A stretch of DNA of 64,000 nt from positions 609,115 through 673,114 of IMG/VR virus record IMGVR_UViG_3300021431_000075, one strand, 5' to 3'. The DNA comes from a virus. Lineage: Duplodnaviria; Caudoviricetes. The translations under genes and the position numbers were made by a program. The notes beneath the pieces were generated by a model that was given only the letters and a program-made list of their open reading frames with translations, did no database searches and was not told the DNA's origin. Shown here piece by piece: positions 1 to 64,000 of the stretch; within the stretch, counting starts at the first letter, position 1, and every line of letters begins with the position of its first letter.

Positions 1-1722
1 GGATACGGGGCATACTATGGTGAAAACGCTACAACAGAAATAGGTCAAACTGGCATTGAGATGATTTCAACAGTTCTTGCGCCTCTCGGCGATGGTCGCG
101 TATTTACTGTTCCGAATAACAATAACATAAAGTATGTCATTATAGTTCTAAAAGCGCAAAATCATAATCAGCTTTTGGGTTCATGTCAGCTTGAACGCGG
201 CGAAGTTCCAACTGCATATGAACCTTATACTGAAAACGACAAGATTAAAGAGGAATTTCTTCCTGAATATAGTAGTTACGAAACAAGCGATACCATGCTT
301 GATTATTATACAGACATAACCACATTGACATATCCGAATATTAGCGACAAGTTTCCTAATTTCAGAGAACATTGGATTCTGAAAGACAAGGACTTGGTTG
401 TTGTTAATACAGGAACTTCATTAACTGCAAGAACAATCGAGCATTGTACAGAAAGAGAAGATGCTGCATATAGACCGCCATTGCTTCATAGCAATAACAT
501 CGCCAGTATGATTTGGGATAAGATAAAATGGGAAGGTCAAGAATACAGAAGATATGATTCGAAGACAGAACATGATGGTTCAACGAATATGTTTACGGAA
601 ACCGGAACATTCGCAACATCATTCAACTTATCAGAATGGGATGATGGCGGTTTCAGAAACGGTTTGACAAGATATGCAAGTGGTAGTTGTTCTGTTCAAT
701 TTACAATACCCGCTGATGCTCATCAGTTTAATTTCATTTATAGAACTGATTCTGTAGGCAGCACGGCATGTACGGTTAGTGTGACAAGCGGAACGGTTCA
801 AATATATAACGGAAGCGGATGGATTGAAGCAAACGGTTTTAGTTTCAGTATGCGAGAAAGCGCAGTAACTACATTGCCGAGCGTAACATACAAGAATCCA
901 TACACCGGTTCTAATGAAACAATAGAAAATGTTCAAGTAAAGGGAAATACCACGTATCAGAAGAGGCTTAAGTTTAGAGCGGTTAGCAATTCTGCAGCAA
1001 AGACTATAACAATAAGTAGTTCTTCTGGAAGATTTATGTACTGGGGAGTTGAATATTCTCCGAGAGATTATATGATTACTTATATAAATGCTGCACGTGG
1101 AGAGCATTCTTCAAGACTTGACAACCCGGATGGGACATTGAAACTTCTAATAAATTATCAAGATAATGAAATATGGGATTTCAATCCAGATTTAATATGC
1201 GCGGAAGATCCTATTCATAATTACGGCGGAGCAAAACTCGGTGAATATCATACAAAAACATTCTTTGCACAAGCAAGCGAAAACTTTTTCTTTGCAGATA
1301 ATGGAATAAGCATGCTCTCAAGATTAAACACTCTTGGGAAGAATGTCCCTGAATTTATCATTCATAACTCATCTGTATGTAGGAATTTTTTGACAGAAAA
1401 CAATGTTTCACTTCTGGTTAATGGAGACTTGCCGGTAGTTCACATAAAAGATGGTTCAACTAATAAGATTGGATGGACCGCGCTTGATGCACAAAGTAGC
1501 ATTTATCTTTATATGCTTGAAAATCATTCAAACATCATCTATATAAACGCGTTTAGAAACTGGATTGAAGCGTGCAACAAATGCTATGGAAATCTTGAGA
1601 ATGCTACAACAGGAACCGGAAAGAACGGAAACACTTTCTCTGATGAAGGCTCTCATTATAATGATACTGGATGCAAAGTTATGGCAAGAGTGATATTGCC
1701 GGTTTTTGATTTTATCGTTTAG
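1..1722 (+). CDS. 3' part of tail-spike/fibre-like protein with C-terminal SGNH/GDSL-like hydrolase domain (5'-truncated by window)
   Basis: Frame is open from base 1. C-terminal NAARGEH and DEGSHYNDTG-like SGNH blocks follow beta-rich domains; AT-rich accessory composition. Confidence 0.55.
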   Translation, partial: GYGAYYGENATTEIGQTGIEMISTVLAPLGDGRVFTVPNNNNIKYVIIVLKAQNHNQLLGSCQLERGEVPTAYEPYTENDKIKEEFLPEYSSYETSDTMLDYYTDITTLTYPNISDKFPNFREHWILKDKDLVVVNTGTSLTARTIEHCTEREDAAYRPPLLHSNNIASMIWDKIKWEGQEYRRYDSKTEHDGSTNMFTETGTFATSFNLSEWDDGGFRNGLTRYASGSCSVQFTIPADAHQFNFIYRTDSVGSTACTVSVTSGTVQIYNGSGWIEANGFSFSMRESAVTTLPSVTYKNPYTGSNETIENVQVKGNTTYQKRLKFRAVSNSAAKTITISSSSGRFMYWGVEYSPRDYMITYINAARGEHSSRLDNPDGTLKLLINYQDNEIWDFNPDLICAEDPIHNYGGAKLGEYHTKTFFAQASENFFFADNGISMLSRLNTLGKNVPEFIIHNSSVCRNFLTENNVSLLVNGDLPVVHIKDGSTNKIGWTALDAQSSIYLYMLENHSNIIYINAFRNWIEACNKCYGNLENATTGTGKNGNTFSDEGSHYNDTGCKVMARVILPVFDFIV

Positions 1723-1743
1723 TTTTATTAAATACAAAAAATG

Positions 1744-1780
1744 AAGGATTCTTAAAGTTTTGTTTCAAGAATCCTTTTTT
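1744..1780. terminator. Bidirectional intrinsic terminator between convergent genes
   Basis: AAGGATTCTT...AAGAATCCTT stem followed by T-run. Confidence 0.75.
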
Positions 1781-1800
1781 TGATTATAAATTTAATCAAT

Positions 1801-2907
1801 TTAATTATCAATATAAATCTCTGCAGAAGGGAAATTAGCGAATGGGATTTCTACAATATAGGAATTGTTACCTAATGATATGAGATTCCTATTGCTTGTG
1901 ATAGATTTTCCTTGCAACGGTGTTCCCGATGTAGAAAATTTCACACTAATTGGAACTTGCAAGAGTTCTGTATTTACATTCAATGTATTTTGTGTTTCAA
2001 GACGAATTGATAATCTGTTTGTCGAGTCGTACTTTGGTGAATACATCACAGCTTTTGTTATAATACTACGATATACGAAATAAGCAAGTGCTTCACCATA
2101 TCCAGCAAAATATATTTCATTGTTTGTATTCTTATTTGCAAGCATTTGAAAATACTGACGATAAATAGAGCCTTCTGCATCTATCGTGGTTACTGTTTCT
2201 CCACATGCTTGTTCATTTGCTAAGATTGTGTGCCAATGAGTGAAATTATTTAACCAACCGCCATTAAGAAGTGTTTCATCTATCTTTGCAGCAACAGTGT
2301 TAAGATATGAAATACCTATCGGATTGTCACCATTTGATGGGAATGCAGTATCATGCCATCTAAATGTACTTTCTTTGCTAATAAATCGTGCTATTGAATA
2401 AGGCATATTATTCGGTGTTCCATAACCGACACCATAATCAGTTTCACCGCTTATTCCTGAATTCCTTCCACCAAGCCAATATCCATCACTTTCTGCATAA
2501 GATTTGAAAGTCTGATTACCATAAGAGTAAGAAAACGCATTAGGCACTCTACCATACTGTTCAACAAACCTTGGTATATGATAATCATCTCTATATTCAT
2601 TATACATATCTTCTGATATGATACCACTGGTTGTACTTGGGTTTGCATTTGGGGTCCAGAAATAAACATCTGGCCAAAATAAGTTATTATCTATTAGTTC
2701 ATGTATTTTTTCAGTTGCTTCGTTTCCATAATTAGTATAATACATAAACGCGCCAACTTTAATGCCAAAATCTTCTGCAAGGTTCAAGACGCCAATAGAA
2801 CCATTTTGAACTTGGTCGCTTTGTTCTGTATATGTCATCTTTTTGCCTAATCTATGAGCACATATTTCTACATCATAGTCTTTTCGTGGGAAAAATATTA
2901 CATTCAT
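1801..2907 (-). CDS. Polysaccharide deacetylase (NodB/CE4)-like protein, last gene of left cassette
   Basis: 368 aa; FSYSYG and GGWLNNFTHWH resemble CE4 motifs 3 and 5. Confidence 0.5.
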   Translation of the reverse strand: MNVIFFPRKDYDVEICAHRLGKKMTYTEQSDQVQNGSIGVLNLAEDFGIKVGAFMYYTNYGNEATEKIHELIDNNLFWPDVYFWTPNANPSTTSGIISEDMYNEYRDDYHIPRFVEQYGRVPNAFSYSYGNQTFKSYAESDGYWLGGRNSGISGETDYGVGYGTPNNMPYSIARFISKESTFRWHDTAFPSNGDNPIGISYLNTVAAKIDETLLNGGWLNNFTHWHTILANEQACGETVTTIDAEGSIYRQYFQMLANKNTNNEIYFAGYGEALAYFVYRSIITKAVMYSPKYDSTNRLSIRLETQNTLNVNTELLQVPISVKFSTSGTPLQGKSITSNRNLISLGNNSYIVEIPFANFPSAEIYIDN

Positions 2908-2914
2908 AATAACA

Positions 2915-4240
2915 TTAAATCTTTACCTTAATTGTGTAGTTTGTGCTATCAATGTAAGCATATCCAGTTTCAATATTTGTGCCGTCGCTTACTGGTAAGT
3001 CAGCAAGTAAATTCTCGATTGTTGGCGTTTCGGATTCGCCTCCATCTTCACTACTTCCACCACTGTTGTTGGAACCTTTAATCGCATAACCCTTTATTTT
3101 TGATATTTCTTGCATAAACGGTTCAAATGATGGTAAAGTATTACCTTCACAAATCATCAATTCATCATAAGGTGTTTCCCAATCTTGAGGAATTGTACTA
3201 CTATTTGACTTTATATTAAAAAGAAGATATGCAGCATTATTCGGAGATGTGAGTGTTTTTGGAGATAAAAAACCTTTTGGATCTGAAAAAATATATGGAG
3301 AAGTGCCGCTTAATTCAATTTTTGCATCATTTGAATCACGGAAAACAAAATAACCAGCACGTCCGAGATAAAAACCACCGAATGTATAATCTGTATTTGG
3401 TTTAATTGCAATCCTAATATAACTCCAATCAGAACCGTTTGTAATATTACCAGTATTTGAAATGTATTTTCCTTCAACAATATTATTTGTCTTGTCTGCA
3501 AGATTCTTTCCGCTCGGTTCCAGAGTTAAATCATTATTATCTATATATTCTGTTAAATCAGAATGTTGTACATATTGCTGTAATGATGTAGATAATAAAG
3601 GATTAACTATATCTTCAATTTGTGAATTTGGAACTTTCAGTTCATATCCTTTTATTTTATTGACATAACTATAATAAGGTTTAAAAGAAGGTAAAGTATT
3701 ACCTTCACAAAGCATCAATTCATCATAAGGCGTTTGCCAATCTTGAGGAATTGTGCTACTGTCTGATTTTATATCAAAAAGAAGGTATGCGGCATTACTT
3801 GGAGTTGTGATTGTTTTGGGAGACAAAAAACCGTTTGGGTCTTTAAAGGCATATTGAGATGTTCCGCTTAATTCAATTTTTGCATCATTCGTGTCATGAA
3901 AAACAAAATAGCCTGTCCGTCCGAGATAAAAACCACCGAATGTATAATTTGTGTTTGGCTTGATTACAATCCTAATATAACTCCAATCAGAACCGTTTGC
4001 AATATTACCAGTATTTGTAATGTATTTTCCTTCAATAATATTTGTCTTGTTTGCAAGATTGTCACTTGCAACGATTGACAAATCATCATTACTTATAAAC
4101 TTCTCATTTACTTCATCAATAACATCTTGAATATTGTCAGCATCTAAACCACTTGTAGATGAATCATAAGATACTAAAGAAGCAACTGTGCTTATAGTAT
4201 AATCACGTTCTTCAACATTTATCTTCGTTACATTAGCCAT
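2915..4240 (-). CDS. Putative receptor-binding/fibre protein with two tandem carbohydrate-binding-like domains
   Basis: 441 aa; internal duplication with ~558-bp offset (NLAxKTN..IEGKYI..DWSYIRI..YTFGGFYLGR..PYDELM). N-terminus MANVTKINVE resembles MGNPIVTKITVE of 6290..8248. Confidence 0.55.
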   Translation of the reverse strand: MANVTKINVEERDYTISTVASLVSYDSSTSGLDADNIQDVIDEVNEKFISNDDLSIVASDNLANKTNIIEGKYITNTGNIANGSDWSYIRIVIKPNTNYTFGGFYLGRTGYFVFHDTNDAKIELSGTSQYAFKDPNGFLSPKTITTPSNAAYLLFDIKSDSSTIPQDWQTPYDELMLCEGNTLPSFKPYYSYVNKIKGYELKVPNSQIEDIVNPLLSTSLQQYVQHSDLTEYIDNNDLTLEPSGKNLADKTNNIVEGKYISNTGNITNGSDWSYIRIAIKPNTDYTFGGFYLGRAGYFVFRDSNDAKIELSGTSPYIFSDPKGFLSPKTLTSPNNAAYLLFNIKSNSSTIPQDWETPYDELMICEGNTLPSFEPFMQEISKIKGYAIKGSNNSGGSSEDGGESETPTIENLLADLPVSDGTNIETGYAYIDSTNYTIKVKI

Positions 4241-4260
4241 TTTCTGATGATGAAGTCATT

Positions 4261-4338
4261 TTATTGTTCTTCTATTGATACTGTTTCAACTGAGTTTTCT
4301 TCAAAATCAGCATCCTTGATGATTAAAAGTTTTCCCAT
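4261..4338 (-). CDS. 25-aa micro-protein MGKLLIIKDADFEENSVETVSIEEQ (first ORF of left cassette; absent from ORF track)
   Basis: Manual translation; clear paralog of 6194..6268 with synonymous changes. Confidence 0.75.
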   Translation of the reverse strand: MGKLLIIKDADFEENSVETVSIEEQ

Positions 4339-4363
4339 TGATTGCACTCTTATTTTTAGAAGT

Positions 4364-4387
4364 TTGTTTCTAAACAGGTAAGTTTCG
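4364..4387 (-). repeat. Left inverted repeat (IR-L), putative recombination site
   Basis: TTGTTTCTAAACAGGTAAGTTTCG is the exact reverse complement of 6107..6130. Confidence 0.95.
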
Positions 4388-4420
4388 CTTTTTTATGATT
4401 GTAAAATTTACAGTCATAAC

Positions 4421-4454
4421 AAAAGAGAGAGCGAACATCAATCCGCTCTCTCTT
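4421..4454 (-). terminator. Intrinsic terminator of the recombinase gene, just inside IR-L
   Basis: AAGAGAGAGCG/CGCTCTCTCTT stem with T-run on minus strand. Confidence 0.8.
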
Positions 4455-4480
4455 GTATACATTAAAAATAAAATAATCAA

Positions 4481-5473
4481 TCAATCATTCCAGCATACGT
4501 ACTTTCCAAACGCGCTTTCCGATTTATGTCCAGATGCGCGTCTCACTTCTTCGTTGTGCAACCCACGTTTGATTGCATTTGTAATCATCGTTCTTCTTGC
4601 CGTATGTGAACTGATAAGCTCATAGAACTTGTATGTCACTTTCTTCAGTTCCCCGTTCTGCTTATACTCGTATACGATCTCATCATCAAAACCGGCAAGT
4701 TTGAACAGTAAGTGAAGATACTTGTTATAGTTCTCTGTGCCTCCCTTGTATGGATTCGTATAGTTATACTTCATAAGAAGTCCCTCTATTATTTTTGGAT
4801 ATGGAGCTATCCTTTTCAAATCTATGACTGCTTTGTTTCCTGTTTTCTTCTGAATAATCGTAAGAACGTTGTTATTGAACATCGTCTTGTCGATTCTTTC
4901 GATGTCAGATATTCTCTGTCCAAGCGCGCATGAAATGACAAACTGGTCCCTGACTTTCGTAAGAGTCTGCTTGAGCTGTGGTCTCACGTCAAGAGTGCTT
5001 ATGTCAAAATATGTTATTCTGGATACTTCATCTTGCGTCAAAGCAATCTTTGGTCTCTTGTCGCTACCCGGCATGTAACAGTCTTCCAGTGTTGGAGACA
5101 CTTTCGCCCCGTACTTGGCAGACCATTTCAGAACTGCCGAAATCTTGCAGCAGATGTTGTTGATTGTGCTTGTTGCAAGGTTCTTCTGAAGAAGGTAAGT
5201 ATGAAATTGCTGCCAGAACACATCTCCGATTACAATCGGGTAAAGAACGATTTCATTCTCGTTCTGGATATTCATCAAGTGCATCTTCACTTGAGAGTAT
5301 CTCCGTTCAGCTGCTTTCGTTGATGCTTTTGAGCGAATCTTCACATACTGGTCAATACATTCAAGAACCGTTGCATTCTTGAGATTGATAAAATGGTTAA
5401 ATTTGTCCGTGTCTGCAAAGATTTTAAAATTTGGACACTTCTTTTCCGGTTCTTCCGATTTTATATCTGCCAT
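4481..5473 (-). CDS. Tyrosine recombinase (phage integrase family), likely invertase
   Basis: Catalytic residues intact: GQRISD (R), QKKTG (K), SSHTARR (HxxR), SGH, FGKY (Y). N-terminal SAM-like domain; only 330 aa with no obvious arm-binding domain. Confidence 0.92.
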   Translation of the reverse strand: MADIKSEEPEKKCPNFKIFADTDKFNHFINLKNATVLECIDQYVKIRSKASTKAAERRYSQVKMHLMNIQNENEIVLYPIVIGDVFWQQFHTYLLQKNLATSTINNICCKISAVLKWSAKYGAKVSPTLEDCYMPGSDKRPKIALTQDEVSRITYFDISTLDVRPQLKQTLTKVRDQFVISCALGQRISDIERIDKTMFNNNVLTIIQKKTGNKAVIDLKRIAPYPKIIEGLLMKYNYTNPYKGGTENYNKYLHLLFKLAGFDDEIVYEYKQNGELKKVTYKFYELISSHTARRTMITNAIKRGLHNEEVRRASGHKSESAFGKYVCWND

Positions 5474-5511
5474 GACGACTTTATTTAATTGTAATTATTG
5501 TTGTTTGTGTC

Positions 5512-5521
5512 TGCAAAATTA
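5512..5521 (-). promoter_or_regulatory. Bacteroidota-type -7 promoter element upstream of recombinase
   Basis: TAATTTTGCA on minus strand (consensus TAnnTTTG); -33 element not convincingly placed. Confidence 0.5.
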
Positions 5522-5654
5522 TAATTTTAATCTCAAAGAAGAAATTATACGGAACATATTTGAGAAAAATTTAACTTTAATTAAGCCAATTTGTAGTTTT
5601 GTCTATTCAAAATGAAGAAATCTCTCATTTTTAAGCGTTCAAAATAAAAGCAAA

Positions 5655-5662
5655 GATAAATA
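5655..5662 (+). promoter_or_regulatory. Late-promoter motif inside invertible segment
   Basis: GATAAATA, same motif as upstream of most structural genes. Confidence 0.5.
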
Positions 5663-5687
5663 AAATCAGAAGGATTGATACTATCGA

Positions 5688-5859
5688 GCATGATGCGAGT
5701 GGCTTTGTAAAATGCATTAGATTGCAGACGCAAGGTTTCATTCTAACGAGTTTGAAAAGACATTCCGTCAAGAAACCTCCGGTTTTTCTATTAGGCTGGA
5801 AAGTTTCGCCGGGAATCATCACCGGACTTTACAGAGGATTTTCCGCACATCGCATATGT
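5688..5859 (+). ncRNA. Putative structured RNA inside invertible segment
   Basis: Nested stems 5688-5698/5850-5859 and 5703-5711/5828-5836 enclose hairpins 5713-5726, 5733-5778, 5779-5799 and 5809-5825; G-U pairs favour + strand. Confidence 0.4.
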
Positions 5860-6018
5860 CTGTAGATAATGTACGTGCTAATATCTATAATAGATTTGTT
5901 TTTGATGAGACTCTTCGCAAGTCTGCATGAAATGACAATTTTCTCATAAAACGACAATGGTTCTATTTAGTGTTTCTTCACGACAGTCAGCAAATAAAAA
6001 CAATGCTAAAAACGTTAA

Positions 6019-6026
6019 GATAAATA
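6019..6026 (+). promoter_or_regulatory. Late-promoter motif pointing out through IR-R (switchable promoter)
   Basis: GATAAATA 80 bp before IR-R. Confidence 0.65.
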
Positions 6027-6106
6027 CTAAAATAATGATTATTCGAACTGATGCTGTGATGAACATTTCAGAGAAGAATATCCGTTTCGATAACAAGTTT
6101 GAAAAA

Positions 6107-6130
6107 CGAAACTTACCTGTTTAGAAACAA
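6107..6130 (+). repeat. Right inverted repeat (IR-R), putative recombination site
   Basis: CGAAACTTACCTGTTTAGAAACAA; contains imperfect dyad CGAAAC-TTACCT-GTTTAG. Confidence 0.95.
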
Positions 6131-6193
6131 TCGTTAAAAATACTAACACTCTTGTTTTAATCATTTTAAAATAACATTTGTAGAAAAGTTTTC

Positions 6194-6268
6194 ATGGGAA
6201 AGATTGTTATTATCAAGGATGCAGATTTTGAAGAAAATTCAATAGAAAGAACATCATCAAATCAATAA
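6194..6268 (+). CDS. 24-aa micro-protein MGKIVIIKDADFEENSIERTSSNQ (first ORF of right cassette; absent from ORF track)
   Basis: Manual translation; paralog of 4261..4338. Confidence 0.75.
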   Translation: MGKIVIIKDADFEENSIERTSSNQ

Positions 6269-6289
6269 AAATGTTTCTATTAACAAAAG

Positions 6290-8248
6290 ATGGGTAATCC
6301 AATTGTAACGAAGATAACTGTTGAAGATATTCCATATAAAATAAAAGGAACTTTATATGACGAACTTGGCAACAATACTGATGGTGGTGTAACACAAGCA
6401 GCATTGACAGGCTTGTTCAATAATGTTGATTTGTCACTGTTCGATTTTAACAACAAAACAGAGAACTTCAAACTCACATCGACTGATGGTTTCTACATCA
6501 TTGATTCAACAGGAAACATTTGTTTAACAGTAAACGGAAATGGCGTTTTTGATGTATTAGACATCGGAGTGAACATCAGAAGCAAAATCGGTTCAATTAC
6601 TTCTGAAAGTATCAATACTGCAATCACAACAGTCAACGAAGCAATAGACAGCATTGATAATGACGTAAGCAAAGTAAATAGCAAGTTATCAAACTATGAG
6701 ATTACAAGCGAAGATGGCTTCAGAATAGTCGACCCTGACGGAAACATATGTTTCATTGTAAGCAGAAACGGAATGCTGGATGCTCTTGGTTTGGGAAACA
6801 ACTTGACAGAAATCATCAATAATATAATTTCATCTGGTTCTTTGTCTGTAACTACTCATGAAATTCCGCTTGATATTGAATATGGTGGCTTGACATTTGA
6901 CGGTTCTATGACAGGTTCTGATGCAAGAACTGCATTCTTCAACTTAAAGAGAACAAAGAACTTCATCAAGAGAAATACATTTGAACTCACATTGACGAAT
7001 TGTACTGCTCAAGTCTATATGTATGATAGCAGTTTTAATTTTATAAGAATCGTTGATTATGCAACATATATAGAGAATCCGAGCAACTATTCATTCTATG
7101 CATACAAACTTTTGTTCACGATTACAGATACGACAAATGAAATGAATGTCGTATATGAAGCGAATGATTGCCAGTATATCAAGAACAAATATACATCATT
7201 AACGGAAATTTCTTTCGTTTATGAAGTTCAAATAAACATTGGCAAAGATGTTCTCGATGATGACCCGACAATCGAAAGAATAATTGAGGATAAGTATTAC
7301 AATACAGGTTTTATAAAACTGCCACCAAACTATTCACAGACTGGAAGTCCAACACCTTTGATTCTTTTTGCTCATGGTAGTGGTGATTATGGAAGTATAG
7401 GTGCAAGTGTAATGACTACGAACTATGCTGCATATTATGAATATCTTCAAAAAGAAGGTTATGCTATATTTGACTGTTATGGTTCATCGAATTATTATGC
7501 ATCAAAATACAACCTTGCATATTCTGTATCTCTCGGAACACCAACAAATATGAGTTGTATCAATGCTGCATACAAATGGGTATGTGAACATTATAATGTT
7601 GATACATCAGGAATATATGTAACTGGAAAATCATTAGGCGGCATTATTTGCTTTGCTATGTTATATCAAAATTCTATTCCGGTCAGATGTGTCGGTGCTC
7701 TTGCGCCATCTATAGATGCACGTTTTCTTTCTGAATATGTTTTTGGTTATAATGATAAAACGCAGAATTTCTGTTTTGAAGATTTGGGATTTGATGTGAA
7801 TGACGGAGACACGAATGAAACGATTTTGCTGAATAATGTTGACAAGTGTGCTAATTTTATTAACTCATTGAGAAATATAACTTACGCAGAAATCGATAAT
7901 ACTCAAATAACATCTCAAAAGGAAATAGTAAGACAACTTATAAACGTTTCGCCCGGAAATGCAAAATACTCAAAACTGGAAAGAATTTGCAATGTTCCTA
8001 TTAAGATATTCATCGCAAATGATGACAAGATAGTAAGTCTTACTGGCTGCAAATATTTCATCAATTCTATCAAAGCAACAGGCGGTGATGCAGAAATACG
8101 CTTATTTCCTTCAAATACTGGAGGGCATCATGCGGTAGATACTGACACAAACGCGTTAAAAGTCAATGTTACTACAAAACTCGGCTATGATTGTTCAGAC
8201 GTGCCATTGGCATACGCAGAACTCGTGCAGTATTTTAGAAAATATTGA
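6290..8248 (+). CDS. Putative tail-spike/receptor-binding protein with C-terminal alpha/beta-hydrolase (esterase) domain
   Basis: LFAHGSG oxyanion motif, VTGKSLGG nucleophile elbow, candidate catalytic D (ANDD) and H (GGHH); duplicated N-terminal DGFxIxDxxGNIC module and short coiled coil. Confidence 0.7.
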   Translation: MGNPIVTKITVEDIPYKIKGTLYDELGNNTDGGVTQAALTGLFNNVDLSLFDFNNKTENFKLTSTDGFYIIDSTGNICLTVNGNGVFDVLDIGVNIRSKIGSITSESINTAITTVNEAIDSIDNDVSKVNSKLSNYEITSEDGFRIVDPDGNICFIVSRNGMLDALGLGNNLTEIINNIISSGSLSVTTHEIPLDIEYGGLTFDGSMTGSDARTAFFNLKRTKNFIKRNTFELTLTNCTAQVYMYDSSFNFIRIVDYATYIENPSNYSFYAYKLLFTITDTTNEMNVVYEANDCQYIKNKYTSLTEISFVYEVQINIGKDVLDDDPTIERIIEDKYYNTGFIKLPPNYSQTGSPTPLILFAHGSGDYGSIGASVMTTNYAAYYEYLQKEGYAIFDCYGSSNYYASKYNLAYSVSLGTPTNMSCINAAYKWVCEHYNVDTSGIYVTGKSLGGIICFAMLYQNSIPVRCVGALAPSIDARFLSEYVFGYNDKTQNFCFEDLGFDVNDGDTNETILLNNVDKCANFINSLRNITYAEIDNTQITSQKEIVRQLINVSPGNAKYSKLERICNVPIKIFIANDDKIVSLTGCKYFINSIKATGGDAEIRLFPSNTGGHHAVDTDTNALKVNVTTKLGYDCSDVPLAYAELVQYFRKY

Positions 8249-8276
8249 TTTCAATTATTAAAACAAAACAAAGATT

Positions 8277-17971: not shown

Positions 17972-18976
17972 TTATAAGAAAATCCCATGCTTATCAAGAG
18001 CGACTCTTATGCTCATGGCAACATGATATGCAAGATTAACCGGAACCGCATTTCCGACCATCTTGTAGCCCATATTCACATCTTTGTAATAGAATATGAA
18101 ATCATCCGGGAATGTCTGAATTCTTGCAACCTCGCGAACAGTCATCCTTCTGTACAAATGCTCATATCCCGGAGCAAATATCTGGCTGTTCGGACCAGTC
18201 TTGACCATTTTCGGAGCCTGCGGATGCAACTGGCACTGACGGCCGCTTGCCTGAACAGTGAATGCAGGTTCATCCCATGAACGAACCCTGTTTCTTGACA
18301 TGAATATCGGAGAATATGAACCTGTAAAGTACTCATGGTTCGGAACTGCGCATGCATCACCGTTCGTCTTGTTCTTCTCAAGAGCCGGAATCGCGTTGTC
18401 CTTTAAGTCCAATATACACTCGCGCAATGTCGGCTTATGATCACATGGTCTCGGATACTCAAAGTCATGGATTTCCAAGTCCTTTCTGAAACCTATATAG
18501 AATACCCGAAGCCTGTCTTCCGGACATTCAAAGTCATTCGCGTTCAGCATCTTAAGGTTGACATTATAGCCAGCATCATCAAAAAGACGCATAAATCCAT
18601 CAACTGCCGCAGAATGTCGCTTTGCCAGCATTCCAGAAACATTCTCAGCAACAAAGAAAAGTGGCTGCACTGCCTTCAATATTCTAATATACTCATAGAA
18701 AAGTTGACCGCGCGCATCATCTATTCCTCTCAATGTTCCGCCCTCGCTCCAAGACTGGCATGGTGGACCGCCGATAATTCCTGCTATCTGTTCTGGAAAT
18801 ACGTTTTCTTTCAAATCTCGTATGTCTCCTTCAATCAATTGCGTGTCAGGGAAATTAGCTTTGAATGTCGGACATATCTTGGAATCAAATTCATTTGCTA
18901 TAATGGTCTGGAATCCAGCATTATGAAAACCTTTGTCAAGACCACCAGCACCTGAAAATAAACTGATTAAATTCAT
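17972..18976 (-). CDS. DNA (cytosine-5)-methyltransferase, M.HaeIII-like (predicted GGCC), orphan
   Basis: FSGAGG, GGPPCQ, ENV and GNAV motifs; [29 protein letters not shown] as recalled for M.HaeIII; start MNLISLF at 18976. Confidence 0.93.
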
Positions 18977-19013
18977 TGAAAGAAAATAAATATTTAAATT
19001 ACAACACAACCTG

Positions 19014-19472
19014 ATGAGAAACGACTACAAACAAGACTTTCTTGACGAATTCAAGAGACTAACACACATCGACGATTTGACAATGCAAGATGTCATCGGC
19101 GCGATGTACATCATGTTCAAGAACTGCCAGCTCAGGAAAGCGTCAAGCGGTCCCATCTACTCAAAGAAGCAGCTCACGTATCTTCATCAAGAACTTCTCA
19201 ACGGAGACGACTTCTACTCATCAGGTTTATCAAACTTCAAGGACGCTGTCCGCCAGACAAGACATGACCGCAAAGCAAGAGTCTCAAAAGAAGAACTTGC
19301 AAGACGACAAGAGCAAGAAAGAATCCATTACTATGACGACTGCAAATTAAGGAGTCCGGAAGAAGACATGTCTTTTGTTTCAAACGAACTTCTAAACAAC
19401 GACGACATCTTCTATGAGTCTGTTCTGTTCAGCAAGTTCAAGAAAAACAACAGAGACCTATTTCTCTTTTGA
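19014..19472 (+). CDS. Hypothetical protein
   Basis: 152-aa ORF with core codon usage. Confidence 0.65.
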
Positions 19473-19934
19473 GTCGTTCTTGTCTTTCTTTGGCTTGCTC
19501 GTCTCTCCAAGCCATCCGCTTATGTTCTGATATATCATATTGCACTTATGGATTCTATGTTCCTCATCACCATCCATGTCATCAATATGCATCAGAATGA
19601 ACCGCTTTCTGTCCATCTCCCTGACTTTCTGAGTCAAACCGTAGTTTGCACGAACAAAACTGGTTGTTCTTCCATATTCTCTATCTGAATATATGTTATG
19701 CTCGTGCGGAAAGTCAGAGTACTCTCTATTGATAGACACAATAAGTTCATCAAGCCATCTCCAGCATTCAACCGGCGCAGGCTCGATTCCCTGATACTTG
19801 CAGCAAATGTCCCTAATCTGCTGGATATTCTCGTTGATATGCTTATAAATGACAACTTTTATGAAGTCGCAATAGTCAACAGACTTCTTCGGCTTCCGAT
19901 TTGACTTTTTCGGTTCAACATTCTTTTTTGCCAT
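19458..19934 (-). CDS. Hypothetical protein
   Basis: 158-aa ORF coupled to upstream gene. Confidence 0.7.
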   Translation of the reverse strand: MAKKNVEPKKSNRKPKKSVDYCDFIKVVIYKHINENIQQIRDICCKYQGIEPAPVECWRWLDELIVSINREYSDFPHEHNIYSDREYGRTTSFVRANYGLTQKVREMDRKRFILMHIDDMDGDEEHRIHKCNMIYQNISGWLGETSKPKKDKNDSKEK

Positions 19935-20292
19935 CTACATTACATTTAATTTGTCTCATAACTCCAATAGTTCTTTCCACTACTTCTTTCAAAGGCATCA
20001 CATCGATCACTAACGTTTTGTGGTTCAATGCCAATGAAAACATCACGTCATCCGTCAGTTCTCCAACATTTGATGCAACCGAGAGAAACAATCCGTTTTC
20101 CAGATTCAAATTAAAATCTATCAAGTTCTTCTTTCTGCTCACATCAACGAATGCGCTGCATATGTTCAAGCATTTTAGTTCATTGGCAATCTTCATAAAC
20201 AAAGGTTCAAAATGCTCAATATCATCTTGAGAATCGTTGAAGTTCTCTGAAAATGACTTATATAATTTATCGAAACATTTTTCTTCCATCAT
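19915..20292 (-). CDS. Hypothetical protein
   Basis: 125-aa ORF directly after helicase. Confidence 0.65.
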   Translation of the reverse strand: MMEEKCFDKLYKSFSENFNDSQDDIEHFEPLFMKIANELKCLNICSAFVDVSRKKNLIDFNLNLENGLFLSVASNVGELTDDVMFSLALNHKTLVIDVMPLKEVVERTIGVMRQIKCNVDGKKEC

Positions 20293-20297
20293 TTTTG

Positions 20298-22250
20298 CTA
20301 TGAATTGATAACTTTAATCCTGTTCCGAATGTCCGGAGAGTACTGCCCGGAAGTCTCCTCGTACAACTTACCAAAACATCCGTCCAGAATGAACGTCGTG
20401 CAATAGTCGCTCTCGTTCCTGACACCGCGACCGATGTTCTGGATAATCGTGTTCGATGTCGTTGATGTGTACCACAGGGGAAATATGTTCATCTTCGCCT
20501 TGACCGTCTTTGAAGATATGTTCGGGTACGGAACCTTCGCTATGATAATGAACCTGCACAAGTCCCCCGGCAAGTCAACACCCTCGACAAGAGTCGGTCC
20601 GATGATGACATTGTTCCTTGAGTTTATATATTTCTTGATTTGCTCGTTCTTGTCTTTTGATGTTATGTACATGCACAGTCGCTTCTTGATTTCAGGCGGC
20701 GCGTCATCATAGATGGACTTCGCATTGTCATATGAACCGGTGTTAATCATCCCGTGCTGTTCAGAGAACTGCGGAGATGCAAGAATCCTGTAAATGATTT
20801 TCTTGATTTCCGGAAAATCAACACTCTTTCTGTTATATGACATCTTGTATGTCGGAATGTAGTATATCGGAGACTTCGTGAAGTCGAATATGTTCGGAAT
20901 GTCAAGATAGCGAGCCTGCTTGCTATCTGTGTATTGAACACCGATGCTTTCAGAAAAGAAATCCTTGTTTCCGACAGTCGCAGATGTACAGACCTTGAAC
21001 TTCGCGTTCTTCATCAGGAACCTGTAACACAGATAGTCATCCTTGACGCAGTTCAACTCGTATGAAACTGCCTGCGTCATCCTATCAACAATCTTCTCGA
21101 CCACGACAAACTCATCGCCGGCATCATCAATGCAGTTCACGAACTCGCAAACCATCGACGCGTAGTTGTGAACCCATGACAGAATCTTGAATGAAGTCAT
21201 CAAGTCCTTGTCTTCCTTCGTCTGCCGGTAAGACGGCTTTGTCGAAAAATCAGAACCGTGATTGTTCTTGATAAATTCAAGGCACTTATCAGCGACTCCG
21301 TTCACGAAAGCCATCAGACTTCCAAACTCCCTGATAAACGAAGCCTTCATCATCATAAGATTGTCTTGCTTGGACGATATGGAAAAGCAGTGCATGAAAT
21401 AGTCATACTTGTCAAGAATATCATTGACACTTGCGACTTTCGACATCGGCATTCCGGCTATGCTAAACTGTTCAGACCCAGCAAGTTCCCTTGCAATGTC
21501 GTCACGAAGAAACTCAACACAAGCCGGAGCCTCGACACCGTTCAACATGGCATAGTTCAATACTATCTCTATCTTTGCACGGTCCGCTTCAACATTAATG
21601 ACAGGCTTTGAAAAATTCTCAACAATAGTCGGAATATTATGGCACTCGTCGCAGAATATCACATCCCGCGGAAAGAAACCGGCAGCATCATCGCTACTAC
21701 GTTCAACAAGATTCATCTGGTATAACCACAACTGATATGTCAACAAAGTCACATCTGTCTTTTCAGCACGAAAACGATGCATCATGTACTGACACGTGTC
21801 AACACAGTTGAAACCCATACGCTCTCTTGATTCCTTATTCCTGAGGATTTTCAATCCGACCTTCTGAATCTTGCACATGCCGAGATTGTAGTCCATGTGG
21901 TTCTTGAAACAAGTGTAGTTACCAATAGAACCTTTCAAATAACCGAAACGCTTCAGCTTGAACTTGTTAATCGCGTCCATATACTGAGACCACAAGTACA
22001 AATCAGATGCAAGTATATAAGACTTCTTTCCGTAGTATGTAGCAAGAACACCGGCAGATATAATACATATCAGGCTCTTGCCTGAACCGGTCGGAGCCTG
22101 AATAACAGTCGTCTCATGCGACTTGTTGATAATGTTGTCTATTATGTACACTATAGACTCAAGCTGATTCTTTCTGAACGAAAACCTGTCTCCAAGATTC
22201 TCGCCAGCCCACTTGACAACATTGTCTCTTATTTCGATTAGTTCTGCCAT
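20298..22250 (-). CDS. DinG/Rad3-like SF2 DNA helicase
   Basis: APTGSGKS, Cys cluster (possible Fe-S), DECH, SAT, EGVDLPGD, IIIAKVPYP and QNIGRGVR; likely start MAEL at 22250. Confidence 0.9.
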   Translation of the reverse strand: MAELIEIRDNVVKWAGENLGDRFSFRKNQLESIVYIIDNIINKSHETTVIQAPTGSGKSLICIISAGVLATYYGKKSYILASDLYLWSQYMDAINKFKLKRFGYLKGSIGNYTCFKNHMDYNLGMCKIQKVGLKILRNKESRERMGFNCVDTCQYMMHRFRAEKTDVTLLTYQLWLYQMNLVERSSDDAAGFFPRDVIFCDECHNIPTIVENFSKPVINVEADRAKIEIVLNYAMLNGVEAPACVEFLRDDIARELAGSEQFSIAGMPMSKVASVNDILDKYDYFMHCFSISSKQDNLMMMKASFIREFGSLMAFVNGVADKCLEFIKNNHGSDFSTKPSYRQTKEDKDLMTSFKILSWVHNYASMVCEFVNCIDDAGDEFVVVEKIVDRMTQAVSYELNCVKDDYLCYRFLMKNAKFKVCTSATVGNKDFFSESIGVQYTDSKQARYLDIPNIFDFTKSPIYYIPTYKMSYNRKSVDFPEIKKIIYRILASPQFSEQHGMINTGSYDNAKSIYDDAPPEIKKRLCMYITSKDKNEQIKKYINSRNNVIIGPTLVEGVDLPGDLCRFIIIAKVPYPNISSKTVKAKMNIFPLWYTSTTSNTIIQNIGRGVRNESDYCTTFILDGCFGKLYEETSGQYSPDIRNRIKVINS

Positions 22251-22363
22251 TTCTTTAAACAAAAAGGCAGAAAGTTCATCATGCAAAAAAATTATTAAAA
22301 AAACAATCAGAACTTCTGCCTCAACAAAAAACTACAATGAAAATGAACTATTAACTATTAAAA

Positions 22364-23224
22364 TTACTTTTTCTGTTCCTCGTTCGCGACATCAGTTGCA
22401 GCTTCACGAACAACTTCCTTCAACTTCTCGTCATCTTCCGGAAGATTGCTTGCAGTGATTGCATTGCTGAATTCAATGAACTCTTCAAGAGCGGAAATCT
22501 TAAGATTCATCTTCAACCCGGCATATGCCAAGTCAACTCTCTGCTTCAAGATGTTGAGTTTCTTGTCGATTCCGGCAAGCGTATCAACATACATCTTCAC
22601 TTTCTCAAGAATGCCGCTGTATGTTACAGGAGCATCTTCCTCTGACAAGGTATCCTTCTCGATATCATAATTCTCATATTTTGCGATGAGAAGCGCGGAT
22701 TCAAGACCTGTTCCGCTTGGATTCATCATTGAATTGTACAAGAATATGAGAGTCTGATAGTCGATTGCAAAGTCCTTCTCCGGGTCATTCTCAAGTTCGG
22801 CAATATGCTTATCAACCACTCTGTCAAACATGATGACACCGCGCCATCCGGCTTTTTCCCAATGATTGAAATGAGCATTCCATTCTTTCAGGAACTTTGC
22901 AGACTTAAGGGCGAGTCCGTCCTCATGGACAGCAATGATGTAATTGCGGTTCTTTGTCTTCTCTATTTCATCCTCGAATGTTTTCTTTGCTTCCGCAATA
23001 TCATCATCAGTCGCATCTTCCGGATCGATTTCAGCCCACTTTGAGAACTTGCTATTGAACTCCTTGCGTGTCGTGATTCGCATATACTGAATCTGCTCGT
23101 CTGTGAACTCGCCAACCTCAGTAGGGATCACTTCTTCCTGCTTTTCAGTACCAACATCTACCGGCTTTTCTTCTTGCGCCTTTGTCTCAACAGTTTCAAT
23201 TTTCTTCTGGTCTTTTTTAGACAT
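22364..23224 (-). CDS. Hypothetical acidic protein
   Basis: 286-aa ORF with own TAAAC-N17-GTATAC promoter. Confidence 0.8.
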   Translation of the reverse strand: MSKKDQKKIETVETKAQEEKPVDVGTEKQEEVIPTEVGEFTDEQIQYMRITTRKEFNSKFSKWAEIDPEDATDDDIAEAKKTFEDEIEKTKNRNYIIAVHEDGLALKSAKFLKEWNAHFNHWEKAGWRGVIMFDRVVDKHIAELENDPEKDFAIDYQTLIFLYNSMMNPSGTGLESALLIAKYENYDIEKDTLSEEDAPVTYSGILEKVKMYVDTLAGIDKKLNILKQRVDLAYAGLKMNLKISALEEFIEFSNAITASNLPEDDEKLKEVVREAATDVANEEQKK

Positions 23225-23259
23225 ATAAATTATATTGATTTTTCTTTTTAGTCTTTACA

Positions 23260-23289
23260 GTATACAACAAAAGTCCGATTTAGTTTAAA
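23260..23289 (-). promoter_or_regulatory. Phage promoter class TTTAAAC-N17-GTATAC
   Basis: TTTAAACTAAATCGGACTTTTGTTGTATAC. Confidence 0.8.
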
Positions 23290-23503
23290 ATTTCGAGACT
23301 TTTATGAATCTTCTATACTTTTTCAACGCGCATATCGAACACGGAACAATCAGGTCAACACTCTTGTCATACATCTTCCGGAAGTTCTTAATCGAGTCCG
23401 AATTTGCATACAGTTGCCCGTAATACAGTACATCAACAGTCCCTCGACCGTTCTGTATGATGTTCTTCTTAAAGAATACGTTCCTGTATTTCTTTCCGTC
23501 CAT
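23285..23503 (-). CDS. Small hypothetical protein
   Basis: 72-aa ORF in operon. Confidence 0.55.
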   Translation of the reverse strand: MDGKKYRNVFFKKNIIQNGRGTVDVLYYGQLYANSDSIKNFRKMYDKSVDLIVPCSICALKKYRRFIKVSKF

Positions 23504-23515
23504 ATCTTTCTTAAA

Positions 23516-24025
23516 TTAAAGAACGAATGCAAATACTGTTCCTGCGACTGCAGCAACAACAGCAAGCGGAATGCCAAACACTTTCATATATATCTTCGGC
23601 TTCATCTTGTCATCAACCATAGGGTTGAATCTCCACACAGCCAGATACGTGAGGCTGATTTCTTCAGATGACGGGTCCTCCACATGGTAGAACTCCGGTA
23701 TCGTTATGTACTCTCCGCCGCCCATCTCCCTCTTAAGAAACTGCGTAGCAAAATACGTGTTCTCGTTCAGTTTGTCCTGTATCAAGTAGTCCTGCCCGCT
23801 TGTCTGGAACTCAACCGGGACAGAAGTAACCAGAAACACGCTCTCGCCGTCATCGCCAATCTTAAAATTCTGCTTCACGAACGGGCTTTCTGCATCAGCA
23901 GAAGCCTCGTGTATAACACGGACAAACTCCTTCTTGTATTTCTTATCGAGACCAATCTGTCGGTAAGCATTGACAGTCTCGTAGTAAAATTCCTTTAAAT
24001 TCTCTAACCACTTCATTTTAGTCAA
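23516..24025 (-). CDS. Membrane-anchored hypothetical protein
   Basis: C-terminal hydrophobic helix VFGIPLAVVAAVAGTVFAFVL. Confidence 0.75.
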   Translation of the reverse strand: MTKMKWLENLKEFYYETVNAYRQIGLDKKYKKEFVRVIHEASADAESPFVKQNFKIGDDGESVFLVTSVPVEFQTSGQDYLIQDKLNENTYFATQFLKREMGGGEYITIPEFYHVEDPSSEEISLTYLAVWRFNPMVDDKMKPKIYMKVFGIPLAVVAAVAGTVFAFVL

Positions 24026-24938
24026 AAATATAAATTAGGTCATTCTCATCATTGATCGAATCTACATATGAATTGTACTCAAGCTCATTCAGGTCTTTCT
24101 CCTGATTGACATCAAGATACATTCTGTACAGATTCGAATGCTTGTCCATCATGATTTCAGAAAGAAGCCTCTTGTTCTGATAGTATATGTTCTTCGCGTC
24201 ATGCTCCTTTATGTTGAGAGTCTGTCCGATTTGCTTGAACGTCATTCCCTGATTGATTTTCATATCAACAATCTTCCGGAACATCGGACTCATCGTGCTT
24301 ATCTCTGCCAGGGAAGCGTCATATATGCGCTTCGTGACAACCTCATACGAGTTCGTCAGTATGTTCCCGTCATCATCGACCGTATAATAGTTGTCAGGAG
24401 TGCTGTTCTTCTCATCGTGAGGATTGTCTCCGCGATATATGCTATCGACAATATCATTCAAGTCGATGTCCAGACAATAGTTGCGGTCTGTCTTGACAGC
24501 GGTCATGCAAAGATTCCTGCAAATCGTATAAAGCCATGTGCTATAAGTCTTTGCACGGTCAAACATGTCTCTGTAGTTCCATGCGCGCATGAATGTCTCT
24601 GAAACTATATCGTCAGACTTCTCCCAGTCTCCTATGATGCGTGCAGCATAGCTGTGAACACCATAGTAAAATCTCTTCCATATATTGGAAAAGTTAGAAG
24701 ATGTTGGCTTGTTATAGAATTCCTCGACGATGTCTCTGTCTATCTCGGCTTGCGTTTTCGCTTTTCTTCCGGTTGATTTCTTCGAATCGTTCTTCCGTGT
24801 CTTTGAATCTTCAACATAGTCACTTTCATATTCTTCGATGCTATCTAACCTATCATTGAAATTGTCGTCCGCATCTTCTGCCAGACGACCTAATCCATCT
24901 GAAGCATAGTCATCATTAGTTCCAATTTCCTTAGTCAT
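24018..24938 (-). CDS. Phage sigma-70/ECF-like RNA polymerase sigma factor
   Basis: Region 2 (DDIVSETFMRAW..FD..YSTWLYTICRNLC) and region 4 HTH (GMTFKQIGQTLNI). Confidence 0.88.
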   Translation of the reverse strand: MTKEIGTNDDYASDGLGRLAEDADDNFNDRLDSIEEYESDYVEDSKTRKNDSKKSTGRKAKTQAEIDRDIVEEFYNKPTSSNFSNIWKRFYYGVHSYAARIIGDWEKSDDIVSETFMRAWNYRDMFDRAKTYSTWLYTICRNLCMTAVKTDRNYCLDIDLNDIVDSIYRGDNPHDEKNSTPDNYYTVDDDGNILTNSYEVVTKRIYDASLAEISTMSPMFRKIVDMKINQGMTFKQIGQTLNIKEHDAKNIYYQNKRLLSEIMMDKHSNLYRMYLDVNQEKDLNELEYNSYVDSINDENDLIYIFD

Positions 24939-25104
24939 TGCAGTTAATTAATATTATCCTGATGAACAAAAAACATCTATTGTACTATTTATAAATGTTT
25001 TTATTTGAATTAGAAATATGCATCTAAAAAATATTTAAAATTTCCTAAAATGCATAATTTTCAAGAAATTCATCAATCAAACATTTGTCGTGTCGATTTT
25101 ATAG

Positions 25105-25135
25105 TGCAAAGATAAAAAACTTTTTTCAAAACAAA
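25105..25135 (-). promoter_or_regulatory. Bacteroidota housekeeping-sigma-type promoter upstream of phage sigma gene
   Basis: TTTG-N17-TATCTTTGCA on minus strand (consensus TTTG..TAnnTTTG). Confidence 0.65.
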
Positions 25136-25180
25136 AAAATTTTTCAAGACTTCTTTAAAGTTTTTTAACCTAAAGTAGAA

Positions 25181-25209
25181 AAAGGCTTGAAAATAAAATT
25201 CAAGCCTTT
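25181..25209 (-). terminator. Terminator after glycosyltransferase
   Basis: AAAGGCTTGAA/TTCAAGCCTTT. Confidence 0.75.
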
Positions 25210-25291
25210 GACTTTTTGTTAGTTTAACATACTGATTTTTAGCACAAAAGATATTTTTATGTCAAATTGCCAGCAAAATGAAAAGAAAATG

Positions 25292-27229
25292 CTATTTTAT
25301 AATTATCGAGCATGGACCCGAGTAATTATCGTTATGCATCTTCAATGCAAATGCAAGAGCTTCTTCCCTCGGCATGTTATTCTGATTCTCTGTTCTCAAT
25401 GCTTCTCTTTGCGTTTCCAACAACTCGAAATGCTCTTTCTTATTATGAGGAAACACGACAATCTTCTTGTCATAGACATTCTCCAGCATCTTCTGCCTCA
25501 GCACTTCAATATCTTCATCATTGCTTCTCCACAAAGCATCCACCTTGCGCATCTTCTCGGAATCATACTTCACTCTCTCTTCATTGCTGACATAGCCGGT
25601 CTTGACCTGATACATAGCATGCGTGAAGTCAATATCATCAACATTGACATCCTTGTCGATAAACAAGATTCCGCCAATCGAATGATAATACTTCTGCGCA
25701 GGGATAGCCAACTTGATAAACCTGTCATTTATAAGACCGCAAATCATATTGTCATCATGCGAGATGATTCTTTCTTCCGCACCCAGCGCATCCTTGACAG
25801 AACCAAACAACGGCATAAGAACATCAATGTTCCGCCTTGAAAAAATCATCAACTGACCGCCCATATATATGTTGAAAGCAGACCAGAATGCTGAATACAA
25901 GATTCCCGTGAAATATTTCGAGTCGTCATCAACTCCGGCAAGGAACTCGTTGATGAGAGGGATATTCAGCCAAGTAGAATTGTTCGTGCGAATCAAGTAG
26001 TCAAACTTAAGTCTCAACTGGTCAACAACGATATGCAAAGCCTCTACCGTCTTTGAATACGTTCTCAATATATTCTCGTTGATTCCGGGCTTGACACTCG
26101 GTTGCCTCTTTATATATATAATGTGTCTCTTCTCGTCCACATGTGAAATCTCTCCGGGCTTCGCATCCGTATATGTCCAGAAATCGACATCGACATTCGG
26201 ATACTTCTTATGGTCGATATTTCTCCAAGTCTCGTTTGAAACTGTCTCAAGCGTATTGAACGGTTCCATATCCGCGCTCATGGACAACACGAGCAACTTC
26301 TTGTAGTCCTTTGCCGGTCTCAATCTGGTCTTGTAGTCACAAACCGGATGAATGAACTGCTTAGGCAACTTGACGACATCGACCGTGTTTCCCGGAGTGT
26401 TGAACAGCATCTTCATCTTTCCAGTATCCTTCGTTATGTCGAAATTGTCATAAGACTCGACCGCCTGATCTATCAGGTTCTCATAATTCTCGAACACCTT
26501 CTTGCTGGACCAGTTCTCCAGTTTCTTGCGGATATTGGCACGGAGCCATGACAAATGGTGCATCTTGACTTCCTTCCACTCGAACACATGGTTCTCCACT
26601 GTATAATGAGGAACGTCAACTATCTTCCCGTCCTTTGTCCTTGCCTTCTCTATACGGTCATATGGTCTCGAAAGAACTCTTGTCGGATCTCTCGGAAGGT
26701 TGAACGACTTGCCGTCATAGTCGCATCTGTACTTCACCTTGGACACGAACGGAACATACATTCCCTGCGAAAATGGATACACAAGCAGATGCTCGTAGTC
26801 GATTGCATAGTTACAGTACTGGCAATATGTGATTTCATAGTCATGCTTGTCAATCTCGCCCAGTGCATAGTCAAACGACTTCTTCGTATAATATTCATCG
26901 GAGTCGATTACTATGCAATGAGAACAACCGTGATCTTCCGCATCCTGTATAAGAATATTTCGCTTCTTCGTCTCCTGCTTTCTTGCTTCCTCGCTCGTGT
27001 CAAGCTCAATCTCGACAATGTTATCTACAAGATGGTCCTCGTCACGCAACCTGAAAATCTCATTCAAATCAACATTTGAAATCTTGTCTCCGTGATAACT
27101 CACACGCTGCAAACCGATAGAAACATAATCAACAGACTCTCTGATTGCCGAGATTATGTTATAAAGATGCTCGGTTCCTTCGAACGCTATGATAGCAAGT
27201 CCGACTTTCTTGATATTCTTATACTTCAT
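25292..27229 (-). CDS. Two-domain glycosyltransferase (GT-A-like N-terminus; GT31/Fringe-like C-terminus)
   Basis: N-terminal IVIDSDEYY (DxD) and MHHLSW; C-terminal KFDYLIRTNNSTWLN, GGQLMIFSR and HDD. Confidence 0.65.
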   Translation of the reverse strand: MKYKNIKKVGLAIIAFEGTEHLYNIISAIRESVDYVSIGLQRVSYHGDKISNVDLNEIFRLRDEDHLVDNIVEIELDTSEEARKQETKKRNILIQDAEDHGCSHCIVIDSDEYYTKKSFDYALGEIDKHDYEITYCQYCNYAIDYEHLLVYPFSQGMYVPFVSKVKYRCDYDGKSFNLPRDPTRVLSRPYDRIEKARTKDGKIVDVPHYTVENHVFEWKEVKMHHLSWLRANIRKKLENWSSKKVFENYENLIDQAVESYDNFDITKDTGKMKMLFNTPGNTVDVVKLPKQFIHPVCDYKTRLRPAKDYKKLLVLSMSADMEPFNTLETVSNETWRNIDHKKYPNVDVDFWTYTDAKPGEISHVDEKRHIIYIKRQPSVKPGINENILRTYSKTVEALHIVVDQLRLKFDYLIRTNNSTWLNIPLINEFLAGVDDDSKYFTGILYSAFWSAFNIYMGGQLMIFSRRNIDVLMPLFGSVKDALGAEERIISHDDNMICGLINDRFIKLAIPAQKYYHSIGGILFIDKDVNVDDIDFTHAMYQVKTGYVSNEERVKYDSEKMRKVDALWRSNDEDIEVLRQKMLENVYDKKIVVFPHNKKEHFELLETQREALRTENQNNMPREEALAFALKMHNDNYSGPCSIIIK

Positions 27230-27289
27230 TTAACCCATAAAGATACATTTTATAAATTAAGATTTTCCAAAATAGAAATCTTTATGAAA

Positions 27290-27319
27290 GTATACAAGAA
27301 AAGCGGATAATAGTTTAAA
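27290..27319 (-). promoter_or_regulatory. Phage promoter class TTTAAAC-N17-GTATAC
   Basis: TTTAAACTATTATCCGCTTTTCTTGTATAC. Confidence 0.8.
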
Positions 27320-27465
27320 AATCATTAATTATTAAGCAAAAATGCAGATTTTGATTGTTTTCTATGTTTTCATGGCATAACTTAAAAATACATATATTTG
27401 CAGAAATGATTTTATATATGTAAGAAACAAAAACTGTTTCCCATTCAAAAATCACATTTTCATCA

Positions 27466-27489
27466 TTTTCAAAATAAATATCTTATAAT
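27466..27489 (+). promoter_or_regulatory. Extended late promoter of structural operon
   Basis: TTTTCAAAATAAATATCTTATAAT, 23 bp before ATG. Confidence 0.8.
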
Positions 27490-27512
27490 AAAGAAATTCA
27501 TTTTCAGATGAC

Positions 27513-28076
27513 ATGGACAATGCTCTAATAGATGTTTCCATACGCACGATGGTCGGAAACCTGCCCGGCATCATCAACGAGAACAACAAGTACATAACAG
27601 AAGAATTTGACAAGATTGTAAACAACAACAAGTATGTCCTTGATGTCAGTTCAAACAACGTAGCCGGCAAGAACGGCGTATTCACGAACCTGACAGTGGA
27701 CGGAATCGCCATCAACTCGCTGTCAATCAAGAACCAGACACAGTTCGACAACAAAATCAAAGATGTGAGAGACGGCATTGACATCACCGGTTTAATGGAC
27801 GGCACTGTCAGCGAGAAAGAACTTGTTGACAATAACGGCAACCTTCTTACAATCAATGACTTGTATAAGTTGAAACTATATGTAAGAAAGGGTTCCGTGA
27901 CTGTTCCTGTGCAAGTCGGCTTCAAATGTTCGAACAATGCATATTCATACATGCTATACTACGATGTTCTTGATGTCACGAACGACACAAAGATTGTCAA
28001 GAGAAAGTACGTGTTCGTTGACTTCAACAACAGCAACAAGCTTGTGAACACATCATCCGGCGAGATAACCCTGTAA
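27513..28076 (+). CDS. Putative virion structural protein
   Basis: 187 aa; late promoter; first gene of structural cluster. Confidence 0.6.
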   Translation: MDNALIDVSIRTMVGNLPGIINENNKYITEEFDKIVNNNKYVLDVSSNNVAGKNGVFTNLTVDGIAINSLSIKNQTQFDNKIKDVRDGIDITGLMDGTVSEKELVDNNGNLLTINDLYKLKLYVRKGSVTVPVQVGFKCSNNAYSYMLYYDVLDVTNDTKIVKRKYVFVDFNNSNKLVNTSSGEITL

Positions 28077-28116
28077 CACAAACACCCACAAATCCAAATC
28101 ATAGTGAACTTTTTAA

Positions 28117-30210
28117 ATGGCTAAGAACAAGACTCCATTGCTGCGTCCATTAAGAGAACAAGGCGCGACGCTATATGTTTTTCCATCCGCAACAGAAGAC
28201 ATCGGTCTCAACATAAACAACGGAACAACCGGCGTTGCTCTGTCGCACTATGCGCTGATGAACTTCAACAGCAACAACACGAAGTTCGACTTCAGCACGT
28301 CACAAAGCCTGCTTGATCTTGCAAAGAGTCTGCAGAACTACGCGATGAACTTCGAGACAGCAGTGCTGAACCAGCCGAACTATAACTTCCAAGAGCCGTA
28401 CACCGTATCGGAGCATGTTTTCTGGCGATGGGTTGAGCATATACAGAAAACCGATTCAAAGGTTTTCAACGAAACGGAAATCGGAACGACCGGCTTGTAT
28501 AGGGAAGTGAACTACAAGTCGTCAGACACGAACAGGCTTGTCCAGTGCTTCGGTTCCATCGACGCGGGAAACTCGCTTTCAACCGACTTCGGAATGTTCA
28601 ACGAGACATATGTGAACATCCCGACAAGCTACGGCAACGGTCCTGTATTCTTTAGAAAAGTAACGAACAATCCGAACTTTGTGGCAGGTTCGTTCGTGGC
28701 GGCAAGTTCTAAAATTGAAGGAAGAAATGATGATGTCGGATATCTCGGTTCGATAAATTCAGAGTTTGATTCAAACGAAACGAACAATTACAGCATAAAA
28801 ACACCTTATGAAATCGTCAAGGACGTTCAGTCCATTCAGGCGGCTCTCCGCACACTATCCGGAGACAGCACTCTTTCCATATCTTCATATGACGATGTCA
28901 ATATCGACGCAGACGGAATCCTGAAAACAATCACAGAATCGAACGGTTCCGTATTTCCTTATGACATGTCAGAGAAGTGCGAGTTCAAGTTCAACGCGAT
29001 TCTCCTGTACTACTCGATTTATGACCTGAATGATGTTTACAAGCAGGCTATCGCCACGAACCTGTTCGGAATCGTTTTCCTGAACAACACGTCATCCGCT
29101 CCGTTCCTGACTCCGATGACAAAGAAGAAGTCGTACAACGGAAAGAGCAATGACAATGCGTATTTCGGAAACAGCTACTCGTTCAGAATCAATATCAAGA
29201 CGCTTTCCGTATATGACAACACGGATGCGAAGATTGATGACAATACGACCACGACATCTGCATACTCTGTCGATTTCAACGATGTCATATCGAACCTGAA
29301 CCGCGCAATCGACTCGATGAACACGAATGTCCAGACAACCCGTGCCATCCAAGACAACTACATGAGGATTCTCACGTACTACAACGAGGCAAAGGAGAAG
29401 ATTGAGTCTATCGAAGTCAAACTAAACAACAAGTTGTCAGATGGAATCTCTGATGCAATCGTCCAGATAAGCTCGGATATCGACGACCAGATAACAGCAA
29501 GACTTGTCGAACTCGGTCTCATCGACACAAGCAATCTGTCTTCTGACATGACAGAGACCATCAACGAGGGAAGCAGCCGGGGAGTACAGACTTATGGAAC
29601 GGCTCCGACATCTTATGCAGCGCCGAAGTCACTGAATATGCAAGGCAATTCCCTTGAAGGAGAACTCACCGGTTCCAGAGTCAATATCATATCCGCATCC
29701 GACACGAATGTCAAGGCTAACAACACTGTCAACATAACGGGAAAGAACATCGTTTTCAACGTCCAGTTGTCAAATGGAGAGTATGTAAGCATTCCGCTTG
29801 TCAATATTCTTGAAAAACTCAATATGCTAAAGAACTCCATCGATGACTTTGCAGAAAACATAGAGTTTGTCGATGATGACACTATAACATATGAGTCTGC
29901 AGCAAACATCGTGGATGATATGCAGGAAGCGCAGGAAAATCCGAAAACAGAAGAAAGAACAGCGGCAATCAAGTCTCTGTTCGACACGGTTGCAGTTCCG
30001 ATTGCCGGATTGCTTGTTCCATATGCAAAGAAGCCGACAGAAGCCGGCTTATATCTCAAGAAGAACACTGCCGGCAACATAGCGAACATCACACACTTCG
30101 ACGGAAACGACTATACACTGACAGACAAGTGCATCAGCGGAAAGATGTACATCATGGACGGTCTTGTCTATGTGTTCAACGGCGAAACTTGCAAGCCGCT
30201 TGGTGAATAA
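28117..30210 (+). CDS. Putative baseplate/tail structural protein
   Basis: 697 aa with central coiled coil; structural context. Confidence 0.6.
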   Translation: MAKNKTPLLRPLREQGATLYVFPSATEDIGLNINNGTTGVALSHYALMNFNSNNTKFDFSTSQSLLDLAKSLQNYAMNFETAVLNQPNYNFQEPYTVSEHVFWRWVEHIQKTDSKVFNETEIGTTGLYREVNYKSSDTNRLVQCFGSIDAGNSLSTDFGMFNETYVNIPTSYGNGPVFFRKVTNNPNFVAGSFVAASSKIEGRNDDVGYLGSINSEFDSNETNNYSIKTPYEIVKDVQSIQAALRTLSGDSTLSISSYDDVNIDADGILKTITESNGSVFPYDMSEKCEFKFNAILLYYSIYDLNDVYKQAIATNLFGIVFLNNTSSAPFLTPMTKKKSYNGKSNDNAYFGNSYSFRINIKTLSVYDNTDAKIDDNTTTTSAYSVDFNDVISNLNRAIDSMNTNVQTTRAIQDNYMRILTYYNEAKEKIESIEVKLNNKLSDGISDAIVQISSDIDDQITARLVELGLIDTSNLSSDMTETINEGSSRGVQTYGTAPTSYAAPKSLNMQGNSLEGELTGSRVNIISASDTNVKANNTVNITGKNIVFNVQLSNGEYVSIPLVNILEKLNMLKNSIDDFAENIEFVDDDTITYESAANIVDDMQEAQENPKTEERTAAIKSLFDTVAVPIAGLLVPYAKKPTEAGLYLKKNTAGNIANITHFDGNDYTLTDKCISGKMYIMDGLVYVFNGETCKPLGE

Positions 30211-30253
30211 CCGTCTCATAATCAATAAATACAAAAAATTATTCGATCGAATA

Positions 30254-33200
30254 ATGTCCAATATCAACAGTTTTTCCCAAAACATATCACAGACAGTTAC
30301 GAACAGCGCGAACACGCTGTCAATGCTCACCGCTATCCAGAAAAGCCTGAGCACGAACGACACCGTAACGACCTTCGACTATGATGACGGAAAAGGAAAT
30401 ACTATCCAGTACCAGTTGCCGAGCTACGACGCGGTCGTGAACAGGCTCAAGGCTGTCGAGGAGTCTCTCAACAACCTTGTTGCCGGAAAGGGGACAGTGA
30501 ACCTGAACGACGGTTCCAGACGCTCGATTACGCTTTCTACTATTCCGACAACTCCAGCACAGATAACAGGACTTGCAGATCCTTCGACATTCACGATAGA
30601 CAGCAACTGGTTCTTTGAAGAACTGATGTTTCCGGGAGCGCAGGTCGAGATTGACCTGACCGGACAGATAGATGACACTTCTGACAGAGTCAAGGTCGTG
30701 AGAGTCATTCTCAACGCGCAGGATGACGATGCCACGACTTTCTGGAACACGACTCTTGCAAGCAACAGCTATTCATATCCTGACTTAAGACAAGAACTCA
30801 CGAACAACGGAATCGCTTATTCGATTGACGAAGAGGTCGTTCAGATGCCGCTTGTCAGCAACCAAGTGAACGGAACGTTCCAGATTACAGATGACCCGAT
30901 TGTCATCAACGGCAACGTCTGGTATCCGATTGACACAATATCGTACTCGACGATAGACAATGACGGTGTCAATGTCGGTCAGAACAACATCCTGTCAATC
31001 GGAGACAGGCTCAGCTACTCTGACTCTATATTCGAGATAGTCGAGATAGACCAGAACAACAACAGAATTAGAATCAAGAAAGTGAGCGGCGCAGAGATGC
31101 CCGGAACCTTCTCGATGCTGCATTTCTACCAAGACCCGTTCAGAAACAAGACTCTCAAGGTCAGATTCGGCGCGCATGAATATGACATCATCTACTTCAA
31201 GGGAATCAGCGAGAACTACAACCTGCTTGCAGACGAATGGTCAACACCTGTCAAGTTCGCATCAGACGACCTTGTCCTTTCCGGCACTTCCGGACTCCAG
31301 CAGACGAACTTCTCGTCATATTACCAGCAGTATGTGGTGGACTGGGGCAGGGAGATGATAGCGGAAGCAAAGGAGCGCAGGGTTTCTGCATACTACGGAA
31401 ACATTCCGAACACTCCGACACTCAATGCCGACGATTTCCGCGTCGTTCAAATCAACACGCAAATCAATGCGGCAATCGACACGACTGATGTAAAGAACAC
31501 AGCTGCTGAAATAGAAAGCGTCAAGTCCCAGATAGCATCTCTTAAAAGCACGATTGCCGCTCAAAAGACAGACCTGCAGTCTGCCGTGAACCTATACACA
31601 TACAACTCGATTCAAGAGCAAATTTCAACCAACACGACAGACCTGAACAATCTTCAGACCACATACACCACGCTTGTTAACAGCTTCCAGACAATCGTAA
31701 GGGAAAATGCTGCAATCACAGCGGTTCCGAAATACCACATCAGAGGCTTCTTCCCTATTCCGGACTACAAGTTCAGGGACGAGGAAGAAACAAGTCCGGA
31801 AATCATCATCGGTTTCGACATAGCATACCGATACATCAAGGAAGACGACACTGCGACACAACTCAACACGTTCACATATACGAACACGGACGGCTCGGAA
31901 ACCACGGGAACATTCACAGACTGGATTCTTACGCAGAGTTCGTTGAAAACGATGAAGTATGATAACGATTTGCAAAGATATGTCTGGGTTGACGAGAACG
32001 TGGCAGACGGAACCGAGACGAACATCAACCAGATAGACATCGCAATCAACAAGGGAGAGAAGGTGCAAATCAAGGTCCGCTCCATTTCAGAAGCCGGTTA
32101 TCCAAGAAACCCTCTCCGCTCGGACTGGTCGAATGTCGTGACCGTTGACTTTCCAAGCACGCTTGCAACAAGCAACGAGATTGCAGACTTGATTAAGGAA
32201 GTCAACGACGATGCATTGACAATCACAATCAACAACAATCTTGATTCCGCCGGCGTCACAGAGCACTTGGATGACACGATTCCGAACAGCAATTCTGTAA
32301 ACGGTCTCTACTTCAAGCATCAGGCAAAGAACATCGCTTATGAGGAGAGCATGACAACAGACGGAACAACTGTCGTGAACTCAATCAGTCTGCAGGACAA
32401 GATTTCGCAACTGTTCACGAAAATATCCGACAACTCGTTCAATGTTTCCACAAACGAGACTGCAATCAACGACATCCGTTCAGAGATGCATGAGAAGCAT
32501 TCGCAGTACGAGGAAAGCATATCAAGCATCAACGCTCTTGACGAAGTCCAGAATGCGAGCATCAATCTCAACACTTCCAAGATAGACTCAATCAGAACAG
32601 ACAGAGGTTATGTCAAGACAGAGAGAGTCATCATGACAAACGACGAAGGAACCGGAAAGGTTTCTGTCACCCCGATGGGAATGAACGAACTGTTTGTCAT
32701 CGACTCTTCGACAACAGACACGACATCACTCGTGCCAATCCATGCGAAAGATGTTTTCATACACAAGAGCGGCTCGCTTGTCGATTCGATTTCAGTAACA
32801 TCAGAGATAGAAAGACTCAATGAAAACACATCTTCGAACCTTGACAAGATTAACGACATCAATGCAAGCATCAGTCGTGTGAACGACAGGCTTACAGACA
32901 TAAACAACCTGCACACGCTGGACGTGAGCCTTTTGCGTGCCGAGCATGTCGAACTGCAGGAAGAAGTCGCGTCATTCCATGAGAAGTCAACGAACGAGGC
33001 TCTGTTCAACACGATGTATCTCGGTTACAAGTTCTCAGCGACCGCAACGCAGACTCCTAAGACGAAGCTCTCGACAAACGACGCGACCGGTATGCTCTAT
33101 GTATATGACGGTCAGTCTGAAGAGCAGCTCGGAATCGTCAATGCGGAAGACTTCAAGATATACACGAACGGTTATCTCTCAGGAAACGTTGTCTCGATGA

Positions 33201-34321
33201 GCGAGGTTGCAGAAGTCGTAACAGACCATGACAATGACATCAACACGATTCAAGACAACATCGGAAGCATCAACGACACCCTTTCAAAGATTTCATACAA
33301 GGTCAGCGACCAAGACATGCAGGTCCGCGGAAACTCCATGAACATAACCGGGAAGGGAACTATATCCACAGTCAGCTGCACGGATTTCGAAGTCACGAAC
33401 GGAAACGCTTTGTGGGTTGCGAACGGAACCAATACGGCACAGCTTGTAGATGGTCACTTCAAGAACATATACCTGCATGAAGCCGGTCAGAAAAGTTCTT
33501 CAGCATTGAACATGCTTGGTGAAATCAAGAATGCATCTACTGTAATAACAGAGCATGAAGATATTCTTAACGGAGTTGGCGGATTGACGGAAATTCACCA
33601 ATATGTTGATAATGAGCACATTCTCAAAAACATAACAGAAATTATATCCGAAACGACAAGAACAAACGGATTGTCTGTTGAAGAAGATAATGTTCCGATG
33701 AGCGGTGCCACATTCAAGGCATATGGTTCCAATGTCATCCTCACGTCCAACTTGAACGGAAATTCAGACGAATATGCTCCGCTTGTCGTTCAAGATGTCG
33801 TTTTGAAAGCAAACGCGAATGCAAGCGAGACAAGACTTCAGGACTATATAACGAACACATTGACTCCTGCGCTTGAAGTCACGAACATGTCAAAGGAAAT
33901 GTTCAATGCGTCTGCCGGAAACGCATCAACGAACCTGAACCTGCACGGTGTGACTGTCAACAGCAACTTCAATATCGTACAGCCGACGAATCCGAACTCC
34001 GGATACCAGATTTCAAGAATGTCATACTTTCCAAACGCGAACGGCGGCAACGGCGTATATTTCAGCGACATATCACCGACCGGCGAGGAAAGACCCGGTT
34101 CCATCAAGTGCGGAAGTCTGTATGCGAACCAGATATTCTATGAAAGTGGAAATGAAACGCAAAGTCTCGACAGTTTCATTAGAGACATAGTTCCATTAGA
34201 CACACAGACAAGAATCAATGAGATAGTAAACATATTAAGAAGCATGGTAACAGATGCATCTCTTTCTGCACACATAAGTCCAACTTTAAAGCAAAGACTC
34301 AATCAATTGGGAAATTTATAA
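30254..34321 (+). CDS. Large putative tail/baseplate protein with coiled-coil and fibre-like C-terminus
   Basis: Likely start MSNINSF at 30254 after AATAAATA (30224). Confidence 0.65.
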   Translation: MSNINSFSQNISQTVTNSANTLSMLTAIQKSLSTNDTVTTFDYDDGKGNTIQYQLPSYDAVVNRLKAVEESLNNLVAGKGTVNLNDGSRRSITLSTIPTTPAQITGLADPSTFTIDSNWFFEELMFPGAQVEIDLTGQIDDTSDRVKVVRVILNAQDDDATTFWNTTLASNSYSYPDLRQELTNNGIAYSIDEEVVQMPLVSNQVNGTFQITDDPIVINGNVWYPIDTISYSTIDNDGVNVGQNNILSIGDRLSYSDSIFEIVEIDQNNNRIRIKKVSGAEMPGTFSMLHFYQDPFRNKTLKVRFGAHEYDIIYFKGISENYNLLADEWSTPVKFASDDLVLSGTSGLQQTNFSSYYQQYVVDWGREMIAEAKERRVSAYYGNIPNTPTLNADDFRVVQINTQINAAIDTTDVKNTAAEIESVKSQIASLKSTIAAQKTDLQSAVNLYTYNSIQEQISTNTTDLNNLQTTYTTLVNSFQTIVRENAAITAVPKYHIRGFFPIPDYKFRDEEETSPEIIIGFDIAYRYIKEDDTATQLNTFTYTNTDGSETTGTFTDWILTQSSLKTMKYDNDLQRYVWVDENVADGTETNINQIDIAINKGEKVQIKVRSISEAGYPRNPLRSDWSNVVTVDFPSTLATSNEIADLIKEVNDDALTITINNNLDSAGVTEHLDDTIPNSNSVNGLYFKHQAKNIAYEESMTTDGTTVVNSISLQDKISQLFTKISDNSFNVSTNETAINDIRSEMHEKHSQYEESISSINALDEVQNASINLNTSKIDSIRTDRGYVKTERVIMTNDEGTGKVSVTPMGMNELFVIDSSTTDTTSLVPIHAKDVFIHKSGSLVDSISVTSEIERLNENTSSNLDKINDINASISRVNDRLTDINNLHTLDVSLLRAEHVELQEEVASFHEKSTNEALFNTMYLGYKFSATATQTPKTKLSTNDATGMLYVYDGQSEEQLGIVNAEDFKIYTNGYLSGNVVSMSEVAEVVTDHDNDINTIQDNIGSINDTLSKISYKVSDQDMQVRGNSMNITGKGTISTVSCTDFEVTNGNALWVANGTNTAQLVDGHFKNIYLHEAGQKSSSALNMLGEIKNASTVITEHEDILNGVGGLTEIHQYVDNEHILKNITEIISETTRTNGLSVEEDNVPMSGATFKAYGSNVILTSNLNGNSDEYAPLVVQDVVLKANANASETRLQDYITNTLTPALEVTNMSKEMFNASAGNASTNLNLHGVTVNSNFNIVQPTNPNSGYQISRMSYFPNANGGNGVYFSDISPTGEERPGSIKCGSLYANQIFYESGNETQSLDSFIRDIVPLDTQTRINEIVNILRSMVTDASLSAHISPTLKQRLNQLGNL

Positions 34322-34339
34322 TTTGATAAAAATTAAAAG

Positions 34340-34370
34340 AAAAAGAGATGCACGATTTGCACCTCTTTTT
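34340..34370. terminator. Intrinsic terminator
   Basis: AAAAAGAGATGCA/TGCACCTCTTTTT. Confidence 0.7.
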
Positions 34371-34431
34371 CTTTCTTTACAAGTTCAAAAAGCAACATAT
34401 TCTTTCTTTACAAGTTCAAAAAGCAACATAT
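34370..34431. repeat. Perfect 31-bp tandem duplication
   Basis: TCTTTCTTTACAAGTTCAAAAAGCAACATAT x2. Confidence 0.95.
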
Positions 34432-34680
34432 CTGCTTTTCAAAATAAATAGTTCCGTAGAACATAGAAATTCATAGAATCCCGTATGTTTACTTTCTTTT
34501 GACGATTCATCGGTGACTTGGTACTCACAAGACCGTTCATTAAATGAACGCGTTTTCCTATAGGTCATCTCCACGTCCCGTCTCCCCGAACTCAGGGGCA
34601 GCCCGGACTGTCGGACTCCGGGAAATCCAGAGACAGCTTAATGTCTCTACGAGTTTATAAAGAACAATGACAGAGAATCT
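34415..34680 (-). ncRNA. Structured ncRNA resembling a TnpB (IS605/IS607) omega-RNA, orphan
   Basis: No ORF; dedicated promoter (34687-34716) and terminator (34418-34439); CCCC-TGAGTTC-GGGG hairpin, GACG-TGGAG-ATGAC...GTCAC-CGATGAAT-CGTC-AAAAGAA core, loop AGTTC complementary to terminal GAACT. Confidence 0.65.
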
Positions 34681-34686
34681 ACATAA

Positions 34687-34716
34687 GTATACTACAAGAT
34701 GACAAAATAGTTTAAA
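34687..34716 (-). promoter_or_regulatory. Phage promoter class TTTAAAC-N17-GTATAC driving the ncRNA
   Basis: TTTAAACTATTTTGTCATCTTGTAGTATAC. Confidence 0.75.
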
Positions 34717-34845
34717 AAACTTCAATGTTTTTTTGATAGCATATTAAATGAAATTAGTTAATAAATACTATACAAAAATAATAAATTCTTGTGGTTTTGC
34801 ATCATATGTACAAAGCCATTTAAAGAACCACATCATTACATTGCA

Positions 34846-37800
34846 ATGAGCGAGATTAAATGCATATTGACACTTGAGAAAAGAACGCTTGTCGTTGACT
34901 TCACATCACTATTCGGAAAAGACGCGCAGTTCGGAAACACACTGTCGATAACCGTAGATTCAACTACTAATGAAATGTTCAACCAGTATGTCAACGGAAG
35001 CGAGGACGGAACTGTCAAGTCGCATCTGTTCATCAACGGAGTCAGGTTCAGCGACCTTAACGGTTCGGACAACACGAGAACCATTGATTATCCATCAGAC
35101 ACACAAAGGCACATTGCAACAGTAAGCATAGAACCGGATTCCATATATTTCGCAGAAGGAGACTTGACGCTCTCGTTCGGAAGCGAATACACGGTCAAGG
35201 TCAACATATCGGACAATGACACGCAGACGATAGAAAGCCGCTCGTTCACAGCAAACCAGCTTGACATGACTCTCGAGACATACATGCTTGTCAGAACGAA
35301 CCCGAAACTTTCCGGAAACATCAAGCTCGTCGTCGATAGCAAGTACAGGCTTTACCTTGACACGATAAAGGACAGCGGCTCGTCCATGCTGAACGACCGC
35401 GTGTACAGAAAGTATCCGATTTCGTCAGAAGGAAACTATCCGTTCGACGTGATGACCGTGTTCTCAAGCCTTCCGAAAAGCGAACTGTTCAAGCTTCCGA
35501 AAGACTCGCTGAATCCTCACAAGAACTTCAACGACTACAAGAACCAGTTCTTCACGAACTACGAATACGGCGCAGAGACGAACACGGACAACCTGTATCC
35601 GGAAAACATGAAGATTCTTGCCCCGATCCATATCGGAAAGACGATTCCGGACTTCTTCACCATATTCAGATATGACGGAACGTTCAATGAAGAGACATAC
35701 GGTTCTGTCGATATAAACGATACAGAAAAACTGATTTCATTGCTCAAGGAATCGGAAGTCGTGAAGATTTTCGACCTCAGGACATATACGCCAATCGGTC
35801 AGTACCTGAACAACTACAAGAAATACATCAAGGATTTCCTATACGGTTCCTGTCACTTGCAGTTTATCGAGCAAGACAATGAGAAGTACGGTCAGAACTA
35901 CAGACAGGGCAACAACTCTTGGAGAGGCATCGCAATCGACAAGGGAATCATCACGAACAAGATAGAGACTTCGTATTTCGGAAACAACATACTAACTTCC
36001 GAACTCGGAGTTCAGGAAAGGTTTGACGAGTACATCATCAACGGCTATGAGAGAAACAACATCCTGTACCCGTACATCATCAACCTTGAGTTCATGTTCA
36101 ATGACGAGAAAACCGAAGAGTACTCAATGCACAGGTACTTCGGTCTGTACCTCAGCTCGAACAGTTTCCTCAACTACGACTGCATCGTGACTGACAACCA
36201 CAAGGGAAACAACGTGGTCCACAAGTATGACAAGAACGACAATGAAATCTATGACGCGGGAATCATCGACTCGATTTTCAACAAGAAGTTCGCAGACCGC
36301 ATCTTCTTCATGACAACAAACAACGACGCGACAAGAATACAAAGCAACGATGATGTCAAGAAGTTCATCAGCAACTATGTCATCGACAACCCGGACAAGA
36401 ACATCTGCAACGTGCGTGCCGACAAGGTTGACTGGGAAGACGAGGACAAGTCGTTCATAACCCTGAACTTCACAGAGCCGATTGAATACGGCGAACACCT
36501 GAGAATCGTCGCTCTTGACTATTACAATGAAATCGAGAAGAAATTCCAGAACATCTGCCTTGAAATCATCGCTTCCAATGACGCGAGACTGATTTCAACA
36601 GACTACAACATATCTCCGTACATATACACGAACGAGCCGCTCATCAACAAAGTGCAGGAGAACCAGACAGAAAACAACATATACAGACTGTCTTTCTATA
36701 CGCAGGACTTGGCAGATGCATCAAAGCCAGCTTCTCTACAAGAACAGTTATCGAGAATAAGGCACTGCATCGACAAGTTCGACATGTTTGCAAAGGTGGA
36801 ATCAATGAACGAGAACACCATCGGAATCTCATCAATGCATGACAAGACTTTCTTCCAGCACATCGCAAAGATGAACAAGTATCCGGAGCCGGCATACGAG
36901 AAGTTCTACATCAAGGATGACAAGCTATACTACACCGGCGAACAGAGCATAGAGAACAATCAGTCATCATACATCATAGACATCAGGGACGCGCTCGGAT
37001 GCGAATGCGAGCATATCGGTCAGGACAATAGTGAAATTCATAGCGGAAACACAGTCAATAATGTTTTCTACTCAAAGGACAATGACATCGAAAACAGCAA
37101 GATAGCAACATATGTAGAGTACAAGTCCAATGAAGTGAAAGATACCATCAGATACTTCTCCAAGACATTCGACAGCCTTATGCATCCTCTGTCTCCGGAC
37201 TCTTACTACTACTATAGCAAGTTTGCAACATTCTCCACATTCAGTTTCGATGTTCTTGGATGGAGATACTCGAACATTGTGGAATTCAAGAAGATAAGCG
37301 ACTTCAAGCATCCTTATGTCATATATGATGACATCGAAAGCATATTGAAAGTCGTAAGGCATCCTCTGACAAAATGCATCACCGGTCAGTTCGAGACGAT
37401 GAACAAGATTGGCATCAACACCGGATACTTGACAGACAATCCGCTTGTTCTTATCGGCAACGACACGATGACCCAGAAACTCAAGTTCACAGAATCCGAG
37501 TATAATCTTATCGTGTGTCCGTACAACGTGGACAAGACAGTCATAGATTTCGCCATAGAGCCGCTTCTTGTGAACTACATGCTCGGTCTCTACAATCCGG
37601 AATCTGCAGACCTGTGCATCATGGGCATATTCAATGTCAAGGATATGGACCTGACAATCGACATGAACCAGTCTGTGAACATCACAAGTTCGGACCAGAT
37701 GTTCATCAAAGCTGGCGATACCGTATATACGAACAACCGTAACGATGACAGGATTCTCCACAACATCGTATATAAGATTGACAGCGGTTCTTTCAACGAG

Positions 37801-40053
37801 TTCAGCGCGTCAAAGTTCATCATCATCGGCGACAAGCTATATACAAGCGGAACAGACGAATCGACATCGGTTGTCAGGGTGATAGACCTGTTCAAGGGTT
37901 CTCTCACAGCAGCGACAGACATAAGACTTGAAGTGTGCGACTCCAACTGCAAGCAGACGTTCGACTTCATTAAGAACATCCCGCAGCACAAGTCGAGGAA
38001 CTTCTACATCAACTCTGACGAGTCAAGGCAACTGAACATATCAATCGTTCCGCAGTCGAACTGCATATGGGAATCGAACGGTCAGTACTTCGACGGAAAC
38101 AACTCGCTCAATGTCGATGACATGGTATCAAACGTTCCATACAAGATGAACGGATACTTCATCGAGCATGGTTTCTCGCAGAGCGGTTCCGTGAACCAGA
38201 ACATGTTCATCAAGAACTCTCTGGACACGTTCATGAAAATCGGAACAGAATATCACAACTTCAGAAAGATAATCAACAACAACTTGATTAAGAATCCTTT
38301 GAAGAACCTGCTCATACAGAACACGAACATCAGTCCGGCAATCGGTTACTACAACTCGTTCGTCCAGTCGCTTGAGTTCATATTCTACGGAATCAAGTTC
38401 AACATCAAGTTCAACAGCGAGTACTACAACCAGAACCTGCGCATCGGCGAATACAATAACTTCGAGGTGTTTGTCATCAATGACTATGACATCAACAAGA
38501 ACAATGAAATCGTCATATCGGCAGACGAGGAAATCATCATCATCGTCAACCACAAGTTCAACCTGTACGGAGACGATGCAAGATACTCTCAAGTCAAGAT
38601 GATTTCGGAAACCAACATTTCCGCAACCGCTCCGTACTCTGCTACACAGGCTCCGTACTCTCTCAAGACAGAGAGCGTGTTCACGATGCCGGGTCTTGAC
38701 AACACAAGAAAGAACTTCTTGGCTGCAAAGTCCGGAACCGGAACAGTCAACAAGTCGCAGAACACCGCTTATGTTCAAATAGACAAGGTCTCTACCGAAT
38801 ATGTCAACAACATGAGCGTAAAGCCGAGCTACTTGTACTTCGAGACACCGGATTATGAAGATGACAACTCGATTGCTATCAACAGAGGCACTACATATAT
38901 GTTAGACTCGTCAGTCGTTTCAGCGGGCAATGAAGAATCATATGGCATCAAGAAGTTCCCTGTGGACTATGAAGATATCGACTTGCTGTCCCAAAAGCAC
39001 AGGAAAACAGAATCTTTCATCATCAACAACAAGGAAACATCCGACTATACAGCGGTTGACGCTTCCAAAATGATAGGAAAATTCATCGCTTCGTTCGACG
39101 ACAACTACGACTGCTATGTAATCTCGAACGGAAAATGCGAGAACATCCACATAACCAAGACGTACAAGCCTATTACGGTCAGCCTGAGCATTCCGAACCA
39201 AATTAAGTACAACTTCGGCTACTTCACTCCGAGAACATACGACATCATCAATTTCAAGACAAACGACCATGAAGTTGCCGGAGCGATAAACATGTCCATG
39301 CTTCTCGGAAACACGAAAGTTGATTCTGTCAACAAAATCAAGTGCTATACCGGAAACAAGGTGTTTGACACGAAGATAGAGACAAGCATCGACAAGAACT
39401 ACTTCATCAATGCATACAAGTCTCCGTTCGCGTCGAATTGGGACAAAGACTACTACCGCAAGTACAACATAGAAAGCCAAGACAGTTATACAGGTCTCAA
39501 CGGTTACCTTCCGGGAATCGAGGACAAGTCGTTCTTCGGCTCGAAGTGCATGACGCTGAAAACCAACTTCATAAAGATAAGCGACTTCACAGACAGAAAA
39601 GCGAACAAGGGCGACATAGTCCGTGTTGACAGCCAGCACAACATACTTTCGGAAAACGAGAACCAGTACCGTTTCATAATAAATATAACACAGGCTCTAT
39701 ACACTCTGTTCCAGAGCAATACGACATTCACTTCCAACTGGATTGGATTCACAAGCGGCGTAGATACGTCAATCAAGAACTATATAAAGAGCACGATTTC
39801 AGAAATTTTCAACAATCAGAGAAAGTGCGATGTCGTCATCGAATGCATCAATGACAATGAAAACGAGCAGATGAGAATCTCATACAGCCCGTTCGACACA
39901 GATAACGAGAATGTATTCACAGTGGATAACTTCCACACGGAGGCATCCATCGAAAACGAAGACTATCTGATAACTGTCACAATCAGAGAGATGAAACACA
40001 CGGTAATCCATCCATATGTGAAGATATACAGATATGTTCAACCGACGAAATGA
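34846..40053 (+). CDS. Very large putative virion (baseplate) protein
   Basis: ~1735 aa from MSEIK; late motif AATAAATA at 34760. Confidence 0.65.
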   Translation: MSEIKCILTLEKRTLVVDFTSLFGKDAQFGNTLSITVDSTTNEMFNQYVNGSEDGTVKSHLFINGVRFSDLNGSDNTRTIDYPSDTQRHIATVSIEPDSIYFAEGDLTLSFGSEYTVKVNISDNDTQTIESRSFTANQLDMTLETYMLVRTNPKLSGNIKLVVDSKYRLYLDTIKDSGSSMLNDRVYRKYPISSEGNYPFDVMTVFSSLPKSELFKLPKDSLNPHKNFNDYKNQFFTNYEYGAETNTDNLYPENMKILAPIHIGKTIPDFFTIFRYDGTFNEETYGSVDINDTEKLISLLKESEVVKIFDLRTYTPIGQYLNNYKKYIKDFLYGSCHLQFIEQDNEKYGQNYRQGNNSWRGIAIDKGIITNKIETSYFGNNILTSELGVQERFDEYIINGYERNNILYPYIINLEFMFNDEKTEEYSMHRYFGLYLSSNSFLNYDCIVTDNHKGNNVVHKYDKNDNEIYDAGIIDSIFNKKFADRIFFMTTNNDATRIQSNDDVKKFISNYVIDNPDKNICNVRADKVDWEDEDKSFITLNFTEPIEYGEHLRIVALDYYNEIEKKFQNICLEIIASNDARLISTDYNISPYIYTNEPLINKVQENQTENNIYRLSFYTQDLADASKPASLQEQLSRIRHCIDKFDMFAKVESMNENTIGISSMHDKTFFQHIAKMNKYPEPAYEKFYIKDDKLYYTGEQSIENNQSSYIIDIRDALGCECEHIGQDNSEIHSGNTVNNVFYSKDNDIENSKIATYVEYKSNEVKDTIRYFSKTFDSLMHPLSPDSYYYYSKFATFSTFSFDVLGWRYSNIVEFKKISDFKHPYVIYDDIESILKVVRHPLTKCITGQFETMNKIGINTGYLTDNPLVLIGNDTMTQKLKFTESEYNLIVCPYNVDKTVIDFAIEPLLVNYMLGLYNPESADLCIMGIFNVKDMDLTIDMNQSVNITSSDQMFIKAGDTVYTNNRNDDRILHNIVYKIDSGSFNEFSASKFIIIGDKLYTSGTDESTSVVRVIDLFKGSLTAATDIRLEVCDSNCKQTFDFIKNIPQHKSRNFYINSDESRQLNISIVPQSNCIWESNGQYFDGNNSLNVDDMVSNVPYKMNGYFIEHGFSQSGSVNQNMFIKNSLDTFMKIGTEYHNFRKIINNNLIKNPLKNLLIQNTNISPAIGYYNSFVQSLEFIFYGIKFNIKFNSEYYNQNLRIGEYNNFEVFVINDYDINKNNEIVISADEEIIIIVNHKFNLYGDDARYSQVKMISETNISATAPYSATQAPYSLKTESVFTMPGLDNTRKNFLAAKSGTGTVNKSQNTAYVQIDKVSTEYVNNMSVKPSYLYFETPDYEDDNSIAINRGTTYMLDSSVVSAGNEESYGIKKFPVDYEDIDLLSQKHRKTESFIINNKETSDYTAVDASKMIGKFIASFDDNYDCYVISNGKCENIHITKTYKPITVSLSIPNQIKYNFGYFTPRTYDIINFKTNDHEVAGAINMSMLLGNTKVDSVNKIKCYTGNKVFDTKIETSIDKNYFINAYKSPFASNWDKDYYRKYNIESQDSYTGLNGYLPGIEDKSFFGSKCMTLKTNFIKISDFTDRKANKGDIVRVDSQHNILSENENQYRFIINITQALYTLFQSNTTFTSNWIGFTSGVDTSIKNYIKSTISEIFNNQRKCDVVIECINDNENEQMRISYSPFDTDNENVFTVDNFHTEASIENEDYLITVTIREMKHTVIHPYVKIYRYVQPTK

Positions 40054-40088
40054 CAAAACAAAAAACAGGAAACCATTAGTTCTACCAT

Positions 40089-41159
40089 ATGAGCAAGTTA
40101 GGTTCAGAAAAGTTCTCAAACAATGAATACGCGCCGGGTATCGCGCTATACGGCATTGACGGCAATGACGGCAAAAGCGGAACGAACGGAAACACTCTGT
40201 TCGTATGCCAGTTTGACAGAACGACAAAGGCGGGTCTTTCAGAATTCGGAAACGCGGTTCTCCATTCATTGAGCATGGATATCGGCAAGGAAACAAGGAT
40301 TCCGAGGCCGTACATAAACGAAGACACCGTCCTGTTTCCGGACTGCACCATATGGAAGATAAAGGACATAGACGGTCTCAAGACAGCGGCAGCATCCGAA
40401 CAGATTACGACAGAAGAGCAGTTCATGAAGTACATGGAACTTGTCGGCTCTGTCACTGTCAATTCTGTTGACACCGGCATGTCAACATCCGGAAACAGGC
40501 TTGTTCTTGACACTACCAACTACATGGGCTTTGTCATCAACAAGTCGAACATGGCTTCAAACCTGCTTCCCACGGCTCCGTTGAGCATCATATCAGACGA
40601 TAGCGGAACCGCTGACAAGATTTCATTCCTTTCGTTGAAAAGCGTATATTCCGGAGAGACGCAAGCCACGATGGAGATATACTATGACAAGAACACGGAT
40701 GCATACCACATCGACTCTGACAAGCCGATTCTCATCGACGCTGACTTGCAAGTGACATCAGGAGAAACAGAGAACTACAGCGAGTACTCGAAAATCATCA
40801 CATCCGAGAACTCCCTGACTCACTTCTGCGCATTGTGCAACAACATAACATGGACTCTTGAAGAGTTCACAAGACAAGAAACGACTGTTGAATCGACGAC
40901 AATAGACGTGAATGTTGTCAAGATAACAATCAATAATAACAACACGTCGGACAAGGATGAACTCGACGACACGTTCATCCACGTGTACGGATACAGCATA
41001 TTCAATCCGGACAGACTCCGTGACTGCTACGGGAAGTTCCACGGATTGAACAGCACAGAAGTTGAAATCGAACTTGAGCAGGGAGCGCATTTTGACGACT
41101 ATGAATGGAAGGTCTCGATTGTCGGCAACATCGAGGTTTTCATCAAAAAAGCAGAATAA
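40089..41159 (+). CDS. Putative virion protein with short N-terminal Gly-x-x motif
   Basis: PGIALYGIDGNDGKSGTNGN. Confidence 0.6.
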   Translation: MSKLGSEKFSNNEYAPGIALYGIDGNDGKSGTNGNTLFVCQFDRTTKAGLSEFGNAVLHSLSMDIGKETRIPRPYINEDTVLFPDCTIWKIKDIDGLKTAAASEQITTEEQFMKYMELVGSVTVNSVDTGMSTSGNRLVLDTTNYMGFVINKSNMASNLLPTAPLSIISDDSGTADKISFLSLKSVYSGETQATMEIYYDKNTDAYHIDSDKPILIDADLQVTSGETENYSEYSKIITSENSLTHFCALCNNITWTLEEFTRQETTVESTTIDVNVVKITINNNNTSDKDELDDTFIHVYGYSIFNPDRLRDCYGKFHGLNSTEVEIELEQGAHFDDYEWKVSIVGNIEVFIKKAE

Positions 41160-41162
41160 CGG

Positions 41163-44100
41163 ATGAAAAACATATATCAAAAGCATCACGGACTTCCCGG
41201 AATCCCTCAGTTTTCAGGCGAATCCGGTTCCAACGGAGAGAATGGAAGAAATGTATATTTCGGATATGTCAACGACTTCTTCGACAGCATCGAGATTTCT
41301 GTTGACAACATCGTCCGCTATGCCCAGACATCAACCAACGATCCGTCTGCATACTATACCGGTCTGTTCAATATCGACTTGGCATCCGGAGATGTAATTT
41401 CAGATGTTTCCGACTATCTCAAGGGAGAGCACGTGACCATGCCAGACCCAAGCACGACCGTGATAACAAACGATTCATCAACTAATGTTTTCTTCGACCT
41501 GTATTCAGAAAAGATTGCTCCGTACAATTCAAGATACAGTTATGCATATGATAACGGAAACGAGAAAATATCTCTCCTGTATGCAAAAGTAGATACAACA
41601 ACCTCAGGTTGGAACAAGCAACATTCAGCAAGCAGCACAGACAAGCAGTGGAGAATGTGGTCTCTCCAGCAGGACGGTTCAACAGACACGTCAATTTATC
41701 CGGACCTAAGATACAACGGCGTGGACCCGGCAAATATTATTGACCTGAAGCCGAACCTGACCGGACTCGGCGGAATCAACGGTTATCCTCTGTTCACGAC
41801 AATAATCAACAACAGGAACTTCGCATATTTCGCGCCGTGGAAACTAATAGACAGCAGTCTTGGAACCGATGACTGGAAGAACAGTCCGTACTCGTACAAT
41901 GACAGACTTTATGCATCATTCACACAACCGTTAAGCACGAACAGAACGATTGATGACATAATCGAAACATACAAGTCATCATCGCAAAGCAAGCGAGGCG
42001 TAGTCGACTATGTGAAATATGCAAAGAAAGCCGTTGATACGATTCCTGTATCGGACAGACTCAACAGCAACATCAAAGACGGAGATGTCATATACTTCTA
42101 CACGAACAAGGACATGTTCGAGATTGACAATGTCGTCGAGCATATGGTGGTCATCACGAAAGACCTTGAAAACTGCACGCTTGACGAACTTATCGAGCAT
42201 TCCACCATCGCTAATCCGCTCTCGTTCAAGTACGTGTTCACGAACGACTACAACGGCGACTCGTTCCTTGAGACGAACTCGCAGGCAACAGCAGTCTATG
42301 TCAAGAGCATCGACGGTCAGCCGCTTGACCCGTACAACGGAAAGAACTTCACGAACGCGATTTCGAATTCAGCAGACAGCATCATCAACATCGGAATCCT
42401 TGACAACACAGACGAGATGTCGAACATCGTATTAAGAACAGCAGATTCATCTCTCACGTTCGGATCGAGATTTGAAGAATTCGACACACCAACGATTGAT
42501 GGCGCTGATGCAAGCGCTTTCAGCGAAATCAATGTGATTTCAACCAGAAAATCAGATGAACGGTCAATTCTCAAGATTTCAAACTTGTGTGTAAAGAAGT
42601 TCAATAACGGAAACATCGAGACGGCAGACTGCATCCTTGACCAGAACATCAAGTTCTTTGCAGACGGCTTCTGCTACACGCTTGACGAGGATGACTACAA
42701 TCCGGCAACGAAATCCTTCAAGATAGACAAAGAGAAAGTGTTCAACACATCCGACACTTCGCAATATCTGTCCGGTGCGACTGTCATTTCATTCGACAAA
42801 ACGATTGTTGACTTGTCAAACAAGGACAAACCGTTCCCGCTTGCGAACTTCTATGACTATTCGAAAATCACATATTTCATAGACAGAGATAACATTCCAT
42901 TGACAGAGAAGTTTGGAGACAACACCGCGCATATCATACTGTTCTGGGTCACTGCGCTTGACGGCATCAAGCACTACAGCCATCAGACATATGCGGAATA
43001 CAATGCAGAAAAGTCAAACTATGACATTTCGATTATAGAATACAACGGCTCTACATTCATCGAGCAAGACAACAGCACGAACGACCCTGACACGATATTC
43101 ATATGCGACGGACTTTCTGCAAACGAGTCATCATGCAACTTTGACATTTATGTTCCAAGCACGGCAGAGAACGTGAAGATATATGTCAACTCGAAGCCGG
43201 TATATGAGGATGTAAACTACTCTAACTCTTGGTTCGAATGCATATTCAGAAATTCAAGCACAGTCAGCGACGGAACATATAAAGATATGCAAAGATTCTC
43301 GATGACTGTCAAGACACAGAACAACATACCGCAAATCGCATCAGAAGAACCGATAACATCAGCAAGCACTCTGTTCGCGAATCCGGGAAACAGCAACGAG
43401 AGCTACGGATGCGACCTGTTCAACATGCAACTGAATGGTCAGGTCATCTCAACGAAAGACCGTTCTGTGCAGGTCACAGTCAAGTACAAGAACGGCTCAA
43501 AGGCAAAGACTGCATTCTACCAGCTGACACAGCCGGGTTTCATAGACAACAGAAAGATGCCGTCTGTGAAACTCACGCTCAACAAGGACCTTGAATCCCT
43601 TGAAAACTCAAACAAGATTGAAAACGGCGTCCTTTGCAACCAGTTCCAGTTCTTTGTCGATATAGACATCGACGACTTCTCAAGCGACATCTGGGGTTCG
43701 TTCGTTCCGGAAGACAGCATCTCTCTCAACCTTGACATAGCGAATATACCAACTGACTATGACTTCGTTGACAAGTACGGCATCCAAGCGGCAGTAGAGA
43801 CTTGCTCGTTCAACGCATGGCCTGTTGATGCATCAAACGACATTCCGTTCAAGTCAAACTACGTGTCCATCAATTCATATCTTGTTAACAATGACATATC
43901 AGATCCTTACGGAAAGACACAGAAAGAGCTTGCAGAAAGCCATATCGCGGCAACAGCCAGCAACAACAGCACGCTTGATGCCGTAAAGAATCCGACAACA
44001 GATGTAAGCATCAATGCAGAATATGATGCAGTAATTCTAAACAAGGATGTATTCGGAAACAACTTCACAAGAAACAAGGGAATCCAGTACGGTCAAACAA

Positions 44101-45530
44101 TCAAATTGAGGAACATCCACTTCTCCGACATCCAGAACGGAAAATACAGGTTCAGGGTAATAGCCGAGATTGGAAACCCGATATTCTCCAGACTGTATTT
44201 CAGATACTATGTTGCAAACATGTGGATTTCATACAAGGTTTCTGAATCTGACGAGAGAAAGTTCTATGTAGGAACGTACAATCTTGCAAAAATCAACACG
44301 ATTGGACGATACCAGACATATGACTACATGTTCTCTACGAAAACTCTCAATGCGGTCATTTGCCCTGTATCATTCGTAGCTTGTCCGTTCGACTCGTCAG
44401 TCGGTCCGATAGAAGACAAGGCAAGACTCGCCGGCTCCGACAAGCAGATCAATATGAGAATTGACGCATATACGCAGGATGTGTCTTATATTCCGAAAGA
44501 CGGTTCACAGTCAAGCGGAGCCATGACAAGATATGATGACATGAACGATACCGAGAAAGTTGAGTATGTCATCAGAAACCAGTCGATTCCGTGGTTCAAC
44601 TTCAGTCTGAAGAAGCGTTACATGCAAGACAACGTGAAAAGCATAACGGTCCAGCCTATACATATCGCTACATTGAAAGACAAGATAGGAAACAAGATTA
44701 TCGACAAGTGCCTCACAGTCAATCCGGACAAGTACACATCGACGACCAACAAGAACACTTATCTTTCAGTGGTTTACAACGCTAACATGTACAACCAGAG
44801 AAAGCAGATGCGAAACGACGTATTCTCTTTCTTCTATAACGGTTCCGAACTTGAATCTGACAGATACTCGCAGTTTGCATACAGTTCGCCGGTGTTCCTG
44901 AAAGAAGAGGTGTCATTCGACATCAGAACGAACAGCATCATAAACTCCATGTACGACTGGAACTATGAATACGAACTGTACGGAAAACATACAGACTCTG
45001 TATTCAACGGTCATCTATCAACATTCGGAAACGGCTATAACTATGTAGAAAGCGATTCAGACACAAGTCAATACGAATCAAGCCTTGATGAACTGAAGTC
45101 ATACAACGAGAACAAGATAGAGTTCCCATATGAGCGAAACATATCAGTCATCTCTGCATCATCGCCATTCAGACCGCAAGTCGGATACTGGTTCAGAACA
45201 TTGCTTTACCAGTTGAAGTGGCAGTATCCTAAATACTACACAGACGACGAACAGAACGAGAAAGTAGACGCGTTCGACATCGTGGACAACGGAACATACA
45301 TCACTGCAAGCAATAACGAATATATGATTCCGTACAACATAACGCATAGCATATATCCGAGATGTGCATATGATGACGAGCATGATACGGCAATCGTTTT
45401 CATGCTGAGGTGCCCGAGCATCGTCAAGGAGAACCAGTACAAGCTTGAAAGTTCAGACATTCTATACAACCACGAAGAAAGTGATTACAATGCAAACCAG
45501 TTACCGAACAATAACTTAAATGTTTTATAA
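41163..45530 (+). CDS. Very large putative virion protein with the same N-terminal Gly-x-x motif
   Basis: 1455 aa; PGIPQFSGESGSNGENGRN. Confidence 0.65.
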   Translation: MKNIYQKHHGLPGIPQFSGESGSNGENGRNVYFGYVNDFFDSIEISVDNIVRYAQTSTNDPSAYYTGLFNIDLASGDVISDVSDYLKGEHVTMPDPSTTVITNDSSTNVFFDLYSEKIAPYNSRYSYAYDNGNEKISLLYAKVDTTTSGWNKQHSASSTDKQWRMWSLQQDGSTDTSIYPDLRYNGVDPANIIDLKPNLTGLGGINGYPLFTTIINNRNFAYFAPWKLIDSSLGTDDWKNSPYSYNDRLYASFTQPLSTNRTIDDIIETYKSSSQSKRGVVDYVKYAKKAVDTIPVSDRLNSNIKDGDVIYFYTNKDMFEIDNVVEHMVVITKDLENCTLDELIEHSTIANPLSFKYVFTNDYNGDSFLETNSQATAVYVKSIDGQPLDPYNGKNFTNAISNSADSIINIGILDNTDEMSNIVLRTADSSLTFGSRFEEFDTPTIDGADASAFSEINVISTRKSDERSILKISNLCVKKFNNGNIETADCILDQNIKFFADGFCYTLDEDDYNPATKSFKIDKEKVFNTSDTSQYLSGATVISFDKTIVDLSNKDKPFPLANFYDYSKITYFIDRDNIPLTEKFGDNTAHIILFWVTALDGIKHYSHQTYAEYNAEKSNYDISIIEYNGSTFIEQDNSTNDPDTIFICDGLSANESSCNFDIYVPSTAENVKIYVNSKPVYEDVNYSNSWFECIFRNSSTVSDGTYKDMQRFSMTVKTQNNIPQIASEEPITSASTLFANPGNSNESYGCDLFNMQLNGQVISTKDRSVQVTVKYKNGSKAKTAFYQLTQPGFIDNRKMPSVKLTLNKDLESLENSNKIENGVLCNQFQFFVDIDIDDFSSDIWGSFVPEDSISLNLDIANIPTDYDFVDKYGIQAAVETCSFNAWPVDASNDIPFKSNYVSINSYLVNNDISDPYGKTQKELAESHIAATASNNSTLDAVKNPTTDVSINAEYDAVILNKDVFGNNFTRNKGIQYGQTIKLRNIHFSDIQNGKYRFRVIAEIGNPIFSRLYFRYYVANMWISYKVSESDERKFYVGTYNLAKINTIGRYQTYDYMFSTKTLNAVICPVSFVACPFDSSVGPIEDKARLAGSDKQINMRIDAYTQDVSYIPKDGSQSSGAMTRYDDMNDTEKVEYVIRNQSIPWFNFSLKKRYMQDNVKSITVQPIHIATLKDKIGNKIIDKCLTVNPDKYTSTTNKNTYLSVVYNANMYNQRKQMRNDVFSFFYNGSELESDRYSQFAYSSPVFLKEEVSFDIRTNSIINSMYDWNYEYELYGKHTDSVFNGHLSTFGNGYNYVESDSDTSQYESSLDELKSYNENKIEFPYERNISVISASSPFRPQVGYWFRTLLYQLKWQYPKYYTDDEQNEKVDAFDIVDNGTYITASNNEYMIPYNITHSIYPRCAYDDEHDTAIVFMLRCPSIVKENQYKLESSDILYNHEESDYNANQLPNNNLNVL

Positions 45531-45545
45531 TGAATTAAAATGACA

Positions 45546-45583
45546 GAGAAACCGCATATCATAATTGATTTGCGGTTTTCTTT
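45546..45583. terminator. Bidirectional terminator
   Basis: AGAAAACCGCA/TGCGGTTTTCT between convergent genes. Confidence 0.8.
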
Positions 45584-45593
45584 TTGATTTTAA

Positions 45594-46043
45594 TTACTTA
45601 AAACAATCAAAGAAATAATGGATGTCTTGTTCTACCAAATAAACAAACGCTATTCTCTGGTACTCGTTTATGCCGAACACTATTCGACTGAAATCATCCG
45701 CTTCATCTGCTATTGCAATGACTTCATATAACTTTTTGAAAGTTTTTGGAAGTCTGTGTTCTCCGTCTTTAACATCAATGGTTCTAATTGCATCATGTCC
45801 ATTGATGATGCTGCAACTATCAACAAAGTTCCCCATCGTCGTTGCATCTCCAAAAACAGAATTAACTACATTGCGGTCGTTGCATTTTCCAAAATATCTC
45901 CATGTCAGCAGTTTTGGAAGTTTTTTCATATATTTTGAAAAAGTTCCACAATCAACAGGAATCTCATCAAGCAACGAATCATTTTCAAAAAGTTGTTTTC
46001 TTGCAATAACCAATGCTTCTCTTATAATTTGTTTGTCTGACAT
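45594..46043 (-). CDS. Hypothetical late protein
   Basis: 149 aa; extended late promoter at 46060-46076. Confidence 0.7.
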   Translation of the reverse strand: MSDKQIIREALVIARKQLFENDSLLDEIPVDCGTFSKYMKKLPKLLTWRYFGKCNDRNVVNSVFGDATTMGNFVDSCSIINGHDAIRTIDVKDGEHRLPKTFKKLYEVIAIADEADDFSRIVFGINEYQRIAFVYLVEQDIHYFFDCFK

Positions 46044-46219
46044 AAATCTTTTTCAAGTCATTATAAGATATTTATTATAATTTCAAAAAAAATTCATTTT
46101 CAGAACTATCTAATAATGAGTATTTTATATAATTTTTACAAAAAATTTACATAAATTTACACAAAAACTGAAAATTTTATTGATAAATAACAAACAAAAA
46201 GAAATCATAAGACAATTCT

Positions 46220-46837
46220 ATGCCCAGATACTGCAAACTGTCAGACTATGCAAAGAAATACGGAGTCACATACAGGACCGCTTTCAACAGGTTCAATGCA
46301 GGAAAGATAGAAGGAGCAATAAGAGACAAAACTGGACACATTTGCGTTCCCATCGACTACATCCAGAATGCATCATCAACGAATGTGGTCATATATGCCA
46401 CTGCTCTTTCAAACAAGGAAGAACACATCAGGAAACTGAACGAGCAGATAAGCACCATCAAGAAATACTGCAATGCAAAGGGATATCATGTCACCAAGAT
46501 TGTAACAGAGTTCGCATCTTCCATCACAGCAAGCCATCCAAAACTTATCGAACTGATGAAAGACAACTCTTGCAAGCATATCGTCATCGACAATCCGGCA
46601 ACAGTCTCCCGTTTCAGTTTCGACATCATCAGAGAACTGTTCGAATCATGCGGAAAGGAAATCGAGGCGATGAACACCGAAGACTATGACAAAAACGCAC
46701 TTCGCGAAGACTTTGTCAAGGTCATCTACAATGTCTGCAAGACTCTCAACAACCAGAAGATTCCGAAGAAGAACATAATGAAACTAATCGACAATCTATC
46801 ATTAAGCACAGAAGAAAGCAAATTGAGCGCATCATAA
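46220..46837 (+). CDS. IS607-family TnpA-like protein (HTH + serine recombinase fold), catalytically degenerate
   Basis: KLSDYAKKYGVTYRTAFNRFNAGKI HTH; canonical YARVS is YATAL and DRLxRF is ATVSRF; no tnpB downstream. Confidence 0.8.
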   Translation: MPRYCKLSDYAKKYGVTYRTAFNRFNAGKIEGAIRDKTGHICVPIDYIQNASSTNVVIYATALSNKEEHIRKLNEQISTIKKYCNAKGYHVTKIVTEFASSITASHPKLIELMKDNSCKHIVIDNPATVSRFSFDIIRELFESCGKEIEAMNTEDYDKNALREDFVKVIYNVCKTLNNQKIPKKNIMKLIDNLSLSTEESKLSAS

Positions 46838-46844
46838 TAAAGAA

Positions 46845-47384
46845 ATGAACATAAGCATTATCGTGGCGATAGCGAATAACTATGCTATCGGAAAGAACAA
46901 TGAACTAATATATCATCTCTCGAACGATATGAAAAAGTTCAAGTTCCTGACACAAGGAAACACTGTCATAATGGGCAGGAAAACATTCGAATCGCTTCCG
47001 AAAGGCGCGCTGCCGTACAGAAGGAACATCGTTCTCACAAAGCATCCAGAAACACTTGCAGACGTGCCGAACATCGACATATTCACATCTCTTGAAGAAG
47101 CATTAAAAGACTGCAAGGATAGGTTCGACAAGAAACTAAACTATTCGGATGAAGTTTTCATCATCGGCGGAAGTTCCGTCTATGACGAAGCGATCAGCAT
47201 AGCAGACAAGATGTTCATCACAAAAGTGCATGACACTCCGGAAGATGCGGACACTTTCTTTCCCGAATTCGACTTGAACGACTGGCACCAAACATCAATC
47301 GAGAAGTTCGATGCAGATGACAAGAACAAGTTTCCTTACGACTTCATAGAACTTGAACGAAACGAGAAAAAGCCGATTTTTTGA
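46845..47384 (+). CDS. folA: Dihydrofolate reductase
   Basis: IIVA..IGKNN, MGRKTFESLP, LPYRRNIVLT, IIGG and DTFFP. Confidence 0.97.
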   Translation: MNISIIVAIANNYAIGKNNELIYHLSNDMKKFKFLTQGNTVIMGRKTFESLPKGALPYRRNIVLTKHPETLADVPNIDIFTSLEEALKDCKDRFDKKLNYSDEVFIIGGSSVYDEAISIADKMFITKVHDTPEDADTFFPEFDLNDWHQTSIEKFDADDKNKFPYDFIELERNEKKPIF

Positions 47385-47418
47385 TAAATAAAATATATTC
47401 TATTCGGAAAAACAGCAC

Positions 47419-49257
47419 ATGGCAAAGAAATACATACTAAGGTCATTCAAGCCCGGCACGAAGAGTCACAACAAGGTTAACAACACCCTTGTGAACCTGA
47501 GCACGCTCGGACTCAACAAGCAGCAGAGTATTCTGAAGAACTCGATTTCAATGGGTGCTTCTGAAACGACACGATACAACAGCTACTCCACAAACACACT
47601 GATGCCATATGAGGAAGACTTCGAGAACGAGGCATTCCAGAAGTACAAAGACATCACGAAGAACGGAACAAGTTCATATGCATACTATGACCTGAGTTAT
47701 CCTCAAAGAGTCGAGTACCTTAGATACTTTTCACAGCATCAGACAATATCGTTTGTTCTTGACACGATAGCGGACGAGACAATCGTATTCGACAAGAATA
47801 ACTATTTCGCATATCTTGACACAGACAAGCTCAAGTCGAACCTGAGCGCAGGAAACGAAATCGGCGAGAAGCTGATAGAGACATGCGACCGTGCTTTCCA
47901 TGACGTTTATCTCGCTTTCGGTTGGGACAAGTCAAACGGCGCATGGGATATCTTCAAGAAGTTCCTCATAGACGGATACCTCTCGTTTGAAATCATATAC
48001 AACGACCCGGACAACCCGACAAAAATCATCGGTTTCAAGTATATCGACCCTGTTACTCTCGAACCGTCCATACAGATAGATTCCCAAGGCAGAGAAATAA
48101 AAGTTTGGTACCAGAGCAGGGGAGACAGTAACGAGAGAATCATTCCGGACACGCATCTTATCTACATCAACTGGTCAGACGGCATCGCGGGAGAGCAGAA
48201 CAGAATATCTTATCTTGAAGGATTGACAAGGTCGTTCAACATGCTTTCTCAGATTGAGAACTCCCGACTGATATGGAACATCCAGAACGCGCAGAAGAGA
48301 ATGAAGATTATCGTTCCGGTCGGAGACATGCCGCCATACAAGGCAGACGCGCTGATGAACCAGTTGAAGGCAGACTGGAACGAAGAAACGCATATAGACC
48401 TGTCAAGCGGTGAAATGGTCGTGAACGGTCTACCGCAGTTCTCGTTCACAAAGACATACTTCTTCCCGCAGAGAAATAGCGGTTCTGTTACAATAGAAGA
48501 ACTTGCTCCGGAAGGATATGACCTGAACTCTATAGAGCCTGTAAAGTATTTCTGGAGAAGATTCATCCTTGATACGAAACTTCCGGCAAACAGATTCCTT
48601 ATCGACCCTACAGGAGACGGCGGTCATCAGATAATAGCGGATGACTCTGCAATCACAAGGGAAGAATGGGCTTTCAGCAGATTCATCAACAGAATACGAA
48701 GCATTTACAGAGAGATATTGCTGAAGCCTCTCTGGATTCAAATATGCCTGTATATTCCGAAACTGTCAAAGTCGGAATATTTGAGACAGGCTCTCGGCAT
48801 CGTGTTCAATGAAGAGAATGCGTTTGTTCAAGCAAAGGAAAGACTTTCATTGCAAGCCGGCGTGAATGTAATCAACAGCCTGTATGGACTGCAAGACTCT
48901 CAAGGGAAACCGTATTTCTCAATCAAGTTCCTGATTCAGAAGTTCCTTGACCTGTCAGATGACGACTTCCTTCTCAATGAGAAGTACAAACAGGAAGAAA
49001 TTCTTGATATTCTCAATAAAGCAAAAGCTGCAAAAGATCATGCCGCGATAAATGCTGCAACTGGCGGAGGAGCGCCGGGCGGAATGCCGGGAGCCGGAGA
49101 TGACTTCGGTGGAGACTTCGGCGGCGGTGGCGGAGACTTCGGTGGCGGATTTGACGGAGGCGGAGACTTCGGCGGCGGTGGCGGAGACTTCGGTGGAGCA
49201 GGAGATGATTTCGGAGCGCCACCAGCACCACCGGCAGGCGGCGGAGATGACTTCTAA
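47419..49257 (+). CDS. Portal protein (T4 gp20-like) with Gly/Asp/Phe-rich tail
   Basis: LDTIADETIV, FLIDG, ISYLEGL..FNML..IENS..IW, YFFPQR, KYF, LPANRF and ITREE..FSRFINRIR. Confidence 0.9.
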   Translation: MAKKYILRSFKPGTKSHNKVNNTLVNLSTLGLNKQQSILKNSISMGASETTRYNSYSTNTLMPYEEDFENEAFQKYKDITKNGTSSYAYYDLSYPQRVEYLRYFSQHQTISFVLDTIADETIVFDKNNYFAYLDTDKLKSNLSAGNEIGEKLIETCDRAFHDVYLAFGWDKSNGAWDIFKKFLIDGYLSFEIIYNDPDNPTKIIGFKYIDPVTLEPSIQIDSQGREIKVWYQSRGDSNERIIPDTHLIYINWSDGIAGEQNRISYLEGLTRSFNMLSQIENSRLIWNIQNAQKRMKIIVPVGDMPPYKADALMNQLKADWNEETHIDLSSGEMVVNGLPQFSFTKTYFFPQRNSGSVTIEELAPEGYDLNSIEPVKYFWRRFILDTKLPANRFLIDPTGDGGHQIIADDSAITREEWAFSRFINRIRSIYREILLKPLWIQICLYIPKLSKSEYLRQALGIVFNEENAFVQAKERLSLQAGVNVINSLYGLQDSQGKPYFSIKFLIQKFLDLSDDDFLLNEKYKQEEILDILNKAKAAKDHAAINAATGGGAPGGMPGAGDDFGGDFGGGGGDFGGGFDGGGDFGGGGGDFGGAGDDFGAPPAPPAGGGDDF

Positions 49258-49272
49258 AACAAAATATCAACA

Positions 49273-49312
49273 ACAAGCGGCAGTCTATTTGTCTTAGATG
49301 TGCCGCTTGTTT
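49273..49312 (+). terminator. Terminator after portal
   Basis: ACAAGCGGCA/TGCCGCTTGT. Confidence 0.7.
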
Positions 49313-49360
49313 AATTAATCAATAAATATCTTATAATATAAAAACATCCAACCAATTAAA

Positions 49361-50020
49361 ATGATAGATATCGTTGATGATAACAACAATAGCAATGATG
49401 TAAATGTTTCCTATGGAACCGGTTTCATAGAGAGCAAACTTGACGGAACCGAACACATCGTGAATGTTGATGACCTGATTGAACTTCCGTCTGCATGGTC
49501 TTGGCAAGAAGCAATGATTCCTGTTGAGGACCAGGGACAGACATCGCAATGCGTCATATACTCTACAACATCAGTTCTAAACTTCCTGATAGACTCTGAA
49601 AATGATACTCCGAACGCAGACAATCACTTCGACAAACTTGCTCTGTACAACACAAGAGCAAACAAACACATCGAAGGAATGTCGTTCAAGGAGATTCTCA
49701 GGCACTACAGACACACGGGCGCGAACGGTTACAAGATAAACAGCTATGCAAAGATAAACTCCGCGCTTGCTGCAAAATATTCGATTGTAATGTTCGGTCC
49801 TATAGTCGCAGGGTTGATGGTCAGAAACTTCGGACCGTACTTCTGGAGAAACACCGGCGGAATGCACCACGGCGGTCATGCGGTTACACTTGTAGGTTAC
49901 AACGAGCAGGGATTCATCCTGAGAAACAGCTGGGGAATTAGATGGGGAGACCAGGGACACTCGATTCTCGGTTATGATGAGTTCGACCAGATTCTTGAGG
50001 CATGGACGTTTATGCTATAA
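49361..50020 (+). CDS. Papain-like (C1) cysteine peptidase
   Basis: DQGQTSQCV, GGHAVTLVGY and RNSWG..WGDQG; extended late promoter at 49321. Confidence 0.9.
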   Translation: MIDIVDDNNNSNDVNVSYGTGFIESKLDGTEHIVNVDDLIELPSAWSWQEAMIPVEDQGQTSQCVIYSTTSVLNFLIDSENDTPNADNHFDKLALYNTRANKHIEGMSFKEILRHYRHTGANGYKINSYAKINSALAAKYSIVMFGPIVAGLMVRNFGPYFWRNTGGMHHGGHAVTLVGYNEQGFILRNSWGIRWGDQGHSILGYDEFDQILEAWTFML

Positions 50021-50038
50021 AATTAGTTAAACATGATA

Positions 50039-50075
50039 AAAAGCGGCTACATTTCAAATAATTGTAGTCGCTTTT
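50039..50075 (+). terminator. Terminator
   Basis: AAAAGCGGCTACA/TGTAGTCGCTTTT. Confidence 0.75.
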
Positions 50076-50139
50076 CTTGTTTCTAACAATTTTGAAAAAC
50101 ATTGATAAATAGCGTACCAAAACATGTAAGATAGTCAAG

Positions 50140-50841
50140 ATGAATCAGAAAGACTTATCACAACAACTCGGTTCGATGGTTGCAGGACAAGTGAAAGGAA
50201 GCACTGGAAGCGATGATTGTCTTCCAAGCGAACTGACAACTGCTCCGACATTCGAAGTTGAGCATGAAACAGAAATAGAGAAAGCAAGAAAGGAAGCAAG
50301 AAAAACAATCGGTTACATCGTAGATGCGGTCGTGCCGGAAGAGTACAAGAACCATCCGTCGATAAAGAACCAGATAGAAGTAGATGCAATCCAGCTCGGT
50401 CTGGTGCTTTATAACCAGAATATGAACAACATCATGATCGAGAACACAATGACTTCAATTTCAACAGGAAACGACAATCCACGAATGTACGAAGTTACAG
50501 AGAAGTTCTTCAAGCGTTCATCAGAACTTGTAACACAGATAACAGAAATGTGCGCACAATACAGAAAGTACTACATAGACACATATCTTGACATAGAATC
50601 GAAGAACGCAGCAGATGAATCAGAACATGAAGAAATTCATCTAATAGAGAGTAAAGAAAATGAAAATAAAGTCCTTGGTGTTGAAACAAGTGATGGCGGA
50701 ATGAGATTCATAGGAAAACAAAGCACAGAAGCACTCATCCAGCAGAAGATAGAAAGAGCAAAGAGAGAAAAACAATTAGAGAAAGAAAGACAAAAAGCGG
50801 AACAAATAGAGGATTCTGTTGATGCAGAGATTATAGATTAA
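50140..50841 (+). CDS. Hypothetical late helical protein
   Basis: 233 aa; GATAAATA at 50104; terminator at 50848-50877. Confidence 0.75.
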   Translation: MNQKDLSQQLGSMVAGQVKGSTGSDDCLPSELTTAPTFEVEHETEIEKARKEARKTIGYIVDAVVPEEYKNHPSIKNQIEVDAIQLGLVLYNQNMNNIMIENTMTSISTGNDNPRMYEVTEKFFKRSSELVTQITEMCAQYRKYYIDTYLDIESKNAADESEHEEIHLIESKENENKVLGVETSDGGMRFIGKQSTEALIQQKIERAKREKQLEKERQKAEQIEDSVDAEIID

Positions 50842-50920
50842 AAAGGAAACCAGCAAGTTAAGATTGACTTGCTGGTTGTTTATACTTTTAAGATAAATAA
50901 ACAAAATGCATTTTGATTAA

Positions 50921-51535
50921 ATGAGAAGACAAAGTAAGAGAGCGCTCTATGAGAGCATCATGAGAGATGTTGCAAAAGTTGTCAAAAGACGACTGAATGA
51001 ATCTAATCCGGACTTGATTTCCAGAGAAGATGCAGAAAAAATAATTTTCCAAGTAAGAAACGGAGAAATCCGTGACATGGAATATTCTGCAGTAGGTAGA
51101 ACAAAACCGTATTATAAGATGGATATGCTTGATTCCGAGAATAGAAAAGAGCGTAAAATACAAGTAATGAAGAATATTGTAGAAAAAGCATTAAGATACA
51201 TTAGGCATGATTCGGAACTTTTTGATTTCGTTAAGCAATTCGGTTCAAGAGATATAGAAATAATAACAAATATTCCTTCATGTTCTTCTGATGAAGATTG
51301 TATATATCTTAATCCGGATTTTATCAAATCTTTGACAGCAGATGAACTTGCATTTGTGATAATTCATGAATACGCTCATATGAAGTTTAAGGATGAATTT
51401 GATTACGATCGTAATTATGATGAAGATGAATGGCAATCAGCAAATATAGATTTGGACAAGAAAGTTAATAGATTTATTGAAGGAAGATTCCCTCAGTTCC
51501 GTGGTTACACAAAGCGCTTGAACGGATACATTTAA
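50921..51535 (+). CDS. LNE-leader family protein 1; HExxH metallopeptidase-like cargo
   Basis: Leader MRRQSKRALYESIMRDVAKVVKRRLNE; IYLNPDF..FVIIHEYAH. Confidence 0.8.
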   Translation: MRRQSKRALYESIMRDVAKVVKRRLNESNPDLISREDAEKIIFQVRNGEIRDMEYSAVGRTKPYYKMDMLDSENRKERKIQVMKNIVEKALRYIRHDSELFDFVKQFGSRDIEIITNIPSCSSDEDCIYLNPDFIKSLTADELAFVIIHEYAHMKFKDEFDYDRNYDEDEWQSANIDLDKKVNRFIEGRFPQFRGYTKRLNGYI

Positions 51536-51623
51536 TGTAACTATTATATATTTCAAATGCTGCTGGACAATAGTTCGGCAGCATTTTTGTTCTAAATAAA
51601 TAAACAAAATGCATTTTTATTAA

Positions 51624-52019
51624 ATGAGAAAACAAAACAAGAGGTCCCTTTACGAAAGCATCATGAAAGATGTTGCTAAAGTTGTCAAAAAAAGATTGAA
51701 TGAATCAGAGATTGATAATGATGGCGTAGTTACACACGGCAAGATAGTTAAAAGAGGAAATAGATATAATGTCAAACTTGATAATGGACAAATTGCTTCA
51801 GATGAATGGTTTGATGATGTAAGAAGAATTTTTAGAAATTATTTCTTAGTAGAGATAGGTGGTGAGTTAAATGTGATGAATTCAGATGGTTTGATGTTGT
51901 TTGATGAATGGTTTGATAATATTGAAATCAATAATAAAGAAAACGGAAGCGTTGTTCTTTATAAAAACAATAAGAGAAAGTTTGCCAATATATTTACAGT
52001 TGATTATACAATAAGATAA
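51624..52019 (+). CDS. LNE-leader family protein 2; cargo with DEWFD repeats
   Basis: Leader MRKQNKRSLYESIMKDVAKVVKKRLNE. Confidence 0.8.
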   Translation: MRKQNKRSLYESIMKDVAKVVKKRLNESEIDNDGVVTHGKIVKRGNRYNVKLDNGQIASDEWFDDVRRIFRNYFLVEIGGELNVMNSDGLMLFDEWFDNIEINNKENGSVVLYKNNKRKFANIFTVDYTIR

Positions 52020-52041
52020 CAACTTGTATTTCTAAAAAAAT

Positions 52042-52077
52042 AATGCAGTCATTTCAAATTTCTGAAATGACTGCATT
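52042..52077. terminator. Bidirectional terminator
   Basis: AATGCAGTCATTTCA / TGAAATGACTGCATT perfect stem between convergent genes. Confidence 0.85.
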
Positions 52078-52092
52078 TAATTATTTTATATT

Positions 52093-52527
52093 TTATTTTC
52101 CCCATTGACATTTTGACAAAAGTTCTTTCAATAGTTCTGTTAACACCGAATTCAGATATTCTGAATAATTCTCTCTATATTTTTCTTTCATCGGATTTGA
52201 AGAAATTTTTTCATCTTCTGAATATTCTCCACTTTTTTTCAATCTTGCAATGTCTTTTCTGAATTCATATTCACCCATCAACTCACCGAGAACATTAAGA
52301 ATAAGTTTTATGGCTCCTTCAGCAACTTCATATTTTGAATTAAGCAAAATTTCTTCCATCCTGTCAAGTCTTACAGAAACTGCCGGCTGATCTAACAACT
52401 CCTTGATTCGCTTTGTGTCAGACTTCAATTTGTCAAATTCATTTTCTTCATTGAGATGTCGTTTCACTGTCTTTGCAACATCTCTCATTATAGATTCATA
52501 AAGAGATTTCTTATCTTGCTTTCTCAT
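52093..52527 (-). CDS. LNE-leader family protein 3
   Basis: Leader MRKQDKKSLYESIMRDVAKTVKRHLNE. Confidence 0.8.
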   Translation of the reverse strand: MRKQDKKSLYESIMRDVAKTVKRHLNEENEFDKLKSDTKRIKELLDQPAVSVRLDRMEEILLNSKYEVAEGAIKLILNVLGELMGEYEFRKDIARLKKSGEYSEDEKISSNPMKEKYRENYSEYLNSVLTELLKELLSKCQWGK

Positions 52528-52565
52528 TTAACAAAAATGCATTTTGTTTATTTATTTCACAAAAA

Positions 52566-53240
52566 TCAATACAAATCGTCTTCAATTATTTCTACATCAT
52601 CTACATCATCATTGAATTCATCTTTAATCATTTTTATATTGAAAAATGTTTTCAACTTACTCCATCTAATGTTCTCAACATAATCAATTATATATAACTT
52701 TATGAAATCAGCGCATGTGTAATCATCTTCATACAAAAATGCTTGCCATGCGTCATCACTAAGTGCCATTTCTGGTTTAACTGCCGCATCAAGAATTACT
52801 TTCTTTATGATTTTCGGGCGAAGAGATTTTCTTATAAGGTTTATGAGTTCTTGATCAGTCACGTAACCATATTTTACAACTCTTGTATTATTCGTGAGTT
52901 TTAATGCATTTTCTATCAATTCGTCACAACCTTTTTTGAGCAAATCATAATCCATTCCATAACGCAACTTCTCCGCACGCCTGTACATTTCTTCACCGGT
53001 ATCTTCGACATGCTGCACGCGGTTTGCATATTGCATCAAATCTTTAATTTTCTTACGCTTCTTCGCATATTCAATCTTTTCCTGCCTTGTATCGCGTTTC
53101 ATTCCCTTAAGTTGCTCAATTCTCTTATTTGCAGCATTCCTATAAGTTTCGGACGACAACTCGTTTAGATGATGCTTCACAGTCTTTGCAACATCTCTCA
53201 TAATGCTCTCATAGAGAGTTCTTTTCTCATTATACTTCAT
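52566..53240 (-). CDS. LNE-leader family protein 4
   Basis: Leader MKYNEKRTLYESIMRDVAKTVKHHLNE. Confidence 0.8.
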   Translation of the reverse strand: MKYNEKRTLYESIMRDVAKTVKHHLNELSSETYRNAANKRIEQLKGMKRDTRQEKIEYAKKRKKIKDLMQYANRVQHVEDTGEEMYRRAEKLRYGMDYDLLKKGCDELIENALKLTNNTRVVKYGYVTDQELINLIRKSLRPKIIKKVILDAAVKPEMALSDDAWQAFLYEDDYTCADFIKLYIIDYVENIRWSKLKTFFNIKMIKDEFNDDVDDVEIIEDDLY

Positions 53241-53256
53241 TTCTAAAAAATATTTT

Positions 53257-56200
53257 TTAATTATAGTTTTCTATCTTGAACTTGAATCCGACATAACTGT
53301 TCCAGTCAATTCCGGTCACATCTTTATCATATCTGTTCAAAGCAATTCCGCTGTCAGGTCTGCTGTCTATGACTCCTGTATAGTTACCATATTTGAATCC
53401 GTCAAGTTCTGGTCTCGCCAGCACATCATCAAACGTAATGGTCAATCTTGAACCTTCTGACAACCATCTGAACGAATGCATGATATACTCAATATCATTG
53501 ACGCCATCTTCTCTCTCAAAATGGTCAAGCTGGTATCCGTAACCATGATTTGCAGATTCATAGTCAGTCTGGAAACTCATCAGCGTATAATCGCTCACAA
53601 CCATGACCGTATTTCCATCCTTGACATATGTGTAGTACAAATCAAGGTTCTCGACTTTCCACACACCAGTCATATTTCTCAAGGTCAAGACACTGTCCGG
53701 CGCATGGAACTCATCCTTGTCAATAACACACATGTTTCCACCGCCGTTGTTCACAATCCTGTTTCCGTACTTGTCGATGCATTCAAGTTCTATCGACTGA
53801 TAACCGAGATAGAACGGCTTCACGCTCAGCATGTCATTAACGCTCTCGAACAGTTCAATCTTCCTTGAACCTGACTTGTGATTGTCCCAGTTCGAGTTAT
53901 CCTCAAGCAATGCCGTTTTCCAAGTCCACTTCTTCTTGTATCCGCTTTCAAGCGATTCTATGTCATCTCCTGCACGAACTATAACCCTTGTTCCCTGATT
54001 GACTGTAATAGGGAAGTTTCTATACACATACAAAGGATACTCGTCAACAGAAGGCTTCACGTCTCCGTCAAAATTCCACCACATCTCATACAGCGTAGTC
54101 GGCTCGTATCTGTAGTTCTTGAATGCAAAAGAATCATCATAATATGAATCAAACAGCAACCGCTTCGTATTGAACTCGACACTTGTCCTGATTCCATAGA
54201 ACTTATAGTTGCTATACATATAAGACTGCTCAAGAGCATCCTTGTTCACCCGGAGCATATAATTCACAGGTCTCGAAGTCACCGGCTGCAGCTTGAACCT
54301 GACATCATCCGGCTTATATGTATAGTAATGCATATCATTCTCAGCCAGAATCGAACTGTCATACTTATAGACGTTCACGTTATGCAGATTATTCAAGAAA
54401 TTCAAATCAACGTTTCCGTCTATGACATAACCGCACATCACGCTGCTGTCTGCAGCATTGTTGTCACTGATATAAGTATGAATAGAAGTATCTATGATTC
54501 TATATGCAGTTTCAGACAAAGTGACTAAAGTGCTTCCATCCATGACATATGCAGTCAGCTTGACCATCGTATCAATAGGGAACACCCTCAAAGAAGTGTC
54601 AAGAGAATAGTTCTCCTCGAACTCGTCAACATAACTATCATTATGGCTATCATTATGGTTGTAATAGACAGGAATGAAAGCAACTCTATTCTCCTTGTCA
54701 TTGACAATGGATGCATTCAGGGGAACGTCTATGTAATTGTCTGACAGGACGTACAGATTCTTGTTGTTCGTCTTGTCCTTCACGCAATTGACAATAGAAG
54801 AATCCAGAGCAGTATTGACAGTTATTCTTCCATTCGACGTATCTGTGACTCTATAACCGATTGACGGATTCACTACAGCAGTAACGCTTCTCTTTCCTTC
54901 CCACAGAACCTTGTTCAGATTCTCGTCATACAGGCAAAGATTCACATAGCCGTTCTTGGCATAAACGTTCTGCTTGTGATGGCAACTCAATGACATGTGA
55001 AGATTCTTTCCATCAGTGACATCAGAAACCTTCTCTGTCAAGTTTGTCAGCATCAGATAGTCAGAGTTCTTCGGCGTGTCAATAGCATATGAGATGCTGT
55101 CATATACAATCTTGTTGTCTTCCGTGTCATGCTCTGCGCCGTAAATCTTGTAATTCATCGGAAACACCGGTTCCGTCTCCACAGAATTGCTTACGTCAAT
55201 ATAATCGCTGCTATCCATAGCAAGCGGCATCTTGTTATAGATATGGAACGAAGATGCATTGTTAGATGACGGCGCATTCGCTATGATGTCTATAGACGGC
55301 ATCCTTGTTCCGACATGGCACAAGTCATCTCCGGAATTGTGGAATATGTTGTTATATGAATCATAAGCATAAACGGAAACCTTATAGTCACCAAGCCTGT
55401 TCACCGGAATATCAACCGACGTGTTCATCGTAACCCACTCGTCAAGCTGCTCGTACATAGCCTTGACAGAAGTCGTGTCATGGCTTGCTCCCGCAGGCTT
55501 CTTGTACGTGTATATAGGAATCCTCTCAGACTCATAGTCATACTTGATGCTGATGACTTGCTCGCCTGACTCTTCCTCGCGTGCAGTCTCCGAGAACGTT
55601 ATTTCCGCTCCATGACAGTTCTTCATCACAGACGCGTCATAATGGTTGCTGAACTTGATGCTTCCCTCTATGATTTCAAGAACATATGTCTTTGAATCAG
55701 AGAACACAATATCCGATGAACTCCATCCGTCAAGAACATCTCCCCTGAACTGGTTCGTCAGTTCATAGTTTGAAATCAGGAACAGAGGCATATCCCACTT
55801 GTTGTTTGACGTATATGAGAACGTTCCATGATTCACATCGTTTGTTCGTTTGGATGACAAGGTTATGCATCCCTTTGCCCGAACAGAGTAATCTTTCGGA
55901 CCGTTCGTTGATACGCTTCTTTTCAACTCGTCAGTCAAGACAACAAACGAGGAACCGTCCGCATAGTTCACTCTATGAATAGAATACTTGATATTCGTGT
56001 TCAGAACCGAATCCGCAGACCAGTCTCCTGTCAGTTCACGCAGATTTCCCTTTATAATCTCAATAACCGGCAACTCGCTCTTTATGATGGAAGAATCGCA
56101 CTTTGTCTGGTCAAAGAACGTTATCTCTCCGTCCGCCACATATATCGGATTCAATGAACTGTCATTTGCAGCAAACTCATACAGAGTTCCACTGTCAGCA

Positions 56201-58758
56201 TTCAAGTCAAGCCTGTACTTGAACTCGTCCGCAACAGTCCATGCTCCGAGCGGAGCAGAATCATACACGGTTACGGTCTTTCCACCGACATTCACGTTCT
56301 CCGAACCATGAATGAAATTCTCAATCTTATAGTCTTTGTAATCCTCAAAAGTGACACAACTGAACTCGTTCAAAGAACATGTCAATATAGTTGAAGAATC
56401 AATGAATTCAGTGCTTTGCGTGCAATGCGGCGTAAAGAAACCCTCGTTCTGAATATCCTTGAACTCATGCTCTGTAACATAGCCGACAGACTTCATCCTT
56501 TCAAGAACGATTCCCTCGCCGTTTATGTCTGATATATAGCAGTTCACGCCTGTGATATAAGTTTCAATCCAGTGCTTCACTGCATATAGCTTTGCAAGAA
56601 CCTCGTCACATCTGTATTCATATACAGGAATGACTTTCATTATGTCATTCGCGTTATAGTACTTTCCATTGAACGGAACATTAACGGTCTCCGTTATGGA
56701 CTTTATATACTCATTTGATATGTCTGTAACAAACAGGTCAGAGCAATAATTCATCTTGACATTGAACTTGACGTACTTGTTATCACCTTCTACAAATGAA
56801 ACAAACTCATCAATGCCTTCAAGTTCCGGACTGTACAAATGATTTCTGAATGTTCCGGATACGACTTTCAAGCAATACGTGTTTCCCTGTGAAACCAGTT
56901 TAACAATCACATTGTCATACAGCGGATCGACTGTAAAATGACCGCACACAAGACTTGACATCTTGAATGTCTTGTTGAGACTATCATTTGGAACATCAAG
57001 AGTATAGTTCGCATACTTGTACTTTGTCGCAGCAGTCATATTCTCGCTTTCCGTTCTCCGCACAATGAAACGACAAAGAGTCACTTGCGTCAAATCGGCA
57101 CTCAACTGTTCTTCCGCATCGCTGCTCATCTCGTCAAGATGATAAATCATAGACAGCCTGTTCAGCTTCGTATACCTGTCATATTGCCCGTATTCAACAC
57201 CGTACTTCTTCAATGTTGATTCAATGGACAAACCGGTAGATGTGTCATAGTTCTGAATAGCCACATACCGCGTCTGGTCGTTGCGGTCCTTAATCTTGTA
57301 CCACTCCTTGAATATGATGTCCTGATAGCCAAGAAACTTGATTGCATTGAACAGAGCCTTGTATGTTCCGACATATGGGAATATCTCGTCATAGTACAAG
57401 AACAACTCCTTGGACTTCTTGTTCACAAGAGTCCAGTCACATCCCTGCTCGTCGATATCCTGCTGCTTGAACACGTTCGGATACTTGATTGGATCCGGAA
57501 TACCGAAATTTGTCAGCAATGTACGGAACCTCTCGTCCTCATCCTCTACTTCCGTCAAGAACTGGATGACGCCGATGAAGTAGTCAACATCATCAACCAA
57601 GTCCCTGATGAACATTCCCATCGCGTTCTTGTAGCAACCTTCCACACTACTCTGGAACCCGACAGTGAAATGCATAGCGTTCAACAACGTGTTTCTCGTG
57701 CTATCAGTAATGGATGCAACAGCCTCGTCATGGTTGAGCATGTACATCGAGTCGCTCTTCACCAAATCGACATTGTTCTCGTCAGCCGTAATGAACGACA
57801 TCTCCGAATCTTTCTGAAACCTGAAGTGAAGCCTGTACCTGACATCACCATCCTCGATGACCGGATATGTGTATCGTTCGGCAGCATCTACGCCGTTATC
57901 GGCAACAATAACAATCGTGGTCGCCGCAATGAAGTCTGCAGATACCTTCTCCTGCATGCAAGTGCCTACATATCGAACATACGGAAACTGGTTCTCGTCC
58001 ACGTTGTATGCCATCATGTAAAGAGCAGTACTCATATCCGTGCCATACTTGTCTATCAAGTCCGTAGCGGCATGAACCTCATCCGCATACTCTGTTTCCT
58101 CTCCCTTGACCAAGCCGATAATGGAAGCCTTGATTCCATAGCAGTTGCTGGCATCGTCATCAGTCACAGACTCTTTTAGAAAATCAGTGTCGCCTGTATT
58201 GAAACTATACTGTATGTAATGTCCGTTCGTGCGGTAGTTCGTGCTAACAACAGGATAGAAGAAATCAAGCAGGTTATACTCCTCAACAAACACTTCGTCA
58301 CCAGTGCTTACACTAATCTTTATCTTGTTCTGCTCGATATACGTCTTGTCATCCGTAACATACTTGTAGCAAAAGAACAGAATCTTGTTCATAGCCTCAT
58401 TGTCAGAAGCGACAATCTGTCCCTCGCCATTAACAGTTCTTGGTTCTACATAATTTTCAGATATATTGTAGATACCAAGAACATCTGTTGAAGCAGAATA
58501 CTTGTTAATTATATAGTTTGACGCTCCGTGGTTCAGCGGAAACTTCACATCAGGTCTGACCATTCCCGGATTGTCAACAATAACATCAATCTTGTTTCCG
58601 CTAATCTCGAAATGACCAGACGGATTGTCAATGAACGCAGAGAACACGCGGTCGCACGGGACAATCTCCCATGCAACAGAATATTGCTTCTGCATAATAA
58701 TCTGCTTACCGTCACCGGTAAAGAACTTCAAACTGTCTAATCCAAGCCTGTCCATCAA
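53257..58758 (-). CDS. Very large baseplate protein (contains a tail-I/gp7-like segment)
   Basis: 1833 aa; YVGTYKALFNAIKFLGY..KEW motif; follows gp6/gp25-like genes. Confidence 0.65.
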   Translation of the reverse strand: MMDRLGLDSLKFFTGDGKQIIMQKQYSVAWEIVPCDRVFSAFIDNPSGHFEISGNKIDVIVDNPGMVRPDVKFPLNHGASNYIINKYSASTDVLGIYNISENYVEPRTVNGEGQIVASDNEAMNKILFFCYKYVTDDKTYIEQNKIKISVSTGDEVFVEEYNLLDFFYPVVSTNYRTNGHYIQYSFNTGDTDFLKESVTDDDASNCYGIKASIIGLVKGEETEYADEVHAATDLIDKYGTDMSTALYMMAYNVDENQFPYVRYVGTCMQEKVSADFIAATTIVIVADNGVDAAERYTYPVIEDGDVRYRLHFRFQKDSEMSFITADENNVDLVKSDSMYMLNHDEAVASITDSTRNTLLNAMHFTVGFQSSVEGCYKNAMGMFIRDLVDDVDYFIGVIQFLTEVEDEDERFRTLLTNFGIPDPIKYPNVFKQQDIDEQGCDWTLVNKKSKELFLYYDEIFPYVGTYKALFNAIKFLGYQDIIFKEWYKIKDRNDQTRYVAIQNYDTSTGLSIESTLKKYGVEYGQYDRYTKLNRLSMIYHLDEMSSDAEEQLSADLTQVTLCRFIVRRTESENMTAATKYKYANYTLDVPNDSLNKTFKMSSLVCGHFTVDPLYDNVIVKLVSQGNTYCLKVVSGTFRNHLYSPELEGIDEFVSFVEGDNKYVKFNVKMNYCSDLFVTDISNEYIKSITETVNVPFNGKYYNANDIMKVIPVYEYRCDEVLAKLYAVKHWIETYITGVNCYISDINGEGIVLERMKSVGYVTEHEFKDIQNEGFFTPHCTQSTEFIDSSTILTCSLNEFSCVTFEDYKDYKIENFIHGSENVNVGGKTVTVYDSAPLGAWTVADEFKYRLDLNADSGTLYEFAANDSSLNPIYVADGEITFFDQTKCDSSIIKSELPVIEIIKGNLRELTGDWSADSVLNTNIKYSIHRVNYADGSSFVVLTDELKRSVSTNGPKDYSVRAKGCITLSSKRTNDVNHGTFSYTSNNKWDMPLFLISNYELTNQFRGDVLDGWSSSDIVFSDSKTYVLEIIEGSIKFSNHYDASVMKNCHGAEITFSETAREEESGEQVISIKYDYESERIPIYTYKKPAGASHDTTSVKAMYEQLDEWVTMNTSVDIPVNRLGDYKVSVYAYDSYNNIFHNSGDDLCHVGTRMPSIDIIANAPSSNNASSFHIYNKMPLAMDSSDYIDVSNSVETEPVFPMNYKIYGAEHDTEDNKIVYDSISYAIDTPKNSDYLMLTNLTEKVSDVTDGKNLHMSLSCHHKQNVYAKNGYVNLCLYDENLNKVLWEGKRSVTAVVNPSIGYRVTDTSNGRITVNTALDSSIVNCVKDKTNNKNLYVLSDNYIDVPLNASIVNDKENRVAFIPVYYNHNDSHNDSYVDEFEENYSLDTSLRVFPIDTMVKLTAYVMDGSTLVTLSETAYRIIDTSIHTYISDNNAADSSVMCGYVIDGNVDLNFLNNLHNVNVYKYDSSILAENDMHYYTYKPDDVRFKLQPVTSRPVNYMLRVNKDALEQSYMYSNYKFYGIRTSVEFNTKRLLFDSYYDDSFAFKNYRYEPTTLYEMWWNFDGDVKPSVDEYPLYVYRNFPITVNQGTRVIVRAGDDIESLESGYKKKWTWKTALLEDNSNWDNHKSGSRKIELFESVNDMLSVKPFYLGYQSIELECIDKYGNRIVNNGGGNMCVIDKDEFHAPDSVLTLRNMTGVWKVENLDLYYTYVKDGNTVMVVSDYTLMSFQTDYESANHGYGYQLDHFEREDGVNDIEYIMHSFRWLSEGSRLTITFDDVLARPELDGFKYGNYTGVIDSRPDSGIALNRYDKDVTGIDWNSYVGFKFKIENYN

Positions 58759-59060
58759 TTAATGTTCTTTGAGTTTTTCGGAAGCGCAATAGCATAAGTC
58801 AGCTTTATCATCCGGACCGCGTTGATGAGGTACTCGACAAGCCTCTCAATCTGCCTCATCGGAGCATCATTCAGAGGATTCGCGAACAGTTCCGGCGAAA
58901 CCACGTTCTGCATGATATGCCTCTCATAGTCATAACCTGCATTTCTATAATCGTCATGCATATGATTCGTATAGCTCTTGAACGACTCCACATCCTTGAT
59001 TCTTGGCATAATCTCTATAAAAATTCGTTTTATTCTTGGCTCACCAGAATACCAAGACAC
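58755..59060 (-). CDS. Small baseplate-operon protein
   Basis: Overlapping start/stop coupling with neighbours. Confidence 0.6.
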   Translation of the reverse strand: MSWYSGEPRIKRIFIEIMPRIKDVESFKSYTNHMHDDYRNAGYDYERHIMQNVVSPELFANPLNDAPMRQIERLVEYLINAVRMIKLTYAIALPKNSKNIN

Positions 59061-59404
59061 TTCTTCTGGTTCACAACGATGTCTATCACGGCATAGTCAT
59101 ACGCGTCATTGTCATTATGTCCGAAAGACACGTTCGCATACACGTTGTACTTCGTCTGATCGAACCTGACATACCTTGCCAGAGCGACATTGACGTTGTA
59201 CAGTATCTGTTCCTGCGACTGGTTGTAACTGAACAGGTACTTCTGCAGGTCGATTCCGAAATTGTAGTCGCCGAGAACCTGCCCATGCTTGGTTCCCAGA
59301 ACAATCCTGATCTGCTGCAGAATCTGCTCCAGCTCGTCATCATACTCAACCCGACTCTGATAATTCCTGTCAGTCGGCAACTTGCAATATATTTCCTTTG
59401 TCAT
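59030..59404 (-). CDS. Baseplate wedge/sheath initiator, gp25-like
   Basis: ILQQIRIVLGTKHGQVLGDYNFGIDLQKYLF. Confidence 0.8.
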   Translation of the reverse strand: MTKEIYCKLPTDRNYQSRVEYDDELEQILQQIRIVLGTKHGQVLGDYNFGIDLQKYLFSYNQSQEQILYNVNVALARYVRFDQTKYNVYANVSFGHNDNDAYDYAVIDIVVNQKKCLGILVSQE

Positions 59405-59411
59405 ATTATTA

Positions 59412-61325
59412 TCAGTTTATCGGATTATCAAGAGAAAGCCTTGTATTGTGCGTGTATGACACAAGATTCAAGTTAAAAGCAGAATTGTAGTCATTCGACT
59501 GAATGTCCGAATACTCGATTCCGTTGTATGAAGTGAAACCGCCGCGGAACAAAGGCAATATGTCCCTGACCTGTCTTGCCATTCCAGCAGAGTTGATGTA
59601 CTTCCTTGTCAGAACAACATCTCCGAAATCGTCAATTCCGTAGAAACCTGTCTTTCCGTATATATTCTCGTTATTCACGTCCGCATCGAACCAGACTTTC
59701 ACAGAGTCGATTCCCTCGACAGTCTCAAGCAAAGCGGTTATGTCAGAAAGCGGAAGCATGTCCTTTCTTGTATTGTTGATGAGATAATCGGAAAGCTTCG
59801 CGATGCTGTCAGCATAGACGGACTCTATATTATATCCTTCCCAAATCTTCACATTCGCATTGATTGCAAACCGCGGCGTTTTAGGCTCGATAAGCCTGTT
59901 CTCCATTGTTATGATTTTCTGTCCAGAATTCTCTATCATCTGCAAGAGATTGAACTGCTCTTCCGCTGTCAAAGTAAATAGTGTTTCTGCGCAAGTGAAA
60001 TAGTTGTTCGTTGAAGAAAGCCTCTTTGAAATATCCGGAATCAGCATAATATAGACTGTATTGTCGTTCATCGTCGTATCCTCGACTCTCTGCTGCGCTG
60101 TCTGCATGTTTTCAAGGCACTTCTCCAGACTTGCGTATATTGCTCTTGACTCTTCTGCATTTTCTCCGTAAGCCGATGCAGCCTGCTGCCACTTGTCAAA
60201 CATGACAGAATAGTCGTATTGAGCCTTCTCGTAAGCGATATTAGCTTGAATATTCGCCTCCTTCGATGCATAGCCCTTGACAACCTCAATCGTCGAGAAC
60301 ATGTTCATTCTCTTGAAGAAATACTTGTAGTTCACTTCATTAGCAAGAACAAACGAGCGAGAAGCATGCGGAGCAATCATCTGCGTCAGCGCGATATCCT
60401 CGGACTGTGAACCGAATATCAGGTCTGTCTTGAGACTTATCTTGAAGTTCTCTCCGAGATTGATGTAAGTTCCATCCTGAAGAATTCCGTTGCCGTTGAT
60501 AACCCAGGTCTGATCCGACTGATTCGTGTAAGTCTTTGAAAGATTTCCGCCGATGCCGTCAGATATGACATACTCGACAAGGATGGTCGAACCTTCTGCA
60601 GGAACCGCTCCCATGTCACCGTTGCCGAAGAACACATCGATGCCGCCAGTCTGTCCGGTGCGAACCATGCAAGCCTTCTGGTTATAGCCCATATCAAGCA
60701 TCGACTCCACATTGTCCCAACGCTCTCCGTTCACATAGACATTGATGAAATACTGCTCGATTTCTGTATAGTTCCTCTCATTGAAGTTGAACGACTGAAG
60801 AACCTCTCCGGTTCCTGTCGCTTTCTGGTACTTCAAAGTTCCCTGAATAATGTTTCCGTCAACATAGTTGCCTGCCGTCATTGTAATCTTTGCAGTATCA
60901 GCATTGAACAACAGTATATATGAAGCACCGTTCAGCAATGAAGTGATTTTCATCTTGTTCGGGATGAAGCATACTTTTCCAGTCAAGTCCTGATTGCCGG
61001 TTTCCTTATAAACGATACGAACGGCGGCACGCGCAGAAACAGGTCTGAAAGCATCATGCCCGGTCAGTTGTGCAAGACCTCGTATCTGGTCAGGTCTGTA
61101 TGCTGTCTTAATATTGAGACCGGTAACAGAATCCTCTATATAGTAGAATATCATTCGCCCAAGATGCAATATGACCGAAAGGAGCTGCGAAAACGGAGAC
61201 GCATTCGTAAACTGCTCTGCTGTCGCATTATAAGTCTTTCGGACCCAAGCAACAGCATCATCCCACAACTCTTCATACTTTATCCTGTTCAACTTGAAGA
61301 TTTTCAAATCATATATAGAAGACAT
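59412..61325 (-). CDS. Baseplate wedge protein, T4 gp6-like
   Basis: TAYRPDQIRGLAQLTGH, VFFGNGDMGAVP, VEYVISDGIGGN, GSQSED..AP; start MSSIY after late motif at 61348. Confidence 0.85.
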   Translation of the reverse strand: MSSIYDLKIFKLNRIKYEELWDDAVAWVRKTYNATAEQFTNASPFSQLLSVILHLGRMIFYYIEDSVTGLNIKTAYRPDQIRGLAQLTGHDAFRPVSARAAVRIVYKETGNQDLTGKVCFIPNKMKITSLLNGASYILLFNADTAKITMTAGNYVDGNIIQGTLKYQKATGTGEVLQSFNFNERNYTEIEQYFINVYVNGERWDNVESMLDMGYNQKACMVRTGQTGGIDVFFGNGDMGAVPAEGSTILVEYVISDGIGGNLSKTYTNQSDQTWVINGNGILQDGTYINLGENFKISLKTDLIFGSQSEDIALTQMIAPHASRSFVLANEVNYKYFFKRMNMFSTIEVVKGYASKEANIQANIAYEKAQYDYSVMFDKWQQAASAYGENAEESRAIYASLEKCLENMQTAQQRVEDTTMNDNTVYIMLIPDISKRLSSTNNYFTCAETLFTLTAEEQFNLLQMIENSGQKIITMENRLIEPKTPRFAINANVKIWEGYNIESVYADSIAKLSDYLINNTRKDMLPLSDITALLETVEGIDSVKVWFDADVNNENIYGKTGFYGIDDFGDVVLTRKYINSAGMARQVRDILPLFRGGFTSYNGIEYSDIQSNDYNSAFNLNLVSYTHNTRLSLDNPIN

Positions 61326-61392
61326 TATGCTAAAATTGACTTTTATGTATTTATTTGATTTAACCAAATTGTTTGTATTTCAAGTGCAACAA

Positions 61393-61421
61393 AAAGCGGG
61401 TGAACAAGAGTCCATCCGCTT
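61393..61421 (-). terminator. Terminator
   Basis: AAAGCGGATG/CACCCGCTTTT on minus strand. Confidence 0.7.
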
Positions 61422-61453
61422 TCATGGCTGTCTAAATAGTTTATAATGTTTCT

Positions 61454-62566
61454 TTAACTGTTAATCAACTGGAACAAACGCTCGATTGAAGCATTCACTG
61501 CTGACGAGTCGAAGTTCTGAGTCTTGATATGTCCATCTTCAAATGCCACGATGACCTTGTTGGAAGCATCCGCTATGCAAAGGTCGGCATATGGATAATC
61601 CTCGCTTTCGATTGCAACATAGCTTGCCATCGTTCTGTTTATCTTGTTGTTCAACTCAATCAGCGCTTCCGCTGTCACAAGCTCGTTATTGAAGATGATT
61701 TCGAAAAGTTCAGAACAACTTGAATCAAGAACTTGGATACTTGAATCAACGAGTCTCTTGTTCTCGTTAATGAGTGTTTCCAGATAAACAAAATTGCTTG
61801 AATCATACTGCCTGAGAAGATTGATTGCGGAACTTGTACTTGCATTTACGCTCTGAACATAAGAACTTACATTCGCAATGCTTGCGTTGATTGCAGTAAC
61901 CGTCTGTGTAACAAGCGTGCTTACATTATTGCGAAGAGTGTCAACACTGGTTGCTACAGCCTTAACAGAAGTGTCAAGTTTCGATATACTTGCATTTGCA
62001 GAAACTATAGACGCATTGAGCGAAGCATTGACCTTGCTGATGCTTGTGTTCAGATTTACTATGCTTGCATTTGCAGAAACTATAGACGCATTGAGCGAAG
62101 CATTGACCTTGCTGATGCTTGTGTTCAGATTTACTATGCTTGCATTATGACTCGCTATGCTTGCATTCAAACTCGCATCTACTTTAGTGAGGTTGGCAAT
62201 AGAAGTATCTATTATGCCGACACGCCTGTTAAGATCACTAATATCACCTTCAATGCTATCTGATGATGGAGAGAACCAATGCTCTCTTAAATTTGCAGAA
62301 TTGATGGTTGAAATACTGCCAGCACTATACGGATCAGCATTTTTCAATACAAGAATAGTGGGTTTTCCATCACTCTCGAACACTGTAACAATCATACCTG
62401 TATATGCTTTATTATACAGCGTAGCATCCGTTGGTGATTCCTCACTTATATATAAGTCGCTATAGTCCAAAACAAGACGGTCATCAGCAGGCATTCCTGC
62501 TTTAAATGACAAACCTTCTTGAAACGGAACTGCGTTTTCTTGTCTATTATAATATTTAACAGCCAT
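61454..62566 (-). CDS. Coiled-coil fibre-like protein with NAS/NTS repeats
   Basis: 75-bp (25-aa) tandem repeat at ~61989-62146; C-terminal LCIADASNKVIVAFEDGHIKTQNFDS module. Confidence 0.7.
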   Translation of the reverse strand: MAVKYYNRQENAVPFQEGLSFKAGMPADDRLVLDYSDLYISEESPTDATLYNKAYTGMIVTVFESDGKPTILVLKNADPYSAGSISTINSANLREHWFSPSSDSIEGDISDLNRRVGIIDTSIANLTKVDASLNASIASHNASIVNLNTSISKVNASLNASIVSANASIVNLNTSISKVNASLNASIVSANASISKLDTSVKAVATSVDTLRNNVSTLVTQTVTAINASIANVSSYVQSVNASTSSAINLLRQYDSSNFVYLETLINENKRLVDSSIQVLDSSCSELFEIIFNNELVTAEALIELNNKINRTMASYVAIESEDYPYADLCIADASNKVIVAFEDGHIKTQNFDSSAVNASIERLFQLINS

Positions 62567-62617
62567 TATAATATTAAACTACTTTTTAATTATTTTTATC
62601 GTCTTTCGACGATTTCT

Positions 62618-64000
62618 TTACTTTTTCTGTATTCCAATCTTAAGTGTTACTATACCCTTAGTTCCTTCCCAAGATATTTTCCACTTTTTGCAAGGAACAA
62701 CAGCACCATAACTATTAGTTATATTTTCTGTTCCGGTTTGTTCAACAAAACTAAAACCAGTAACTTCAAATTTTCCAGACAATGGATGCGCGCCTAAACA
62801 ACTACTTACTTTGTAATTAGTCGGAACATACAAATAACATGGTTTGGTATTCTTTTCTGATTCAGTTATTCCAGGCCATTGAAGATATATATCCGTAGTG
62901 GCAGTTAACGACAGCAAATTAGTTATAGTAGATTTATCATCAGCACCCTTGTATGTTTCTATTGGTTTATTGTCACCATTTCTATTAGCATATGCTGTAG
63001 CTTCAACTGACTCATAATTCGTTGCATTAGAATATACTCTATAACTTGCAGGAAAAGACAATGTGGTTGTTGATTTAACATCCGTTCTTGCAGAAGGCAC
63101 TACATATGGTTGTCCATTTTCTGGATTTATAGAACTATTCGTTGAATCTACTGGATAATTACCCGGAGCCAAATCAAGAGATACAAAGAAATAACCATTT
63201 GTACCATACTTTGCCTTCATGCCACTCCAATCCGTTATTATGTTTCCAGTTGTTGTACTATTAGAAGACGTATTACACTTCCATGTAGTTTTAGAAAGCA
63301 CATTCAATGACACATCATACTGACCACGCGCTCCTTCCGAAGATACCCAGTTGTATTTTGCTGGTTTATAGTGAACTTGAAGATCATTATCATCAGTTGG
63401 AAAATCTATACTAACATCAACAAGTTTTGTAGAACTATAAGTTGAACCTTTCCAACTGATAGTAATAGACTCGTTTTGTACAGGTGTTGGCGGAACAACT
63501 TCAAACAAGATGGCTTTGAGAATTTCAGAAATCGTCATTTCTTCAAGTTGTCCTATGGTTTTCTTTTCAAGACTACCATGCTTATTAATCATCTTAAAGT
63601 TATCATCTGCATCTCCACCATCAAACTTAGTATTGACTGTAACATCTCCACTAATAATTTCACCTATACGATCATTAATAAATTTACTTATAGATGTATC
63701 TAAGTTATCAAGTGCCTCAGAAACACTTGAATCAATAGCACCAACATAATCATTAATATCTCCAATTGCACCATTGACACTTGTATTGAGATCATTAAAT
63801 GCATTATTAACACTTGTGTTAATTCCATCAATTGCGGCTTCAACACTCGAATTGAGATTACCAAATGCTTCATCAACACTTGTGTTGAGACTATCAATAG
63901 CTTCGTTTACACTTGTGTTAATTCCATCAATTGCGCTTTCAACACTCGAATTGAGATTACCAAATGCTTCATCAACACTTGTGTTGAGACTATCAATAGC
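62618..64000 (-). CDS. Fibre-like protein, 5'-truncated by window; hendecad coiled coil followed by beta-rich domain
   Basis: Frame is open to 64000 (AIDSLNTSVDEAFGNLNSSVESAIDGINTSV...); 99-bp repeat made of 11-aa units. Confidence 0.75.
   Translation of the reverse strand, partial: AIDSLNTSVDEAFGNLNSSVESAIDGINTSVNEAIDSLNTSVDEAFGNLNSSVEAAIDGINTSVNNAFNDLNTSVNGAIGDINDYVGAIDSSVSEALDNLDTSISKFINDRIGEIISGDVTVNTKFDGGDADDNFKMINKHGSLEKKTIGQLEEMTISEILKAILFEVVPPTPVQNESITISWKGSTYSSTKLVDVSIDFPTDDNDLQVHYKPAKYNWVSSEGARGQYDVSLNVLSKTTWKCNTSSNSTTTGNIITDWSGMKAKYGTNGYFFVSLDLAPGNYPVDSTNSSINPENGQPYVVPSARTDVKSTTTLSFPASYRVYSNATNYESVEATAYANRNGDNKPIETYKGADDKSTITNLLSLTATTDIYLQWPGITESEKNTKPCYLYVPTNYKVSSCLGAHPLSGKFEVTGFSFVEQTGTENITNSYGAVVPCKKWKISWEGTKGIVTLKIGIQKK

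Follow-up and report, generated by a model that had tools for sequence, protein, structure and literature searches.

The locus raises the question of what a GC-rich block without long open reading frames (ORFs) represents between two large plus-strand ORFs (30164-34321 and 34789-40053) of a rumen megaphage genome. The phage record comprises 673,114 bp with direct terminal repeats, has a GC content of 40.7% and encodes a T4-like portal protein; the window, by which we mean the whole 64,000-nt stretch of DNA that was analysed, corresponds to its bases 609,115-673,114, and positions are those of the window unless given in kb or assigned to the phage genome. The GC content of the block reaches 0.51-0.57 at 34500-34650, compared with 0.18-0.29 in the flanks and 0.407 genome-wide, and the only ORFs overlapping it are short (42-55 aa). 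An earlier reading of the letters alone (the sequence-only reading) had described just such a GC-rich, ORF-free block and had proposed that it encodes a TnpB-type omega-RNA. All the motifs that it named were recovered on the minus strand, namely the hairpin with the loop TGAGTTC, the TGGAG...CGATGAA arrangement, AAAAGAA, two TTCTATG repeats and AGTTC/GAACT (GAACT at 34450-34454). ARAGORN detected neither tRNA nor tmRNA in the block, BLASTN against 50,697 phage records gave no match, and folding of the single sequence was uninformative by itself (z-scores of -1.05 for the minus and -1.98 for the plus strand).

We conclude, with a probability of roughly 0.8, that the minus-strand segment 34448-34769 derives from an IS607 element, encodes no protein and is not autonomous; it carries a TnpB omega-RNA scaffold and would be served in trans by TnpA and TnpB. 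The scaffold of this mini-element has the following parts:

34448-34607, minus strand: omega-RNA scaffold core, at the same time the IS607 right end; identified by a covariance model (180.9 bits) and by homology to tnpB-attached copies
34584-34598, minus strand: hairpin H1 within the scaffold
34588-34592 with 34450-34454, minus strand: pseudoknot between the H1 loop (AGUUC) and GAACU
remainder of the scaffold, minus strand: a long-range stem capped by a variable hairpin, then a linker rich in A and, on the 3' side, a stem-loop with the TTCTATG repeats

The core (34448-34603) occurs at four places in the phage genome with 92-96% identity, a repetition well beyond chance: in the window and at 585.75 kb, 117.4 kb and 201.0 kb. 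At 117 kb and 201 kb it begins a few bases past the stop codon of a 565-aa ORF, and the window scaffold and the stretch behind the tnpB stop of the full IS607 copy at 117.4 kb are 94.4% identical. TnpB homologues from rumen metagenomes (35-90% identity) were taken with their flanks, and altogether both genomic IS607 copies and eight metagenomic tnpB loci have a core of 142-160 nt that immediately follows the tnpB stop or overlaps it. Given these copies behind the tnpB stop, the block corresponds by homology to the non-coding right end of IS607 elements. TnpB guide RNAs are known to be encoded at the non-coding right end (Karvelis et al., PMC8612924; Meers et al., PMC10055086), and the right end of IS607 elements has been described as an omega-RNA locus (bioRxiv 10.1101/2023.11.20.567912). 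The omega-RNA identity proposed earlier is thus borne out, and tnpB-attached copies, by which it was to be checked, are provided by the two full IS607 elements of this phage. The suggested origin from IS605 or IS607 can be narrowed to IS607, whose transposase is a serine recombinase.

A covariance model built here (158 positions, 44 pairs) retrieved exactly the four copies from the phage genome with 180-186 bits, the window copy matching model positions 1-158. A match of 19 bits at 9267-9406 of the window was rejected, as it is just a terminator-like hairpin inside a gene region. In a covariation alignment of 13 sequences fitted to the model, nine of which are close relatives, 94% of the cells were standard pairs. 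Double changes were seen in 13 pairs, compared with 6.0 ± 1.4 after shuffling (0/500) and 0-5 with slid partners. The pseudoknot, which the sequence-only reading had placed correctly with its end at 34450, is paired in all 13 sequences (5/5 pairs kept) with two compensatory pairs; in L018 it becomes GGAUC/GAUCC, a variant also found in L065 and L052. The TTCTATG-bearing 3' stem-loop re-forms with other sequences in distant members, and the only stem difference between the window copy and the resident full copies is a compensatory change from U-A to C-G. In Rfam 15, no family reached its gathering threshold anywhere in the window, and none matched meaningfully over 34448-34607 in a search of 34200-34900 with E up to 10; the weak chance matches all fell on a terminator hairpin at 34335-34375. 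The scaffold therefore matches no other Rfam family, which would have spoken against an omega-RNA, and a cmsearch with TnpB models was possible only with the model built here, since no curated family matches. This blank is a gap in the library and not counter-evidence to the fold.

The sequence-only reading had noted that no tnpB lies in the window and that the RNA would have to act in trans. Elsewhere in the phage genome, candidate partners were found:

117-120 kb and 198-201 kb: full IS607 copies with tnpA and tnpB, from protein family matches
117.6-119.3 kb and 199.3-201.0 kb: ORFs for a TnpB of 565 aa, each preceded by an ORF of 196 aa

The 196-aa protein is the IS607 transposase (NF033518, 6e-53; Pfam Resolvase) and the 565-aa protein is TnpB (NF040570, 2e-53; HTH_OrfB_IS605, OrfB_IS605 and Cas12f1-like_TNB), which could be aligned to the ISDra2 TnpB structures 8EXA/8H1J with an E-value of 8e-34. 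Its RuvC residues D/E/D are kept in the motifs GLDLG, EDLN and RDE, and it is unusually long, with about 522 aa from the likely start. Judged by these residues, a catalytically competent cognate TnpB is encoded in the phage genome: both tnpB genes are intact, their products are not dead nucleases of the TldR type, and the scaffolds attached to them are 94% identical to the window copy. The genome contains six TnpB-like genes in total (84.5, 117.7, 133.0, 174.0, 200.3 and 308.7 kb) and six IS607 TnpA-like genes (76.6, 86.0, 119.4, 198.6, 308.0 and 655.4 kb). The scaffold type studied here accompanies only the two 565-aa TnpBs, so that the other TnpB-like genes must use different guide RNAs.

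The remainder of the mini-element and the adjoining junction motif lie upstream of the scaffold on the minus strand:

34608-34679, minus strand: 5' region of the predicted RNA, in which AGAGACA..UGUCUCU and CCCGGA..UCCGGG form two hairpins
34680-34769, minus strand: diverged IS607 left end, from alignment with full IS607 left ends
34710-34715 and 34686-34691, minus strand: promoter-like site, TTAAAC and TATACT separated by 18 nt, with a predicted start near 34679
34770-34773, minus strand: GTAT junction motif, predicted target-adjacent motif (TAM) and TnpA target core, from junction comparison

The window copy and the 585.8-kb copy share about 326 nt, well beyond the core. The left end can be aligned over about 85-95 nt with the left ends of five full IS607 copies; over its first 95 nt it is 62.5% identical to the full copy at 117 kb, and it is about 90% identical to the left ends of other mini-elements. 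It begins with GTATWGTAWTY, followed by ATTTAATA, ATCAAAAA and TTTTAAACTATT. As the left end is just about 62% identical to those of the full copies, its recognition by the resident TnpA is uncertain, and one of the four further IS607-type recombinases in the genome could be the real partner of the mini-element.

The stretch 34608-34679 stands where full elements have the last tnpB codons. It is kept in 11/11 mini-element copies, with changes confined to loops or compatible with G-U pairing, and a hairpin of the form AGAG/GAGG..CUCU is found at the matching place in full copies and in distant relatives. Within this part, AGAGACATTAAGCTG had been read as a possible relic of the RDINA codons of tnpB. 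We rejected this candidate: AGAGACATTAAGCTG forms a conserved 7-bp hairpin without sequence match to the RuvC-III codons, and the real codons (NRDEGASDNI) lie about 100 nt further upstream in the full copies and are absent from the window copy.

A promoter had been proposed as TAAAC-N17-GTATAC, and its position was right, but the site is better described as TTAAAC-N18-TATACT and is the promoter-like site of the element's left end, i.e. of the tnpA side. It is nearly invariant across the mini-element copies, and the full IS607 elements have a homologous site, TTAAAC-N18-TAACAT, ahead of tnpA in their left end. A simple sigma-70 scan chose a different, weaker hexamer pair and the site is only consensus-like, which counts against our main reading. 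A few further intergenic sites of the phage, before genes, likewise show the TTAAAC-N18-TAnnAT pattern. As a separate observation, TTAAACTATTTTG with a TAnnAT box 18 nt after TTAAAC is found in the phage genome at 204,281 (minus), 369,284 (plus), 336,315 (plus) and 366,276 (plus), after terminators and before genes; judged from sequence, it is a candidate phage promoter class in common with the IS607 left ends.

Downstream of the scaffold, three further features were noted:

34428-34447, minus strand: predicted guide UUAUUUUGAAAAGCAGAUAU, the 16-20 nt of flanking DNA directly 3' of the scaffold
34415-34440, minus strand: weak terminator-like hairpin AAAAGCA..UGCUUUU with a U run, from sequence and fold, in flanking DNA
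34335-34375, both directions: strong two-way terminator hairpin of the upstream 1385-aa gene, 18 pairs in a terminator scan

The terminator postulated for the RNA corresponds to the hairpin at 34415-34440, but it is weak and A/U-rich, a consensus terminator scan made no call there, and this flank lies outside the repeated unit. The strong hairpin at 34335-34375 would be the next possible stop for a minus-strand RNA.

Homology among the copies ends exactly after ...GAACTAT, and the sequence beyond differs in every copy. The right ends of the close copies, including at least seven metagenomic tnpB loci, read ...TACRGAACTAT before diverging, and those of the distant members read ...GATCCAT (L018, the most distant of the tnpB loci taken for comparison) and ...GATCCGT (L065 and L052). 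At the left, the junction was GTAT in 14/14 independent cases of the close family, all right ends of which are CTAT; two independent insertions of a distant relative have GCGT on the left and CCGT on the right. The last three junction bases thus co-vary between left and right, whereas position -4 is G at the left and C at the right. In CboIStron, the one IS607 element characterised in depth, TGGG is both TnpA target and TnpB TAM and the end of the scaffold is TCGG, this single differing position providing discrimination between self and non-self (bioRxiv 10.1101/2023.11.20.567912). By analogy with TGGG and TCGG, the TAM of the 565-aa TnpB is predicted to be GTAT. The crossover point is uncertain by 1-4 nt, and the first base of the guide is likewise.

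To follow the mini-element beyond this genome, we scanned JGI metagenomes with an invariant 19-mer and then with the covariance model and obtained 19 matches. Nine of these loci, which represent eight separate sites, are of the window type in their 5' part and left end and have unrelated flanks, and eight are tnpB-attached. The insertions thus comprise the two genomic copies and at least eight further metagenomic sites, starting with GTAT+WRTAWTY and ending in GAACTAT; full mini-elements measure 325-328 nt and are 89-96% identical. The same 19-mer gave 24 matches in 185,579 species genomes (bacterial and archaeal), none of which fits the covariance model; we regard them as chance GC-rich matches, and no copy from a bacterial host was found. 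Neither an exact 21-mer taken from the core nor a scan for back-translated TnpB gave any match in IMG/VR, with the proviso that records near the phage genome may be masked. The flanks of the metagenomic contigs match the phage genome with 70-98% identity, and the contigs were therefore assigned to related phages. Some of these insertions are missing from the phage genome itself, which is without the element where L027 and L036 carry a mini-element and L017 a full IS607 (72-90% identity at these places, the junctions not being base-exact). At the empty site corresponding to the L027 insertion, GTAT is present and 11 nt (ATGTATAATAA) are common with the L027 left junction, 9 nt of them from GTAT onward.

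Several of the contigs showed additional arrangements. L036, a 7.7-kb rumen phage contig, has a complete mini-element at 4320-4649 and a second right end with scaffold at 7636-7744, 3 kb away in the opposite orientation and cut by the contig end. L011:2122-4941 is a copy of the IS607 studied here at a position corresponding to about 86,919 of the phage genome, where the latter has a different IS607 (tnpA at 86.0 kb and TnpB-like gene at 84.5 kb); compared with 84.3-87.0 kb of the phage genome, an 86-bp stretch of the flank is found on both sides of the insertion, and the site may be an insertion hot spot or a case of element replacement. In L012:2922-4847, tnpB and scaffold are present without tnpA, homology to the full element starting at the very end of tnpA; the family thus has tnpA+tnpB, tnpB-only and protein-free forms.

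These insertions also bear on what else the block could be. An internally deleted, dead IS607, neither a working guide nor mobile, would have a left end as diverged from the resident full copies as the one seen here (62.5% identity), and an empty allele of the window copy's own site was found in none of the collections, searches for relatives of its flanking genes also being blank, which likewise counts against homing at this locus. However, the 325-nt unit, including promoter hexamers and 5' hairpins, is kept at 89-96% over at least 10 independent insertions, the scaffold scores 181 bits compared with 180-188 bits in tnpB-attached copies, its lone stem difference is compensatory, and full-length sites do not outnumber mini-type sites (8 versus 10 in the close family), so we consider an inert remnant improbable. 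It is extremely improbable that the block acts as a small protein or as a cis-acting DNA or RNA signal (terminator, insulator or leader) of the neighbouring plus-strand genes. Its position between two large plus-strand genes would suit such a signal, but the flanking genes are different at every insertion site. A stop-free frame of 53-66 codons does recur in 5/6 full mini-elements, yet its start is not conserved, and in the 585.8-kb copy a deletion of 2 nt disrupts it; furthermore, the same sequence is the non-coding 3' trailer in full IS copies, and the substitutions track base-pairing and not codon position.

The sequence-only reading had left two options, a non-autonomous element or a guide-RNA gene domesticated by the phage. 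According to the latter, a stand-alone gene would steer TnpB to a constant target, for example a competing phage, a host gene or one of the phage's own promoters, resembling the TldR systems or a one-spacer CRISPR. The promoter-like site and intact scaffold agree with this idea, as does a seed match: GTAT and the first 12 nt of the window guide occur at 469,062-469,077 of the phage genome (L110:1563-1578), in an intergenic position upstream of a plus-strand gene, where 0.0025 such matches are expected under a third-order Markov model. Yet just 12 of the 16-20 guide nucleotides are matched, the sequence is probably an A/T-rich motif that recurs between genes, and the window guide has no full-length target in the phage genome or in IMG/VR. 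For the guide of the 585.8-kb copy, IMG/VR yielded a single exact match of 20 nt, but on an unrelated contig without GTAT and without the element, probably by chance. Moreover, the unit is present at no fewer than 10 unrelated sites, each with another guide, as expected for a mobile element, the guide is whatever DNA flanks the right end, and the TnpB retains its RuvC residues, unlike a dead nuclease of the TldR type. We therefore rate a domesticated gene as quite unlikely, and the IS607 left end together with the many sites with different flanks favours the non-autonomous element.

For the mini-element as an IS607 derivative served in trans, we infer the following course of transcription, TnpB loading, TAM recognition, cleavage and mobilisation. 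The promoter of the left end, directed from the outside inward, would produce a minus-strand RNA of about 250 nt that passes through the scaffold into the flank, and since this RNA runs into flanking DNA, its last 16-20 nt (34428-34447) would form the guide. Different flanks at each insertion would mean a different guide at each. The 565-aa TnpB from the two full IS607 copies would bind this RNA in trans, and the complex would cut guide-matching DNA next to GTAT. The target would be the locus without the element, either after excision or in a co-infecting related phage; at this locus, the element-free allele or donor joint should have ...GTAT joined directly to TTATTTTGAAAAGC. Repair from the occupied copy would then restore or spread the element (homing), and IS607 TnpA, supplied in trans, would carry the mini-element to new GTAT sites. 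For each of the four genomic guides, the phage genome contains no full match besides the guide itself, which fits the homing model with the element-free allele as the target.

The arrangement resembles several known systems. As in the IS607 omega-RNAs or reRNAs (CboIStron, bioRxiv 10.1101/2023.11.20.567912; RAGATH-18-derived, PMC11061315), the homologues are located at the tnpB 3' end of elements with tnpA (serine recombinase) and tnpB, the scaffold ends at the right end and the guide is flanking DNA; as in CboIStron, left junction and scaffold end differ at one base (TGGG/TCGG there and GTAT/CTAT here). In contrast to the IS607 reRNAs, the element described here is without Rfam match, RAGATH-18 included, the cognate TnpB is unusually long and the window copy has no tnpB in cis; in contrast to CboIStron, there is no group I intron and the core is of the TAT type instead of GG. 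In the IS200/IS605 group, protein-free PATEs frequently code for omega-RNAs that depend on a TnpB supplied from elsewhere (Meers et al., PMC10055086), and the mini-element shares with them both ends, the lack of genes, multiple copies, the predicted dependence of its omega-RNA on another element's TnpB and a transposase in trans. However, the parents of PATEs use a Y1 transposase and single-stranded hairpin ends, whereas the parent here is IS607, with a serine recombinase and a double-stranded circle, and the mini-element resides in megaphage genomes and has a recognisable promoter-like site in its left end. With TldR and other domesticated TnpB systems (bioRxiv 10.1101/2023.11.30.569447) it has in common a guide RNA apart from the transposase context and a possible distant target; unlike in these systems, the TnpB has the RuvC triad, the guides differ between copies and no promoter target was found. 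With the free-standing homing endonuclease genes of T4-like phages (reviewed in PMC13565253), the mini-element likely shares its biological outcome, in that the element-free allele of a co-infecting relative is cut and the element is copied by recombination, but recognition here would be RNA-guided and set by the insertion site, and the element lacks a nuclease gene. The presence of tnpB genes in phages was already known (e.g., PMC12607003); in the literature, we found no report of an IS607 counterpart to PATEs, or of such elements in phage or megaphage genomes. The mini-element thus extends known biology without establishing a new principle.

The mini-element family would be a natural case of a trans-acting, separately promoted omega-RNA. 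It offers a compact scaffold of about 160 nt with a covariation-supported fold including a pseudoknot, an unusually large TnpB and a predicted GTAT TAM, and its distribution across related, uncultured megaphages of the rumen would allow RNA-guided homing between genomes in co-infection to be addressed by read mapping. That mini-element sites are at least as many as full-length ones bears on the persistence of the TnpB system. More speculatively, the mini-element could act in rumen megaphages as a guide-only hyperparasite of the TnpB system, the insertions of which write promoter-driven guides and build an arsenal for marker exclusion or homing in co-infection; we regard this as doubtful. If true, each insertion would generate a guide against the uninserted allele of competing phages, and a CRISPR-like targeting repertoire would arise through transposition and not through spacer acquisition.

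Two further observations concern the window itself. Between the mini-element and the terminator of the upstream gene, adjoining the predicted guide, there is a perfect 31-bp tandem duplication at 34369-34431 (TTCTTTCTTTACAAGTTCAAAAAGCAACATA twice), the first unit of which provides half of the weak terminator-like hairpin. At 46220-46837 on the plus strand, the window encodes a diverged 205-aa homologue of IS607-type serine recombinases (NF033518, 85.7 bits; Pfam Resolvase, 20.4 bits; both below the cut-off). This gene has no adjacent tnpB, is located just upstream of a DHFR gene (46845-47384) and the T4-like portal gene (47419-49257), and may be solo or domesticated.

Follow-up and report, generated by a model that had tools for sequence, protein, structure and literature searches.

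The GC-rich block that lies in front of a virion structural gene of this megaphage is, with a probability that we put at about 85%, a non-autonomous mini-transposon of the IS607 family which has inserted into the late promoter of that gene, and the guide of its predicted RNA is the flanking DNA, with a presumed selfish role in homing. An earlier note on this DNA had pointed to a complementarity between the guide and the phage's own late promoters, and had proposed that a nuclease-dead TnpB uses the RNA to control late genes; as a simpler alternative it had considered an IS remnant that had landed in a late promoter. This alternative is borne out by the empty sites and the element boundaries described below, and the match between the guide and the promoters is most likely a by-product of the insertion site, not a regulatory circuit. 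The repeat family, its boundaries, the variable flanks, the empty sites, the cognate genes and their catalytic residues are established observations.

By the window we mean the whole 64-kb stretch of DNA that was analysed; its position in the virus record and the coordinates of the features discussed are given in Table 1. When its N-terminal 600 aa were searched, the 1735-aa protein encoded downstream of the block was 44% identical to the 'Virion structural protein' of Wendovervirus sonii, a 660-kb phage (Grandevirales, Epsomviridae), and many further homologues were found on 0.5-Mb contigs. Judged by these homologues, the host replicon is a Lak-like megaphage. Neither the block nor the 20 kb around it had a blastn match in GenBank phages, and the C-terminus of the upstream gene, used as a protein pattern against IMG/VR, found nothing. 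The element sits in a 524-nt gap between two very large genes of the plus strand (30164-34321 and 34846-40053).

Table 1. Features of the element, of its setting and of the late promoters (window coordinates unless marked as genome).
Feature	Position	Strand	Remark
Analysed window	last 64 kb of the 673,114-bp virus record		record with direct terminal repeats
Protein-less IS607-derived element	34450..34771	-	322 bp, MITE/PATE-like; repeat family; missing in the L032 orthologous site
Omega-RNA (reRNA) scaffold	34448..34603	-	156 nt, 92-96% identical to the autonomous copies
Guide in the true register (right-end flank)	34428..34447	-	first 12 nt = upstream half of the virion gene's late promoter
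Promoter motif TTTAAAC-N17-GTATAC in the element	34687..34716	-	points at the scaffold
TTTAAAC-N17-GTATAC class in the window	17951-, 23286-, 27316-, 34713-
Target/TAM tetranucleotide ATAC (GTAT on the RNA strand), left-end junction	34770..34773	+	its AT = repeated crossover dinucleotide
Original late-promoter box AATAAATA of the virion gene	34443..34450	+	now 322 bp further upstream
Second AATAAATA box, in the element's left end	34760..34767	+	one base differs from the other copies
Virion structural protein gene, 1735 aa	34846..40053	+	promoter hit by the element; homologue named in Wendovervirus sonii
Bidirectional intrinsic terminator hairpin	34335..34375	.	ends the upstream gene's transcript
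Autonomous copies, ~2.6 kb each	genome 117 kb, 200 kb		tnpA + tnpB
Short copies without ORF	c1 (window); sister c2 (genome 585.7 kb)
Other divergent TnpB-like genes (four)	genome 84357-86009, 132885-134297, 173895-175148, 308602-309855		PF07282
Copies of the 14-mer	27466; 34436; genome 469062
AATAAATATCTTATAATA extended late promoters in the window	15268-, 27473+, 46076-, 49321+
Partial guide match, structural-operon promoter	27466..27481	-	12 nt at 27466-27477; preceded by ATAT at 27478-27481

The block belongs to a repeat family with four members in the genome, two full IS607-like elements and two protein-less ones. When metagenome contigs were searched with a 20-mer from the scaffold, 14 more loci came up, comprising both long and short forms. 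The short form occupies at least eight distinct insertion sites. In both full copies the shared 156 nt begin 6 nt past the tnpB stop codon, and in all copies compared (14/14) the conserved sequence terminates in GAACTAT, beyond which the flanks are unrelated. A fixed boundary followed by a variable flank is the anatomy of a TnpB right end and its omega RNA, and the recognition of a TnpB-type omega/reRNA scaffold in the earlier note is borne out by the right-end position, the fixed boundary and the variable flanks. At the opposite side, short and long copies also agree in the left-end terminus, over about 13 nt past the GTAT target; this is clearest in c2. The element thus defined consists of a left end, an internal phage-type promoter, the omega-RNA scaffold and a right end; as either junction carries AT, the placement 34448-34769 is equivalent to that given in Table 1. 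The features of a MITE/PATE-like element were all found: lack of coding capacity, ends as in the autonomous element, several sites of insertion and empty alleles.

In the short copies, the motif TTTAAAC-N17-GTATAC precedes the scaffold when the RNA strand is read. It occurs in 27 genome copies with exactly this spacing, that of c2 included, and one of them lies directly 5' of a tRNA (genome 173175). The strong terminator hairpin listed in Table 1, which follows downstream on this strand, would end the primary omega-RNA transcript about 75–110 nt past the scaffold. A consensus fold of the scaffold contains 43 predicted pairs, three of which show compensatory changes; since the copies are 91–96% identical, this covariation support is thin, and the single-sequence fold is no better than that of shuffled sequences (z -0.4). 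Neither at gathering nor at permissive thresholds did Rfam contain a meaningful family for the scaffold, and a search for tRNA and tmRNA genes found none.

Comparison with relatives provides the element-free state of the locus. The two large genes are 172 nt apart in P0003 and in P0002, whose downstream virion proteins are 81% and 86% identical to that of the present phage, versus 524 nt here. The 81% relative L032 reads through the junction uninterrupted, with AT present once, the same upstream 12 nt and the same AATAAATA box, which is followed there by AC and an A-rich run. The window differs from L032 by a 322-bp insert (34450-34771), with AT/TAT at both junctions, and by a 31-nt tandem duplication. 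For the metagenomic insertion L008, the left flank including GTAT, joined to the right flank, aligns gap-free to the uninterrupted homologous sequence of the present genome. L033, another contig from the present phage, is identical to the window, so that for this exact phage only the occupied allele has been seen and the element may be fixed there and not actively homing. RATAAATA boxes are also found 5' of the orthologous virion gene in the more distant relatives L034 and L035, which indicates that the promoter of this gene is older than the insertion; on this comparison it is ancestral and the element arrived later. The promoter that was hit belongs only to the minimal RATAAATA class: its reading as an extended-class promoter was ruled out, since the joined site is without the TCTT core.

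The 31-nt duplication is perfect and occupies 34369-34430, with the terminator on one side and the guide on the other; L032 does not have it. Its distal edge falls 17 nt into the protospacer, roughly where TnpB enzymes cut, and it could be a repair scar.

On the RNA strand, the left end is preceded by GTAT in 11 of 11 independent junctions, and GTAT occurs once in both empty-site comparisons; in the 5–8 nt upstream of the left end there is no consensus beyond it. GTAT is therefore the predicted TAM. Among the four invariant bases, only position -4 differs between GTAT at the target and CTAT at the end of the element itself, and for this reason it is likely to be read by TnpB. In c1 there is an AT at each junction, and in L032 a single one, as results from an IS607 crossover at a matching dinucleotide. 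In IS607 elements, the right-flanking crossover bases are fixed and form part of the scaffold, and the TAM includes the crossover dinucleotide (PMC10711439). The window junctions fit this published mechanism, and, as GAACTAT is common to all copies, the AT at 34448-34449 is fixed element/crossover sequence and the guide proper begins at 34447. The scaffold end at GAACT (34450) given in the earlier note was thus correct to within 2 nt, and the register of the guide moves accordingly, all 14 copies ending in GAACTAT.

The autonomous copies encode a 196-aa TnpA with an N-terminal HTH and a Resolvase domain (PF00239; 2e-19 and 2e-20), upstream of a tnpB gene for a 522-aa protein with PF07282, PF01385 and PF12323, an arrangement which is that of the IS607 family. 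The 92–96% identity of the scaffolds makes this 522-aa protein the partner of the window RNA; the cognate protein for which the earlier note had advised a search is thus encoded elsewhere in the genome, and in the window itself no TnpB-like gene was found. In alignment to ISDra2 TnpB (8EXA/8BF8), both copies retain the RuvC residues D (GLDLG), E (VTED/VTEN) and D (NRDEG). The zinc ribbon is kept in both copies as well. In ISDra2 TnpB the corresponding RuvC residues are D191/E278/D361. Judged by these residues, the cognate 522-aa TnpB is not nuclease-dead. For three of the four divergent TnpB-like proteins of the genome (two of 417 aa and one of 470 aa), a rough MAFFT alignment contained no alignable RuvC glutamate. 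A further relative of the element's proteins is a 205-aa ORF of the window (46220-46834, plus strand), just upstream of the portal region, which is 40% identical to the element TnpA; its catalytic-serine motif is altered (YATALS versus YARVSS in TnpA), and it may represent an IS607 recombinase/HTH protein that has been domesticated and is inactive.

The genome of this phage carries an extended promoter motif of 18 nt, AATAAATATCTTATAATA, with 13 exact copies and 28 when up to one mismatch is allowed, mostly 20–50 nt 5' of start codons. Its length and rigidity are unusual for a phage late promoter. One such promoter is found just downstream of the portal gene and directly before a peptidase-like gene, a placement that makes the label 'late' reasonable. 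The sequence features on which the regulatory proposal had been built were confirmed: the 19-mer guide of the earlier note is the reverse complement of 34431-34449, its first 14 nt are the reverse complement of 27466-27479, where the flank AAGAT is present, and 7–8 nt are common to this guide and the other three extended promoters of the window (15268-, 46076- and 49321+). The 14-mer, being identical between 34436-34449 and 27466-27479, has three exact copies in the 673,114-bp genome versus about 0.04 expected from the base composition, and with up to two mismatches it has 11 sites in the window versus 2.45 ± 1.55 in shuffles. In the correct register, which follows from the GAACTAT end, the guide matches the 27466 promoter over only 12 nt. 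A 159-aa ORF has a late promoter (genome 469062-469080) in which GTAT adjoins 12 nt that match the c1 guide perfectly. Of the partial self-targets compatible with the predicted TAM this is the best, and the element could potentially also insert there.

The insertion has affected the layout of the promoter itself. The last A of the AATAAATA box at 34443..34450 comes from the element, and a second AATAAATA box is indeed present at 34760-34767; it lies inside the left end. A target-site duplication was ruled out as an explanation of the pair, since only AT/TAT is repeated at the junctions and the second box is internal. At the position of the second box other copies read AATGAATA or AATGATTA. The change from AATGAATA to AATAAATA gives the downstream gene another late-promoter box, 79 nt ahead of its start codon, and a terminator-like hairpin of the plus strand is found within the element (34534-34550). 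Taken together, the second box and the internal hairpin suggest a compensation for the displaced promoter.

Of the other readings of the match, a pure coincidence between A/T-rich 14-mers without a common cause appears very improbable. The sequence is indeed A/T-rich and other guides too show chance seeds of 10–12 nt, but against this stand the three exact copies where 0.04 were expected, the location of all three about 25–75 nt 5' of start codons together with a late box, and the presence of the same stretch in the orthologous promoter of the relative; the shared promoter origin explains the match, and chance is thereby disfavoured. Exceedingly improbable in our estimation is the proposal that a nuclease-dead TnpB (TldR), or an activator of the dCas12f/sigma type, employs the RNA at all extended late promoters. 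The guide does match the promoters, and among the four divergent TnpB-like genes the catalytic glutamate lacks a confident alignment. The scaffold, however, is 92–96% identical to the right ends of elements that encode the 522-aa TnpB with its RuvC D-E-D intact, no TnpB-like gene accompanies it in the window, and the empty sites and the differing guides show the element to be mobile. An empty site in relatives and variable guides had been set against this proposal in the earlier note itself: the relatives have the empty site, and the guides of the other copies are unrelated. The predicted TAM also speaks against the proposal, since GTAT, as deduced from 11 junctions and two empty sites, would be incompatible at one of four positions with the ATAT offered by the extended late promoters, that at 27466 included; the late promoter at genome 469073 does offer GTAT.

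A third possibility is that the c1 omega-RNA has been co-opted together with the nuclease-competent TnpB, which would bind the promoters at 27466 and 469062 uncut and damp or time late transcription; such a regulator would be TldR-like in its effect without a dead nuclease. We consider this unlikely, and quite unlikely the more specific form of it in which binding of the two sites by TnpB and the RNA of the mini-transposon constitutes a transposon-derived brake on late genes and an early pre-TldR step. In its favour, two late promoters each contain a 12-nt seed directly 3' of (A/G)TAT, the one at 469073 with the exact GTAT, and the element bears a promoter of a genuine phage class, with a terminator after it. 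Moreover, a TnpB able to cleave has been shown to bind DNA and leave it uncut when its guide is 10 nt long (PMC13507860), and on this account some weight is given to weak binding of TnpB at one or two late promoters, improbable as it seems from the sequence. The 12 nt are, however, ancestral promoter sequence that is present in the uninterrupted site of the relative; the guides of the other three genomic copies, used as controls, give 10–12-nt seeds in the genome as well; and the other copies of the element carry unrelated guides. Furthermore, the extended promoters, offering ATAT, differ from the target at precisely the position -4 that discriminates GTAT from the CTAT end, the remaining late promoters match over only 5–8 nt, and the A/T-rich match would make for a weak heteroduplex.

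The mini-transposon reading may be formulated as the following sequence of events. The element has retained the two ends and the omega-RNA scaffold, a phage-type promoter standing where tnpA and tnpB would be, and the serine recombinase that the copies at genome 117 kb and 200 kb encode would move it in trans. It inserted by crossover at the AT inside GTAT (ATAC on the plus strand), where the late-promoter box of the 1735-aa gene has its 3' edge. Since the ends are the same and the flanks unrelated across at least 14 copies, the guide is whatever DNA adjoins the insertion, here the upstream half of the virion gene's promoter, and it resembles other late promoters only because the promoter consensus is common to all of them. 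The element-free relative already has the promoter-like 12 nt, which thus give no sign of selection on the guide, which by this comparison is an unselected flank. Loaded into TnpB made in trans, the predicted omega-RNA would direct cleavage of the element-free allele, the predicted target being GTAT and the adjoining ~16–20 nt in sibling or co-infecting genomes, and recombination after the cleavage would restore the element. Transcription of the element, loading of its RNA into TnpB, the TAM and homing are points that we infer from the sequence.

Among known systems the closest likeness is to IS607 elements with TnpB, e.g., ISXfa1 (PMC10711439), with which our family shares a serine-recombinase TnpA followed by tnpB, a reRNA scaffold at the right end, a crossover dinucleotide that is found at both junctions and forms the last bases of the scaffold, a guide taken from the right flank, and a TAM containing the crossover dinucleotide. 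It differs in that the crossover is AT within GTAT and not GG/GGG, that the TnpB is enlarged (522 aa), that the replicon is a 673-kb Lak-like megaphage and that the window copy is without both genes. Protein-less elements encoding omega-RNAs that are used in trans have been described for IS200/605 (Meers et al., bioRxiv 10.1101/2023.03.14.532601). The window element is like these PATE-type IS200/IS605 derivatives in having no ORF, ends of the autonomous type, a conserved omega-RNA and a need for TnpB in trans; in contrast to them, its chemistry would be that of the IS607 serine recombinase and not of the Y1 family, and the phage-specific TTTAAAC-N17-GTATAC motif replaces the genes. By this analogy, the element may be regarded as the IS607-type counterpart, in a megaphage, of the protein-less IS200/605 omega-RNA elements. 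With TldR (bioRxiv 10.1101/2023.11.30.569447) it shares a TnpB-type guide RNA complementary to a promoter and the phage setting. TldR, however, requires loss of the RuvC triad, which the cognate TnpB here keeps; the element is still mobile, its guide being an unselected flank equal to the ancestral sequence; and there is no conserved guide–target pairing across the relatives.

These results document an IS607-type protein-less element with a predicted omega-RNA, the boundaries, AT crossover and predicted GTAT TAM of which are derived from empty sites and which is apparently active in Lak-like megaphages that inhabit gut or rumen communities. They also call for caution in scans for RNA-guided transcription factors, as a match between a guide and a promoter can arise free when an omega-RNA transposon lands in a promoter. 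If the regulatory reading were true, such elements would be raw material for the evolution of TldR-like regulators.
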